This document shows, in pieces, positions 1 through 64,000 of a DNA stretch of 64,000 nt; the stretch's first letter is position 1, and each line of letters begins with the position of its first letter. Source of the DNA: Podospora anserina. Its lineage: Eukaryota. The translations under genes and the position numbers were made by a program. The notes below the pieces were generated by a model. The model had not been told where the DNA came from, did not search any database, and worked only from the letters and a program-made list of their open reading frames with translations. The DNA lies in assembly GCA_017654855.1 (NCBI GenBank), contig CM030332.1, forward strand, positions 3,410,001 to 3,474,000, given 5' to 3'.

Positions 1-69
1 GACAGATAGTAGAGGAGGACCTGCTCTTTGTCGAGGGGGTTGACGAGACTGGAAAGCGGGCAAGACATG
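1..69 (-). pseudogene. Possible 5' end of a gene (or relic) running off the window, divergent from the gene at 950
   Basis: ATG at 69 in ACC-ATG context with a TATA-like GTATATAAG ~75 nt upstream. MSCPLSSLVNPSTK continues more protein-like (EQVLLYYL) only after a frameshift. Too short to identify. Confidence 0.25.
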
Positions 70-949
70 GTGATGATGATGTGTGGCAAAATGATTTGGG
101 AAGCCCTGCGTCTCCCATACCATAAGGATCGCGGTCCAACTCTTATATACAACTAGCTGTCTTGCTGCCTCCAGCTCTTCTTTGTCGAACTTCACATTGT
201 CACTGGAGCCCTCCTCAGCCACCCACAGGTGGTTCCAGGGCGGTATTCCGACTACCTTATTGGCTTTGCTTGCACCTAACCGTGACGGTATGAACTTGCT
301 GAGGCCACAAGTATTGTTCCCTTCCGGTACAATCTCTCCGGCAATGAGCTCATGGCGGAATCTAGAACCGGTTCTTAGGTGTGGTCCGACTCGGAGGCGA
401 CTGGTCACTCTACCATACTGAATGCAATTAGGTCTAGTGTCCACAAAAGCACACTCTACAGTCAGCCCCAGGAATCCAGCTCTGCCTTTGGGGAACTTTT
501 CAGCCAGCCGTTCCTTCATAGCCACCGTTCTAGGCTAGAAAATTCACCACAGTGTCCAGATCCATTGGGGACATCTTCGTCACTTGCGGGTTAGGTACCT
601 TTATGGGGGTCAAGTCATGGGTAGGGGACGAGAACACGAGCCAATGGCTTCGTGTTTGTCTTATCTATCTGGTTAGATGTTCCAATCGGTCTCCCGGCAG
701 CTTGCTTGTCTGGAGCTTGTCCGGAGGTTGTCTGGAGGTTCTGGACTCAATGTCCGACAACACGCATAATTCACAACTCCCTCACAACTCCTCCACCCAC
801 GTCTAGCCAAGCGGCCAATCTCAACACTAAGGTTGGATACCTACCTAACATGGGTATCCGCGGGCCGGTATGTTCTTTTACTGCTCCATCCAGACTTTGG
901 CACAATCTATCATCGACAAACAAACAGCTCAAGCTCCGTATTTGCAGCC

Positions 950-1499
950 ATGTCAGGTGCCGCAGCGTCACCAAGAAACCTCGTTCTGCGAAATGGGACC
1001 CAGGCGCAGAAATCAGTGACTCCGGTTGACCTCGAACCCAAACCGGACATCGGCGAGGGCAACCAGCGGCTGCATTCATTCTACCGTCCCGGGCTTGTTG
1101 CAGGCACCTATAACATTGATGTCGAACAGGATATCGCCAAGTACAGCCCATCTCCAGGCGAACGCTTTGCAGACATCCCGGCCCAAGACAAATTAGATTC
1201 GAAAAAGAGCAGCAAGAGCTTCACAGTCATCGCTCCAGTATTCCCTCCCCCCCGGTTCCCTGAACACGTCATATCCAGCCCCAGGACATCAAACACCTCA
1301 CACCACCCTTCCGCATGTGGTCTTGAACGATCCCCAGCTGCCCTGGGAGAGGGTCGGCAGTGAGGGCGAGTTGTCAACGGATTCCCCAGAGCATCAAGAT
1401 GCTCTTTCCAAAACAAGGACGCCTTGGTTGGCTGTCGTTGTCTTCACGCAGGATGAGATCATGCTTCCTCCTGAGGCAGAGGCAAGCTTCCAAAGTTGA
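950..1499 (+). pseudogene. Truncated, frameshifted hypothetical gene of the family found next to DUF6603 genes
   Basis: MSGAAASPRN...LHSFYRPGLVAGTYNIDVEQDI...SFTVIAP, then a 1-nt frameshift near 1235 restores QYSLPPGSLNTSYPAPGHQTPHTTLPHVVLNDPQLPWER...RTPWLAVVVFTQDEI. Ends abruptly at TGA 1497-1499 against the opposite-strand pseudogene. Confidence 0.7.
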
Positions 1500-1519
1500 C
1501 ATCGAACGTCGTTACCGGT

Positions 1520-3842
1520 GATGGAAGCAGAGCAGAAGTCGATGACGCCCTCCACCCCGACGGAAACACCCCCCTCGGCGGTGAAGTGGAAGGGCTTGTA
1601 GTTGATCAAGAAGTCGGCATAGGCGTTGAACCAGGCCCGCAATGGCCCGGCTCGGAGAGTGACATCAAGACGGCCGCCTCCCATGCACATCTTGGGGGTG
1701 ACGGCGAAGTAGGCCTCTCCCGTGATGCTGATGCGGCTGCTGAGAGGCCAGCTTATGCCTAGCCGTGGGGGCACGGGGTAGTGGGCAGGCGGCTTGAAGG
1801 AGCGGTGGTAGCCGCCAATGGTGAAGACCCAGTCCCCTCTGAGGTCTGGGTCAGGACTGTCGAACCAGGAGTACACGGCGAACCCGCCAGTGAGGTGACA
1901 ATTGGGGTCCAAGACATAGGAAGCGGGCATCAGTTGTCCTTCGATCTTCATGACCCCCAGGGCAACATCCACCGTGGCGGACAAGCCCAGTTCAACATGC
2001 ACAAACTTCCCAGGGCTGGAGCTTCCCGGTGGTGGAGGAGGTAGATCGGCAACCGCCAAGCCAAAAATACCAATCTTGACCGAGGGATCAAAGGAGAGAA
2101 CCAGCACGGCGTCCACCTTGAGCACCGGGAAGGCGGTGACTTTGACACCGGCTGCTACCCAGAATGAGTCCACCTTGGACGTGATCACACCGCCGCTCTT
2201 GGGGTCCATCAGATCCTTGAGGCTGTCCATAGGATCAGACTATTGCGGGGGCGCGATCAAGGGGAAGGTTGGAATCTCGGCAGCGCTGGGCATCCGTATA
2301 CTGGAGTTGTAGCCAAGTCCTGCCACCAGGCCTGACAGTTCGGCCTAGCCAAAGGACATGAGAGGCCCGTTGACTCGACAGAACATGAATGCGGACTTGA
2401 ACCTCCTGTCGGTGGCGGGATCAGTCAATTCGCCGTAGAAGCCAGCCGCTTGGAAGAGGTAGACATTGTAGCCGATGAGGAGAGCTCCCGCGTACATGTC
2501 GTTGCCCTCGACGACCTTGTGCATGAAAGCACCGGAGATGGTCAAAAGAGGCTTGCTGAAGGAAGCTGCGAGGCCGTCGACGGTTACTTTGGGGGCTGGA
2601 AGGTTCTGGAGGCTGGTCATTTCGGTGATGGGGAATTCCAGCTTGAACCCTAGAAGCGCAAACCCGATGGGTCCGACGAGGACGGAAGCGTCGAATACAA
2701 TGGACAGAGCGCCATCTTTCAGAGTGCCTTTCCAGCCGAAACCAATGTTGGAAATGGACAGGGGGCCGGCTTACTTCTTGTAAGGGACCAGGCCAGGAGG
2801 TTTGGCTTTTGCGTCGTCGTTGGCAGCAGGTGTTGATGGCACAGGGGTATCCGAGTCCTTTCCAGAAACTGGCTTCTGCGGGGAGGCTGGCGATGAGGTG
2901 CTGCCAAAGACATAGTCAAGGATGACGGTTGTGTTGTCCAGTGCGTCCTTGCCTGTCATCACGAAATGGTGACCAGCTGCCAGGACGACGGTGCTGTCCT
3001 CCAGTTTCCCCTGCTGTGTTTTCTTGAAAACGAGGGGTGCGGCCTTGGACCCACGAACCTTGTTGATGGCTTGAACCTCTCCATATGTCAAGCTCTTGAG
3101 CGTGGCCTTTTGGTTTTTGTCATCTGTGGCTTTCGGCTCAGTTGTTTCGCTGGTGTCTTGAACCCAGAGATACAGAATCTGATCGACTGGTTTCGGCACA
3201 GCCCCGATAAGGGGAATATCTATGTCTGGGATGTCGTTGAGGGAAGCTGACACGATTCGCTTGGTTGGCTTGGGAGCTGGCTTCGCTTTCTCAGAAGATG
3301 AAGCGGTGGCGACAGAGCTTTCTTGGCATTGGGTGTAAGAAAAGCAGAAGCCAAAGACGTTGAGGATCATAGAGAAGACAAAATGTGCGGGCAAGGGGGC
3401 CTGGTCTTTCCCAGCTGCCGAATCCGCTGCATCCTTTTGTTCTGGGAGAAGCTTTTCGAAGATCACGGATAGCTGATTTTGCGACTTGGGTCTTTTGAAC
3501 TGAATGTTGTTCACGAAAGGTGGCAGCAAGTCTTTGGAGTCATTGCCCATGACGCCTCCAATCAGGTCTCCGAGGGTCACTGCATCTGGAGGTGCAGGAG
3601 TAGTCGTTGATCCAGGAATCATAAGCTGAGCGTCGAAGACCAGGTTTGCTGATTCGCAACTTCTTGGCCTGCGGGCTTCTTGTCTTCTGTCGTCTTGTCA
3701 TCTTTCCTGGGCGGAGGCTTCTTATTACCATTCGTGAAGTTGAGCGAGAGATCTACCGGCCCCAGCCCAAGGACACACTTCAAGGCGAAAGAGAATCCAT
3801 CGCTGGATTTGCCGTATTCTGCACCGAACGAGCGTATCTTGA
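1520..3842 (-). pseudogene. DUF6603-type large protein gene fragment (C-terminal part), disrupted
   Basis: ORFs 2771-3622, 2345-2620 and 1394-2230 share one frame, broken by TAA (2771-2773), TAG (2345-2347) and TAG (2240-2242). Motifs GPLSISNIG, CHLTGGFA, GDWVFTIGGYH, YPVPPRLGISW and GEAYFAVTPKMCMGGGRL are typical of DUF6603 proteins (recalled, not searched). Frameshift near 3640; both ends truncated. Confidence 0.8.
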
Positions 3843-4250
3843 TGTAACGTTTGGGGTGGTGGTGGATTTTGGTGGTGGGTGGAAGGGAGGTTTGGCAAGC
3901 AAAAGAAGAGATAGTAAGCGTTTTTGCTTGTTTGCTGTGTCAGTCTTTCGGATTTTTTTTTCACCGTTGCTGTCGGTAGGTATTCTCTCTTCCCCCGGCC
4001 CGGCATCGCGAGACAGTAGCGGAGTAGACTGCAGACTCGGGCGGGGATAGTGAAGAAGATTACCTATAATATGCAGCTTTGAACTCGCAGTGCGGGTTGG
4101 AGGTCCTTCACTACTCTCATGTAGAAGAGGCTTTGTGAGGCGGCTGGGGGGGGGCGTGGGAGTAAACGGGTTGGTCTTGTTTAGCCGGGGCCGGAGGGAC
4201 CGTTCTGCTTGTATCATTCATCATTGAGTAAGTAGCAGTGTGTTGTTATA
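3843..4250. mobile_element. Probable solo LTR of an LTR retrotransposon, RIP-mutated
   Basis: The coding signal of the DUF6603 relic stops exactly at TGTAACG (3843). The segment ends ~408 nt later in TGTTATA (4244-4250), which equals the inverted terminus CGTTACA with two C>T changes. TpA-rich interior. Flanking 5-mers (CTTGA / TCATC) do not match. Confidence 0.45.
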
Positions 4251-7200
4251 TCATCCGAGGCCTCTTGCTCAAGGGACAACTTGACTGCTGTATGTACACA
4301 GCAGCATCGGATCCTCAGTGTGCCGGTGGGACATGTCTTGCTGCAGATCAGAGTTTTTTTTGGTGGCTTGCCGTTGACCTGACAAAGCAGCATATCATCA
4401 AGACCTTGGGTCAAGCAGCCAAGGGTGTGCGATGAGAAGCCATTCACAGCTGCCTTGAAGCCATTACAGATCAGATTCTTTTTCTGAAGGCTGGAGCTGA
4501 CAAAGCACAGCTGAGGCCAAGAACCTGTAATGAGAGCCCATTCAGAGCTGCACGAAAAGATGGCTGCTACATTGGGTGCGTCCTGCAGATCAGAGCTTTC
4601 AACAATGCTCAAGATTTTTTGAGCCACACGGCCAGAGCTATTCATGTTCATGGAGGATTGCCTTTTCTGGGAAGCCGACAGGACTTGTGCAACAGGAGGC
4701 TGAGGTGGTTACAAAGTCGTTGAGTTGCAGTGCGTGTACGAGCGTGGTGGTCCATCGAGAAAAGAAATTGCCCCCTTTTCTCAGCGGTTCAGATCTGCAG
4801 CGCTGTAGGTTGACATGTATCTGCCAGCCGTTCTACAAGCCAATGGTAGCTTGGCTGTTGTTGAGAGCTACGGGGTTTGTGGCACCCAAGGTGGCTCATG
4901 CCCTTCGCTTGTGTCAGGACCGAAGTGGCTGTAATCATTGCCCACTCGGGAACTTCCTTTGTACCGGGTAGGTGCTGTCCTCAGTGGCCGCTCGGAAACT
5001 TTCAAGTGATGGTCTGTAGTACACGATACGTGCGAGTCTGTGACATGCAGCTCGTGGACGGAGTGAGTGACGAACAAGCGAGAGCGAGGAAGCGTGTGGA
5101 TGGCGGATGGCACGGGCGGCTTGTGGTGTGTTCCACGAGTATGGCCAACTGGCAGGCCAGCTCTCAAAGAGGTGAAAGCGAGGAGAATTTGATGGGGTTG
5201 TCCAACAAGAAGGTGTGTGGTGCCCCGGTGCGTGTACCCATTCCATACCTTTCTTCTAGAAGCCTGCTGTTCGTACATATCTCTGAGCTCGTGATTGGAC
5301 TTGATGAATGTGACATTCCATTTATTCAATGTGACGTTGGGTCAACTCTTGAGGATTTCCCACAAGGGGTCTCAGCGCGAGAGGGTGCTGGCGAGGTAGG
5401 TACGGGGCAGATGTTGAGACCAGGCTCCGGTACGTACATTTTCTTGCCGATATTGAGGGGCAACGCAATCCTCACCGTGGTAAGATGACGAAGCCCGATA
5501 GCTTTTGCCTCTCCACCGTAAACGATCTTTGTTCTGCAGAGTTGAGAATGCGAACTAATAATGGCTTGTTTCTTCGGCCGAAACCATTCCGAACCATGAT
5601 CTGTGACTTGCCGAGTTCAAGGGCCTAGAAAGTGTAAGAAAGCTAGTTATCACAGGCCTATTATTTCTTTTGGTACCAGCCGTTGTGCAGAAGACCATGA
5701 CCAGCTGATCACACTCATGACTTGACCACGCACTGTGCAGTTGCCGCATGCATGGCCAAGAAGGGCCAAGGTAGTTCAGGTTGGGAATGGCCAGGACACA
5801 GGTGCTGGGGAGTGGAACGATCAACAAGACAGCCGGCAGGCTGGGCGAAAGCGAACGCACGATGCGAGTCAACGTGACCGGGATGCTTGCGGGACCAGGA
5901 ACAGGACTTGGGTAGGGACTTGACGGGTGTGAAGTCCTGAGGTGCTGTGACAAGGCGTCCCAGGTTGTCAACCTGAATGACTTGCCAGGTGCTACATATG
6001 ACAGGCGATTAGATATCGCGCTCAACGCAGCAGATGAAACCGAAGAAATCAAGTCAAGTTTCCAAACCTTGCCTTTCTACGGACAGAATGGCAGGCAGTT
6101 GTTTGTGTAAGAGGTTGCTGAAAGACAGCCCCGACTGTGCGGGTCTAGATTTGCTTAAACTAAGAAAACGCCCTGTAGGGTCTGGCAGGGGTACACGCAG
6201 TGATCCACACCACGAACTATACATATACAGTTCGTGGCGGTATGGCCTTCTCGGCTTTGTGTCCTCAGCTTTGATGAGCATTCAGACGTCAAGCTCGGCC
6301 CCGGACGATTTCCTAAGATGCCACGAGGTGGGAGGGGAAACCGATTGCTCCGTGCCCGAAAGACAGTGTTTGCGAGTTCGCGGAGCCTTGCCCAAGACAT
6401 GGCGGTGAAATGCTGTGAGCGGCCACGCTAAAAGGAACCTTGGCGGGGAGTCAAGAATGATGGTATATGCCAACGCATCCCTCCTTGATGAGATTTGATT
6501 TCACCTTCTGGCATATAGCTGTGGAAGCCACCCAAAGACGGGCAATGTGTAGCCCGTTTCAGAAGTGGTCATGTGGGATACAGACTCTGAAAATTGTCCA
6601 AAAAAACTACATTGTCCAATCAATGTGTTGCGGAACCGGCCGCCGCTCTTCCATGGCATCGGCTACATACTTCGACATCTGAGACTCGGCGCAATACATA
6701 CAGAGTACAAGACGTCGGTCGAAGTTTTGATCCATGACCCTTTCACGGGAGAGACATCGACCTGGTGGGGCAGCAGCGATCATTCCGTTTAGTGGATCCG
6801 TCAGCCGGCGTTAGTGCAGGGGTGATAGCCAGGAGTCCCCTGTAAATTGCGCGAACCTTCCAAGGGTGCCCCCGCCCATTCTCTGCCCACTCCCTCCAAC
6901 GACACCTCATCGACACCTCTACCACGACAACCACAGCGAGCTCAACGGAGCTTTGCGGCTCGGAATGGCTGGCTGACCGTGGTGCTACTGGCCAATTCCT
7001 ATGTGTGTCACAAATCAGATTTTGGGCCTAGAGTTGATGCCAACCCCACCAGTCTAGTTCCATGTTAATGGTACTTCTGCCTGCCGTGGGTGCCAGGCTG
7101 TGGACAGGCCATGTTTATTATCTGCATCTGAATCAATCTCGATACAGATTTGCACACATGAGCTAGGTCAAAACCCTTTTTGGACGGCCTTGCAGCTTAG

Positions 7201-8300
7201 GAATTTTATTTCCCATTGCATTCCCAATCTGGAACTTCTCAAATTCGCAGAAGCCAGACAGGAAAGCATTGAAGTTTCTGCAACAAGAGACTGAAGCAAG
7301 TCGGTGTGGTGGTTGAAGATAGCGGCAGTGCGTGTGGCTCGGGAAGGCTTGGATCCGCGGAGTGTTGCCGATAGCACCGCAAAGTAAACCCTCTTCTAAC
7401 CGAACTCATCAAGAAGATGAGATATCGTCACAACTTCAACCTCTGTCATGATTCCGACAATCGGAACTCTTTTCGACAGAAAGAGCGACTCGGCAGGCAG
7501 TTCGCCCTGGTTTTCGTGAATGCCTTCCTGTTCACCTTATTTCTCCATCGGTTACTCGATGCCTGACCGAGCTGGCGAGTTCGTCATACCCGGACACCAC
7601 ACTGAAGAAAACAGCGGCTTCAGTCCGCAGTCATCATACCTCCGGCGATCATCACGGCTCACACCGTTTGTTCATTGAGGTGCCAAGGATGGCTATGTGC
7701 CTGCTCTGTACAGTGTTTCCTGGGCTCGCCGTTTACTGTGTCAGAGATGTATACTTCGACATCAAATGCCCCCGGGACCAGAAAGGAGCTTCCTGCAGCC
7801 AAGACCACTCGTCTCGAAGCCATGGGCTGGCGGCCATCGTGTACCTCGCTGCTTTTACGAGTCCGGCGCAAGGTCAGAGCACAAGGCATGGTGCCAAAAG
7901 TCCCCCCTCCTGAAAGAGTCTCACGGTATCGTCACGACCAATTCGGAAGAACGGCAAGACCCACAGCGCCCATGAATGTTGGTGAGGGGGAGCTCCAGCC
8001 GTTCTGCAGAGAGGTGTTCCGTCCGCCCCACCACCAGGCTACGCTACGCCGCTGGGTTTAAGGCCGTGGTGGCAGCTGTTTGTACTTCTGAAATCGTAAG
8101 GACCGCCCAGCATCTGGACGAAGGTATTTCTGTCCGAACAAGAGACTTTGCCAACTAGCACTGCCAGCCGGCCTGACTGGCACCCCCAGTTTCCCCACAG
8201 CCAAATATCTCGATGTCTCTGGACCCAGCCGGGGAGGTTGTTGTATCACATACCGCCTGAGCTTGCGGGCATCATGGCCCGACGGCACGACGAGAGGGGT
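4251..8300 (-). pseudogene. Region of degenerate gene relics, unidentified
   Basis: Several short minus-strand frames with protein-like composition (4214-4651, 4868-5329, 6054-6473, ~7170-7510) separated by stops and frameshifts. No family confidently recognised. Confidence 0.25.
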
Positions 8301-8961
8301 GACGGGAAGACGGAGAACAATGATTCTGACTGCGAACTAAAGCGTGTCAACGGGTTCTTGCGTCGATGCGTTCTGGATACCAGCGGCCCGGGGCCGTGAC
8401 AACCCTCTCTCTGCGATACCGGCACCCGCCTGGTCTTTCTCTGACCAGCTCCCATCGTGTGACCTCATCCCCCACTGTGTCACTCTGTGTAACCCGAACC
8501 CAACACCCGAACCACAACCCTCTCTCGACTGCCAGTGGGGCGCCACATTGTCGTCCCCATAAAGCATCCTGCTTCCCCAGCTGTCCCCAGCGGATCCTCC
8601 ATCCCAACCCAAGAGCACACACCACCAGCACGCTCGGCTTTTTGTTGAGAAGCATTTCGCCCCACCGTCCAGCACACTGCCTGTGTCCCACCGTCGTTGT
8701 CGTCCCTGGCTGCTGCCCAGTCTCCGGGCTGTTCCCCGTCATCCGTTGCCTCTTCAGATAACGCACTCTCCCCGCGTTCCCTCGCGTGCCAATCCAAGCT
8801 TTCTTTCCGTTAAAGTGAGCAATCCTCCCTCCTCTCCTTTCCTCTCAACATCCTCAACCAACACGATGCTGACCAGACATTGGTCAGACGAAGGCTTCCC
8901 AGCCTCATCCTCGAGCACTCACATTAACCAGCTCGCCCAGTGCCGCACACACACTGCCATA

Positions 8962-9606
8962 ATGTCCAGCAACGACCATCAACCCACACCCAGCGAGGAT
9001 TGGAGCGTCATCTCCAGAGCGGAGGCGAGCGACTTCGTCGACGAGACTCACACGAAGGGGAGAAAACCTCACTTCAATGATGACAATATCCCATCCGGTC
9101 GTATCGGTCACGATGCTGCAACCTCGTTCGAAGAGGAGCTCGACGCCGTTGCCCACACCCAACGGGCCATGTCCAACGAGGACTCCACCGAGACCGCCGG
9201 GACCGATGACACCCAGATTCGGGTTGATGACGCCGCCGATCAAGCCTTGTCGATGCAAGCAACCCCTTCCAACTTTACCCCCAACGCCACATCCCCCTCA
9301 CAGGCCGCCTCCACCCCTGACATCCCCACTCTCTCCTTCGCCAACATGGAGCTCCACCAGGGCATCTGCTCTCACGATGTCGAGCGCTGGGTGGGCGGTG
9401 CTGGTGCTCGCCGTCTCGTCCAGCACCAGGCCCCCGTGAAGAAGGGTTACTCATCCAGCGTGGCAAGCACCAGGAGCGTTGTTAGCAACAGCAGCTGGAC
9501 CCACATGATGGAACCCATTTCCATGAACGAGCAACTGATGTTTGCTGGAGATTGGAGCAACGAGGCTCTCGCTCCCTATGGCGCTCCGCACCCCGCTGGC
9601 AATTAG
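8962..9606 (+). CDS. Orphan hypothetical protein (~214 aa, acidic/Ser-Thr-rich, probably disordered)
   Basis: ATG at 8962 inside the 307-aa ORF, C-ending codon bias like neighbouring genes, pyrimidine-rich upstream leader. No recognised domain. Confidence 0.45.
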   Translation: MSSNDHQPTPSEDWSVISRAEASDFVDETHTKGRKPHFNDDNIPSGRIGHDAATSFEEELDAVAHTQRAMSNEDSTETAGTDDTQIRVDDAADQALSMQATPSNFTPNATSPSQAASTPDIPTLSFANMELHQGICSHDVERWVGGAGARRLVQHQAPVKKGYSSSVASTRSVVSNSSWTHMMEPISMNEQLMFAGDWSNEALAPYGAPHPAGN

Positions 9607-11513
9607 TCGTCGCTTGCCGTCTAGGAAGGTCGGCCGGTAGACTGGTTGGTCTCGCATACTCGACAAACATCCCTCTCAAGACCCAACCATCAACTTCTGT
9701 CGTCGAGTACCATCACTGCCCTTCGCGCCCTGTCGCTTTCCAACCCGACCTCTCACGTGTCAAGCCGCCTTGTCGACCGAAGAGTCAGTCGCCCTCGTTA
9801 CTAATGACAAACATGTTTCGCTCATCATTGGCGACCGGTTGCCAGCAGTTGCATCTTCTCAGCCGTCCTTCCCGATTGACAAGCGCTCGTCGCTTCGCCA
9901 AGTCTCCGCCTTGCCTTCGGTTTGCTTTTACCACTTGGGCAGATTCTGATCGTAGCAAAGCACCCATCATCCGCCGAGCTGCTCTCGTATCATCGTGTCA
10001 GCCGGCCGACCTTGTCATGCCAAAAAGTCGATGCTGTCTCGTCCACGAAGGCCTCATCCGTTGCCAGTCTCGGTCCATTATCGCCGCCAACAAAACCCCG
10101 GTCCTCGTCGGAATCCTAGTCAAGCTGCTGCAAGACACCGGCCTGGTCGATTTCTTTTGTCAGTTTCTTCTTTTATCTTTGCGTCGTTGGATTTTATCGT
10201 TGTCGTTCAGTTGTGGCTTTTTGCTTTCGTTGCTTCGATCGAGCTTGTCGTCATGAGGTTGTCTTTGGTATTGTTGTCATGGCTTGCGTTGTCGTTACGA
10301 TGTTGCGTTGTTTTATCATCGCCGGGTTGCCTTGTGGTTGGTTGTCGTCTGCCTTCGTCCGGTGGTCAAATTGATGAGTGGCGTCCTTATACCCTTAGGC
10401 TCGGAGATGGGGCTGTGGCGTTCTCCTTTGTTTTCATAATCTCGCGAAAAGGATAAAAAAATAGCACACATCCCTGTTTGATTAAGAGAAGGTCGGAAGG
10501 GAAGGTCGCGAGGGAAGGGAGGGGAGGGGGGATACGTTATCATTATCATGCCGGCATGAAGATAGGGAGGCAGGTTCTCTCCATCATCGATCGGTTCGCT
10601 AACATTGTCGACATGCATTTCGGGAGAAGGGGAAAATGGGTAATAGGGGTTTATAAACTGACTTGGCTTGGCTATCTGGGAGTTGGGTTAGAAAGGAATG
10701 AAAAGGAAAGGGGGAAAAGGGTCGGAATAAGCAAGCGTTTGTGTTTTGGAATTCTTTTTTTTTTGTTTGTCAAACAGATTGTTTTATCATACCTATATGG
10801 GATTTTCTTTTTCTTGTTTTATCTGAGCAATCAAAACAATCGAACTCCGGTTCCTTCTTTTTTTTTTTTCATCTGAGCTCATCCTTTGCCACCCAACGGG
10901 CCGGTCCAAGCCGCTCGGCCGGGATCTTCGACGTTCCCGTCCATCTGATCTTTCGGTGCTTGCATGATAAATCCGCTTGGACTTTTCCCATACTTGGGTG
11001 TGGGTGTGGCGATGCTGGTGTACGAAGTAATTATAGGTCAACGACTGGTCACCCACTCAGGCAACCTTGCCGTTCTCCAATTCTCCCCAAAAAAAAACAC
11101 TTGTTTTTTCCACAACTCCAGTTCTCCACCGATGTTCCTGGGTCCCGGGTCGGTTTTGTGGATGCGGGGATGGTAGGATGATGTGGTGATAGGGTAGCAT
11201 TCGCCAACGGTGTTCTCCCGCGGTGCTCCATCGTGCTAAGACGTTTAAAGCCCATGAAAAAGAAAAGCCAAATTCCGAATGGCAACTCCTTGGGTAAAGC
11301 CGGTTTAGCCTGATATATTGCCGTCACGGTCAACTCGTGGTGTCGTCCCGATGGATACTACTGTTGCCGTTCCGATGGGGGTGGTGTTGTTCCTGCATCT
11401 TGTTGCTGTAGTGGTGTATAAGTAGATCGGTGAGGTAGGGTAGGTCGGTGTGTCGTCGAGATGGAAGGGTAGGTAGGCTCGCATTTCCTATTCGCCTCGT
11501 CGTTGTCGTCAAA

Positions 11514-12888
11514 ATGGCAATTCTCCGGGGTTTCCTCCTCGGCCTCGGCCTCGCTCTCGCCGGTGTTGTTCAGGGCCATGATGATGGCAGTCAATGGGTC
11601 GATCTCTGGGCTTCGATGCCTCAGGAGGTAGAACCGCATAATCTGCCGCCTGCGCCGTTTGTAAGTTCCTTTTCCACATCAAACATACCTTTCTTCTTGT
11701 ATCGAGAGATTCTTGCTGACCCATCCCCTGTTCCAGACCGGCGAGGACTCCATCTACACCAACACCACCATCCGCCAAACCATCTACCTCACCCAACCCG
11801 CCCCCCACATCCGCCTCTCCCTCTCCAACGAATTCGGCGGTCCCTCTGCCGATCTCCACATCTCCGCCGTCACCATCGCCCTCCCCCTCAACGGCACGGC
11901 CGGCTCCCCCTCCATCCAGCCCAGAACCCTCCGCCAAGTCACCTTCTCGGGCGGAAGCAAATCCTTCACCATCCCCAACGGCGCCATCGCCATCTCGGAC
12001 CCCATCAGAAACCTCAACGTCAAAGCCGAGACCAACCTCGCCGTCACAATCTACATCCAGCAAGGCCAGCAAGGCAAGCGAATCTCCGGCCACCCAGGCA
12101 GCCGAACAAGCAGCTGGTTCATCAACGGCGACCACACCAAAGCAGTCGACTTGCCATCCGAGGCGGTGAGGGTAGACCGGTGGTTCATCCTCTCCGCGGT
12201 CGAAGGCTGGGTAGACAAGAAAAGAACCCTCGGGAGCCTAGTCATCATCGGCGACAGCATCACCGACGGCCGCGGCTCAACCACAAACGGCAACGACCGT
12301 TGGCCCGACCAACTCCTCCGCCGGCTCGAATCCCAACGTCGCGGCGGTTCAGGAATGAGCGTCATCAACCAAGCCGCCGGAGGCAACAGGGTCCTAGCCG
12401 ACGGGCTCGGACCCAACGCGCTGGGCCGGATAGCAAGGGACGTCCTCGCTCACAACGGAGTAAAATACGTTGTTCTTTTCGAGGGCGTCAACGACCTTGG
12501 CACCGCTGCCGAAGGCGACCTAGTCAAGACAGGGGATCGTCTCATTCAAGCTTATGAGCAGATCATCACCCGGCTTCACGGGCGTGGGATTGCCGTATTT
12601 GGGGCGACGATCACGCCCATGAGCGGGCCGGGCCAGGCGTATGGGGAACCGAGGAGGGAGGAGCAGAGGGTGAGGGTGAATAGGTGGATTAGGACCAGCT
12701 GGAGGTTCGACGCGGTGATTGACTTTGACAAGGCGGTGAGGGATCCGAAGAATGAGACGCGGCTGAGACCAGAGTATGACACGGGGGATTACCTTCACTT
12801 GAACCCGACGGGGTACAAGGCCATGGCCGAGGCGGTCGATTTGAGGTTGTTTGAGAGGTTCAGGGATGGGGTGTCGAGTATTGTTTAG
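11514..12888 (+). CDS. Secreted SGNH/GDSL hydrolase (esterase/acylhydrolase)
   Basis: Signal peptide MAILRGFLLGLGLALAGVVQG; phase-0 intron 11661-11736 (GTAAGT...GCTGAC...CAG); block I GDSITDG, GGN, EGVND and catalytic DYLH. Confidence 0.92.
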
Positions 12889-13499
12889 GAACCCAGAGAG
12901 AGATAGAGAGAGAGAGAGAGAGGGGTCAAGTTAAGGTTGAGGAAGTTAAATTGAATGTCGGTGGAGATGAAGCTATGGGTTAGGGTGGGACAGTAGGGCA
13001 CACTAAGTGACAAAAAGTAATGAGGGGAGGGAGGCGGAGAAGGACAAACTTACATATGCACCGAAGGTCCGCGAAGATCCGAGGTGTCCGGCTTATATAG
13101 CTTTCCAAATACTATTATGCACCATCGAGGCACACGTCAGACTCAAAGTGGTGTGAAAATGTATGGAGATGGATGCTTACGGTATGCAGTCAAATGTTGA
13201 CTAGGATACTTTCGATGCTTCGAAAGCCCAAGACAGGGATCCGTCACCTTATACCCCATACCACCAGCGGCCCAACGATTGACACATGGCCCAACACATG
13301 ATAAGACCAGATATGCAGGGTCGCATTACAACGCTTTCCTGCCAATGGTAAATACAAATAGATATAATGGTATTTAACTCTCAAGACCTTTTATAGCCCC
13401 AAAAACTCCGCTCCCAGGCAGGCGTGCACTACTTCCGTACAACAAGTGTCTCCTGACCCGCCCCCCTTCCCCAGAACCAATCCAGACTCCCCAGCTACA

Positions 13500-16134
13500 T
13501 TACATCCACAACCTCGCCGTTCCATCCGCTCCGGCAGACACACACCACGGTTCTCTCGGGTGCCAGTCGATATCCACGACACCCACTTGGTTGACAACCT
13601 TGTGGCCCTTGAGTTGCTTGACTGGCACGATTGTAGGGCTTTCAAGCTGGTCATTGGGCACCTTGCCATAAAAGATCTGCAACGTGCCGTCGTCACTGGC
13701 GTCTGCGAACAACGGAAGTCCGCCCTTGTGGAACCGCACGGCGCGGATGGCCTTTGGATGGAATCTCATTGTCTTGTGTGGCCGGTTGGACAAGTCAAGG
13801 TCGTGCCAGAGCAACCGCCTATCGTAACTGCCGACAATCAAGTGATCGCCGCCAGAGTGAATGTCAAGTGACGAGATCCTGTAAATTCGTCAGCGAGTCT
13901 CCTCTATCAGTTGGACGTTGGGCAGCATACCATTTAGCACCAGGCTGGACAATCTTGACCAGCTCCACCTTCTGAAGATCATAGCACCGCACTGTGCGCA
14001 TCGTCGCAACGAAGAAGAGTGGCTTCAGCGGGTGGAACACCACAGTCTGTGCAAGACCGTGGAGTTTCCGGAAAGGAATCTGGGTAAGGTGCTTGGACAA
14101 GGTGTGAATCGCCACAGAGCTGCGCTGGCCCTCGGGGGACACTGTCGCAAAGTGATCGCCTCTTCTGTGCCAGGTAATGACCTTGACAGCGGACCTGACT
14201 GTGACCCTGACAAGAACACCTGCGTCTTCAAGCTTGGTGCCAGGTCTGGCCCACTTGCCAGCAGGCTCCTTACCGGGAGCTGTGGCTGGTTGTTGACCGT
14301 TGGTTGCGTAGCCGAAGCCAGCAGCGAGAACATCACGGCTTGCCTGGTCAAGTGTAGGCGTGACGCTCGAGTGTGGCGGAACCATCAAGAAGACATCCTC
14401 ACCCGCAGAAGCAGCAAGGACAAAGGCATCCTTGGTTGGTCTCCAGCGGACGGTATAGACTGGGTCTTCACTGCTCAACTTCACAGACCATACTTGCCGG
14501 CCGGTCAACAACTCCCATACGCGCACAGTGCCGTCACTGCCGCCTGTAGCCAAAGCCACACCGGTCTGTTGGTGGTCAGCATTTTGTCATCTGTGCCCAC
14601 GTATAATCAGAGGAAAACTTACAGGGTCAATCGCGACACTTCTTACCGTGCCCTCGTGACCGCGGAAGATGGTCTGGACAACGGTAGGGAATGGCTTCAA
14701 CTCAGCAGGCGAAGGAAGCTTGGGAAGAAGCGAGTTGGGGTCAATGTTGAGCCTGTTTTTCCGCACACGGGGAGCAAGATAAAGGTCCATGCACCGTTCG
14801 AATCTCTCCTTGACCAAAGTGCCCCACGCAGGTACCTTGCGAAGAGAGTTGAACTTTTGAGGGAGGAACTCCTTCTCGCGGTCCTCAGGGTCAGTCTTCT
14901 CCCACTCTTCGCGTTCTTCCTCTGTTCTGTGAAACTATTAGTCTGTTTGCTTGGGAACAACGAATCTGACCGTCACTTACGGCAAGTACTCCTCAGGAGG
15001 ATTGTAACTCATTTCATAGCCAGGAGGTGGGAGCTTAGGCGCAGGAATGTGCATAGGATTTGGTGCCGCTGGCTCCTCATCTTGCCAAATATCGAACTGA
15101 ACCTCCTCCTTCTCTTCCTCCTCTCTTTCACGCTCCTCAGGAGGCTTGTAAGGAAGGATTCTGCCTTCGCGAATGGCGCGGACCAATTTCATCACCTGCT
15201 TAGCCTCGTTCTTGGATGGCAAGAAGCGCCTCTTGGGTTCGGGGGCCGCGCTGAGGGCTGTTTTGAGGTTAGCTATGATTCAGTTCCACCAATTGACAGG
15301 CGTTTTCTTACGCATCGTTTCTTGCTTGGAAGTAAACCATTCGACGGTATCGGGATATGGGTCATAACCCTCGTCAGGAACAAGACCATGCTGGACACGA
15401 CGGACCAACTCCAGCTCCTCCTGTGTAAGATTGAGCGGGTTTCCGGTGTTGACGTCGGTCAAACCAGTCCAGCCCTTGGGGACCTCAATGGTATCGAGAA
15501 GACTTTGCAGCGCATCGCCAGTGGCTGGGCGCATAATCTTCTTGCCATTGATGTCGTAGCCGATGTGTGGGTAGCTGTCGTAGAAGCTGAGGGGGATGTT
15601 TCCTATCGTGTTAACGGGGCCTTGGGCATCTGAATCGTCGGAATCGTAGACTGGGTCGATTTCACTGTTGACGCCCCCGTATTAGCCCTCCATTTCGCAT
15701 TCCCTAGGTTGCTGCTTTTCTACGTACTCGTAGACATATCTCTCTCCACCATTGGCGTCCTTCACAACTTTGTAATTGCGGTCCTCCTCCTCTTGGTGCT
15801 TTGGCTTTGGGTCAACGCCCGGTTCCGTAATTTCAAGTTCCTCGGCATCCTTGCTGAGCTTCCCCATCTCATCATCTGACGGAATGTCGTCGCTCAAGAG
15901 CGCATCGTCATCCCCCTCTTCCTCCTCCTCCTCCTCCTCGGCGTCCTCGCTACCTTCGCTGACCTCGCTTTCGCTGTCGACATCGTCGATTTCGTCGGAC
16001 GGAATGTAGTCCTCCTCATCTTCGCTGGCCTCCAAAACACCGTCGAAAAGACCATTTGCGAGCTCGTCGTCAGACTCCGAGTCGGATTCCTCGTCCCTCA
16101 CCTTGCGCTTCTTTTCTACCGGTTTTGACTTCAT
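13500..16134 (-). CDS. ERB1: Ribosome biogenesis protein Erb1/BOP1 (PeBoW complex, WD40)
   Basis: Acidic N-terminus, BOP1NT motifs ([39 protein letters not shown]), WD40 C-terminus ending [12 protein letters not shown]. Introns 15665-15727, 14927-14980, 14566-14622, 13879-13930. Confidence 0.97.
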
Positions 16135-17000
16135 TGTGCTGAAATTGACGGGTTAGGATGTCTGGACTGGTTACTATCGCGCTGCAGCCGATGGCCCCAA
16201 AATTTCCATGGACAATCTTTTTTTTTAGCGGATTTCTGCCAATCTTTGGAGTTTTGGCGGGGCCCAGCTCGCTCACCGCTTTTGTGCCAAGAAGCTAACG
16301 TGATGCACTAGCCTGTCTGGGACAAGTCTTGAGTGAGCTCTTGAGAAACTCAAACCCCACCTCATCTGAACTTCTCGACTGCATCTCGAAGGGACTCGAA
16401 TGTTGAACTCGAGATGAAATGTTTTGGACCCAAGTCATACACCTGGGGCATGTGGTTTCGCGCCCGCGCCAATCACCAAACATGCCAGGATATGCATTCG
16501 AACGAGCAATCAACCGTACTCCCACTGACTACGGACAGTGAAAAAGATCCCTGTTAAAGCAGCGTGAGTTACACATGTGAACCTTGATAGCCAAAAGGCG
16601 AGTGCTGACAAATGATACACTCAAAGTGCGGCTCCCTTTATGTATAGGACTGCAAGATAGGCCTCCCCTCCAATGACCAGCGGGAGCGCGATTGAGCCGT
16701 TTTACTTTCACGGAACTTATGAGACGCATTTGGACGATCCTACGCGGGGAGGCTTGTGGTACGAATCCTTTATAGGTACCCCTCGGTTACGTGGATTCGG
16801 ACAAACAGGCCATGTTGCCCTTCAGCTGATATCCCAACCAACCCGTCCTTTTTGTTTATGCTTGCTTACGTTGACCGCCATCTTAAACCTTGCAACCTAC
16901 CGTCCGACGGTTCGCGTCTGTCGAGCAAGTTGTCAACTTAATTATCAATCAACCATCTGTCGATACATATCTATAAGCGACACTCTGGGAGCCACAAAAG

Positions 17001-18541
17001 ATGAGCACAAACACTGCCCGCAAGGCCGGCGAACAGCCAAAGCGTCGTGCCTGCGACGAATGCCGTATGCCGCCCTTGATGATCTTGCTTTGAGGATAGT
17101 CTTCTGACTCTCTACAGGAGGCCGAAAGCTCGCCTGTTCCAAAGAAATCGATGGATGCGCTCGATGCAAGCGCGAAGGCATCAAATGCGTCTACTCGCCT
17201 CAGAAGCCCATGGGAAGGCCGAGAAAACGAGCACATGTTAAGATTGACGCCACTGAAAACACTGAAACCAATGCTCAGAAAGACAAGCCAAATGTCGTTA
17301 CCGCAGAGACTGCACCAGCCCTCCCAGCCCTCCCGGCGAACATCACCCCTATTCCACCTTTCAACCCCGACGACTTTGCCCTTCCAGAGTTCGACCCAAC
17401 CCTCGCCATGGATCTCGACTTCTCCTTCCTCGACATGAGCAACACCGACCTCAACTTCATAGACATCATCGACCCCTCCACTCAATTCCCACCCAACCAG
17501 TACCTCCCCACCGACCCCCTCCCACAACACCTCAACCCATTACCCCCCATCGAGCCCATCAACAAAACCCCCGTATCCGAACCCCCAGGACAGTTCTTCG
17601 CCTTCGGCACCGACCTCGGACAGATCGACTTCAATTCGTCCGTCTGCCAACAACCCCCCACCAGCCAAGCACCCGAGATCTCCCAAGAAGACGTCGCCGA
17701 AATCTTCTCCATCCCCAACAACATCCCCACCATCCCCGACGATTGTTCCGTCCCCAGTCTTTCCCCGGGAGGTAGCTCTTCCTCATCCTCCTCCTCCCCC
17801 AGCGCCGACCCTCATTCCAACGACCCCCCAACATGCAGCTGCCTAGCCTCGCTGTACCTAGCAATGGAATCAGTAAAAGTCCTCCCCAAATCCATCTCCC
17901 GTGCCATGCGCATCACCCGAGCGGCCTCCCGAACAGCCCACGACTCCATCCTCTGCAAAGTCTGCAGCGACGTCCCCTTGTTCAACCCGGATAACCCGGG
18001 CACTTTGGCCAAGCCGCCGATGGTGTCGCTTCAGTCGCTCATGATGCTCGGGGCTCTGCTTCCATCCCTCTCGAACGCGTACATGAGGATATTGACAATG
18101 GTTGATCAGGAGGCTGCTGCTGCTGACAGGGAAAGGCGGAAGATTGTGTTTACGCTTTCCGAGTATGGGGGTTTGTGGGGGACGTTGGCCGAGCAGGAGC
18201 CTTACCAGTGCGGGGCGGCGGAGAAGCTGGAGGGGAGGGTGATGGAGGCGGGGTTGTGGAGGTTGACGGTTAGGGCACTGCTCAAGATTGATGTTTATGG
18301 GGTGCAGGATGTGCAGTGTAGGGATGTGAGGATGTTGGGGTTGAAGGATATTATTGGGATGATGGAGGAGAGGTCGAGGAGGAGGCATAGGTTGATGGAT
18401 GAGTTGGTCGAACGGGGGGTGGTGGGGAGGATGAGGGGGTATGTGAAGTTGGGGGATGGGGAGGTGGGGGGGGAGCAGCCGACTTGTTTGAGGATTATTG
18501 ATATTGCTAAGAGGAGTATGGAGGAGTTGATTATTCCTTAG
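17001..18541 (+). CDS. Zn(II)2Cys6 transcription factor
   Basis: Splicing intron 17065-17117 gives RRACDECRGRKLACSKEIDGCARCKREGIKCVYS followed by PMGRPRKR; C-terminal CSC...CxxC region. Confidence 0.93.
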
Positions 18542-19264
18542 GTTGGGGGATTGATATGGGAAGGAGGGGAGGCAAGAGGTTAGAGGGCCGCAATGTCGAC
18601 CGACTATCTCGAAGATGGCTTCAACATGGAGGCAACAGGCTAGGGGATTACTTGGGTGGATCAAGGGGGGCAAAACGAGCCATGAGATGGCAAATACGGT
18701 GGACTACAGGACAACGCTGTGTTTACAGTTGGATTCAACATGTTGATATCACAAAGACTGTTTAGGATGGAGGACTGAGATGCACGGGAGACATCAAAGC
18801 AGGGGGCTCCCTGCTGGGCAGGTGCTGTGGTGCTCAACGAACTTGAAGGCGTTCCGGACAGGATGTTTGCTTTTTACCCATTGTGAGTTACTGTATAATA
18901 ATATACCGTAGTCTTTGTTTATCAGATACCAACAGCCACAACTCCATACACACCAGCCAACCACCACTCACTCCTGTCCTTGACCATTCGCCATCCGGCC
19001 CTCCACTCTTCCACCCCACCCCATCCATCCCAGCCCCCACCCACCCTTCATAACCCCATTTTCCTTGTTCTCTCTTTCGCACCTCGTCAAGGCAGAACAC
19101 GGCTCGTCGCAGTCGTTAAGCGCGTCCTTGGCTGACTTAGAGTGTCTGCGGGGGAGAACCTCGCAGGCTTGGACACAGTTTCGAACAAAAGATTTAATCA
19201 TCTCATCCGCTGCAGATTACGGTTGGAGAAGGGTCTGCTAACGAGTTTCTGATGATTATGAACA

Positions 19265-20200
19265 TTATAAAAATCCCAAGACGGCGTTTTTTCGTGGCTG
19301 GCCTTGCAGATAGGTTCTGTGGGCAGCGAGCTTTTTTGTGGGTTTTGCTGCTGGTTGGGGGTCAGCTTCACGCAACCTCGAACCTCGTCAGTTCGAGTCC
19401 AGCTTCCAGCAAAGAGAGGATAGGAAAGGTCTCGAAGCAAAATCTCAGTTTGCCTTTTTCCAACTGAAGAAACTGTGAACCGCTCAATGACCTACAACGT
19501 TATGACCCACAGTTTCTTCAAGAAGTGAGCAAGATATGTATATATATATATATATATGGCTTGAGCAATCAAACCGAAGGCGTGGCATGTTCGACATGTC
19601 AAACCGAAGGGTCACGAAACAAGAAAAAAAAGGGTAAAAACTACCAATACCGGCTTTTTTCGTAACCAGCTTTCTACATTGTAGATAGCTGGTGAGCTTT
19701 TTATATTTAGAACAACGGTGTTCTATTCTTTTCCCACTCTCGATGGCGCTTGTGGCATACCCTCATCAAACCAGTCCGATTCCAAGTACCTTATGCCTCC
19801 CTTCTTTTTTAACAGCCTCTCCTCACCCCAAACTAACCCCAAAGCAGCCACCCATCACAACCCCCCCCCCTCATACCCCAACCAATTCCTAACCCAAAGT
19901 ACTGGTGATTTGTCCGCAGCGCAACGGTCAAACACGAGCGCACTTTGGGGGGGTCACGGACGTATATTAAGCTGCCAAAAGCTTAGGATTCGCGTCTCTG
20001 TTGCAGCACAATTCTTCTTCTTCACCTTGTGAACCGTTTCATGACCCACAAGAATTAAGCGGAGAATATGCGGCAACATGAGGACTATGACACACCAGAG
20101 TGTCAAAAAACAGAGTGTTTAAAAACCGACGTAAACAGGTTTTTCGTAACCAGCTACCTGGCCAGTAGTTGGTGAGCTTTTTATGTGTCGCTCTCTTTTG
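19265..20200 (+). ncRNA. Candidate structured non-coding RNA element(s): three copies of TAAAAA-N13-16-TTTTTCGTR-[stem-loop]-GAGCTTTTT
   Basis: Copies at 19287-19337, 19655-19702 and 20140-20182. Flanks are conserved while stems differ in sequence but still pair. G-U pairs favour the + strand. Identity unknown. Confidence 0.45.
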
Positions 20201-20622
20201 CATTATTCAGGTGAATAGAAACAATTGAATTTCAACCACGTCAACTAACAACCCAAAATTGACTCCAACATACGAAAACACATGTTTGCTGTTCCTAAAA
20301 CCATCAACAATTTTCTACATGTCAACAACCCTCAAATGAGAAGAGAAACCGGATAATAGATAAAAATGATGGATGAAGCTACGCCGGTAACATGATTGCC
20401 TGGCCATTTGCATCTGCCCTAGCTTTGACCAACTTGACGCCCTCCTCTCGGTTCCCTTTGCTTGTCCTTCCCCCCGTCCTTAACACCATCCTTGGGCCAG
20501 TTCTTCTCTTCCTCTTTTTGGTATCCTGTGTGCTTTGTGTTCTCATAATTTGTTGTTTTGTATGCGAGAGATGCAATGAATCACGCAGTGTAATTTCAAT
20601 GACAAGACATTTCGCAATGTAT

Positions 20623-21737
20623 CTAGTACACCTTCTTCTTCTCGTCGATGCTGAACTGGCCGGGGCCGCTGTTGACCAGCAGGAGGAGACCACCGACAAT
20701 GGAGAGAATCTGGAAGAAATCGTACTTGGCGAAGTCCTTGTGGGGGTGGTGCTCGTGGAGCTGTTCAATGGGGTTAGCGACTGGCATTTTTTGCTGACTC
20801 GGAGAAAAACTCACAGTCCAGAAGTTGTTCACAATCACGTTGAACACGCTGAGAATGACGACCAACAAGGTGGCGCTGAACTTGGCCTTGAATCCAACAA
20901 CAACCATCACGCAGGCGGCCAGGCCCAACAAGCTGACAATGATGCGGAGAACGGACCACTCGCCAGAGAAAACGAAGCCGATGAAGAGGAAGATGAGCAG
21001 AACACGACCGGCGAGCTGGAAGTACATCTTGCGGTCCTTCTCCTCGAGCTGGGGAAGTCCGGCAAAGGCCTTGGTCTTGCGCACCCACGAGTCGGAGAGA
21101 ACCATCAGGAGACCACCCATGACCGACAGGTTACGCAGGAAGAAGTTGAGGTCAAAGATGAGACCGTACCCGAGAGCCTGCGTGACAACTACACCCATAA
21201 GACCGCAGACGGCGTACTCGGAATGCCGGCGGATGATGACGAGGGTTGAGCAGATGGCCATGACGATAACGTTGGCGATCAGGAAGAGGTGGGTGAGACC
21301 GGAGGGAACTAAAAGACAAGGGTGTCAGTCCTATTGTCGCGAAGCGCATTGCACAAGAGTTCCCCTAGAGCCACGTACTGTGACGGTAGTCATGGAGGTA
21401 AAGAAGCTGGTCGTTCCATTGTGTTATTATTCTGAGAGCGTCTTCGATAAAGGTCACGACGATGAGGAAGCGGCCAATGGCGGGAAGGAAGCTATTCAGG
21501 ACCGAGGTTAGCGATCAAGCCCAGACCCGACGGGAGAAGCCCTCCATATCCGGAGTAGCAATTGACTGCGACATACGGCTTGATAGGCTCGCTGAGGGTA
21601 TCCAAAAGATCCTCAATCTTGCTGGTTTGCTGGCGGATGGTGTCCAGAGGACTCTGTTCCACCCTCTGATCGATGTCTCCGCCAAAGGGCGCCGGCGCGC
21701 CGATGCCGTAGCTGCCCTGTGCTCGCAATTGCGCCAT
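20623..21737 (-). CDS. ERV29: SURF4/Erv29 ER cargo receptor
   Basis: FLPAIGRFLIVVTFIEDA, FFLRNLSVMGGLL, KYDFFQILSIVGGLLLL, C-terminal dilysine DEKKKVY. Introns 21492-21576, 21309-21378, 20761-20814. Confidence 0.97.
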
Positions 21738-24700
21738 TGAGACCGTGTCGGCGGGGGTTACTGGGGAAGAATGGTCGGGTCAGGCGATCGCAGTCCTGCT
21801 GGTAACAATCCGGTTGTTGCGAAGGTGAAGTTGTGACGGGAACAGCTTTGGATTTAAGGAGGGGTCCGCTGGGATTAGCTTTCGTGTGCAGCTTCGGGTG
21901 GATGTCGGCTTGGGCGACAGGGAAGACGGGGATATGGAAAAGATGAAGAGTGCGCCCAGGCAGAAGAGGAAGGATCACGGCGAGCTAATTCACTACCGGG
22001 TGTTGCGAGCGAGACGCTTGTGCTGGGGTTGGTTTGTTGGAGTGGTGAGATTTTGAGGTTCTGAGCTCGGATGGGTCTATCTACAACTGTGTCCTTAACC
22101 AACGTCAACCCACGGCCGCCGCAAGGAAAGGGCGAGGATCGTGGGTGGGAGGCGTAGTGGGGCGGTACCCCGGGCTTAGCCGCTACAAGTCGACGGTTCA
22201 TCCCTGAGCCGTGCTGAACGCTAGGCTTCAGGTACCCTCTAACAGGAGCTACCTCCCCAGCCCCGCTCCAGGAGTTGTTTCGCCAGTGGCCAGATCGAAC
22301 AAAATACCCGAGGCCGAAAGAAACCACCGCCTCGACCAGTACGTTTGTTTCTTTTATTCTTCTGTGGGTTCATTTCACTCTCCGAGAGATGCTAATTGTA
22401 TCAAACGGGGCTAGGCATCTGTTCGGAACCCGCAGCTTCGGGCACCCAGCAAAGATGGACGTCATCGATTCTATTGGACAGCTTCAACCTCACACATTCC
22501 TCGAGGCACTCACTCACTCCCAAGACGTGATGCTATCAAATGGATTGAGTACCTGCCACTTCCGAGTAGCAGTTTATCTGGCCACACTTCCGCCGTATGT
22601 GTCCTGGGCGGACGGCTAAGTATGGATCCATTGCTCCAAAAGCCCGCAGGTGATGCGGGGGAGGTGCAGTAAAGGGTAGGTATCCTTCCGGGCGGAGACC
22701 TCGGGTCGGCCCACCGTTTCCGGCCTTCTTCGGAGGGTATAGCTCGGGCCCGTTCCTGGGTACCGGCTACCTAGCGCTGTTGCTCTAGATAAACTGCATC
22801 TCCAGCCACCATTTCCATTCTATAATATTCCTTGAAAATTGGTTGCTGACCTGACTGGACACTTCCCTCAATCAACTGATTGCGAGTCTGAGAGACGTGC
22901 TTAAGCGGCTGGCTTTGACCTCGGCCAAGACAAAGAGCAACATTTTATTGTGTTCTTTTATGCTGATCGTTTTTGTTTCGCAGAAAACTTTTCATAAGAG
23001 GAAAGAGCAAATTGAACTACAAGCGACGGCAAGCCTGAGCGTAGAAGCTTACTCACAAAGAGAAGGACTAGTCAAATCCTGTCATTGTGTTCGGGTTTTG
23101 GGTCGAGGCTTTATCTTTTTTGACAAGCAGTCAACACTGATTGGCCCCTCCCTTTCTTGTCAAAGATCAAAATCTTCAACGACCCAGCACAGAGACCCGG
23201 GCTTCTGCCAAGTAACATGAAATACCTACTACCGAACAGGCCGCCCCGAGCCACCGATATCTTTTCCCCTCATCGGACCGAGTCCCTTGACCTCTCCTTG
23301 TCTCCCATGTGGCCACGGCGAAGCCGCGCAAAGGAAGCAGCTCAACTTTCCACGCGTGATCTTCAAGACCATCGCCGACAAATCCTGCCAACTTAATGAC
23401 CTGCCAGGGGGGAGGCAAGATCTGATGTCAGTGAAACAGACCAAAAAGAGATCAAAGTAACACGAACCACAGTCCAGACAATATGCCCAACTTATACACC
23501 AGATCATCCTTCAAGAATAAGCGCCCATATCAAGTGTTGGCCACATAGTCTAATAGAAACGAAACATGATTGTGCCATGACCACACAGCTACCGGGACTG
23601 AATTCCGTCGGGAAACAAGAACATCAGGCTTACCACGCCGTTGAAACGAGGTCTGACTTGACCCCCAAAATAATCTGTAGCCAACCAGAGGGTAAGACTA
23701 CCACACCAAAGTCCCGTTTAGGAAGGCCGAGATGGAGGGTGGGGGAAGTCCAGTACACACACCTCTCCTCCATCAGAAAGACAGAATAAAAACGCCTCAC
23801 CCGCGATGTGAAAAGTGGCAGAGAGGCGAGCCCGTCCGCCCGTCAACTTTACATATGCAAATCATCGTGCTCCTGTGTCTTCAGCGAACACATCTAAGCA
23901 GGTTACTTACTCACCTCTCAAGTTAGGTGTATGCTAGCGAAAGCCAAGAGCTCTTGATTAAAAGCTCAGGTACAGCCGTTAGTTGCTAGCTGAAGAACCA
24001 AAATCCCACCTAAATAGCCTGATAGACTTGCAGTGCTTGCGTACACACACATCCCCAGAAATAGCCCCCCCCCCTCCCTTGCTCCACTTTGGCCAAACTC
24101 CCCAGATTTCTGGTTTGAGAAGATCAATAAGCGATTCAGCGCGGCTATTTCATCTTCTGGAGGGTAAATGTGCCGTATTGGCACTTATATGATCACGCAA
24201 CTAGACATCCAGATACGCACACTCCCAGCTGATGTACGCTCGGCAGTGCTGGGCTCTGCCATCCCAGATACAACCTCGCAAAGGCCTGATCAGCGACCCT
24301 CCTCCCACATCCCACCTCGTTTGCCTCCCGCATCCCACTGGCTTGGGCCAACAGCCGGGTCGGATTGGGAGGTGCGAGATTGGGGATGCAGGGTACGGGC
24401 TTCATCTCAATTTGTTTCGTCAATGTACCTCATCGTCACGAGATGAGAATAACTCGCTCGTCAGGGGTCAGCATCTTTGACGGCCCATTCGGCTTGCCTC
24501 ATATTTTACAGCTCAAGCAGCTCATCCAACGATGTGATGATCGTGTAAATTTGAACTCATGTAATTCAAAGACTCGAGAGTCATCACGGTGTATCTAGCA
24601 TGGAGTAACCAAACACTTGAAATTTACATCCAAGCCCCTAGAATAATATCATAACCAAGGACGCCAAACCCATGTCTCAATCCCCACCTTTCCCTTCCAG

Positions 24701-24755
24701 TGGTATCTACCCACCTACCCAAGATTATATACCAAGCAAAAAAAAAAAAAAATTC

Positions 24756-26106
24756 TTACTTCCTCCCCCAAGTATCCCCCTCAGGATACCTCGGCGGCGG
24801 GCTCCCCGTCACCCCCTGGCCACCGCCACTATCCAACTCAGCAGGCGCCGGCACCGGCGGCGGCGGCGGTGGTGTATATCCAAAAGGAGGTAGATACCCC
24901 GGCTGCGGACTCGCATGCGCAGAACTACATCTCCTTGTTAGCAACCAACCCATCTCTCACCACATCAACACTCGAGAGAAATACTCACCGATGCCCAAGC
25001 CCATAACTCCCCTCACTAAACCCCGTATGCTGCTGACTGACATACCCCGGTTGCGCACTCCCCGGCGGGCTGCTCCCCATCCCAGCATGGTATCCTCCCC
25101 CTCCACCGACAACCGGACTCCCATGTTGTCCAAACTGCCCATAAACCCCCCCATCACCAAACCCAGGAACGGTACCACCCCCCCCCGGACTCTTCGGATT
25201 ATAACTAGCAGCCTCAGCCATACTATTCCCCCTCCCCGCCCCAGCAAAGCTCTTCCGATAAGCCTTATCAAACCCACCCCTCCTCCCACACAAGTACAGC
25301 AACACGGCCGCCAGTACGACAACCGCCGCAGCCCCAATCGCAATCCCCGCTATCGCTCCCGGCGTCAGCCCCCCTCCCCCATTGTCGTTGTCGTTATCGC
25401 CACTAGGAACAGGACTCGCCATCGGACCATTCTTAGCACTCTCAGTAGGAAACGGCTCCCCCGGCTCCAACTGGAGCTTAGCCTGACTGGCCAAAGCAAG
25501 CTGGGCGTCAAACGTGGCCGTGGAATTCGGGTTTATGACTCCGATCATCTGCCAGTCGGTGCAAGAGCTTGGAGCGGCGCAGTAGAAGAATATGGGGAGG
25601 GTGTCGTTTACGCGGACTTCGTAGGAGGGGGGCTATACAAAAAGGGGGTTAGGACAAGATGGGGGATGTAGAGGGGAGGGGGGAAACATACCGGATTGAG
25701 AATAGCCTGCGGATTAAACACCCCCGTCCAGAACCCTTCCGTGTTCCCGTTTACGTATTCGTAGGGTATGCACGGGAAGCCGAATTCTGCTCGGGAGACG
25801 CGGTGGCCGCCGGGGTAGAAGTTGAACTCTGCAGAGACAACAGCGTTAGTATATTGTTTGGACATGGGAGAGGGGGAACGGACTGATGATATCCCCAACA
25901 TTGGCAGTTGTTTCCTTTGGTGTAAAGGCGTGCCCCTCAAGACCGACAGCTATTGTTCTTGTTGCTGGGGGGGTTGAAGTCGAAGACAGATCGGAAGCTG
26001 TTGGTGTCGGGGTTGGGACGACTGATGATGTGCTCAAATAGGTCAACTGAGCCATTGCTGTGGTTGAGAACGCAGCCAAAAGGCTGAGAGTATGTAATGA
26101 AACCAT
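24756..26106 (-). CDS. Extracellular Ser/Thr-rich cupredoxin-like protein with a single TM helix
   Basis: Signal peptide; HAFTPKETTANVGDII-FNFYPGGHRV...PC...PIFFYCAAPSSC...MIGVINP; TM GAIAGIAIGAAAVVVLAAVLLYLC. Introns ~25829-25883, 25633-25691, 24925-24988. Confidence 0.88.
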
Positions 26107-28257
26107 CTTGTGTGCTGATATATACTGGTGTATGAACACCAGGTATATGGAACTCTCCGTGTTGCAAGAAAAGAGCAAAACCAGAGCCGGTAAACAACCG
26201 CGGGTAAAACGGGAGGGGGCTTCTGTCTTAAAAGGTTTCCCTCTTCAATTGCTGACTGCTGCGCGTTTGAAGCCACAAACAGCGGTGGGTGGGTGGTGGT
26301 GTGGGTGTGGGTGTGGGCTATCTTCCCACTCGTCGAAAGGCGTAGCAAGATCAAGGTGGGGAGAGAAGAAGAAGAAGAAGAGGGGGGGTGTGCAGTAAGT
26401 CTGTCTGTCCTGGTGGCAAGGATGTCGGCACCGGGCCTCTCGATTGCTGGCGAGCGAGCCTTGTCCTCACTCGCAGGGAGCTGAGAGTATGTGCTCGATA
26501 AAGTCAGGATGCAGAACCAAATCACGGCAGTGGACCACAAACCTCCTAGATTTGGGGCAGCCGACCATTATGAACAAACCACCACCACAGATACAACCAC
26601 ATCAAATCGGGTGTCGCCATCACCCACACAGACAAAGAGGCTCAAAAAGTCGGATCACGGCTGCTGCCCCTGTCCCGCGCCAAGTGGAAGACAAGAAAAC
26701 GTGGTGACTAAACAGTCACAAAGAATCATCACACAAAGGGGTCTAGACTGATGTGGCGGAATAGCAACATCAGCATAGCCTTGGCTGGAATCCCCCCATC
26801 TCCTACTGTCTCTTTCGAGATTCGAAGCAAGCCCAAAATTCGACGTGCCTGTTGTGAGCAGCAGCAGCAGCAGCAGCCAAGATAGTGAGATCCCTTCCTG
26901 CCAAGGGGCCCTCTTCATGGCCCGACAAAAATAAACAAATAAAGACATAAAAAGGCTACCAACACTCGTTGGAACCCCATCCCCAAATCTCTACTGTTTC
27001 GTCTATTCTCTCTTCTGTCCCACAGAACCAAAGGCGAAGAACCTCCAAGTAACCTCAAACGGCCCTTTAAATCTGTGGCTTGACGTCTGCAGTCTTCCAG
27101 TTCGCAGTTTCACCACCATATTGTCCCAAAAAGGCAGGTAAAACCAAAAGAACAAATCAAAAAAAAAACGTCAGCAGAAAAGTCCAGCCCACTTGATGGC
27201 CGCCAAGGAGGGACGACAGATCCAGTGGAGCTGCCAACTTGCCAAGAGCCCATCAGCCGATACGGATCCGCACATAGGGCCGCGAGGTGCTCGAGGAAAT
27301 CCACGATTGGTCGGAAACATCACGACCTTCCCCACTTGAAGCTGGTCCAATCGTTGCCAAGGTCTGGCTCTTACCGTGTTGGGGATAGCTCTGCGAATCC
27401 CATCCTCAGCCCTGGGAACCCTGTAAACTTTAAAGGAACCCTCAAGAAGATACAGAGGCCGGCAGTTGCTTCACACTCAATACATCGAGACGGTATTTGG
27501 GAATACTGGACATATCGTTTGATTGTCTATGTGTATCGCATTGTACATGCCACGGATACCCGAAGCCGGCTGATGTTGGACTGGGGGCGGTTGACCATCA
27601 TGTCATCCTGCGGTGAATATCATCGCCTAACCGAACTGTTGGTCCTGCCTGTGGCTTATGCCCGTAGGAATTTGCCTTCCTGCGCCGTCAGATAGGATGG
27701 TTCATCGATTTCGCTTGTGCTTCGAACAAGGAGATTGTGCCAAATTAATGCCCAATCTCAGCATGATAGCTAACCACAATATTGTTGGAGTATGGATATT
27801 TTGCTCTCATCGTCCCGTCCCGTCCACCAACCATCTCATGGCCAAAGCAGCAACAGCCGTCGGGAGCAGCGCTGGCAAGGACTTTTGGCTAGCGTCGTGG
27901 TGAAATCCGCCAGTCTGGATCCCTTGCGCCATCCCCGCCTTTGGATACTGTCCCCCCAACGCCAAGGTCCGAGCCTCCACATGTCGAAGAGGGATCCGGA
28001 GACAAAGTGCGACATGCCAATTGAGTCGCTGTCGTGGCATATTCCATGCTCCGGGTTGTTGAAGCCTCAACCCTGCCACGGTGAATGGCCGAAGAGCGAT
28101 GGGGATCCTTCCGCTGACAGTTGGTGAACAACGCGTCCCGATTGGTTGTGAGGGATGTTTGTTTCCCGAGCTTTTCGACATCGAGATATGTATATCAAAC
28201 CATCGGTGACGGCCGTCCACATATTCAAGAAATCGTCGACACTTCACTAGTGCTGAT

Positions 28258-30076
28258 CTAGTTTGTTTTGGCCTTGCTCCTCTTGCCCGCCAAGGCCTGG
28301 GGCAAAATGTCACTCTGCAACACCAGTCTGCTAAAGCACCATAGATAGCACAGGGCGAAGCCAGCAGCTCCTACACCTACGTTAGCCACAACCCACAAGT
28401 CTGGCTTGTCCGAAGGCGGCTGTAAGTTAAGTTCGAGCACATGCCACATTGCCATGGCCAGGTAGAAGGCTCCATGAATCAAAGCCGTGACGATCTTCTT
28501 GAAAGATGCTTGACCGTCCAGAGTGTAGACGCTGAGCGAAGTTGGCGGTAATCCAAGAAGGTAGGCCCAGAGCAGCGTCAGTACAGCGTATGGCACGCGC
28601 AAGTCGACCCTCTGCAAAAGAGGGAACATGGTCCAGCAGCCCAGAATGTTGGCGAAACCAACCCAGGCCCTGATTTCCTTGCTCAGTCCCTGGCTTCCTG
28701 CCAGCAATAGTGTCATTGGTGCCAACGGAAGCAAGACGCTCTTTTCGTGAACCTGATAGCTGAACAGGAAAAAACCCCAAGCGGTTGTTGCGAAGGCCAG
28801 AGGGAGGAGATCCTTTCTCGGCCGGACCAGAAGGATCAGGTTGGGTGGAATGATGGAAGCGAGGGTCGCAATCAACGACATGCGCTGAAGCAACTCGGCC
28901 GGAAGGTGCTTGATCTTGACTACCACGTTCAAAGCACACCAAAAGTTGGCAACCTTGTCCTCAAACAAACCGCGGGCAAAGGGAAAGACCCGGTGGACCA
29001 TCTGAACGAGCTGCTCCACGATAGGGTAGTAAAACGCCTTGGGGTCAAGATAAGCTGCCAATCCGTGGAACAATGGTAGTGGTGCTGGCTTTGACCGAAT
29101 GCCCTGCTTCCACTCCTTGTAGGCACCGAGGACGAAAGGCAAAAGCAGAATAGCGAAAGCAATAACCGTAACTAGCGCAATCCTGATGAACCGCAACACG
29201 TTGATCTTGGGAGAGAAGCAGCTCCCAAGAAGGAATGCAAACACCGGGAAAGCGTAGTACAGCGCCATCTGCTTGAACCCAAGAGCAGCAACGAAGAAAA
29301 CCGCAGACCACAAGTATCGACCAGCAAGCATGCTCGACATGCTCGCCACCACAAATCCAAGCATAACGGTATTGTACTGAAAATGGATATGATCGATCAG
29401 GATGTTCCCCGGTTGCATGAGGATGGCGGCGAGAGAAATCGAAGCCGACCAGCTCGTAACGCCGCTTAGCCTGCTGAAACGACGGACGAAGATGACGACG
29501 GCGGGGATGTAGATCAGGTATTCAGACACCATCACAGTCCCCCTCATGAATATCTTCAGGTTCGGATCATGTACACCGCGGGACTTGTAGAGGGCGAACC
29601 ACGAAGGATCAATGAGCGAACCGATCTTGCCGCAGAGCCAGCTGTGGTAGGCCGTCAATGGTGGGTAATCGAGACCCCACCATTGCAAATCGTGAAAGTA
29701 CCATTGCGTGATGGGTAGGTGTGTTGTAATTTCCATCCAGTGCCTCTGTGCCTCGTAGTCGCCGAACATGGGTGGTTTCTGGAAGCCTATGTAAACGTCA
29801 GTCTTCGGACAACATTTCAGAAACTGAACAGCGAACTATACCAGAATACCCCCAAAGACTAGCCGCCCACCTAAAAAGACCAACGACCATCAAGATTATG
29901 GGGAGTATCTCCCATTGCGACGCAGAGCCCCTGGCGGGCCAGAAGAAAGCTGCGAGGGGGAACGATGGGGCGCGTCCTGAGGATTCGACAGAGATCGAGT
30001 GGCCGAGGTTGCTGGGCCCGCCAGCTCCTTTGGCCTTTCGCCTTGGCTTGTGAGGTGATGGCGTGTGTCCTGCCAT
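28258..30076 (-). CDS. ALG6: Dol-P-Glc:Man9GlcNAc2-PP-Dol alpha-1,3-glucosyltransferase (GT57)
   Basis: PPMFGDYEAQRHWMEIT, WGLDYPPLTAYHS, DHIHFQYN, FPFARGLFEDKVANFWC, FSYQVHEKS; intron 29787-29841. Confidence 0.97.
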
Positions 30077-30432
30077 GATCGCCGAGTCTGTGGTGATTTC
30101 AACAAGAAAAGAAGTCCAAGTGCGCGTCTCTGGAACTTTTTGGTGCCGCTGACAGCAATCTGTCATGTGCTGTGGAGTTCCAATTCGTGCCAGGTGCTCC
30201 ACTTGACAGGGGAGCTGCCCGTGGGGTTTCTTGGGGAAAGCTCCAATCTCCGGTCGACAGGGGTCCGTTTGCGCCCAGCGACACGGTCCGCCAGCAGCTG
30301 CCCGTGACCTGTGATGTCACCCCTGAAAAGAGCTGCCCCTCCCCTGATGAACCCCTCGTCGCGCCTATCGTGAAGCTTCACAACTGAGTTGGTGATGTTC
30401 TATTCTCTATATATGCAACGTCTCTAACCAAA

Positions 30433-31952
30433 ATGCCTTACCCCTTCACCCTCCCCACCACCTCCTCCTTCTCCTTCTCCTCCTCCTTCACCTGCGAATC
30501 CCACCCCTCCCTCCCCCTCAACGCCAGCACCCACCGCGGCGTGGTCCGCGACACCCTCAAAAAGTTCAAACGCTTGCCCCCCCATTCCCAATTCCCCGCC
30601 CTCTCCTCCCTCATCTCCTCCCTCCACTCCTACCTCCCCTACCTCTTCGCCCTCGACGCCGGCCTCACCCCCCACCCTTCCCACCACCACCCCGAAGAAA
30701 TAACCGTAACGCTCCTCACCGCCCCCCAAATCCAATGGCGACCAACCCTCTCCTCCCTCCCCCCCATCCCCGGCCGTGAGCCCCCCCGCCTGAAAATCAC
30801 CTCCCTCGAATACGACCTCTTCTTCACCCTCACCACCCTCGCCGCAGCCCTCACCCTCCAATCCCGCCTCCACCTCCACCCCCTCTACCTAACCACCACC
30901 GCCCCCGTCGGAACCACCCAGCGCCAAGCCGCCATCTCCTCCGCGACCAAATCCCTCCTCGACGCAGCCTCCATATACGACTACCTATCCACCCGCTCCG
31001 AATCTCTTTCCTCGCCTCCCCCGTCGAACGACATATCCCCCCCCACCATCCGCGCGCTTCGATCCCTCGCCCTAGCCGAAGCAACACTGCTAGCCGTCCT
31101 AAAAGACGACCCTTACCCTGCCATCGTCCTCCAGCAGCGCAACGAGAATGACACGGAGTGGATGTACAAATCCCCCGACATTCCCAAAGTCCGCGCCCAC
31201 CTCTTTGCTCGGCTCTGTCTTGCTGCTGCGGAGCACGCTAGCCAGGCTTATGCGCTGGTGAACAGCCACAAGATCAATGCTGATTTTATCAAATACCTTG
31301 ATGACCTGAGGCGGACGGCCAGGGCGAAAGCCTGTCGGTTTTTCGGGATTGATGCTGAGCTGGGAGGGGAGCAGGGGAAAGGGATAGGGTGGTTGTGGGC
31401 TGGGTTGAAGGAGTTGGGTGTGGAGCGGGAAGGAAAACATGGCTCCTCTGGTAGTGGGGAGAAGGCAAAGTCGTCGTTGATGAAGGGGCTCAAAAAGGAG
31501 TGGACAGAAAGGAGGGAGGATAAAAAGATTGAAAAGGGGCTGGATTGGGGCGCGGATGCGGGGAGGTTAGAGGAAAGAAGGGTGATTGAGATGTTGGAGG
31601 GGAAGTGGGTGAGGCAGAATGATACGGTACGTTGTTTGCTGGGCGAAGGGATCATTGCAAATATATATATGGCTAACAACTTTCAAAAAAGATCATGACA
31701 CAACCCATCCCACCCATCGGCCCACTGTTGGCGCAAATGCCTACCGGTCGAGAAATCCATACTGTCAAGCCCTTCCAGCCACCACTGCTTGAACCAAACG
31801 TTTTGGAGGCGATGAGAGCGCCCCCAGACAGGTCAGATGAATATGGGAACTACCCCAGTTCAGACGAGGAAACAGCTGTAGATTCCTCCATTGCGGGCGC
31901 CTTCCCCGGCACACAAGGGGAATACAGGACAGGAACACCAAATTATTACTAG
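30433..31952 (+). CDS. palC: pH-response regulator PalC (BRO1-like domain)
   Basis: [12 protein letters not shown]-terminus, DDPYPA...[46 protein letters not shown]-terminal YY; intron 31627-31691. Confidence 0.9.
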
Positions 31953-32310
31953 CAGCTGACTGATATAATGACATTTGGGGACATGATCACGAAAAACTAC
32001 ATATATCACAGAGCCGGGGAAAAGCAAGCGACCGTTCTATACCCTTTTTTTTGTAACAAGAAAACATGATATCATTTTTGTTTTCACCATAAAGCGAAAC
32101 CTCAAGACACACCTACCCCAAAATATATACCTATGAACCAATGCTCCCGTCTCTGAAAAAGTCCTAGTGATTCCCCTGTCCCGGTTTCCAAGGAGCCCTG
32201 ACAGCCGGAATCTTGACTCCTCCTATCACTGTGCTGCCATATTTTTGTTTTATTTTTCGCTCGACGCCGCCCTTATTGACGAAGGCGGGCCCCTTCAAGC
32301 TCTTGTTCAT

Positions 32311-32610
32311 CCTCCTCCTCTGATTCCTCCTCTCACTTCTGTTTTAGCCTCCTTCTCCTGCTGCTTCTTTCTGATTTTGTCAAAAGCCCCCTTTTTCGTG
32401 TCAGCAGGCTTTTTGGGCCTCTTGGGCCTTTCGGGCTTCTAGTCCTCTGGTAAATCTTCCGGCTCCTCCTCTGATTCCTCCTCTCGCTTCTGTTTAGCCT
32501 CCTTCTCCTGCTGCTTCTTTCTGATTTTGTCAAAGGCCCCCTTTTTCGTGTCAGCAGGCTTTTTGGACCTTTTGGGCCTTTCGGGCTTCTAGTCCTCTGG
32601 TACGTCTTCC
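32311..32610. repeat. Two-copy ~150-bp tandem duplication downstream of LEO1
   Basis: TGATTCC at 32321 and 32472; CTTCTAGTCCTCTGGTA at 32436 and 32586. Near-identical units, with one 1-nt indel in the gene-distal copy. Confidence 0.95.
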
Positions 32611-32669
32611 TCCTCGGGGGTGTCACGGCGCTCTTTCTTCTCCTCAACGGGCCTCTCAGACTGCTGCTC

Positions 32670-33949
32670 CTATTCGTCATCATCATCATTAACAACCCGC
32701 CTCCTGCGGCGATGAGAAGCAGCCGGGGCGTCGTCATCATCATCCCCATCAGCATCCTCCTCCGGGTCAGCCGTCCTCTGCCTCTTCGCCCTCGGCCTCT
32801 CATCCTCATCCTCATCATCCAGAATATCCTCCTCCTCGTCATCCTCGACGACATCATCATCTTCGTCACTACCGACCAAAAACCCGTCGTCCATGTCGTA
32901 GTTGTCCGTGCGGCGCGCCCCGCTGGGAAGATCATCGTCAGAATCATATTCAGGACGGCGATGCTTCTTCTTGGCTCCGCCCGGCGCACCACGTTTCCTG
33001 GATCCTCCCGCTCCACGCCTACCCTCCAAGTCGCCAATGGAAAGAGCCCCGCCCTTGTACCGACTCCCTGCTCCCTCAGAGCGCGCAGCCGCTGTCTCCC
33101 GACGGCGCTGGTTCTTTGCCCGTTCCTTCTCGGCGAGCTCGGCCTCTCTCTTCTTGCGCTCGGGGTCCTCGTTGGTGGCGATGAGCCTGCTGGTGGTGCT
33201 CTCCTTCTTGTTCATATTAAGACCTGCCACCAGGCGGTCGAAGGCGGCATCCTGGAGTTCCTCGGGAGGCTTGATGGAGTATTGCTCGGTGTAGTGACCG
33301 ACGATTAACAAGGAATTGGTCGTTAGATGGGCAGCTGCCGCGTATTCATGTGCATCCTTAACGTCTTGATACGGCTCATTAGGCGGTCCGACGAGTGAGT
33401 TGGATGTGATCTCGTAGTGATCGTCTCCGATCTGGAGGGTCGTGGAACCATCGCTCCATCTGTGAATGTTGGCATTGCTCTTAAGCTTCCCCGTCTTGTG
33501 ATCGCGGCGCCACATGATTGATGGGATGGGGTTTTCGGAATTGGCATTGTTGAGCTCCCACTTGGAGGGCTGCCACTCGTCGGGTTTGTATTCCACTGGG
33601 TTGAACTTGAGGAAGTTTGGTACTTTGAGGTTGTGAAGCTGTTGGTGGGAACTATTAGTGATGCATTGGAGCCATTGATACAGAGACCCATTCTTACCGT
33701 GTTGTCTTTTGATTTTGGGATTCGATGCCGGTAGAGAGGGATCGATTCGGCCAGGTGGTGAGAGTCTCTATCCTCACGCGGGTAATCGTCCTCATCTTCG
33801 ATGCGGTCACGGTCATCCTCTCTGTCCGATTCCAGGTCGCGATCGCTAAGCATATTGCCCTGATCCGACATCACCTCGTCCCCCTCGTCTCCAAAGAGGT
33901 CGTCACCACCCTCCTCGGGGAGGTCGATAATATCCTCCGAGTCGGACAT
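32670..33949 (-). CDS. LEO1: RNA polymerase II-associated Paf1 complex subunit Leo1
   Basis: Acidic termini, KVPNFLKFNP, WRR...KSNANIHRWSDGSTTLQIGD Leo1 signature; intron 33639-33697. Confidence 0.93.
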
Positions 33950-34422
33950 GATGGAGGAATTGCCTGTTGTTAATCGGGTTTCTTTGGTAGAATCGGATGG
34001 AAAACGCTGTCGCGATCGAGTCTGATGACAGGTAAGGCGATCGTGATTTTCCTAACAATAAAGGAAAAGGAAGAGTGTGAAGGACTGTGGAGTGCGCTTG
34101 GAAGGTTTGCGGTTGCTCTCGAAGCTCGACACCACCGGCGGCGCGTTGCCGATTGGAAGTGTGGCTCAAGAACGCGCTAAGAAAATATCCGATAACGATA
34201 AGAATTGGCTTGGTTGGGTACATGTGGCGGTGCATATGGCGGGGATCCCCTCCAAGGTGGTGAGGTGCTGGCACTGTCAGGGGTCCAGGCGCTCCAGCAG
34301 CAGACCGATTCGATACAAGAAACAATTTCGTGACGGGGTTTAGTCAACGCTACATCGTACGAAAACACCTTGTTTCAACCTGTTTCCCGGACGGCTGCTC
34401 TCCAGACATACTCACACCGACA

Positions 34423-36224
34423 ATGTCCAACCTCTTTTCTGGAATGTGAGTCGCCTCCATCCGCTCCGTCTCCTGTTCCCCGCAAACCTCCATCTCTCGC
34501 CAAAGCCCTCCCCCATCTCGGTCCAGCGAGCCCAATCTCCCAGTCCGCACCCAAGAGCGAGGCAAGAGCTTCTCAAACTCAACTCTTTTGTGTTTTTGCC
34601 CCTGTTTTTGGTTGATTTATACATCTGCCGCTCTACCAAGTGGTTGTCAGCGCTTGCTGCTTGCTGCTTGCTGCTTGCTGTATGCAAGGGTAGCTGGGAA
34701 TGGGTTGGGCCCTGCAGTTACCATGCCGCCTCCCAAAACGTTCAGACCCGAGAACCTGGGTTTGATACAAACAACCCAGTCACATTCTCAGCTGTCGATC
34801 AAGACCACGCTGCTCAGATCTCCCTCTTCATGTTTTAGATTGGGGAAGAGATGGATATAGGGGCTCTGGCTCTCAGACCAGGCAGTAATAAAAGATCCAC
34901 AAGTGTGGTTTGTTGCCCAACCGGGCACCCTTGGCTTGTTTCAAGTACAAGGCTGTCTGTTTCCTTCTTCTGGTCATCCAAAATAGTTGACACAAGGAGA
35001 AGGGGGGCGGACTTTGCTGAAACTATTTCGATCTTCTGGGCCTCTTGCATATATATTCTCCGCTCTACAACACACTAGCTCGGGTTTTAGCCGCGCTGAC
35101 ACATATATGTTATCTAGAAACGCCCGCTTCAGAGGCCAAAGAAGCCCAAACTCACCCGGTCCTGAACAGCAGCAGCACGCTCAGTCTCCTGTTCTTCCTC
35201 CGGAAATCCAAACACCCACTTCCACCACCTCAGTCAAGCTCCCACCACTTCCTACTTCGCCATCTCTGGCCGAGACCATCGGCATGGACCAATCAAGTGG
35301 CATGATCCCCACCGCAGAGGAGGTTTTGACCTCATATCACCTCCCCCCAACCAAGCCGCTCTGGCTAAATTGCAACTATGCAAAGCACATTGTCAAGGGT
35401 AACTTCTTGACCCTCAGCGCGAAGCCCAAGACTGTGGAGATGGGAGAGTGGGTTGCTCATCAAGGTAAGCTAGCAACATGCCATGGCGGTCAAGACAGGG
35501 GCCGTACATTGACCAATGTTCATAGTTGTTGACCACTGGCGAATGCTCGTAACATTCATCCGCCTGGTGCACGACAAGGAAGAGGATGGAACATCTATCT
35601 GCAACTCCAGAAGGTGTCCCAAGATGTCAGCCGGAGCGTAGGTGACACCCAGCAAGACCGTATCATCATCACCCACTAACAATCACCAGCAACCACTCCT
35701 TCACCTGGTTAAACTCCCGGCTCCAACCCGTCGAGATCCCAGCATACGAGTACCTCACCCTCGTACAACGATACATCTCTGGCAAAATCGACGACAACAA
35801 CATCTTCCCCTGCGACCCATCCGGCGTTTCCTACGCCGACAACCCGGCCTTTTGCACCCCCGTCCCAGAATCCGGCCAGGAGTGGATCGGAAAGAGAAGC
35901 GGCTTCCCCCAGAACTTCATGGAGACATGCCAGACCATCTTTCGGCAAATGTTTCGGGTTTATGCCCATCTGTACTGGTCCCACTTTGACGACCTGTTTG
36001 CCCTGAACCTGGAGAAGTCGATGAACAGCTGCTTTAGCCACTTCATCCTGACGGCCACGACGCTCAACCTCCTTAAGAAGGCGGATCTGGAGCCGATGCA
36101 GCCGTTGATTGATTTGTGGGCTGCACTGGGGACTTTTCCTCAGGGGAGCAAGGCTTTTGAGGTGGCGAACTTGGCTGTGGGACAGCTGTTGGTGCAGAAG
36201 GCGGGTGGACCCCCGCAGAACTAG
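34423..36224 (+). CDS. MOB2: MOB kinase activator, Mob2-type (NDR/COT1 co-activator)
   Basis: Exon 1 MSNLFSGI joined across intron 34446-35117 to NARFRG; IVKGNFLTLSAKPKTVEMGEWVAHQ, CPKMSAG, IFRQMFRVYAHLYWSHF. Further introns 35465-35525 and ~35638-35688. Confidence 0.9.
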
Positions 36225-36937
36225 GTAGGGGGCGTTTGTTGGTGGCTAGCGGGCTAGTAGTGGAAGAAGGTGAAGGAGAGGGATGAATATTTTGGAAGGG
36301 ATTTTTTTTTGGAAGCATGGCATTTTTGGTGCGCGGGATTTCGCAGATACACACACACAGACACACACACACACACACATCTGGGCTTGAGAGACATGGC
36401 GAAACTAAAAAGGACAAGACCGGACACAGGGTGGAAGTTGTCGTGTCGAAGAGCATCAAAGTTACGTTGCATTATATACAAAGGGGAAAAACTGGTAGTC
36501 CTGCTGAGTTGCATGAGCTAGAACATGAAGGCAATACAATCCAGATTTTATAACCATCTCAAGTGACCACTAGTTTATGTGTCATTATTGTTTGTTTATT
36601 ATTCATATCATCTACTAGGATATACCTCATGAATGATTATACAGCTTGTACCTCTCTCTCTCTCGTCCCAATAGACATCTAATCTCCGCTGTACACATAG
36701 TTGCTCTTCCCTTTCATCCACCTAATGTCACAACAGCAAAAAGCTGTTCCTAACAAGAGCAAGTGGTCAAAAAAAAAAGAAAAAAAAGAAACCTATACCC
36801 CGTCCCGGCCCCTAGGTACTCCAAGTGTGTGTATGCAAAACAATTCAACCGTGCCCAACCCCTCCCACCCACCCTCTCAACCCAGTGGTATCCAAACCCC
36901 CAACCACTCTCCCCCCTCCCCATCCCCCCTCGTCTTT

Positions 36938-38073
36938 TCAGACAATATTATAAACCCTCTTCGCAATCAAATAACACGCCAGACCAAAAACCAACAATCC
37001 CCCGGTGATACACCAAAACCAAACCAACCCCGCCTCCGACTCCTGCCCCGGCACCAACACATTCATCCCCCACAGCCCAGTAATGATGTTCATAGGCAGT
37101 ACAATCGTCCCCAGAACCGTCAACTTCCCCAGCACATCCGCCGTCTGCTCCTGCCTCTCATTCATCCTAATGTTGATCTGCGCCAAATAATTCCCATGAG
37201 ACCTCGCCAAGATCCTATATCCTTTGTCAGCACTCACCACCAGCCTTGATACCTGACAACAGGAAGACTTACTTCTCATAATGACTCAAATTCGACGTCA
37301 TCGTCACAATATGATCCTGAATATCCCCCAAATACAACCCAATCTCACTCCTCGGTGCAACCTCCCAATGCTCATTACACCTTTTAGCAAACCCCTTGAT
37401 CACATCCGCCTTGTTCCCCAGCAACCGATACAAACTCATCACCTTCTTCCTGCAATCCCCCACCCGCCTCAGCATGTCCCTCCCCGCCTCGGCATCGTCC
37501 CCCAACTCCCGCTTCTCATTACTACTCCCGTCCTGCTTGTTATTCCTACTACCATACGGATCCGTCGTCGCCGCGGCAGTAGTCGAGTGCAGCTGCAAAA
37601 TCTCATCATCAATATCGTCCACCTCGTCCTCAATGCTCTGAATCAACGGCCCAAACACGTCCGTGATGTCGTCGATGATCGCGTAGCTGATCCAGTCCGA
37701 CGACAGGATCAGATAGTCCCTCAGCTGTCGGATGCGCCGGCGGACGTTGGCAGGGTGGGGCGTCACGCTAAAGTGGAAGCTCAGCACACACTCCCTAAAC
37801 ACCACCACGTACATGTTCACCGGCTCCATGAAATTCTCGCTTGACTGGTCTTGGTCAAAAGACCGGTAGTTGACAAAGTAGTAATGCCGAAACAGTTCCA
37901 CCTTCTCCCGCTGCTCCTGCATCATGATGTCTTCTGCTGTCAACGGGTGGATTCCAAACGCCTTGGAGATGATCTTCATCTCTTGCTCTGTTGGACTCAG
38001 AATGTCAAGCCACCAGACTGGGCGCTCGCCATACCGGATGGGTTTTGGTTCCTTATGGGGGGTGGGGTGGAAG

Positions 38074-38145
<72 letters not shown>

Positions 38146-39705
38146 TTGCTGCTGTTGTTGTCTGGTTGGGGGGATTTGACATGGTCAGGTACGGGGGATC
38201 GCATGCGGGAGGGGGTGTGCTCCCCAGAGTAGGCTTTTTGCTCACTGTGGTGTGATTTGGGCTCCGTCGACATCGGCCGGCCGTTGTTAGCGGATCCGGT
38301 CCGTTCTCTTCGAAGCTCGGCGAAATCCTGGTGTTGAACGTTTGCCGTTGTGCTAGTTGCGAGGGACGGTTGACGGACGGGGATTCGAGGGTCGCCGTTT
38401 TGACCAGCCAACACCTGTGATAGGCTGACTGTTGGGTCCTCGTCTTCGTCCTCGCTCTCGGAAGAATCTGACAGGATTGGGGGGTCTGGGATGAACAGCT
38501 CCTTGAAACTGCCTCCGGGCTGGACCAGTTCTCCAATAGTCTGGCTGTGAATGGTGCTTTGGAACTCTTCGTTGAAGTAGGTGAACCGGTAGGGTGCTTC
38601 CTCCTCGGCCTGAAACCAACCGCGGTGGACAGGCCGCAGTCTGCCGTTGATGAGCTGGGGCTCTACCATCCTCTTCACCCGGCGCTCCTCGCTACGTCCC
38701 TCCTTCTCGACTCTACTCCATTCATTCAACAGAGCAATATCTGGCCACTTGCGGCGACGTCTCCGCGCCCGCCCACGGTAACCATGAGCATCGCGAATCC
38801 CAAGCTCGTCGTCGGCAATATCAGAAAGGCCCTCTTGGGGAAAGCACACATCCTCCTCAGCCTGCAAAGCAGCAATTGTCTTCCTCCTCTCCAATGGTGA
38901 ATTGTGGAACGATTCATGGTCGTCTTCGTCATAATCCCTTCTCTGCGAATCACCGTTTTCAAGCTCGTCGCGCAGCAAAGCATCGCCGAAGCTCATATCC
39001 ATGCGGTCCAGTGGGCGCATCGGAGGCGTTCCCGGCACCGATGGCGGATAGTTGACATTATAAGTATCGTTCCCGGATCCGAGGAAGCGTCTCTTGGAAC
39101 TGCTCCTGCTCGATTCGTGACGACTGCCGGGGCCGCTTCTTCGAAGAGTAGCTTCTCCGGACCCATAGCTCGGGAATGTTTCGCCTCGTTGGAAGACAGA
39201 GCTAGATAGGAGCGGTGCTCCTTCTCCGTCTTCCTCGCTGGTGTCTCCTCTGCTCATATGCTTCAGTCTGCTACCGCCGGGCGTGGCGAGAAGGGAGCCG
39301 CTCGCTGTCATCATAGACGGACGTCGGGGTCGGATGAAGGATTTATGTTCTCTATATTTGTGCAATGTTAGTGATGTCCACTGCGCAATGAGTAGTGCAA
39401 GAAAAGGGATCGGCGCACCTGTGATCTAACAAAGCATCGCTGTCGAGGCTTGTGTTGCTCGCATTACGACCAGGCCTGGAGTAGAATCCTTCACGGCCAG
39501 TGCCCATATCCTCAGGCCTATCGAGTCCGGACTCGACGTCATCGGGAGTAAGGCCGGCGAATGACTTTCTTCTAGTCTGCTTCTTCTTCTTGCCGCCCCT
39601 GTGATTCTTTCTCTTGCGTGGCGCGTGTGCCGAAGTTGAAGGCGCATTTGGTTCCATTGTGGAGGCTTCGTCGACGATGTTTCTTGTCCTTGAGGACTGG
39701 GACAT
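36938..39705 (-). CDS. MNR2: CorA-family Mg2+ transporter (Mnr2-like)
   Basis: WWLD...FGIHPLTAEDI...REKVELF, LYLGDIQDH, GTIVLPMNIITGLWGMNV (GMN motif). Introns 39352-39418 and 37215-37272. Start could be 39705 or 39657. Confidence 0.9.
38072..38160. repeat. (GTT/AAC)n microsatellite encoding poly-Asn in the CorA gene
   Basis: About 30 triplets, interrupted by GCT. Confidence 0.95.
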
Positions 39706-41285
39706 GCGCTGAGGGCTGATGGATGCTTGGAGGCGTCGTGCGGCGGCAGCCTATAGCGGTGGATTCGATTGAGCTTAGAACATGAGAGGGCTGTGCCAAT
39801 CGCGAGCGCCTCGTGGAGCGATAACGGGGTCAATCGGGATGGCGTTGTTAGAGGGTAGGTGTGTGAATAAGGATAAGTATCACACGACCGGTGGATGATA
39901 ACTGTGATTTGCTGTTCTTGTTCTCCCGGCGTGGGAAAGAGGATGACGTGAATGGCACCGGAGGCGCAGGGAGAAGATGCGAAAGCAGGGGTCTGTCTCG
40001 GCAAGCCCTGGAGCTCCGTCTTGAAGATGATTGGCGCCACGTGCAGCCGGTCGAAAGAGACTTAGGTTTTCAAAGCGCAGACAATGGTTCGAGTATTTGT
40101 GTTCACTCTCTCTCTCTCCGACACGATGGTTCAAGAAATAAAATCTAGGAATCGTGTAGCTTCAAATCCGAATGGGAAAAAAATAATTTCGCCGGCCGTT
40201 GGGTAACGCTTGTCCCAGGTCCCTGGTGATGTCAACGGGAGAGGGGGGAGCCGTCTGGTGGAACCCTACTTACTAAAAGCGGGCTGAGGATCATGGCTCC
40301 AGCATCTGCTTTTGGGTCGAGCTTCACTCCATGCATACATACTATGTGTCAAGCTGGAAGCTTGGATTGATTCAGATGCTTGGCTCACTTGATGGTGACC
40401 ACTTTTTATTTCTCTCGTCTCGGTGCATTCCGGGTAGGTGGGTGGTCATCACCATAGCTGCGAGGACTTTGATCCAGCGAAACTAGACCCGGGCAACCTA
40501 CCATCTTCAATCACTTATACTAGTTAAATAGATATATACGTGCAGACACAACTATCAGCGCCCCGGCTCCACTATTTCAATATCTTGCCTCACCACATAT
40601 CACTGCGATACCTGAAAACTCAAATCACTTTCTCAAGATCATGGCCTCTGCCCAGACGGGTGGCTAAGATGAAGGTCCAGTGGCTAGGTTTTGGCAAGTG
40701 GCTTGTGTTGAAAATGGCCTGTGCATCCTGAACTTCCGGGTTACCCATGCCAAGCCCATCCTAACCGCAAACAACATCTGAAGATGGGGTCGCCCCAGTG
40801 TTCACCATGACAACGTCAGATCGGCTCCGGGGAAGGGAGACTCTGGGATGAAAGAATATGAAGGATTTTCCGGAGTGACCATGGCGGACGCAGGAACGGA
40901 GATCTCCTGGGCCTCAGACAGCAATTGCAGCGTTGAACCCGGTATATCTGAACCCTGATCAACAGATGAAGAGAAAAGCTCGCACGGCCCTTTCCTAACC
41001 CCGGCCAACCCGCTGGCCCCCAAACTGACAAGTGCTTGCGTTGCTCACCGACGTCATTATCGCTGGCTCTCCCACCAAAGACACCGTCGCATACCTTATA
41101 AACGCAAGCTTGTTCCGGCTCGGCCTACACGCACCTTTGTCTCGTGAAACTGAACACCTACCTCCACTTCTCACTTTCAGTATCGATTACCTGAACCCGA
41201 ACAATCAAACCGACCCGTCGTCCACCCGCTGTTGGGTGCTACACTCTCACCACCACAACACACCAACACCGCACCTCGATTCACC

Positions 41286-42660
41286 ATGCATCGAACGTAC
41301 TCCATGCGCGCCACGAGGGCGCCCACCGCCTCGCAAATCCAGGTACCACCCGCCCAGCACACCACACCTCTCGTGACACTGAACCCCTCGCTGACATGGC
41401 CTCTCGCAACCAGAACCCACCCCCGCCGCCGTCGACGACCAAGTCTGGTCGTTTCTTCAAAGGAGGACTCGGTGAGCATTGCGCCCTTTCTTTTCTCTTC
41501 TCGGGACCATTTTTCCTTTGTAAATCCGTCTGGGAACTCACAATTTTTTTTGTTGGTGTTAACAGGAGCACTAGGGCATGCTCTCAGGGGCAAGACGGCC
41601 GGCGCCTTCGGGCCCGACCTCGCCAAGAAGCTGGCACAGCTGGTCAAGATGGAGAAGAATGTCATGAGAAGTTTGGAGTTGGTCGCAAAGGAGCGCATGG
41701 AAGTAGCTGTAAGTTTTGCTCTTGAGACTCCAGCGCGAGAATCTGGCTGACGAGGTGTCACACAGCAACAACTCTCCATTTGGGGCGAGGCCTGCGACGA
41801 AGACGTTTCGGATGTCACGGACAAGCTGGGAGTGCTGCTCTACGAAATCGGCGAGCTCGAGGATCAATATGTCGACCGATACGACCAGTACCGCGTCACC
41901 ATGAAGAGTATTAGGAATATTGAGGCTTCGGTGCAGCCCAGCAGAGACAGTCAGTCTTTTCGTTCTCTTTCCGAAGCACGGCATGTGTTAACACCAGACA
42001 GGAAAGCAAAAAATCACCGATCAAATCGCCCAGCTCAAGTACAAAGAACCCAACTCCCCCAGAATAGTCGTCCTCGAGCAGGAACTCGTCCGTGCCGAGG
42101 CAGAGTCCCTCGTTGCCGAAGCCCAGCTCTCCAACATCACCCGCGAGAAGATCAAGGCCGCCTACACCTACCAATTCGACGCCCTGCGCGAACACTGCGA
42201 AAAGGTGGCCATCATCGCCGGCTACGGAAAGCATCTGCTCGAACTCATCGACGACACCCCCGTCACACCAGGTGAAACCCGCGCTGCGTACGACGGCTAC
42301 GAGGCTAGCAAGGCCATTATCCAAGACTGCGAGGACGCGCTCACCAACTGGGTCACGCAAAAGGCGGCCGTGTCTGCTAAGCTCTCCACTCGCGCCCGGA
42401 CTCTCTCGACCAGACGCAGGAACAACATCAAGGCACGCAGTGAGGGCTTGGACCTGTCGGGTCAGGATGCGCCGCTTAATGATCAGGATGGATGGGTTCC
42501 TGCGGGACATCACCAACATCATAAAGATGAGTATAGTGAGGACGAGGACGAGGACGAGGATGAGTTGGAGGGGAGGACGAGTCATTCGGTGCTGGGGAGT
42601 GAGGCGGGGTTGAACGGAGGGGAGACAAGGGGACGAAGCCAAGAGGCGGTTGTTGCTTAG
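41286..42660 (+). CDS. PIL1: Eisosome BAR-domain protein Pil1/Lsp1
   Basis: MHRTYSMRATRAPTASQIQ/NPPPPPSTTKSGRFF, AFGPDLAKKLAQLVKMEK, EASVQPSRD, LEQELVRAEAESLVAEAQLSNITR. Four introns (e.g. 41343-41413, 41950-42001). PIL1 vs LSP1 paralog not resolvable. Confidence 0.92.
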
Positions 42661-43057
42661 GAGAAGGACCACAACTAGCGTTGGGGGAGGAGAGAAGGAC
42701 GGGATGGGTGAGAAGCTTGGGGTTGAGCGGTGGCTGTGATGGTGGCGGGTTTGGCCGAGGTGTGAAAGGGAAATCGACCGTAATTGGTAATGATTTGAGT
42801 GAGATGGAGGACAAACAATGATGGGGTTTCCTAAGGATTTGGTGTGAGAGCAAGTTGTTGTTTCTCTTTTTCTTCTCAGGGGTGTGTGTGTGTGTGTAGT
42901 TTTAGCGTCGATTCCCTTTGCGGCACGAATTCTTGTTTTGAATGACTGATGGGTAGTTGGTTAATATGAACATCTTTTTTTTCATTTTTTTTTCATCATC
43001 GTTATTATGAATCATGTGATTTCGGCAGGTACGCTAAGTAAAGGTAAGGTAAAGTAG

Positions 43058-43087
43058 CTAACTAATTTCTACCTTGCGTGTTGTTGT

Positions 43088-43130
<43 letters not shown>

Positions 43131-43627
43131 GACTGTTGCTGCTGTTTGCGCTCTGTGGCCTTGAGTTGACTGGCGAACTCTTCGACTTCGATCTTTGTGA
43201 TGTATTGGCCTGGTACGACGACTAGACCTAGGTAGCGGGATGTCATGTCCATGACCACTTTTTTGGACTGGGGGTCTGAGCTTGCGGCTGCGGCGGCGGC
43301 TGATTGGAGTTGGGTGAGGGGGCGGTATTCGTAGGTGTGTTGGAGGACGAGGTTGCAGTCCTGTTGAGGGGAGGAGGGGAAGGTTAGATTCTTAGGGAAG
43401 ATACAGATTCATGGTTGAGATGTCATGAATGGGTAGGTAGTGTATGAGATGACGATGTGTGTGCGGGTGGGGTGTGTATGGGAGCTTACAGAATCAGTAC
43501 ACTTGAAGCTCCCCCAAAACATCCTCCCGTCCGTGGTGCCCACCCTGAGGTTCTTGTTTAGGAGCGTCTGCAGGAAGTCGGTGGCCTCGGGCTTGGAGGA
43601 GGGGGTGGGGAGAGCGTCGTAGTTCAT
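43058..43627 (-). CDS. MAK31: LSm-domain protein, NatC auxiliary subunit (Mak31/Naa38-like), with poly-Q tail
   Basis: LLNKNLRVGTTDGRMFWGSFKCTD / intron 43361-43489 / DCNLVLQHTYEYR...RYLGLVVVPGQYITKIEVE. Confidence 0.82.
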
Positions 43628-44496
43628 TATCGCTTGTGAGCGGCCGCGGTGGTTGTTTCGGGAGAGGGGGAAGAGGGGGGGTTGCATAACTTGAATGAGA
43701 ATGAAGAGAGAGAGAGAGGGAGAGAGGGAGAGAGGGGGAGAGGGAGAGAGAGAGAGAGAGAGAGAGCTGGCAGCGTGGTGGGTATGGTATGGAGGGGACG
43801 TGTAACCGAGCTGCTGCTTGATTTCAATCGCTTGTTTCTGGTGGGAATGGGTGGATTTGATGCGTGAGAGTGGAGGGTGGATGAGACAGGATAGGTAGGT
43901 AATTGCTGCGCGAGGTGGAGGGGTGAGCCCGTTGGGTTGGGACGAGATGGAAGTTACCCAAAGATGGGGGGATCCACTTTTAGGGCAGGAGATTAAAAGT
44001 ATCAAGTGGGAATCGTAGGAGATGGCGAAGTATGAGGTTTACAGTTCAGCAGGGTAGCTCTCATGAAAAGAGACTCGTACTACCTTGGATATACTATACA
44101 AACCTTTTCACCTAAGCGCAGTGAGGTCAGCACAAGCAGGGAAAGTTCACAAGGACCTTGTTCGTCGTTGCTTATCCGCACAGTGCACCCCGGAGAATAT
44201 CAACCAATAGATTAGCCTAGATAAGACCAGATGGCAGGCAGCCGAGCAGGGATGTTGCGTATCGCAGTCATCCGTCATAGAAGGTAAGGTGACTTCCAAC
44301 ATTTCACTTCTCGCGATCAGCAACTCTGGTTTGACTTGTTTACCTCTTCCAACTCCCATGACGCGCCTTCGTCTACTTGATACTTTTGGAGACAAGGAAG
44401 CTCTCCCATGATACGCTCTTTCCGTTCTGGGTGATCCGCCCAAGGAGCCCTCTCTTCTCGACTTGACAAGCGTGATACCCTTGGTCCCAGCCCACC

Positions 44497-47400
44497 ATGG
44501 GTGTTCAAGGCCTCTGGACCGTCGTGCAGCCATGCGCCCGCCCGACAAACCTCGCGACGCTTAACCGGAAGCGACTCGCTGTCGATGCCTCAATTTGGAT
44601 CTACCAGTTTCTCAAAGCTGTCCGCGACAAGGAAGGGAATGCGTTGCGAAACAGTCACATTGTGGGCTTCTTTCGACGGTTGTGTAAGCTGTTGTGGTAT
44701 GGAGTCAAGCCGGTGTTTGTGTTTGACGGCGGGGCACCGGCTTTGAAAAGAGCGACTTTGCAGGGGAGAAGGAGGAGACGGGAAGGGCGAAGAGAGGATG
44801 CTGCGCGCACGGCGGGGAAGCTGCTCGCTGTGCAGATGCACAGGCTGGCGGAAGAGGAGGAGGAAAAGAGGCAGAGGAGGATGGCGGGTGCGGATGATGA
44901 AGAGCAGGAGGAGCTGCCGAGTATGGAGAATATTGTCTATGCGGACGAGCTGGGGCTTTCTAAGCAGGAGCGCCAGAGGAATCGCAAGTTTCACAAGCAG
45001 GATGCGTATCATCTCCCGGAGTTGCAGAACGGGATAGAGGCTATGGGGAAGCCGGACGATCCGAGGATCATGAGCGTGGAGGAGCTGGAGGAGTATGCGA
45101 GGCAGTTCAACAGTGGGGAGAACATCAATCTTTATGACTTTAGCAAGATTGACTTTGATGGGGAGTTCTTCAAGAGCTTGCCGCCGGCTGACAGATACAA
45201 TATTCTGAATGCGGCTAGGTTACGAAGTAGGCTGAGAATGGGCCTCAGCAAGGAGCAGTTGGACGTGATGTTTCCCGACCGGATGGCCTTCTCGAGATTC
45301 CAGATTGAGAGGGTCAAGGAGAGAAACTATCTCACCCAGCGGCTCATGCTTGAGATGGGCATGACGAGCACTGACATGACTGTCAACGCCAGCCGCGTTG
45401 CTGGCGACCGAAACCGCGAGTACATCTTGGTCAAGAATGAAGGCGCCGAGGGTGGCTGGGCTCTTGGTGTTGTCACGAGGGACAAAGACAAGGGCAAAGC
45501 CCATAAGCCTATCGACGTCGATGCCTTGGACTTTCAGTATCAAAATCCGGACGACGAAGACGAGTGGGAAGACGAGGAGTTTGAAGACGTTCCTATCGAA
45601 GGTCTCAACCGTCTCCCCAAGATCACGAGCCGTGCTGCCTACGAACGAGCTCAAAACTTTGGCTCTGTACGACAACAGCTCTACAACTCCCTGCAGGGTG
45701 ATGAATACGAAGAAGACGACGACGAAGCTCTATTCGTCAATGATGGTGAGGTGATGGCGGCCGAGGATGAAGAGCTCAACCGAGCTATTGCACTGTCACT
45801 GGAACAAAACCATGGTGTGAGCAAGGAGAAGGAAGACGAAGACGAGGATGAAGAGTTTGAAGACGTGCCCGCGCCCACGTGGACTCAGAGAGCGGCTCCG
45901 GAAGTATCGAGACCAATCGCAAGTACCAGCGGGACCATGATTGCGCATATTGTAAACAACAGAGCGAATGCTGCTGTGAAGAAACCCCAGGAAAAAGACG
46001 ACAGCGACAGTGATAGCGATGGAGATTTGCACACGGCGCTGGCGGCGGCGAGAAAGAAGCAGCCAAAGCCAAAGCCTGTCCAAAAATCAAATGTCAAGAA
46101 CTCATTCGACGGCCCCCTTCCATTCGAGAAACTTGACTGGCGAAGCGCGTTTGGGGGGTCGAAGCCTTCCGCTCCAGCGCCAAAGCCTACAGCTGCTGTC
46201 GAGACAACAGAGAAGCCTCGGCAAGTAGAGACTGGTGATCTGGAAGCGGAATCCGACGAGGAGGCTGGAGGGTTCATCAAAGAACCGAGCGAGACTGCCA
46301 AGGCTGAAAAGCCCGTCGTATCTGAAAAAAAGGATGACGATGAGCCTCTCCCACTACCACCATGGCTTACGGACAATACGGATATCACAGAGCATGTCCG
46401 ACGTCAGCAGCAAATCGAAAACCAACAGAATGCCGAGGATGAGGAGCTGGCACAGTTCCATCAGCTCCAAAGGCGGAAAGAACAATATGTGGAAATCGAG
46501 TCCTCGAGTGACGATGACAGCGATATCGAGATTCTGGATGCACCACCCGAATCCATAGTTCAGACGCTGCTCCGTGCCAGGTCTCCACCGGGGAGACCAG
46601 GCGCCAGCTTGCCTTCATTGCAAGATGACCTTGACAAAAAGACAGCCTCGAATGATGCGGAACAACATCCAGCAGCAGCCACAACACCTCCTCCAGCAGA
46701 AGAGTTTGAAAGCAGCGAGAGCCCCATGGAGCTGGATGCTGTCGGGAAGCAGCCTTCAGAGACCGCCCCTCCTGCTTCGGCTCCTCAAGAGTCTGAAGAC
46801 GAGGATGTGGAGTTTGAAGACGTGGTCGTTCCTTCAGCGGGAGAGCCATCTGCCACCCCATCAGCTATCGCCATCGACGATACCGAGGCCTTTTTGGAAA
46901 GCGGTGATGAGGAGGCTCCCGATCTCCCGCCTTCAGAACAGCCCAGAATCGAGGGGCTGGCCTCTCCTATCGACTCGGACGAGATCTTCACCCGGGATGA
47001 CTCCCCAGAATACGACGAGTTCTACGACCCCGAAGAAGAAGAACTCCTCGCCCAAATGGCCGAAGAAGCGGAGGAACACGCCCGGTTCGCCAGCCAACTA
47101 AACAACAAAACCCAACGCGAGAACCAAGAAGCCTACGAGCAGGAACTCCGCGCCCTCCGCACCCAGCAAAAGAAAGACCGTCGCGACGCAGACGAAGTCA
47201 CCCAGGTCATGGTAACAGAATGCCAAGCCCTCCTCCGCCTCTTTGGTGTCCCATACATCACGGCACCGATGGAAGCAGAAGCCCAATGCGCCGAACTGGT
47301 GCGCCTCAATCTCGTCGACGGGATCGTCACCGACGACTCGGACACCTTCCTTTTTGGCGGCACCCGAGTATACAAGAACATGTTCAACAGCAACAAGTTT

Positions 47401-48339
47401 GTCGAGTGCTACCTCCTTCGTGACCTGGAAGACGAGCTCGAGCTTTCGAGAGAGCAGCTTATTGCACTGGCGCAGCTCCTAGGGTCAGATTACACCGAGG
47501 GCATCCCGGGTATCGGTCCCGTCACGGCCGTTGAGATCCTATCTGAATTCCCAGGTCGGGAGGGTCTCTCCGATTTCAAGACGTGGTGGGAGGACGTCCA
47601 AAGCGGGAAACGCCCCAAGGAGGCGGATGCTTCTTCCCCCTTTCGCAGAAAATTCAGAAAGGGTCAGGCTACCAAGTTGTTTCTCCCGTTGGGGTTCCCT
47701 TCACCGGCGGTGTTTGACGCTTATTTGCATCCAGAGGTGGATTCCTCCCAGGAGCAGTTTCAATGGGGGGTGCCGGATCTGGAAGGGTTGAGACAGTTTC
47801 TGATGAGCACGATTGGGTGGAGCAAGGAGAGGACGGATGAGGTGCTTGTGCCGGTGATAAGGGATGTGAATAGACGGGAGGCGGAAGGGACGCAGGCGAA
47901 TATTACGAGGTATTTTGAGGGGGGTGTCGGGAGCGGGACGCAGAGGGAGGCGTTCGCGCCGAGGAGGGTGGGAAGGGGTGGGGGGGGGAGTAAGAGGATG
48001 GCGGAGGCGGTGGGGAGGTTGAAGGCTAGGAGGAGGGCGGGGGACGGTGGGGGATTGTCGATGGAGATGCCGGTTGCTATTCCTGCGGAGAAGGGGAAGG
48101 GGAAGGGGAAGGCGAGGAAGAGGAAGGCGAGGGAGGCGGAGATCGTTGAGGAAGAAGAGGTTGTGGGTGAAGAGGATGAGGTGGTGCGGGAGGATGAAGA
48201 GGTCGATGATGATGATGATGATGATGATGATGTTGTTGTTGTTGTGGTCGCTGGCAGGAGTAAAGGAGGCAAAGAGGAGGGGAAAGCGACTGCTGGTAAA
48301 GGGAGGGGACGTGGTCGAGGGAAGCGATCCAAGGCATAG
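44497..48339 (+). CDS. RAD2: XPG/Rad2 nucleotide excision repair endonuclease
   Basis: XPG-N (MGVQGLW...LAVDASIW...PVFVFDG), UIM-like EELNRAIALSL, XPG-I (PYITAPMEAEAQCA...TDDSD...LLGSDYTEGIPGIGPVTA); single 1280-aa ORF. Confidence 0.97.
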   Translation: MGVQGLWTVVQPCARPTNLATLNRKRLAVDASIWIYQFLKAVRDKEGNALRNSHIVGFFRRLCKLLWYGVKPVFVFDGGAPALKRATLQGRRRRREGRREDAARTAGKLLAVQMHRLAEEEEEKRQRRMAGADDEEQEELPSMENIVYADELGLSKQERQRNRKFHKQDAYHLPELQNGIEAMGKPDDPRIMSVEELEEYARQFNSGENINLYDFSKIDFDGEFFKSLPPADRYNILNAARLRSRLRMGLSKEQLDVMFPDRMAFSRFQIERVKERNYLTQRLMLEMGMTSTDMTVNASRVAGDRNREYILVKNEGAEGGWALGVVTRDKDKGKAHKPIDVDALDFQYQNPDDEDEWEDEEFEDVPIEGLNRLPKITSRAAYERAQNFGSVRQQLYNSLQGDEYEEDDDEALFVNDGEVMAAEDEELNRAIALSLEQNHGVSKEKEDEDEDEEFEDVPAPTWTQRAAPEVSRPIASTSGTMIAHIVNNRANAAVKKPQEKDDSDSDSDGDLHTALAAARKKQPKPKPVQKSNVKNSFDGPLPFEKLDWRSAFGGSKPSAPAPKPTAAVETTEKPRQVETGDLEAESDEEAGGFIKEPSETAKAEKPVVSEKKDDDEPLPLPPWLTDNTDITEHVRRQQQIENQQNAEDEELAQFHQLQRRKEQYVEIESSSDDDSDIEILDAPPESIVQTLLRARSPPGRPGASLPSLQDDLDKKTASNDAEQHPAAATTPPPAEEFESSESPMELDAVGKQPSETAPPASAPQESEDEDVEFEDVVVPSAGEPSATPSAIAIDDTEAFLESGDEEAPDLPPSEQPRIEGLASPIDSDEIFTRDDSPEYDEFYDPEEEELLAQMAEEAEEHARFASQLNNKTQRENQEAYEQELRALRTQQKKDRRDADEVTQVMVTECQALLRLFGVPYITAPMEAEAQCAELVRLNLVDGIVTDDSDTFLFGGTRVYKNMFNSNKFVECYLLRDLEDELELSREQLIALAQLLGSDYTEGIPGIGPVTAVEILSEFPGREGLSDFKTWWEDVQSGKRPKEADASSPFRRKFRKGQATKLFLPLGFPSPAVFDAYLHPEVDSSQEQFQWGVPDLEGLRQFLMSTIGWSKERTDEVLVPVIRDVNRREAEGTQANITRYFEGGVGSGTQREAFAPRRVGRGGGGSKRMAEAVGRLKARRRAGDGGGLSMEMPVAIPAEKGKGKGKARKRKAREAEIVEEEEVVGEEDEVVREDEEVDDDDDDDDDVVVVVVAGRSKGGKEEGKATAGKGRGRGRGKRSKA

Positions 48340-48921
48340 CCTGACAGACGTTGTCATAGGATATTGTACAAATATGATGAGTCAATTGAAAAATAAAATT
48401 GAAAAATAAAATAAAATAAAAAAGAAGTGCAAAAAACAACCCCCTGGAATCGAACCGCATGCGAAGGGCAGGTGTCAGCGTCAAAATCCCCAAACTCCTC
48501 CTCTCCCACGATCATGAAAATGAAACCTGGACAAGGAAGATGTCTCCTTTTCCGCCAGGTTATCAAACCCCCACTCGGGTAATGACCATGGAGCGGATTT
48601 TACCTCTGACAAAAGAGACACGGAGGGAGAGGGTGATGGGGTTGTGGTTGTTGGATTTTGGGCAGCGTAAAATGGTGGAGTCGGAGGCGGTGCTGAAGGA
48701 GATGGGGGATGGAGGGGAGGTATGATGTTGAGGTGTTTATGAGGAGTTATGAGGAGTATGCGGAGGACTTTTTGTAGATGGCTTATCTTTTGAGCATTGT
48801 TGTGGGCTTCAAGTTGGAAGTTTACTTGGGAACAAGAACGGGCTAAAAATCCTGTCAATCATATGATGGACAGGCGGTGCGAACTTTTTGAGCACACATC
48901 TCTCCATACCTCGATTGTATG

Positions 48922-48958
<37 letters not shown>

Positions 48959-49049
48959 CTGACTCTATTCTCTAATCTTGCTCCGTCTCCGTTTCTTCTA
49001 CCTCTTCTCACCTTCTAACCCCCTCACCCCCCTCACCCCCCTCACCCCC

Positions 49050-50402
49050 TCACAACTTCCCCTGCTCCACCTTCTTCTTCTTGGGAAAAGGCGCCCTAGA
49101 ATACTGCAACGGCAACCTAACCCCCACCCCAAGCTCGCTCGCCACCTTGGGCACAAACTCTGGCTCCCTCAAATACTGCCTCGCAACCAGCACCAAATCC
49201 GCCTTGGCCTTGGTCCCGTGTTCACCATCCACCTCTACCGTCCCATCACTCTCCACCACATCCTTGGCCATTTCGGCGTTGGTAATCATGCCCACCGCTC
49301 CGATGAGCATCTTCTTGCCCTCTTTCCTGAGATGCTCCCTAATCTCGCTCGCCAAATCAACTTGATAGTACGGGTGCACTTCAATCTTCTGGGCAGGGTT
49401 GTTGCCGCCAGAGGAAACATCCAACAGATCAACGCCCAGGTCAGCAACGAGGGAGGCAATCTTTTTGGATTCGCCAAGGTCGAGGGAAGGTTGGCCAAGG
49501 TGGGACATCCACTCCGTCGCTGAGATGCGAAGGAAGAGGGGCATGGATTCTGGGATGACGGAGCGGACGGCGGTGATGATCTCCACCAAGAGACGGACGC
49601 GGTTCTCAAAGGGGAGGCCGCCGTACTGGTCGGTTCTTTGCTTTGGGCGGTGTTAGTACAGTTCCAGACCGGAAAAGACAGAGGAGGGTTGACTTGCATT
49701 TGTGATTGGGGACAAGAATTCAGTGAGGAGGTATCCGTGAGCACCATGAATCTCAATGAGGTCAACACCGGCCTCCACCGCCCGCCTAGCAGCGTCCTTC
49801 CAGCTCCGAACAAACCCCCTGATTTGCTCCAACGTCATCTCCTTTGGCGTGGGGAACCCCTCCGCCCAGGGGATGGGGCTGGGAGCCCAAAGATTATCCG
49901 GCCATCCGCCCAGTTCTTCGGTAGCCACCTCCTTCCCTAGGGTGCGATAATGCCACGGGGCCAAGGTAGACGCTTTGCGCCCGGCGTGGGCGAGTTGGAT
50001 CCCTACTTTTTGTCCCTGGGAGTGGATGAAATCTGTCACGCGCTTGATGGGGGCAATCTGGGAGTCTTGCCAGAGGCCCGAGTCTTCCGGGGAGATGCGG
50101 CCGTTGGGGGTCACGGCGGTGGCTTCGATGATGGTGAGGGGGGTGCCGTGGAGGGCGTACTGCCCCAGGTGGACAAGGTGGAAGTCGGTCAGGTGGCCGT
50201 TGGAGGCCGAGTACATGCACATGGGGGAGACGGCGAAGCGGTTTTGGAGGGTGAGGCCGCGGATGGTGAGGGGGGTGAAGACGGTTGGGACGGGGGTGGC
50301 ATCATTCATGAGGGCGGTGCCGGCTGGGGGGTCTTGGGCGGGTGTGTAGAAGGGGACGCCGGGGGCAGGGGCGCTGGCGGTGGGGAGTTTTGAGACTGTC
50401 AT
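49050..50402 (-). CDS. NADH:flavin oxidoreductase / old yellow enzyme (YqjM-like)
   Basis: NRFAVSPMCMYS, IQLAHAGRKAS, EIHGAHGYLLTEFLSP, then NQRTDQYGG...ENR after a GC-AG intron at 49641-49697. Confidence 0.93.
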
Positions 50403-52358
50403 TGTTGCTGTGGTTGTGATGGTGGTGAGAGAAGGTGTGTAAAGTGTTGGACAGGGAGGGGTATGAGGGTGAGGGGTCAACGATGTCAATCGAGGAAGGG
50501 GTGCCTGCGTCACGTTGAAGACATATCCAGGATCGTCACCGGCAGCGAAATGATAGGTACTTATATATATTTCTCGATCAGATAACAAGGTAAAGCCGGC
50601 AGTTGGTTGCTGAATAATACCAAATCTGCCCACCAAATCCACCAAACATGAGGGGGCAATCGAGATTCCCCGCCGGTAACCGTTTGCCCGATTTCCAATC
50701 CAGGAATTCGGGCCCTTGATGGTGTCATCGGCCACGCATGTAGACGGATCGGATCTTTGCTGAGTAAACGCCCGGAGAACGAAGGGAACAAACCACCCAG
50801 GAACTCGGGGAAGGATTTTCATGGAAACATTTCTCAAGCTTCAGACGGCCCGTACCAGCAATCCATGGGCTTGGATATCGGGCAAGTGTCGGTATCACCG
50901 CTGCTGCACCTGGCGAACGTGGTGGGATTAGCCCCGGTTTCGCGGGACGTTTTTGTTCAACGCTGAATAATCCGTGTTTTCAATCAGCAATTGAGTTTCA
51001 GCCGCAACGACTTTTTTGGTGTGTCGCAAAAGATGAAGGGTTGTCCGTGACGTCGAAAGTGTAGAGGGGCAATGATGTCCCGCTTTTACTCCGGGGTAGC
51101 AACCCTAACCCTGGCCGACACCATTCAAGCCTGTTTATTGTTCGAGGTCAATCCCTTTATTGCCAATGGCACCCATTTATATCTTCTGATAAATATTATT
51201 GATTGAACAATTCTCAATTTCATGCTTTCCATCAAGGCCGAAATAGCGCTCCATTGAAGATTCACCGACTGCAACTGGGGTACCTACCGAGTATCCGAAC
51301 CCCCCACTGATTTTCATTGCCCTGTTGCATCGCCTCTGAATAAATATCCGGTCCAATCTTGCCGGGTTTATGCCCCTCTCTCTCTCTTATCGTTCAATTC
51401 CCACGTGTTTTTTCATGTTTTGCTTGTCATCCCAAGTCCTCGTCGATCTTGTTTCCCTTCGCAATGCTTCCTTCCCATCCATGTCTGTGTAGCAATCATG
51501 CAAACAATTCCCCCATCGAAACTCGAAACATGACGCGAGCGTCCCCTTCGTGATTGGTGTGGGGGGCAGTCATCTCGAAACACTCGCCAAAAGCGCTGCG
51601 ACTTGCAAGGAAAAAGTCCGGGGTGTGGTTTGGTGGTGGTGGTGGTGGTGGTGGTGGTGCCGGTGGTGCCAAGCTTTCAGGGGCAGCTCTCAAGCAAACA
51701 TCACAGTCACACTCGGGGGTCGTTTACCGGTGCGATCACGCTTTGCTTTTGGGTGCCCAGCAGCAAAGTGTTGAAACGAAACACGGGGGGGAGCCACCTT
51801 GAACGGGTGTTCGCTTCGGGGACAAGGGTTGATTGATCGTTCAACAGATCCGGGAAAGAAAGAAGCCCAAAAAAAGATCCGAGAGCCTTGGGCCATGAGA
51901 GAAAATGGGTCACGATGCCACCTCGCGTCGTCTGACGCTTGTGAGAAAACAATCCCTGGTGGCCCACGCGGGGGAGGGTGGGACAGGCATGAGAGCTCGA
52001 GAACAATCTACTTGAGATGGGGAACCCCCCTCTCGCCACACACGAAGTCTATTTCGTCGTCTTCTCTCTTTGTTTTTTCGTTTTTTTTTTTTGTGTTTCC
52101 CTCATTCATCGAACAAAACTGCTGGGTAAGTTGTGTTGTGTGCTGAGTGGATCGTTTTGTCTGTTTGTTGCTTGGCTGGTCATAATATTGTCTTGCTGCT
52201 GAGCGGCAATCGAAACAAAAAGACAACCTACGGTAGAGGACCACCAACAACTCAAAAAGTCGGCCGGATTGAGGTTGGACTTTGTTCACCATCATTTATA
52301 CCGTGGTGTCTTTTTATCAACTGTGCGCAACACGTTGGCAGCAAAAACAACAGACAAG

Positions 52359-53475
52359 ATGAGGTGGAGTAACAAGCGCTCTGTCATCGGGGAGTAAGTC
52401 ACCTCACCTCTTACTTCCACCTCACATATCACACACATCATCAACTGACCACCGCCACCATCATCACAGCCTCGAAGGCTGTGAAGTCGTCCGCGTCCTC
52501 GTGGGCGAGGAACAACGCGAATTCACCCTCCACCGCAAGCTCCTCTGCGACAGCTGCACCTTTTTCAGAACCAACATCGAGGCCATCCCCACCCCCTCCC
52601 CTTCCAGCGCCTCCAGTTCAGAACAAGATGAAGAAGACTCAGTCCTATGGCTCCCCTCCGAAGCACCAGACATGTTCGAAATCTTCGTCCTCTGGCTCTA
52701 CCAACGCCGCCGCTTCCACACCTTCATGGACGACGTGATCCGCACCATCTCGCCCGACGAATGCCGCGCCGTCCGCACCAACCTCGTCCGCCTCCACCTC
52801 TTCGCCGCGATAATCGACCTCCCCGGCCTCCAAGACCTAGCCATGGACGCCCTGCAGGACATGTACCTCCGTTTCGACTGGGACATGTCCCCCCGCTTCT
52901 TGGCGTTCATCTACGGCGACTGCGACCCCGAACATGCGGTCAGGCTCAGAAAATGGGGAGTGGCAATGCTAGCCTGGACGCTCCACGGCGCGGAGAAGGC
53001 GTTCCTGTTAAACAACCAGATCGACAAGCTGTTTGCTGCTTTCCCGCAGCTAAAGGCGGATTATCAGCTTCATTTGGAAAAGATGCAGCAGAGCAGGGCG
53101 GACGTGAGGTTGAAGAACCCGCAGTTGCGGCTGCCGGCCAACAAACTGAGGAGCGGGGAGAGGTTTTTTGGGTTTAGGCAGTGCACGTTTCATAGTCACC
53201 GGGCGATGGTGGGGGAGGGGACCTGTCCTCACACGTTGGAGATGCAGAGGAGGCCGGAGGGGAGGCAGTCGGCTACTTGGTTTGGGAGGAGGGAGAGTCA
53301 GTATCATCGGGATGTGGGGAGTCTTGGCCGTGCCGGTGGCGGTGGGGAGGGGAGGAAGGGTGGGGATGAAGGGATGGGGATGGGGAGTGATGAGGAGAGT
53401 GATGATGATGATAATATCATCAGTCCGGTGGGGGATTTGGATTTGAATGAGATGTCTTATTTGGATTTGTCATGA
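52359..53475 (+). CDS. BTB/POZ domain protein
   Basis: Exon 1 MRWSNKRSVIG, intron 52394-52469, VRVLVGEEQREFTLHRKLLCDSCTFF...LPSEAPDMFEIFVLWLY. Confidence 0.87.
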
Positions 53476-53492
53476 GGTGAGTGAGTGAGTGA

Positions 53493-53495
<3 letters not shown>

Positions 53496-53552
<57 letters not shown>
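53496..53552. repeat. (GT)n microsatellite
   Basis: About 28 GT units preceded by (GTGA)n. Confidence 0.95.
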
Positions 53553-53554
<2 letters not shown>

Positions 53555-54844
53555 AATGGGGTGATGATGAACGAGCAAAGGGGAGGGAGCACAGATGAGG
53601 TGTTCAAACGATCGAGGTCGTCTTCGAGGGAACAAAGACGAGGTGGGGATGGGTTGAATACAACAATGATATTGTTCTACAGGGACCGAGGGGATCGTTT
53701 CAGGGTTCTCGCCCTCATTCTCTCTTTTCGGGGCAGCTTGGCAATAATGCGGAACAACAGCACCAGAGTTGGAGCAGACAGAGCGTGCGTGTCCGAAAGA
53801 TTGCATGCACACACACACACACACACACAGACAGGCACGCGCCATACAAGATTCGACAAGTTTGACAATTCCGCCACCTACCAAACCAACCCCCCTCCGG
53901 ACCGATTCGCGAATGTCCGAGCATCGAGATATCATGATCACCAAACACGCCGGCCTGCCTCTTCGCGAAGTCGCGGCTGACAGATAGCTCGTTGGAGCCT
54001 GGTCATGTTCGTGGTGGTATTATTTATAGTGGTGGGCGGCTAGCAGGCAAAGAAAGGGACGGCGATAGAGTTTTGGAAGTTGGGATAGAGAATCTATCTA
54101 CCAATAGAGAGATAGACTACAGCGACTGGCAGGCAGCCTTAGTTACTACCAGACTGTTTGTTGTAATATATAATAACACTAATCAATCAGCATGAAGAAG
54201 TACATATTTAGTACTCATCATCTTTGGCCACCAAGTGTCATTTTCTGCCAGCAGAAGGTGTTCTTTGTGTGTGGGGTTTGTTGCAAGGCTCTTAATGTGA
54301 TCGGCCTTGGTGTGGGCTCTAATCGAGTCTTCTTTATCTATCTGACTATCGATCGACCCTACGGCGGGAAAGTGTCTCGTGTCTTTGCCCACCTCACATA
54401 GATACTGGTTCAATACGGCGCAGAAATGTTCTCCCAACAGCATGATTGTCCATTGAACAATGTAAACTCACAGCCGGAAAAAAAAAGAAGAAAAAAAGAA
54501 AAAGAAAAAGAAAAAGAAAGAAAAAAAGAAAGAAAAAAAGAAAGAAAAAAACCACAGTTGAGAATGCCAATTTCCTCTTTTTTTTTGTTTTTTTTTTTGT
54601 TCAGATTTCTCAGTTTTTCTCACAAATCACATTACATATCACATCACAGGTCAATATCATCAATACTTGTTGTGGTTGGGTTAAAAAAAAATCTATTGTC
54701 AGCTTTTTCTCTATTCACTGATGGACTTATCTTTTTTTTTTTTTTGGGTTTTTTTTTTTTTTTTGTGTTATCTCATGTTAGCAGCAAACATCACCAGTCC
54801 AATGAAATGGGGGGTTTAGAAATATATGTAAGAAAGATACTCAC

Positions 54845-56851
54845 TCACCTTCTATCCCCCAACCCCAAGTCCCTCCAGTTAGCGTCAAACTGATCAGCCT
54901 TAGCCCCGAGCCTGTTATGCATATCATGGTAGTCATCGACAATCCTTTGGACAGTCTTGTTCCACTTGGCCATAAGATCATCGTGCTCTGCAGAGGATCT
55001 ACTCCCCTTGACAGGGCGGGGCACGTTTATGTGAGTAGAAGAATTATTCCACCGACCCATCAGCTCTTTTGTATCGGGAGAGACGACGACCGTGGCGTAG
55101 TCAGGAAAGCGGTTGACGATTTTGGGAGAGGTGGGCACAGTTTCCGCCATGGCAAAGGGGGGACGCCAGCCCGTGGCGTGAGCCGCCGCATGGGTGTGAG
55201 GCTTCGGAACAAGCGAGACCCGTCGAGAGGGAGCAGGCGTTGGTGTGACGACTTCTGCTGTATCACCAGCCTGCTTAGTCACAGGCCAGTCCGACTCGAA
55301 AAAGCCAGGCCCTTGACGCGCTTCGGGAGAGTTGTCCAGCGAGGCGTTCGGGGTGATTTTTTGGTTGTTCTGGACGCTGGTGAACCAGTGCTTGTCGCCC
55401 AGCTTGCGGAGAGATTTCTCGAAGAAGCCGGCCTCGCTGAAGGCGCCGCAGTCGATCATGAGGGAGATCATGTCGTAGTTGTGCGGCTCGCCAGCAAGCG
55501 CGGCATTGTGGGCATCGATGAGGTTCCAGACGACGGTCCAGTAGGAAGCATCGTCGGCTGTTGTGCAGAAGCGGAAGATGGCGAGACAGACGCTTGACCA
55601 GGCGGCGATGGTGGTTGGGTCGAAGGCGCCAGTTGCCTCGCGGAATTCGACTGTATTGTACCCCTTCCAGGCGTTTTCTGTGTCGTAGTGGGTGAAGTTG
55701 TAGTTGAGCCGATTGTAATAATCCTTTTCGTAGCTGAGAAGCTTAGCAACTCTATGCCTGGTGGTCGCACGTAGAATGTAAGCGATGCCCTTCTCCACGG
55801 TCATGTCGGCCTTTTGAATTTTGGCAAGGTCCTCAGGCTCCCTATGGACGCGAATGTTGTAAACATAAGGCCGAATACGGTCCCAGGCAGCGGCTGGAAC
55901 CCGCGCTGGGCGCATGGCTGGAAACATGGTGCTGGAGCTCTCTGACCTGCCATGAAGGGCATGTCGCAGCACGGTGGAGGGTGGTGGCACGGGCACTGTT
56001 GGTGGACGAGGAGGTAAAGTGGGATCGGGAAAGCGAGTGGAAAGTTTGAACTCCTTCCTTCTGTCCCTTCCATACTCCGCATTCGCGTCGACAGGTGTGT
56101 TCTCATCCTCGAGGACCCTGAGGAATTCTTGTCCGTTGGCCAACTGACTCGTGGTTGAAACTGGTTGAGCATACGTGTTGATTTGACGTTCTGGCGGGTG
56201 GGCGCAGTACAAAAAGCGATCGGCAGCCCAAATCAAGGCGCCCGCCCTTTGAAAGGCCTCAAAGCCGAATTTGTCACTCTTCCAGTCCAACTCCCCCGTC
56301 TCGGGATCGATTTGCTCTCTTGCACCGGCACCCACGTGAACGTGGAAGCCTGTTCGGATGTTGACCCGCCAACGGAGAAGGGTGCTCAAGGCAATGACAA
56401 TGTCCTGGACATGGCGATGGGCTGCAGGGCAATCCCACATGGCAGCAGAGACCAGCTCTATGCTAGATGCCTTTTGTCCTTTCGGTTCATAAACGCGGTC
56501 GTCGGTCACACTGACATCTTGATGGGCCGCCCAAGCTGTTGTCGGAGTCATGTAGATATCGGGGTGGAGTTCAGGCCCTGGCGCCTGCATCAATTCCGTA
56601 CCTCTCGAGCTCGACCGCTGAAACTTGGCTCCGGGAACAGTCAGGATGACTTTCTCGAGTTTCTCCTCGATCCATTCAGTAATGTATGCATCCCAAGGTG
56701 CCTCCATGGGCTCAGGCATCAAAGCCTCCTCTTCAGGAGAAACCAGGGTGGCTGTGTTGGGAGGATCCGCGACCCATTGCTTGTGACAGATGATCACTTC
56801 CAGCTCAATGCCGAAAGAGAGTTTGTTGTCTTTGCTGCTGATAAGAGTCAT
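54845..56851 (-). CDS. Putative amidoligase enzyme (COOH-NH2 ligase fold, Amidoligase_2-like)
   Basis: Motifs FGIELE, DVSV, IELVS, GFHVHVG, YNRLNYN, TVEFRE in the expected order; 668-aa uninterrupted ORF. Confidence 0.8.
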   Translation of the reverse strand: MTLISSKDNKLSFGIELEVIICHKQWVADPPNTATLVSPEEEALMPEPMEAPWDAYITEWIEEKLEKVILTVPGAKFQRSSSRGTELMQAPGPELHPDIYMTPTTAWAAHQDVSVTDDRVYEPKGQKASSIELVSAAMWDCPAAHRHVQDIVIALSTLLRWRVNIRTGFHVHVGAGAREQIDPETGELDWKSDKFGFEAFQRAGALIWAADRFLYCAHPPERQINTYAQPVSTTSQLANGQEFLRVLEDENTPVDANAEYGRDRRKEFKLSTRFPDPTLPPRPPTVPVPPPSTVLRHALHGRSESSSTMFPAMRPARVPAAAWDRIRPYVYNIRVHREPEDLAKIQKADMTVEKGIAYILRATTRHRVAKLLSYEKDYYNRLNYNFTHYDTENAWKGYNTVEFREATGAFDPTTIAAWSSVCLAIFRFCTTADDASYWTVVWNLIDAHNAALAGEPHNYDMISLMIDCGAFSEAGFFEKSLRKLGDKHWFTSVQNNQKITPNASLDNSPEARQGPGFFESDWPVTKQAGDTAEVVTPTPAPSRRVSLVPKPHTHAAAHATGWRPPFAMAETVPTSPKIVNRFPDYATVVVSPDTKELMGRWNNSSTHINVPRPVKGSRSSAEHDDLMAKWNKTVQRIVDDYHDMHNRLGAKADQFDANWRDLGLGDRR

Positions 56852-56870
56852 CTTGACGGTGGCCGTGTGG

Positions 56871-56978
56871 TGATGGTGTAGCGTAGTGTTGATGTTGTAG
56901 TGTAGAGTTGATGTTGTAGTGTAGTGTTGGTGTTGTAGTGCAGTGTTGATGTTGCAGTGCAGTGTGAATGTTGTAGTG
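56871..56978. repeat. 19-bp minisatellite (~5.7 copies)
   Basis: Consensus TGATGTTGTAGTGTAGTGT at 56871, 56890, 56909, 56928, 56947 and a partial copy at 56966. Confidence 0.9.
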
Positions 56979-57714
56979 GTGATATTGTAGTGTTTGATGC
57001 GATGGTTTGTGCTGTCACCGGATACAGTGACTGTTGTTTGTCGGATGATATGGATAGAAAAGACTCAAGTCCAACCTGGCGGAAAGTCGGGTGGTTAAAT
57101 AGAGATCTCCAACTGAGCGATGGTGGCAGCAGGTACTTGCATTGTTGGCATCCTCTCAAGAGTGGCGTCCCAAACACAATGCTATTGTCTCAGTCTCTGC
57201 CTGCAGTTGTCCTAAAGGAAGCAGCCCTTTGGGTGAACAAGGAGCAGCCCCGTAGAAGAATGCCATTGTTCGTCTTGTGCACTAGGCAAAGAACGGTAGC
57301 TACCCTCCAAAATCCAACGAAACCAGTTAATTCAGGGCCTCGGGTGAAAAGGTGATACATGAACCAAGCATCAACACGCGATGGCGGTGCATTTATTGAA
57401 GAGACATCATAACTACGTAAACAAAGGAAAAGACTGCAGATGAAGCTTCATAGAAGCTCCGTTGTTGACACTCGGGTCAAGAACATGCTTTTTATATACA
57501 TGAGAGAGACGTCATCCAAGGAAAAGATTTCTCGAGAAGAGTGAAACACTATGCGTGGGTAATGTGTATGGGTATCATCATGTCGTACAGATTCGTTAGG
57601 AAAGTGGCGTTGTGGTCGTTGTCATCGTAGTTGGTCGTCGTTGTCGTCTCATTCATGACCGGTATATCGTTCATCGGAAACTTTCTGGTCTGGCCTTCAT
57701 ACCAGATTGCTGAT

Positions 57715-58420
57715 TCAGAGGAGGGCAAAAGCCAAGGCAGCTCCAAAGACAGTAGCCATCAGGCCAAGTCTCGAGGTTGAGGTGTGGTCCGCCCCGTTTT
57801 CAGCCTCCACTAGGGGAGAGGTCTCTGTAGGCGCAGAGGTGGTCTCTGTTGGGGAGCTGTCGTCACCATCCTCCACGTCGGTGGTAGTGGTGACAATCAC
57901 CACTGGAGGGGCAGATGGCTCCCCTGATGGTGCAGCCGTGGGTGGAGAGCTGATGAATGAAGTCGACGATGCCGAGTCCAAAGAGGCAGAACTGGCATGG
58001 TCGTGATCTTTGGCATCGACAGCACACTCGCACACTGCACATCATGTTAGCACCCAATCAACCCACTCAAACCAAGCTTTCTTTGTGGAGAGAGAGAGAG
58101 AGAGTATCCTTACCAGTCCCAACACCATCAATCACCTTCTCGTATTCTGACGCCTCGCATGCATCAACAACACATGCCTCCACTGATGCGTAAAATGCTG
58201 CTTGCTTCTTGCACTGGCAGACAAAGTCCAAGCCATCGCAGCCGATAGATGGGGCCTGCTCCAGAAAGCAGGTTTTGGCGCAATCGGGAATGGCCACGAG
58301 GGCAACAGAGAGGCAGTCCCCGCTGTCATGTGCCTGGATGCCAACGGTGAGCAGCACCACCAGCGTGAGGTACCAGTGGAGCTGCCTCACCGACAGCACC
58401 GAATACATTTTGATGTTCAT
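57715..58420 (-). CDS. CFEM-domain, probably GPI-anchored cell-surface protein
   Basis: Signal peptide, IPDCAKTC...CDGLDFVCQC...CVVDAC...C eight-Cys pattern, intron 58035-58113, Ser/Thr-rich stalk, hydrophobic C-terminus. Confidence 0.9.
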
Positions 58421-60028
58421 AGTTTGTTGTGAAGAAGACCCAAAGGCCTCTCGGGTTAGGGAGAGAAAAGAGAGGTCAGGAAAGATTGGGCAGCGGGCAA
58501 GCGGTGAGCTTAAGAAGGGAAAACCCAGAGGTGGCAGCTCATGGTGGAGACTCCACTTCGTGATCGACTCACCGGCGGTGGACAGCCGAGTGGTTGGATA
58601 AAAGTGTTTAGGTCGTCAATAAAAGCTCAACGGGGTTAGGCACCTTGCTTTCAGAAAACCGCCTCCGTTGAGACTGTTTCCCAACCATCCCCCAACCACC
58701 TATCCGCTGGACAACGACCGGCTTGGCAGGCTCGCTAATCTGCATTTACAAGGTCTTGAAGCATGGATTGGGTATTTTTGTTTCCTTTTGTTTCTCACCG
58801 CTTGTGCGATCAGGATTCAATCATAAAGATGAAAGTTCTCTTGCTTCGATTCTTGAAGCCAGAACCGCGGCATATCGAAACTGGCGCCTGAGAAGAAGGA
58901 AGAGAAAACAAAAGGGTTGATTGGGACCCCCGCATATGCTGGTGTGGGTCTTGACAACTCACCTGCATTTTTGGGGACCATCGAGGATATCACCATTGGC
59001 CATTTGCCACCCGCCGAGGTAGCCATCGAGGGTCCGGTGATAGTTGAGGGATGAATGAGTGGAAAGAGACTGGTTGAGATCAAGAGGCCATGTTATTAAC
59101 TGGGAAAGCTGGCCTTATGAGCACTCACCCTGATGACGGTGGTGTAAGTGGTGACCCATTCAGATAAGCTATTCGGCCCCTGCATCCGGCCCGGCCGCAG
59201 TGGTGCACTGGTCATGCTGCCGGCTTCGGCTCGGGAGCTGCACTGTGATCAATCAGCATGACGTGAAGATGCGCCGTACTCGGGCGCTGGGCCTCGGGAT
59301 TTGGGGTTGATTTGACACGTTGATATCGTTCACGCCAGTGTTGAACCGCACAAGCTTTCAACATCAACGGTTGTAAGCCGGACACGAAGATTAACTCAAC
59401 GGTGTTTGGCGTGGGCTAGTGATGGAAGTTTTTGTAGATGGGTTTTGAAGATGAGATGTTGCCTGACATCCACACTCATGAGTTTCAAAGTTGAAAGGTT
59501 GAAGGAATTACTCTCTGGTGATAGATATGCACAATCACACTTGCCGAATTGGACTTCACTCCTCATTTCCCCCCGCACTTGGAGCATGACCCATCATCAA
59601 ATCATGTCTACTACTGTGTTGAGTAAGACAATTCTGTTGAGACACAATAAAATACCAAAAAAATAAATAAATAAGTAAATAAATCGAAATACTATTATGA
59701 ACTTTGAGAAAACAGACAACCAAAGTCTCAGCGGTCAAGACATCAATGTGAGGTCAAAGTTGCGTCTTGATGCATGAAGCTGGTAGGTCAACTCTGCCGC
59801 AGCAATAAGCAGACTAAGGCCATGCCAATCAGCAGCACCTATGCATCCATCGACCTACTGGAAGTGGGCAGGTTTGATCGGTGATATCACAGCAGCACAG
59901 TGTCAATACGAGGGTGGGGAGGAGAACAAAGAGCCACTCACCCAACACCCACTTTGTCCTGATTTCTCCAGGACAATACTCGCTCGACCATCACCCCGTC
60001 TTTCACCAGTCAAGTCCCGTGGTTCACA

Positions 60029-61007
60029 ATGGGGTCTGTTGGAACAGGTACGCGAAATAAGGTCTCTGGAGGGGAGGAGGAGGAGACGATCAATGTCTTG
60101 ATCACCGGCTTTGCTGTAAGCTCACCTCATTCACTCCCCCGCACTTCTCTCACTCTCACGATACCTATGCCATGAGTTTCGAACCACACACGACCACCAC
60201 ATCTTCAATCCCACTGACCTTCTCCCCCCTCAGCCCTTCCGCACCAACTTCCCCATCAACCCCTCCTGGGAAATCGCCAAATCCCTCCCCGAGTACCTCC
60301 CACCCCCACCAACCCCCTTCAAAGGCATCCCGGGCCACGTCCCTCCCCCCGGCACCGCCACAGGAACCATCCCCACAAATCCCACCAACCCCCCAATCCC
60401 CCTCCCCAAAGTCCGCCTCCTGGTGCACCCCTCCCCCATCCACGTAGGCTACCGCGCAGTCCGCAACCTCGTCCCCTCCCTCTGGCACCTCGACTCTCCC
60501 TCCACCCCCAAAATCGACCTAGCAGTCCACATCGGCATGGCCGGCCCAAGAGGCTTCTACTCCATCGAGCGCCGGGCCCACAAATCAAACTACACCATGG
60601 GCGACGTAGACAACAACCTCCTCTCCGACCTCGACGACGAATCCGCCCCCCACCCATGGCAAGACCTCCCGGAAGAGCTCCTCTCCGACCTCGACATGGA
60701 AGACGTCTTGCAAAGATGGAGAGACCACTCCCCGCCCTACTCCGACTTGAGAATATCCGAAGATGCCGGGCACTACCTCTGCGATTTCATCTACTACAGC
60801 AGTCTGGCGCATCTGGTCAAGAATAACCCTCACGAAAGGAAGAGGGTCGTCTTCTTGCATGTGCCTAGCGAGGCTAGCCCCGCGTGGGTCAAGGTCGGGA
60901 GGGAGTTGTGTCTCAGTTTGGTGAGGGGGATGGCGGAGAGTGAGGTTGTTAGGAGGGAAAGGGGGTTGAAGGTGGAGGACCACCAGGAAGAAGTGGGGGA
61001 GTTGTAA
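60029..61007 (+). CDS. Pyroglutamyl-peptidase I (peptidase C15)
   Basis: VLITGFA / intron 60116-60233 / PFRTNFPINPSWEIA, VHIGM, IERRAH, SEDAGHYLCDFIYYSSL, FLHVP. Confidence 0.92.
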
Positions 61008-61531
61008 AAAAGGGGGGAAAGGGGAGGGTTGGTTTCATATATGGTTGAATATCTGTGTTTGGTTTGTTTTGACTGGGGTGTGTGTGTTGTTGTTTGACTT
61101 GTGTGTGTGTGTGTGTGTGTGTGTTTGTAACTGCGCTTGGTTGGGTACCTGCATGTTACGGATGAGAGAATGTCTAGGTAAACACAGAGCGAACTGCGTG
61201 TGGATGCAAACCTGGAATGCCGAATTGTTGGGATATCTATGACCAAGGATTGGTCAATAACACTCTCCTGCCACAATTCTCAGACTGACTGGTGTTGCAT
61301 TCTTTTTTTTCTTCTTCCGTCCCCATATCCCGAGTATTACCTGTACTATTCAACTTCTCTTCTCCCATCTAGTAAAATTCAACATCACAGTATCCAACTC
61401 CTCACAAATGCTTATCCTACATATTCACCCCAAGACAAACAACCAAATACCCCCCTTTTTTTGAAAAATCCCAAAAATCCCCCAAAAAAAAAAGAAAAAA
61501 AACTAATATCTCCCCCCAACCCTCAAAGAAA

Positions 61532-62620
61532 TCACCCTTCCCCCCAATCCCTAAACCCAGCCCCCTCCCCATCCCGATCAAGCATATACCCAAACCTCTC
61601 CTTTTCCCGTCTCAACAACCCAGGCAGGTCCTCATTCCCCTCCACCCGTTCATACTCCTCCCCCACCCTATCCCACAAATCTTTTCCCATCCTCACCCGC
61701 TCCACCATCCTCTGCCTATCCCTAAAAACATCCTGATTCATCCCCGCATGCGAAAAACTCTTCATCTTCGTCAACATCTCCTCCATAGTCTCAAAACAAC
61801 TGCTACAATGCCAGGCCGCGTTCTTGAGCCTACCCATCTCCCAGTATTTCCTCCACCACGGCCCATCCCCCACCCTTAGATCATTTGGTAGGAGCGTGTT
61901 GGCTCCTAGGTAGTACGTTGCCTGGGGGTGGGGCCATTCCTCGCCCACGTGGAGGTATTGGAAGCTGTAGTAGTAAAACCTCGAGGAGAGGGTCAACCGG
62001 CGGGGGAAGGAGCACTGCCGAAGCGCGGAGAGGGTGGACGGGCGGGCGATTTCGTCAATATCTGCGATGACTAGGACGTCGTGAAGATTGGGAAAAAAGG
62101 GGCCGGAGAGGGAGGGGAAGACTTGCGTCAACATGGCGTTCCGTTGAAAGTCTTCAATGTTCCAGGTTGATTTTGGGGCAAAGTCCTCCGGGTAGGTTAT
62201 TTCATGGTAGATAATCTTGGACTTGTACCTCGCCATCGAGCTGGAGGGGTTGGCGAGGGCGGTTTTGAGGTGGAGGGGCTTGGGCAGGTTGGTAAAGGTT
62301 CGGGGTGACTCGACGACGACAAAATAGTCGACCTCGTTCCATGTGCTGTTTAGTCTTATCTCCAGCCAGTCGAGCTCGGTGTTGATCATGGTCAAATCGT
62401 AAACTTTTCGGGGAGGGGCCGAGCGGGATAATCGGGAAAAGGGTTTCCAGCCGTGGGGGCGGCATATTGTATCGTTCGTAATGTAGTAGGAGGTGAAGGC
62501 TCGGTAGAGGAAGTGGAGGGTCGTCAGGAAGAAGGCGATTTTGATGATGCGCCATAGACGTGGCCTTCGAAGCGCCATCCTGCTTCGTGGCTTTTTTCCG
62601 TCGTCGGAAGTCACGAGCAT
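61532..62620 (-). CDS. Glycosyltransferase family 17 (GnT-III-like beta-1,4-N-acetylglucosaminyltransferase)
   Basis: Type II TM anchor, RKVYD...ELDWLEIRL...VDYFVVVES..TFT, EDFQRN, IADIDEI, WHCSSCF. Exact start uncertain. Confidence 0.88.
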   Translation of the reverse strand: MLVTSDDGKKPRSRMALRRPRLWRIIKIAFFLTTLHFLYRAFTSYYITNDTICRPHGWKPFSRLSRSAPPRKVYDLTMINTELDWLEIRLNSTWNEVDYFVVVESPRTFTNLPKPLHLKTALANPSSSMARYKSKIIYHEITYPEDFAPKSTWNIEDFQRNAMLTQVFPSLSGPFFPNLHDVLVIADIDEIARPSTLSALRQCSFPRRLTLSSRFYYYSFQYLHVGEEWPHPQATYYLGANTLLPNDLRVGDGPWWRKYWEMGRLKNAAWHCSSCFETMEEMLTKMKSFSHAGMNQDVFRDRQRMVERVRMGKDLWDRVGEEYERVEGNEDLPGLLRREKERFGYMLDRDGEGAGFRDWGEG

Positions 62621-63014
62621 GGTCGGAGTACGCTTCAGTCTGGGAAATCCACGTAATCCTCCCAGCAGTCTCTTGCTGCTCTTGGCTGTTGCTTTGGCTG
62701 GAAACACGATAAGAAATGTTGGCGCAGCATTCTTTGATAATGTGCGTGGCCAGTGCTTGTGGCACCATGTGCCACAGGAACCTTCATTTTTAGCGGCTGG
62801 TACGGAGGGCTCAAATGGAATGCAGCTGTCGGAAAGGGTAAAAAGTAAAGGTCAGAATGTTGTAAACACCAGAAGGCCCGGGAAAACTGTGAATAGCTTC
62901 ACTTACACACAAATCCAGACTGACAAGGGTACCCTTGTTGCACTGCAACTTCACTCCTCGGACTCCACAGTCCGACGGGATGTTTTATTGCCTTGACTCT
63001 AACCCTGTTTGTCG

Positions 63015-64000
63015 CTACAACCTTTTGTACCACAACCTCCTCACCTCACTTTCACGTTTGTCTCTGTCTGTATAAAACCATTCTGGAAGCCAGTCTTGAA
63101 AGTCTCTTTGTGAGCCTGGGTCTGCAGCAAAGGTAATCCCATCAATATTGGGCGGTGGCCTTGATGGGCTCGTTCGTGAGAATACTCTTGCGGTGTTAAA
63201 GTCGAATATCACAGCTCGTAGTGACGGGCTTTTCATGTTTCCAATAAACAGAATGTTGCGTGGTGAAAAGTCGTCTTGTGATATCCCTGCTGTCTTGAGC
63301 TTCAGGTATGACTTTACAGCGCACACATACGAGTAAACGCGGGCGTCGTCTGAGGCGGGCACCTGCTTGCTGTCAATCAACTCCTTCATGGTTGTTGACC
63401 CATTGAGAAACTCCATGAGAATCAATGGTACAGTCCTGGTGTAGGTGACACCATCAACAACGAGCTTGATCTTGAAAGAGAAGGACCCAAAGTATTCTGG
63501 GTAGCATCCCCTGATGCTTTCTTTCTCATGGCGTGTCTCGTATGCCTGGAGGTCCTCATAAGCAGCAGCCTCAACGCTGTGGTCGCGTGCTGCAGACCAG
63601 ACAACGTCCGTGAGCAGGCCAATATCTGTACTCCAGTAGTTGTAGTATAAGGGGTCGTAGATTTTGGCGACGTAGCATATGGTGTTGAGGTCATTGTCCC
63701 AGTGGCATGCTACAATTTGAGGCCCAACGCCATCGCCGCCGCGGATCACCGAATCGATGACCAAATATGGTCCTGAACTCGAAAGCTCAGGGGAGGATGA
63801 TGAACCTGGCAGTCCATCGGGCTCGAGACCTTTGATGCAAAATCGAGTTTGCGAGTGCTTTTGAATATCGGCGTGGCATTCAAAGACCTTGGGACCAGAA
63901 ACCCCCCTATAAGCCTGGCCGCCGAATGGAGGGAGAGGGGTGTACGGCTGAACTGCGAGTTTGAAGCCGGCGATATAAGGACAAGGTGGCTTCTCATGGT
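63015..64000 (-). CDS. Fungal protein-kinase-like protein (5' end beyond the window)
   Basis: Frame open to the window edge (PPCPYIAGFKL...); VAKIYDPLYY, EAAAYEDL, PEYFGSF, ILMEFL, QDDFSPRNIL, IFDFN. Confidence 0.8.
   Translation of the reverse strand, partial: HEKPPCPYIAGFKLAVQPYTPLPPFGGQAYRGVSGPKVFECHADIQKHSQTRFCIKGLEPDGLPGSSSSPELSSSGPYLVIDSVIRGGDGVGPQIVACHWDNDLNTICYVAKIYDPLYYNYWSTDIGLLTDVVWSAARDHSVEAAAYEDLQAYETRHEKESIRGCYPEYFGSFSFKIKLVVDGVTYTRTVPLILMEFLNGSTTMKELIDSKQVPASDDARVYSYVCAVKSYLKLKTAGISQDDFSPRNILFIGNMKSPSLRAVIFDFNTARVFSRTSPSRPPPNIDGITFAADPGSQRDFQDWLPEWFYTDRDKRESEVRRLWYKRL

Follow-up and report, generated by a model that had tools for sequence, protein, structure and literature searches.

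Within the window, which is the whole 64-kb stretch of Podospora anserina DNA that was analysed, a gap of 2.1 kb lies between a Zn2Cys6-type ORF on the plus strand, ending at 18541, and a SURF4 ORF on the minus strand, ending at 20623. The SURF4 assignment is strong (E 1.7e-66). The Zn_clus match in the plus strand ORF reaches E 0.0033 and stays under the Pfam cut-off because an intron splits the domain. Spliced RNA contigs confirmed both genes, and the convergent arrangement given in the preliminary description of this locus is correct. The gap contains three tandem copies of a motif with the arrangement TAAAAA-N13/14-T5/6-CGT-hairpin-GAGC-T5/6, all of them on the plus strand. In the following, the hairpin between CGT and GAGC is called hairpin 2.

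Copy 1, 19268 to 19337, plus strand: T at 19268, A5 at 19269-19273, a linker of 13 nt, U6 at 19287-19292, CGT at 19293-19295.
Copy 1, 3' half, plus strand: hairpin 2 at 19296-19327, GAGC at 19328-19331, U6 at 19332-19337.
Copy 2, 19635 to 19702, plus strand: T at 19635, A5 at 19636-19640, a linker of 14 nt, U6 at 19655-19660, then CGU-A.
Copy 2, 3' half, plus strand: hairpin 2 at 19664-19693, GAGC at 19694-19697, U5 at 19698-19702.
Copy 3, 20120 to 20182, plus strand: T at 20120, A5 at 20121-20125, a linker of 14 nt, U5 at 20140-20144, then CGU-A.
Copy 3, 3' half, plus strand: hairpin 2 at 20148-20173, GAGC at 20174-20177, U5 at 20178-20182.

The layout common to the copies consists of a T, exactly five A residues, the linker, five to six T residues, CGT with a following purine, a hairpin of 26-32 nt, GAGC and again five to six T residues. 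Copy 1 carries G after CGU and has an extra U4 run 6 nt downstream of the element. An A8 run (19622-19629) lies ahead of copy 2, and copies 2 and 3 can be aligned over 85 nt. A search of the 64-kb window with the pattern TTTTTCGT-N20-40-GAGCTTTTT yielded three matches (19288-19336, 19656-19702 and 20140-20182, all plus strand), whereas 100 dinucleotide-preserving shuffles of the window yielded none. The three copies with a hairpin and invariant flanks that had been described from the letters are therefore present in the sequence. A covariance model built from these copies alone (R1) and run over the whole window with filters switched off matched only the three copies, with E values from 1e-13 to 1e-15. 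The next match, at E 0.64, was the reverse strand of copy 2's own hairpin.

Metagenome contigs were scanned with the pattern TAAAAA-N12-18-TTTTTCGT-N20-40-GAGCTTTTT, which has 23 fixed nucleotides. Most of the 69 matching stretches were A+T-rich chance matches without a hairpin. Six rows showed a hairpin that closes exactly at CGT-N and GAGC with an energy of -10 kcal/mol or lower, and these represent four distinct sequences, designated L055, L038, L010 (identical in L014 and L028) and L017. Their hairpin 2 energies are -31.2, -21.5, -16.3 and -10.6 kcal/mol, respectively, and they score 28.2-35.9 bits with R1, compared with at most 23.8 bits for all other pattern matches. A slightly looser pattern served for the controls. 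Among the at least 120 matches listed from prokaryotic genomes a spanning hairpin was found in one and hairpin 1 (see below) as well in none; inspection of the folds of 43 matches in viral contigs revealed no spanning hairpin. L017 is the weakest member, with an energy like that of the lone control match, but has its flanks and the ACC/GGU closure in common with the family. A further match, L037, was left out of the family: its ACC/GGT-closed hairpin is weak, its context looks bacterial, and its score of 25.5 with the model R2 is at chance level. R2 was built from seven sequences, the three window copies and the four outside loci, and it detected no further copies in the window, L055, L038, L028 or L017.

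The outside contigs are fungal or at least eukaryotic. The L038 contig carries OST3/OST6 and the end of a GH6 cellulase gene, and its element follows the OST3 gene, which has the same direction, at a few hundred nucleotides. The element of L010 is opposed by a convergent gene with its stop about 290 nt away, and a Ser/Gly-rich ORF adjoins the element. All outside loci are intergenic with one copy per contig, and they show no synteny with the window or with one another. The covariance model that the preliminary description had proposed could thus be built from the copies, and it found the same architecture in four distinct fungal contigs beyond this locus. At these four loci the conservation of TAAAAA, TTTTTCGT and GAGCTTTTT follows by construction from the search pattern. 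Conservation that does not depend on the pattern comprises the hairpins, the A after CGT in six of the seven sequences (G in copy 1) and the length of the A tract, which is exactly 5 nt in all seven. The U tracts measure 5-6 nt in every member. Further U runs follow 3-14 nt downstream of the element in six members, and at each of the four outside loci a CG, likewise independent of the pattern, is located 1-4 nt ahead of UAAAAA, where it could pair with the CG of CGUA.

Hairpin 2 varies in sequence and keeps its pairing. For the three window copies RNAalifold predicts 11 pairs, five of them with compensatory double changes, in agreement with the earlier statement that the stems diverge yet still pair. 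Between loci the stem sequences are unrelated. In the alignment of all seven sequences, which was fitted to the model, 95.6% of the 68 cells hold standard pairs and 7 of the 11 pairs are changed on both sides. None of 500 shuffles reached any of the five measures used, and sliding the partner strand by one to three columns reduced pairing to 34-50%. An alignment-free count from the anchors gave standard pairs in 27 of 28 cells for the four basal pairs, with up to four pair types each. At basal pair 4 G-C, A-U, C-G and U.G all occur. The first nucleotide after CGU is unpaired. The fold z-scores on the plus strand are -1.6, -3.3 and -2.0 for copies 1, 2 and 3. From these results we consider it probable that the motif is a real conserved structured RNA element.

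The plus strand is likely to be the RNA strand, as judged from predicted energies and from the G.U pairs. The minimum free energy (MFE) of hairpin 2 favours plus in four of the seven members, namely copy 1 (-14.5 kcal/mol compared with -10.1 on the minus strand), copy 3, L055 and L038 (-21.5 compared with -8.0, with five G.U pairs). For L010 and L017 it favours minus, and for copy 2 neither strand. Altogether, the MFE folds of hairpin 2 contain 11 G.U pairs on the plus and 3 on the minus strand.

The A tract, exactly A5, is situated 13-17 nt upstream of the first U tract throughout the family. According to the preliminary description each copy has an imperfect outer pairing. This was confirmed for copy 3 and could not be reproduced for copies 1 and 2, and TAAAAA pairs with the first U tract at least equally well in all seven members. 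When the folds were forced, pairing of A5 with the first U tract was better than pairing with the second in five members and about equal (within 0.5 kcal/mol) in the other two. In L038, L055 and L010 the resulting hairpin 1 is the MFE fold or differs from it by no more than 0.6 kcal/mol, and the energies in L038 (-12.3 kcal/mol) and L055 (-7.9) lie beyond those of all 63 non-family pattern matches, the best of which reaches -6.0. The ends of the linker add further G-C pairs: three in L055, four in L010, five with a bulge in L038 and two in copy 3. At least two such extra pairs were seen in 11% of 183 chance matches. Hairpin 1 of copy 3 is perfect, with AAAAACC paired to GGUUUUU. It is weak in copies 1 and 2, which have one and no direct extra pair and whose forced folds are 3.9 and 6.2 kcal/mol above the MFE. 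With moderate support from these folds, A5 appears to be the 5' half of a hairpin 1 with the first U tract rather than part of an outer helix with the second.

Together, the three copies and the four outside loci look like members of a previously undescribed family of structured RNA elements of about 70-90 nt in filamentous fungi. As read from the sequences, the putative anatomy is (CG)-U-A5, a short linker, U5-6, CGU-R, a variable hairpin of 11-15 bp, GAGC and U5-6, often with a further U run.

The RNA data are assembled contigs of four runs, which carry neither strand nor true ends. We regard these runs as RNA because their contigs contain GT..AG and CT..AC joints at both genes. The 3' part of the Zn2Cys6 transcript was covered from 18566-18631 to 18946-18960 in three of the four runs. 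In the fourth run (X15) one contig passed the Zn2Cys6 end and continued to 19492. The copies are located about 310 to 1200 nt beyond the main end of this plus strand transcript. Contigs of low depth (2-4) span 19109-19650. They end before or just inside copy 2, at 19608, 19631 and 19650 in three runs and, in the remaining run, at 19451. Copy 1 was covered in all four runs, by strandless contigs; since it was read through in each of them, it is not an efficient stop. The region 19650-20055 and the hairpin of copy 2 were uncovered in all four runs, and such blanks do not show that the sequence is silent. Around copy 3 the contigs of the SURF4 mRNA come to their ends, at 20235, 20206, 20137 and 20055, and copy 3 was covered only by these contigs, from the opposite strand (antisense). 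As the contigs give neither strand nor true ends, they hint only weakly that transcription from either side stops at the cluster. The earlier suggestion that the motif is a repeated element of a long 3' UTR or lncRNA is possible.

The search for known families that the preliminary description had called for gave no match to any of them in the window, the gap or the four outside loci. With Rfam 15 there was no match at the gathering score in the window, rRNA included. At E values up to 10 the region 18600-20700 gave four chance-level matches (E 0.76 or worse), none of them relevant; the only snoRNA match among the weak ones (18735, E 1.1) is located outside the copies and below its gathering score. 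The same threshold gave two weak, irrelevant matches in L010, L038, L017 and L055. ARAGORN found no tRNA gene in the window and six loci, and lowered thresholds produced only artefacts with giant introns. Upstream tRNA-like parts were looked for in L038 and L055 and rejected, as these regions are unstructured. K-turn, hammerhead and Rnt1 AGNN-loop readings were dismissed as misfits after comparison by eye with their consensus. Telomerase RNA was considered because the size of the gap (2 kb) fits and two CTAACCC words are present. It was rejected: there is no template, which should span at least 1.3 telomere repeats, exact TAACCCTAA is absent, and the element is triplicated here and present at other loci, where a telomerase RNA should be single-copy. 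With one mismatch, TAACCCTAA occurs at 19834 and 19890, which is chance frequency (9 found, 6.8 expected). The comparison with filamentous-fungal telomerase RNA drew on PMC4993307.

Two proposals of the preliminary description connect the motif with known RNA classes. One is an ENE-like element, which in its canonical form would be part of a long 3' UTR or lncRNA and would clamp the poly(A) tail or a distant A tract with its U tracts, in the manner of PAN, MALAT1 and transposon RNAs. According to the review PMC7583470, such an element requires a lower stem that closes the U-rich loop and an A-rich partner on the 3' side, and transposon ENEs are on record in fungi. Several features recall ENE and ENE+A (KSHV PAN, MALAT1/MEN-beta, plant and fungal transposons): U5-6 tracts lie opposite each other across the stem-loop in all seven members, RNAalifold pairs the G of CGU with the C of GAGC and the U with G, which would give the U-rich loop a G-C-closed top, the A tract is of matching length, the polarities would allow U.A-U major-groove triples, and the location is near RNA 3' ends. 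However, we found no G-C lower stem closing the U-rich loop, since the flanks are non-complementary save for the partial outer pairing in copy 3, and CGU-R and GAGC set the U tracts off from the stem. The sole A tract that matches is encoded in the genome on the upstream side and is neither a poly(A) tail nor a downstream tract; it pairs locally with the 5' U tract, which would make the 3' U tract the Hoogsteen strand, and forcing the A tract onto the second U tract was worse in five of the seven members. In addition, there are no transposon genes nearby, and the 2.1-kb gap contains no relevant Rfam match at E values up to 10. The two flanking U tracts and the A5 of the earlier comparison are confirmed. 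With its A tract upstream and its loop not closed by a lower stem, the element is quite unlikely to be a canonical ENE. The other proposal, a guide RNA for 18S rRNA modification, can be practically dismissed. It has in its favour the conserved single-stranded flanks around a covarying stem and the claim of the preliminary description that GAGCUUUUUA is complementary, over 10 nt, to 18S rRNA, at a stretch that is conserved. Even if true, this complementarity involves one arm only, the 5' flank of the element presumably has no complementarity to the rRNA adjoining that site, and the two claimed 18S sites would not share a bipartite H/ACA pocket; a bipartite guide to one target is absent. The 3' flanks of the seven members have no conserved ACA or ANANNA box at a fixed distance (14-16 nt), CUGA (box D) follows the U tract in none of them, UGAUGA (compare box C, RUGAUGA) is found before copy 1 alone, at a distance of 12 nt, and no snoRNA family was matched in Rfam. 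H, ACA, C and D boxes at conserved positions, as in H/ACA and C/D guides, are lacking.

The other alternatives take the element as a signal or gene of a different kind. A termination cassette without a triple helix, in which hairpins of the nascent RNA, T tracts and GUA(A/G) words of the Nrd1/Seb1 type would slow or release the polymerase and form a triple fail-safe barrier between the convergent genes, is unlikely but has several features on its side. Left transcripts stop at 19608-19650 and right ones at 20055-20235, with 19650-20055 bare in all four runs; each element has two to three T runs, and the L010 element faces its convergent gene as described. Hairpin 1, in which an A tract, a stem and a T tract follow one another, looks the same from either strand and resembles bacterial bidirectional intrinsic terminators, and hairpin 2 followed by a T run, together with the clustering of T runs in an intergenic termination zone, resembles these and Pol III oligo(T) terminators. 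Differences are the eukaryotic nuclear location, the conserved 4-nt spacer between hairpin 2 and the T run, the low G-C content of hairpin 1, the lack of a recognised Pol III gene upstream and the internal T run, which would stop Pol III early. Eukaryotic Pol II is not known to terminate in a hairpin-dependent manner. A scan for bacterial-type terminators scored copy 3 as terminator-like and flagged neither of the other copies, and the two signals found are no excess over the shuffle mean of 2.1. RNA cover passes copy 1 in all four runs, and since all other intergenic regions of the 64-kb window are without the element, it is no general terminator. Rather less likely are stand-alone small ncRNA genes about 75-200 nt long, which would form a cluster here and occur singly at other loci, with the two-hairpin part as a protein-binding handle and the U run as terminator. 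The dispersal over non-syntenic intergenic sites in other fungi, the tandem cluster, which recalls snoRNA or tRNA clusters, the conserved unpaired nucleotides beside a variable helix and the T runs after the element would fit. The CGUA/GAGC junction may also resemble the bulged-G (loop E/sarcin-ricin) platform, whose sequence signature has GUA in the 5' strand and GA in the 3' strand, immediately below a helix; unlike that motif, copy 1 has G for A, and the upstream CG of the four outside loci offers another pairing partner for the CG of CGUA. Yet the internal T5-6 run would halt Pol III ahead of hairpin 2, we found neither a promoter nor a box that is conserved, the 100 nt upstream show no structure (z-scores +1.3, +0.6, -0.7 and -0.3), neither a tRNA nor an Rfam family was matched, and the four runs, whose kind of library loses small RNAs, contain no abundant discrete RNA. 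The copies might also be remnants, inherited without a function, of local duplications or of a small mobile element such as the tail of a MITE or SINE, which would explain why the element is short, dispersed and present in three tandem copies, two of which share the 85-nt alignment. B-box-like words (GTTCGAnnCC) with one mismatch are found near some copies, in the window, L055, L038 and L017, where by estimate about 1.3 are expected in the scanned sequence. This explanation is very unlikely, as the stems differ completely between loci with pairing kept, which descent alone would not give; moreover, terminal repeats, target duplications and transposon ORFs were not seen, and each outside contig has a single copy. 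Highly improbable, finally, is an element that acts as DNA, either a protein-binding site or a nucleosome-excluding A/T-tract cassette. The A5 and T5 tracts, the palindromic arms and the intergenic position are in line with it, but the sequence of the arms is not conserved, and every G.U pair would be an A.C mismatch in a cruciform of the other strand, with 11 G.U on plus against 3 on minus.

The best overall explanation, which we put forward as a tentative one, is a 3'-end module with a docked U tail. A5, the first U tract and 2-4 G-C pairs of the linker ends would form hairpin 1, hairpin 2 would follow directly, and GAGC-U5 would be the 3' tail. The element would act in the termination zone behind a co-directional transcription unit, and the transcript would end in or just past the second U tract. 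This reading was suggested by the downstream U runs in six of the seven members, by the position behind co-directional or facing convergent genes and by the RNA cover that stops near copy 2. A role in 3'-end formation or protection, by a 3'-end module of any kind, is plausible, if not quite probable. We infer that the RNA would end at the U tract and that the role would be a stabilising or terminating one.

In the docked form of the 3'-end module the second U tract would exit from the base of hairpin 2 beside that of hairpin 1 and run in parallel with the A5 strand, occupying the major groove of the A5:U5 helix and forming U.A-U triples there. The polarity of such triples would be correct because the second U tract runs 5' to 3' in the same direction as A5. 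The element would then be a circularly permuted, self-contained relative of ENE+A, with the A tract upstream and the 3' U tract as the third strand. The docked tail may shield a non-polyadenylated, U-ended RNA from 3' exonucleases, and tandem copies may serve as successive fail-safe 3' ends between convergent genes. CGU-R and GAGC might contribute G-C and U.G pairs or a bulged-G-like turn that steers the tail; at the outside loci the CG of CGUA may lengthen hairpin 1 instead. The triplex itself does not account for the conservation of CGU-R and GAGC. An isosteric C+.G-C replacement, which would be proof of a triplex, did not occur in the family, but the search pattern fixed the A and U tracts and is hence blind to such replacements. 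The triple helix specifically is doubtful. At least as doubtful is the full proposal, a self-contained triple helix of new topology that caps U-ended, non-polyadenylated transcripts of filamentous fungi and doubles as an intrinsic-type termination cassette for a eukaryotic nuclear polymerase.

In the main texts covered by the literature search we found no description of such a motif, nor does the accessible part of the fungal motif survey by Li and Breaker (2017) contain one. The motif would be a clear candidate for a new RNA family, subject to a genome-wide search. By analogy, its kinship of kind would be with triplex-type or terminator-type 3' elements rich in U and A. Even with no other role than that of a termination cassette, it would be a rare case of a terminator of convergent fungal genes that is defined by sequence. 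Docking of the U tail on the A5:U5 helix, if real, would mean that triple helices protect the 3' ends of U-ended RNAs as they do poly(A) or A-rich ends, and fungal gene constructs could be given a stabiliser or terminator that is compact and portable. Should the motif prove to be what it looks like, it would represent a new class of structured RNA in filamentous fungi, in which conserved junctions are combined with freely covarying helices.

Besides the three copies of the two-hairpin element, the gap between the convergent Zn2Cys6 and SURF4 genes contains a second repeated hairpin:

Window 19465-19520: second repeated hairpin.
Window 20026-20052: its shorter relative.

In the longer version TGAAGAAACTGTG and CACAGTTTCTTCA form a perfect 13-bp stem enclosing AACCG..ATGACC..ATGACC. 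Copy 3 is preceded by the shorter relative, CTTGTG-AACCGTTTCATGACC-CACAAG, and both hairpins share the word TGTGAACCG..ATGACCCACA. The second hairpin was also sought in the outside loci, metagenome contigs with one element each, and none was found there.

Words resembling a Pol III B-box (GTTCGAnnCC, one mismatch to GGTTCGANNCC) occur near the element, on its strand, in the window and in two of these contigs:

Window 19390-19400, element strand: B-box-like word, 53 nt downstream of copy 1.
L055 1181-1191, element strand: B-box-like word.
L038 1127-1137, element strand: B-box-like word.

The UAAAAA that opens the element starts 9-12 nt past the end of this word in L055 and L038, and L038 additionally has an A-box-like word at 1060. 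A search for a tRNA-like fold revealed none. C-rich tracts of the window contain two further words, 56 nt apart:

Window 19831-19843: CTAACCC(C/A)AAAG.
Window 19887-19898: CTAACCC(C/A)AAAG.

These resemble a telomere template, but their frequency is that expected by chance.

Microsatellites occur near some of the elements:

L010 7700-7941, minus strand: 9-nt microsatellite (CAACCACGA)n, directly upstream of the element.
L028 10650-10823, minus strand: the same repeat in the same position.
Window 19536-19562: (TA)n, preceding copy 2 by about 75-95 nt.

The 9-nt repeat is open in all three frames, and its length varies among L010, L014 and L028, which are otherwise identical. At the (TA)n tract the contigs of one RNA run are interrupted.

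Behind the Zn2Cys6 gene, 18566-18960 is probably its 3'UTR. Using the four RNA runs, the depth there was about tenfold that of the coding part in three (160-183 versus 15-72). Either 3' bias or the presence of a stable, separate RNA could account for this. In each of the four runs the contigs are interrupted in the interval from about 18456 to 18566, the site of GGAGG-type repeats, and in one run adapter sequence adjoins 18588. At two positions, 17581 (A>G) and 21145 (G>A), all four RNA runs differ from the window; the exchanges are due either to RNA editing or to a difference between strains.
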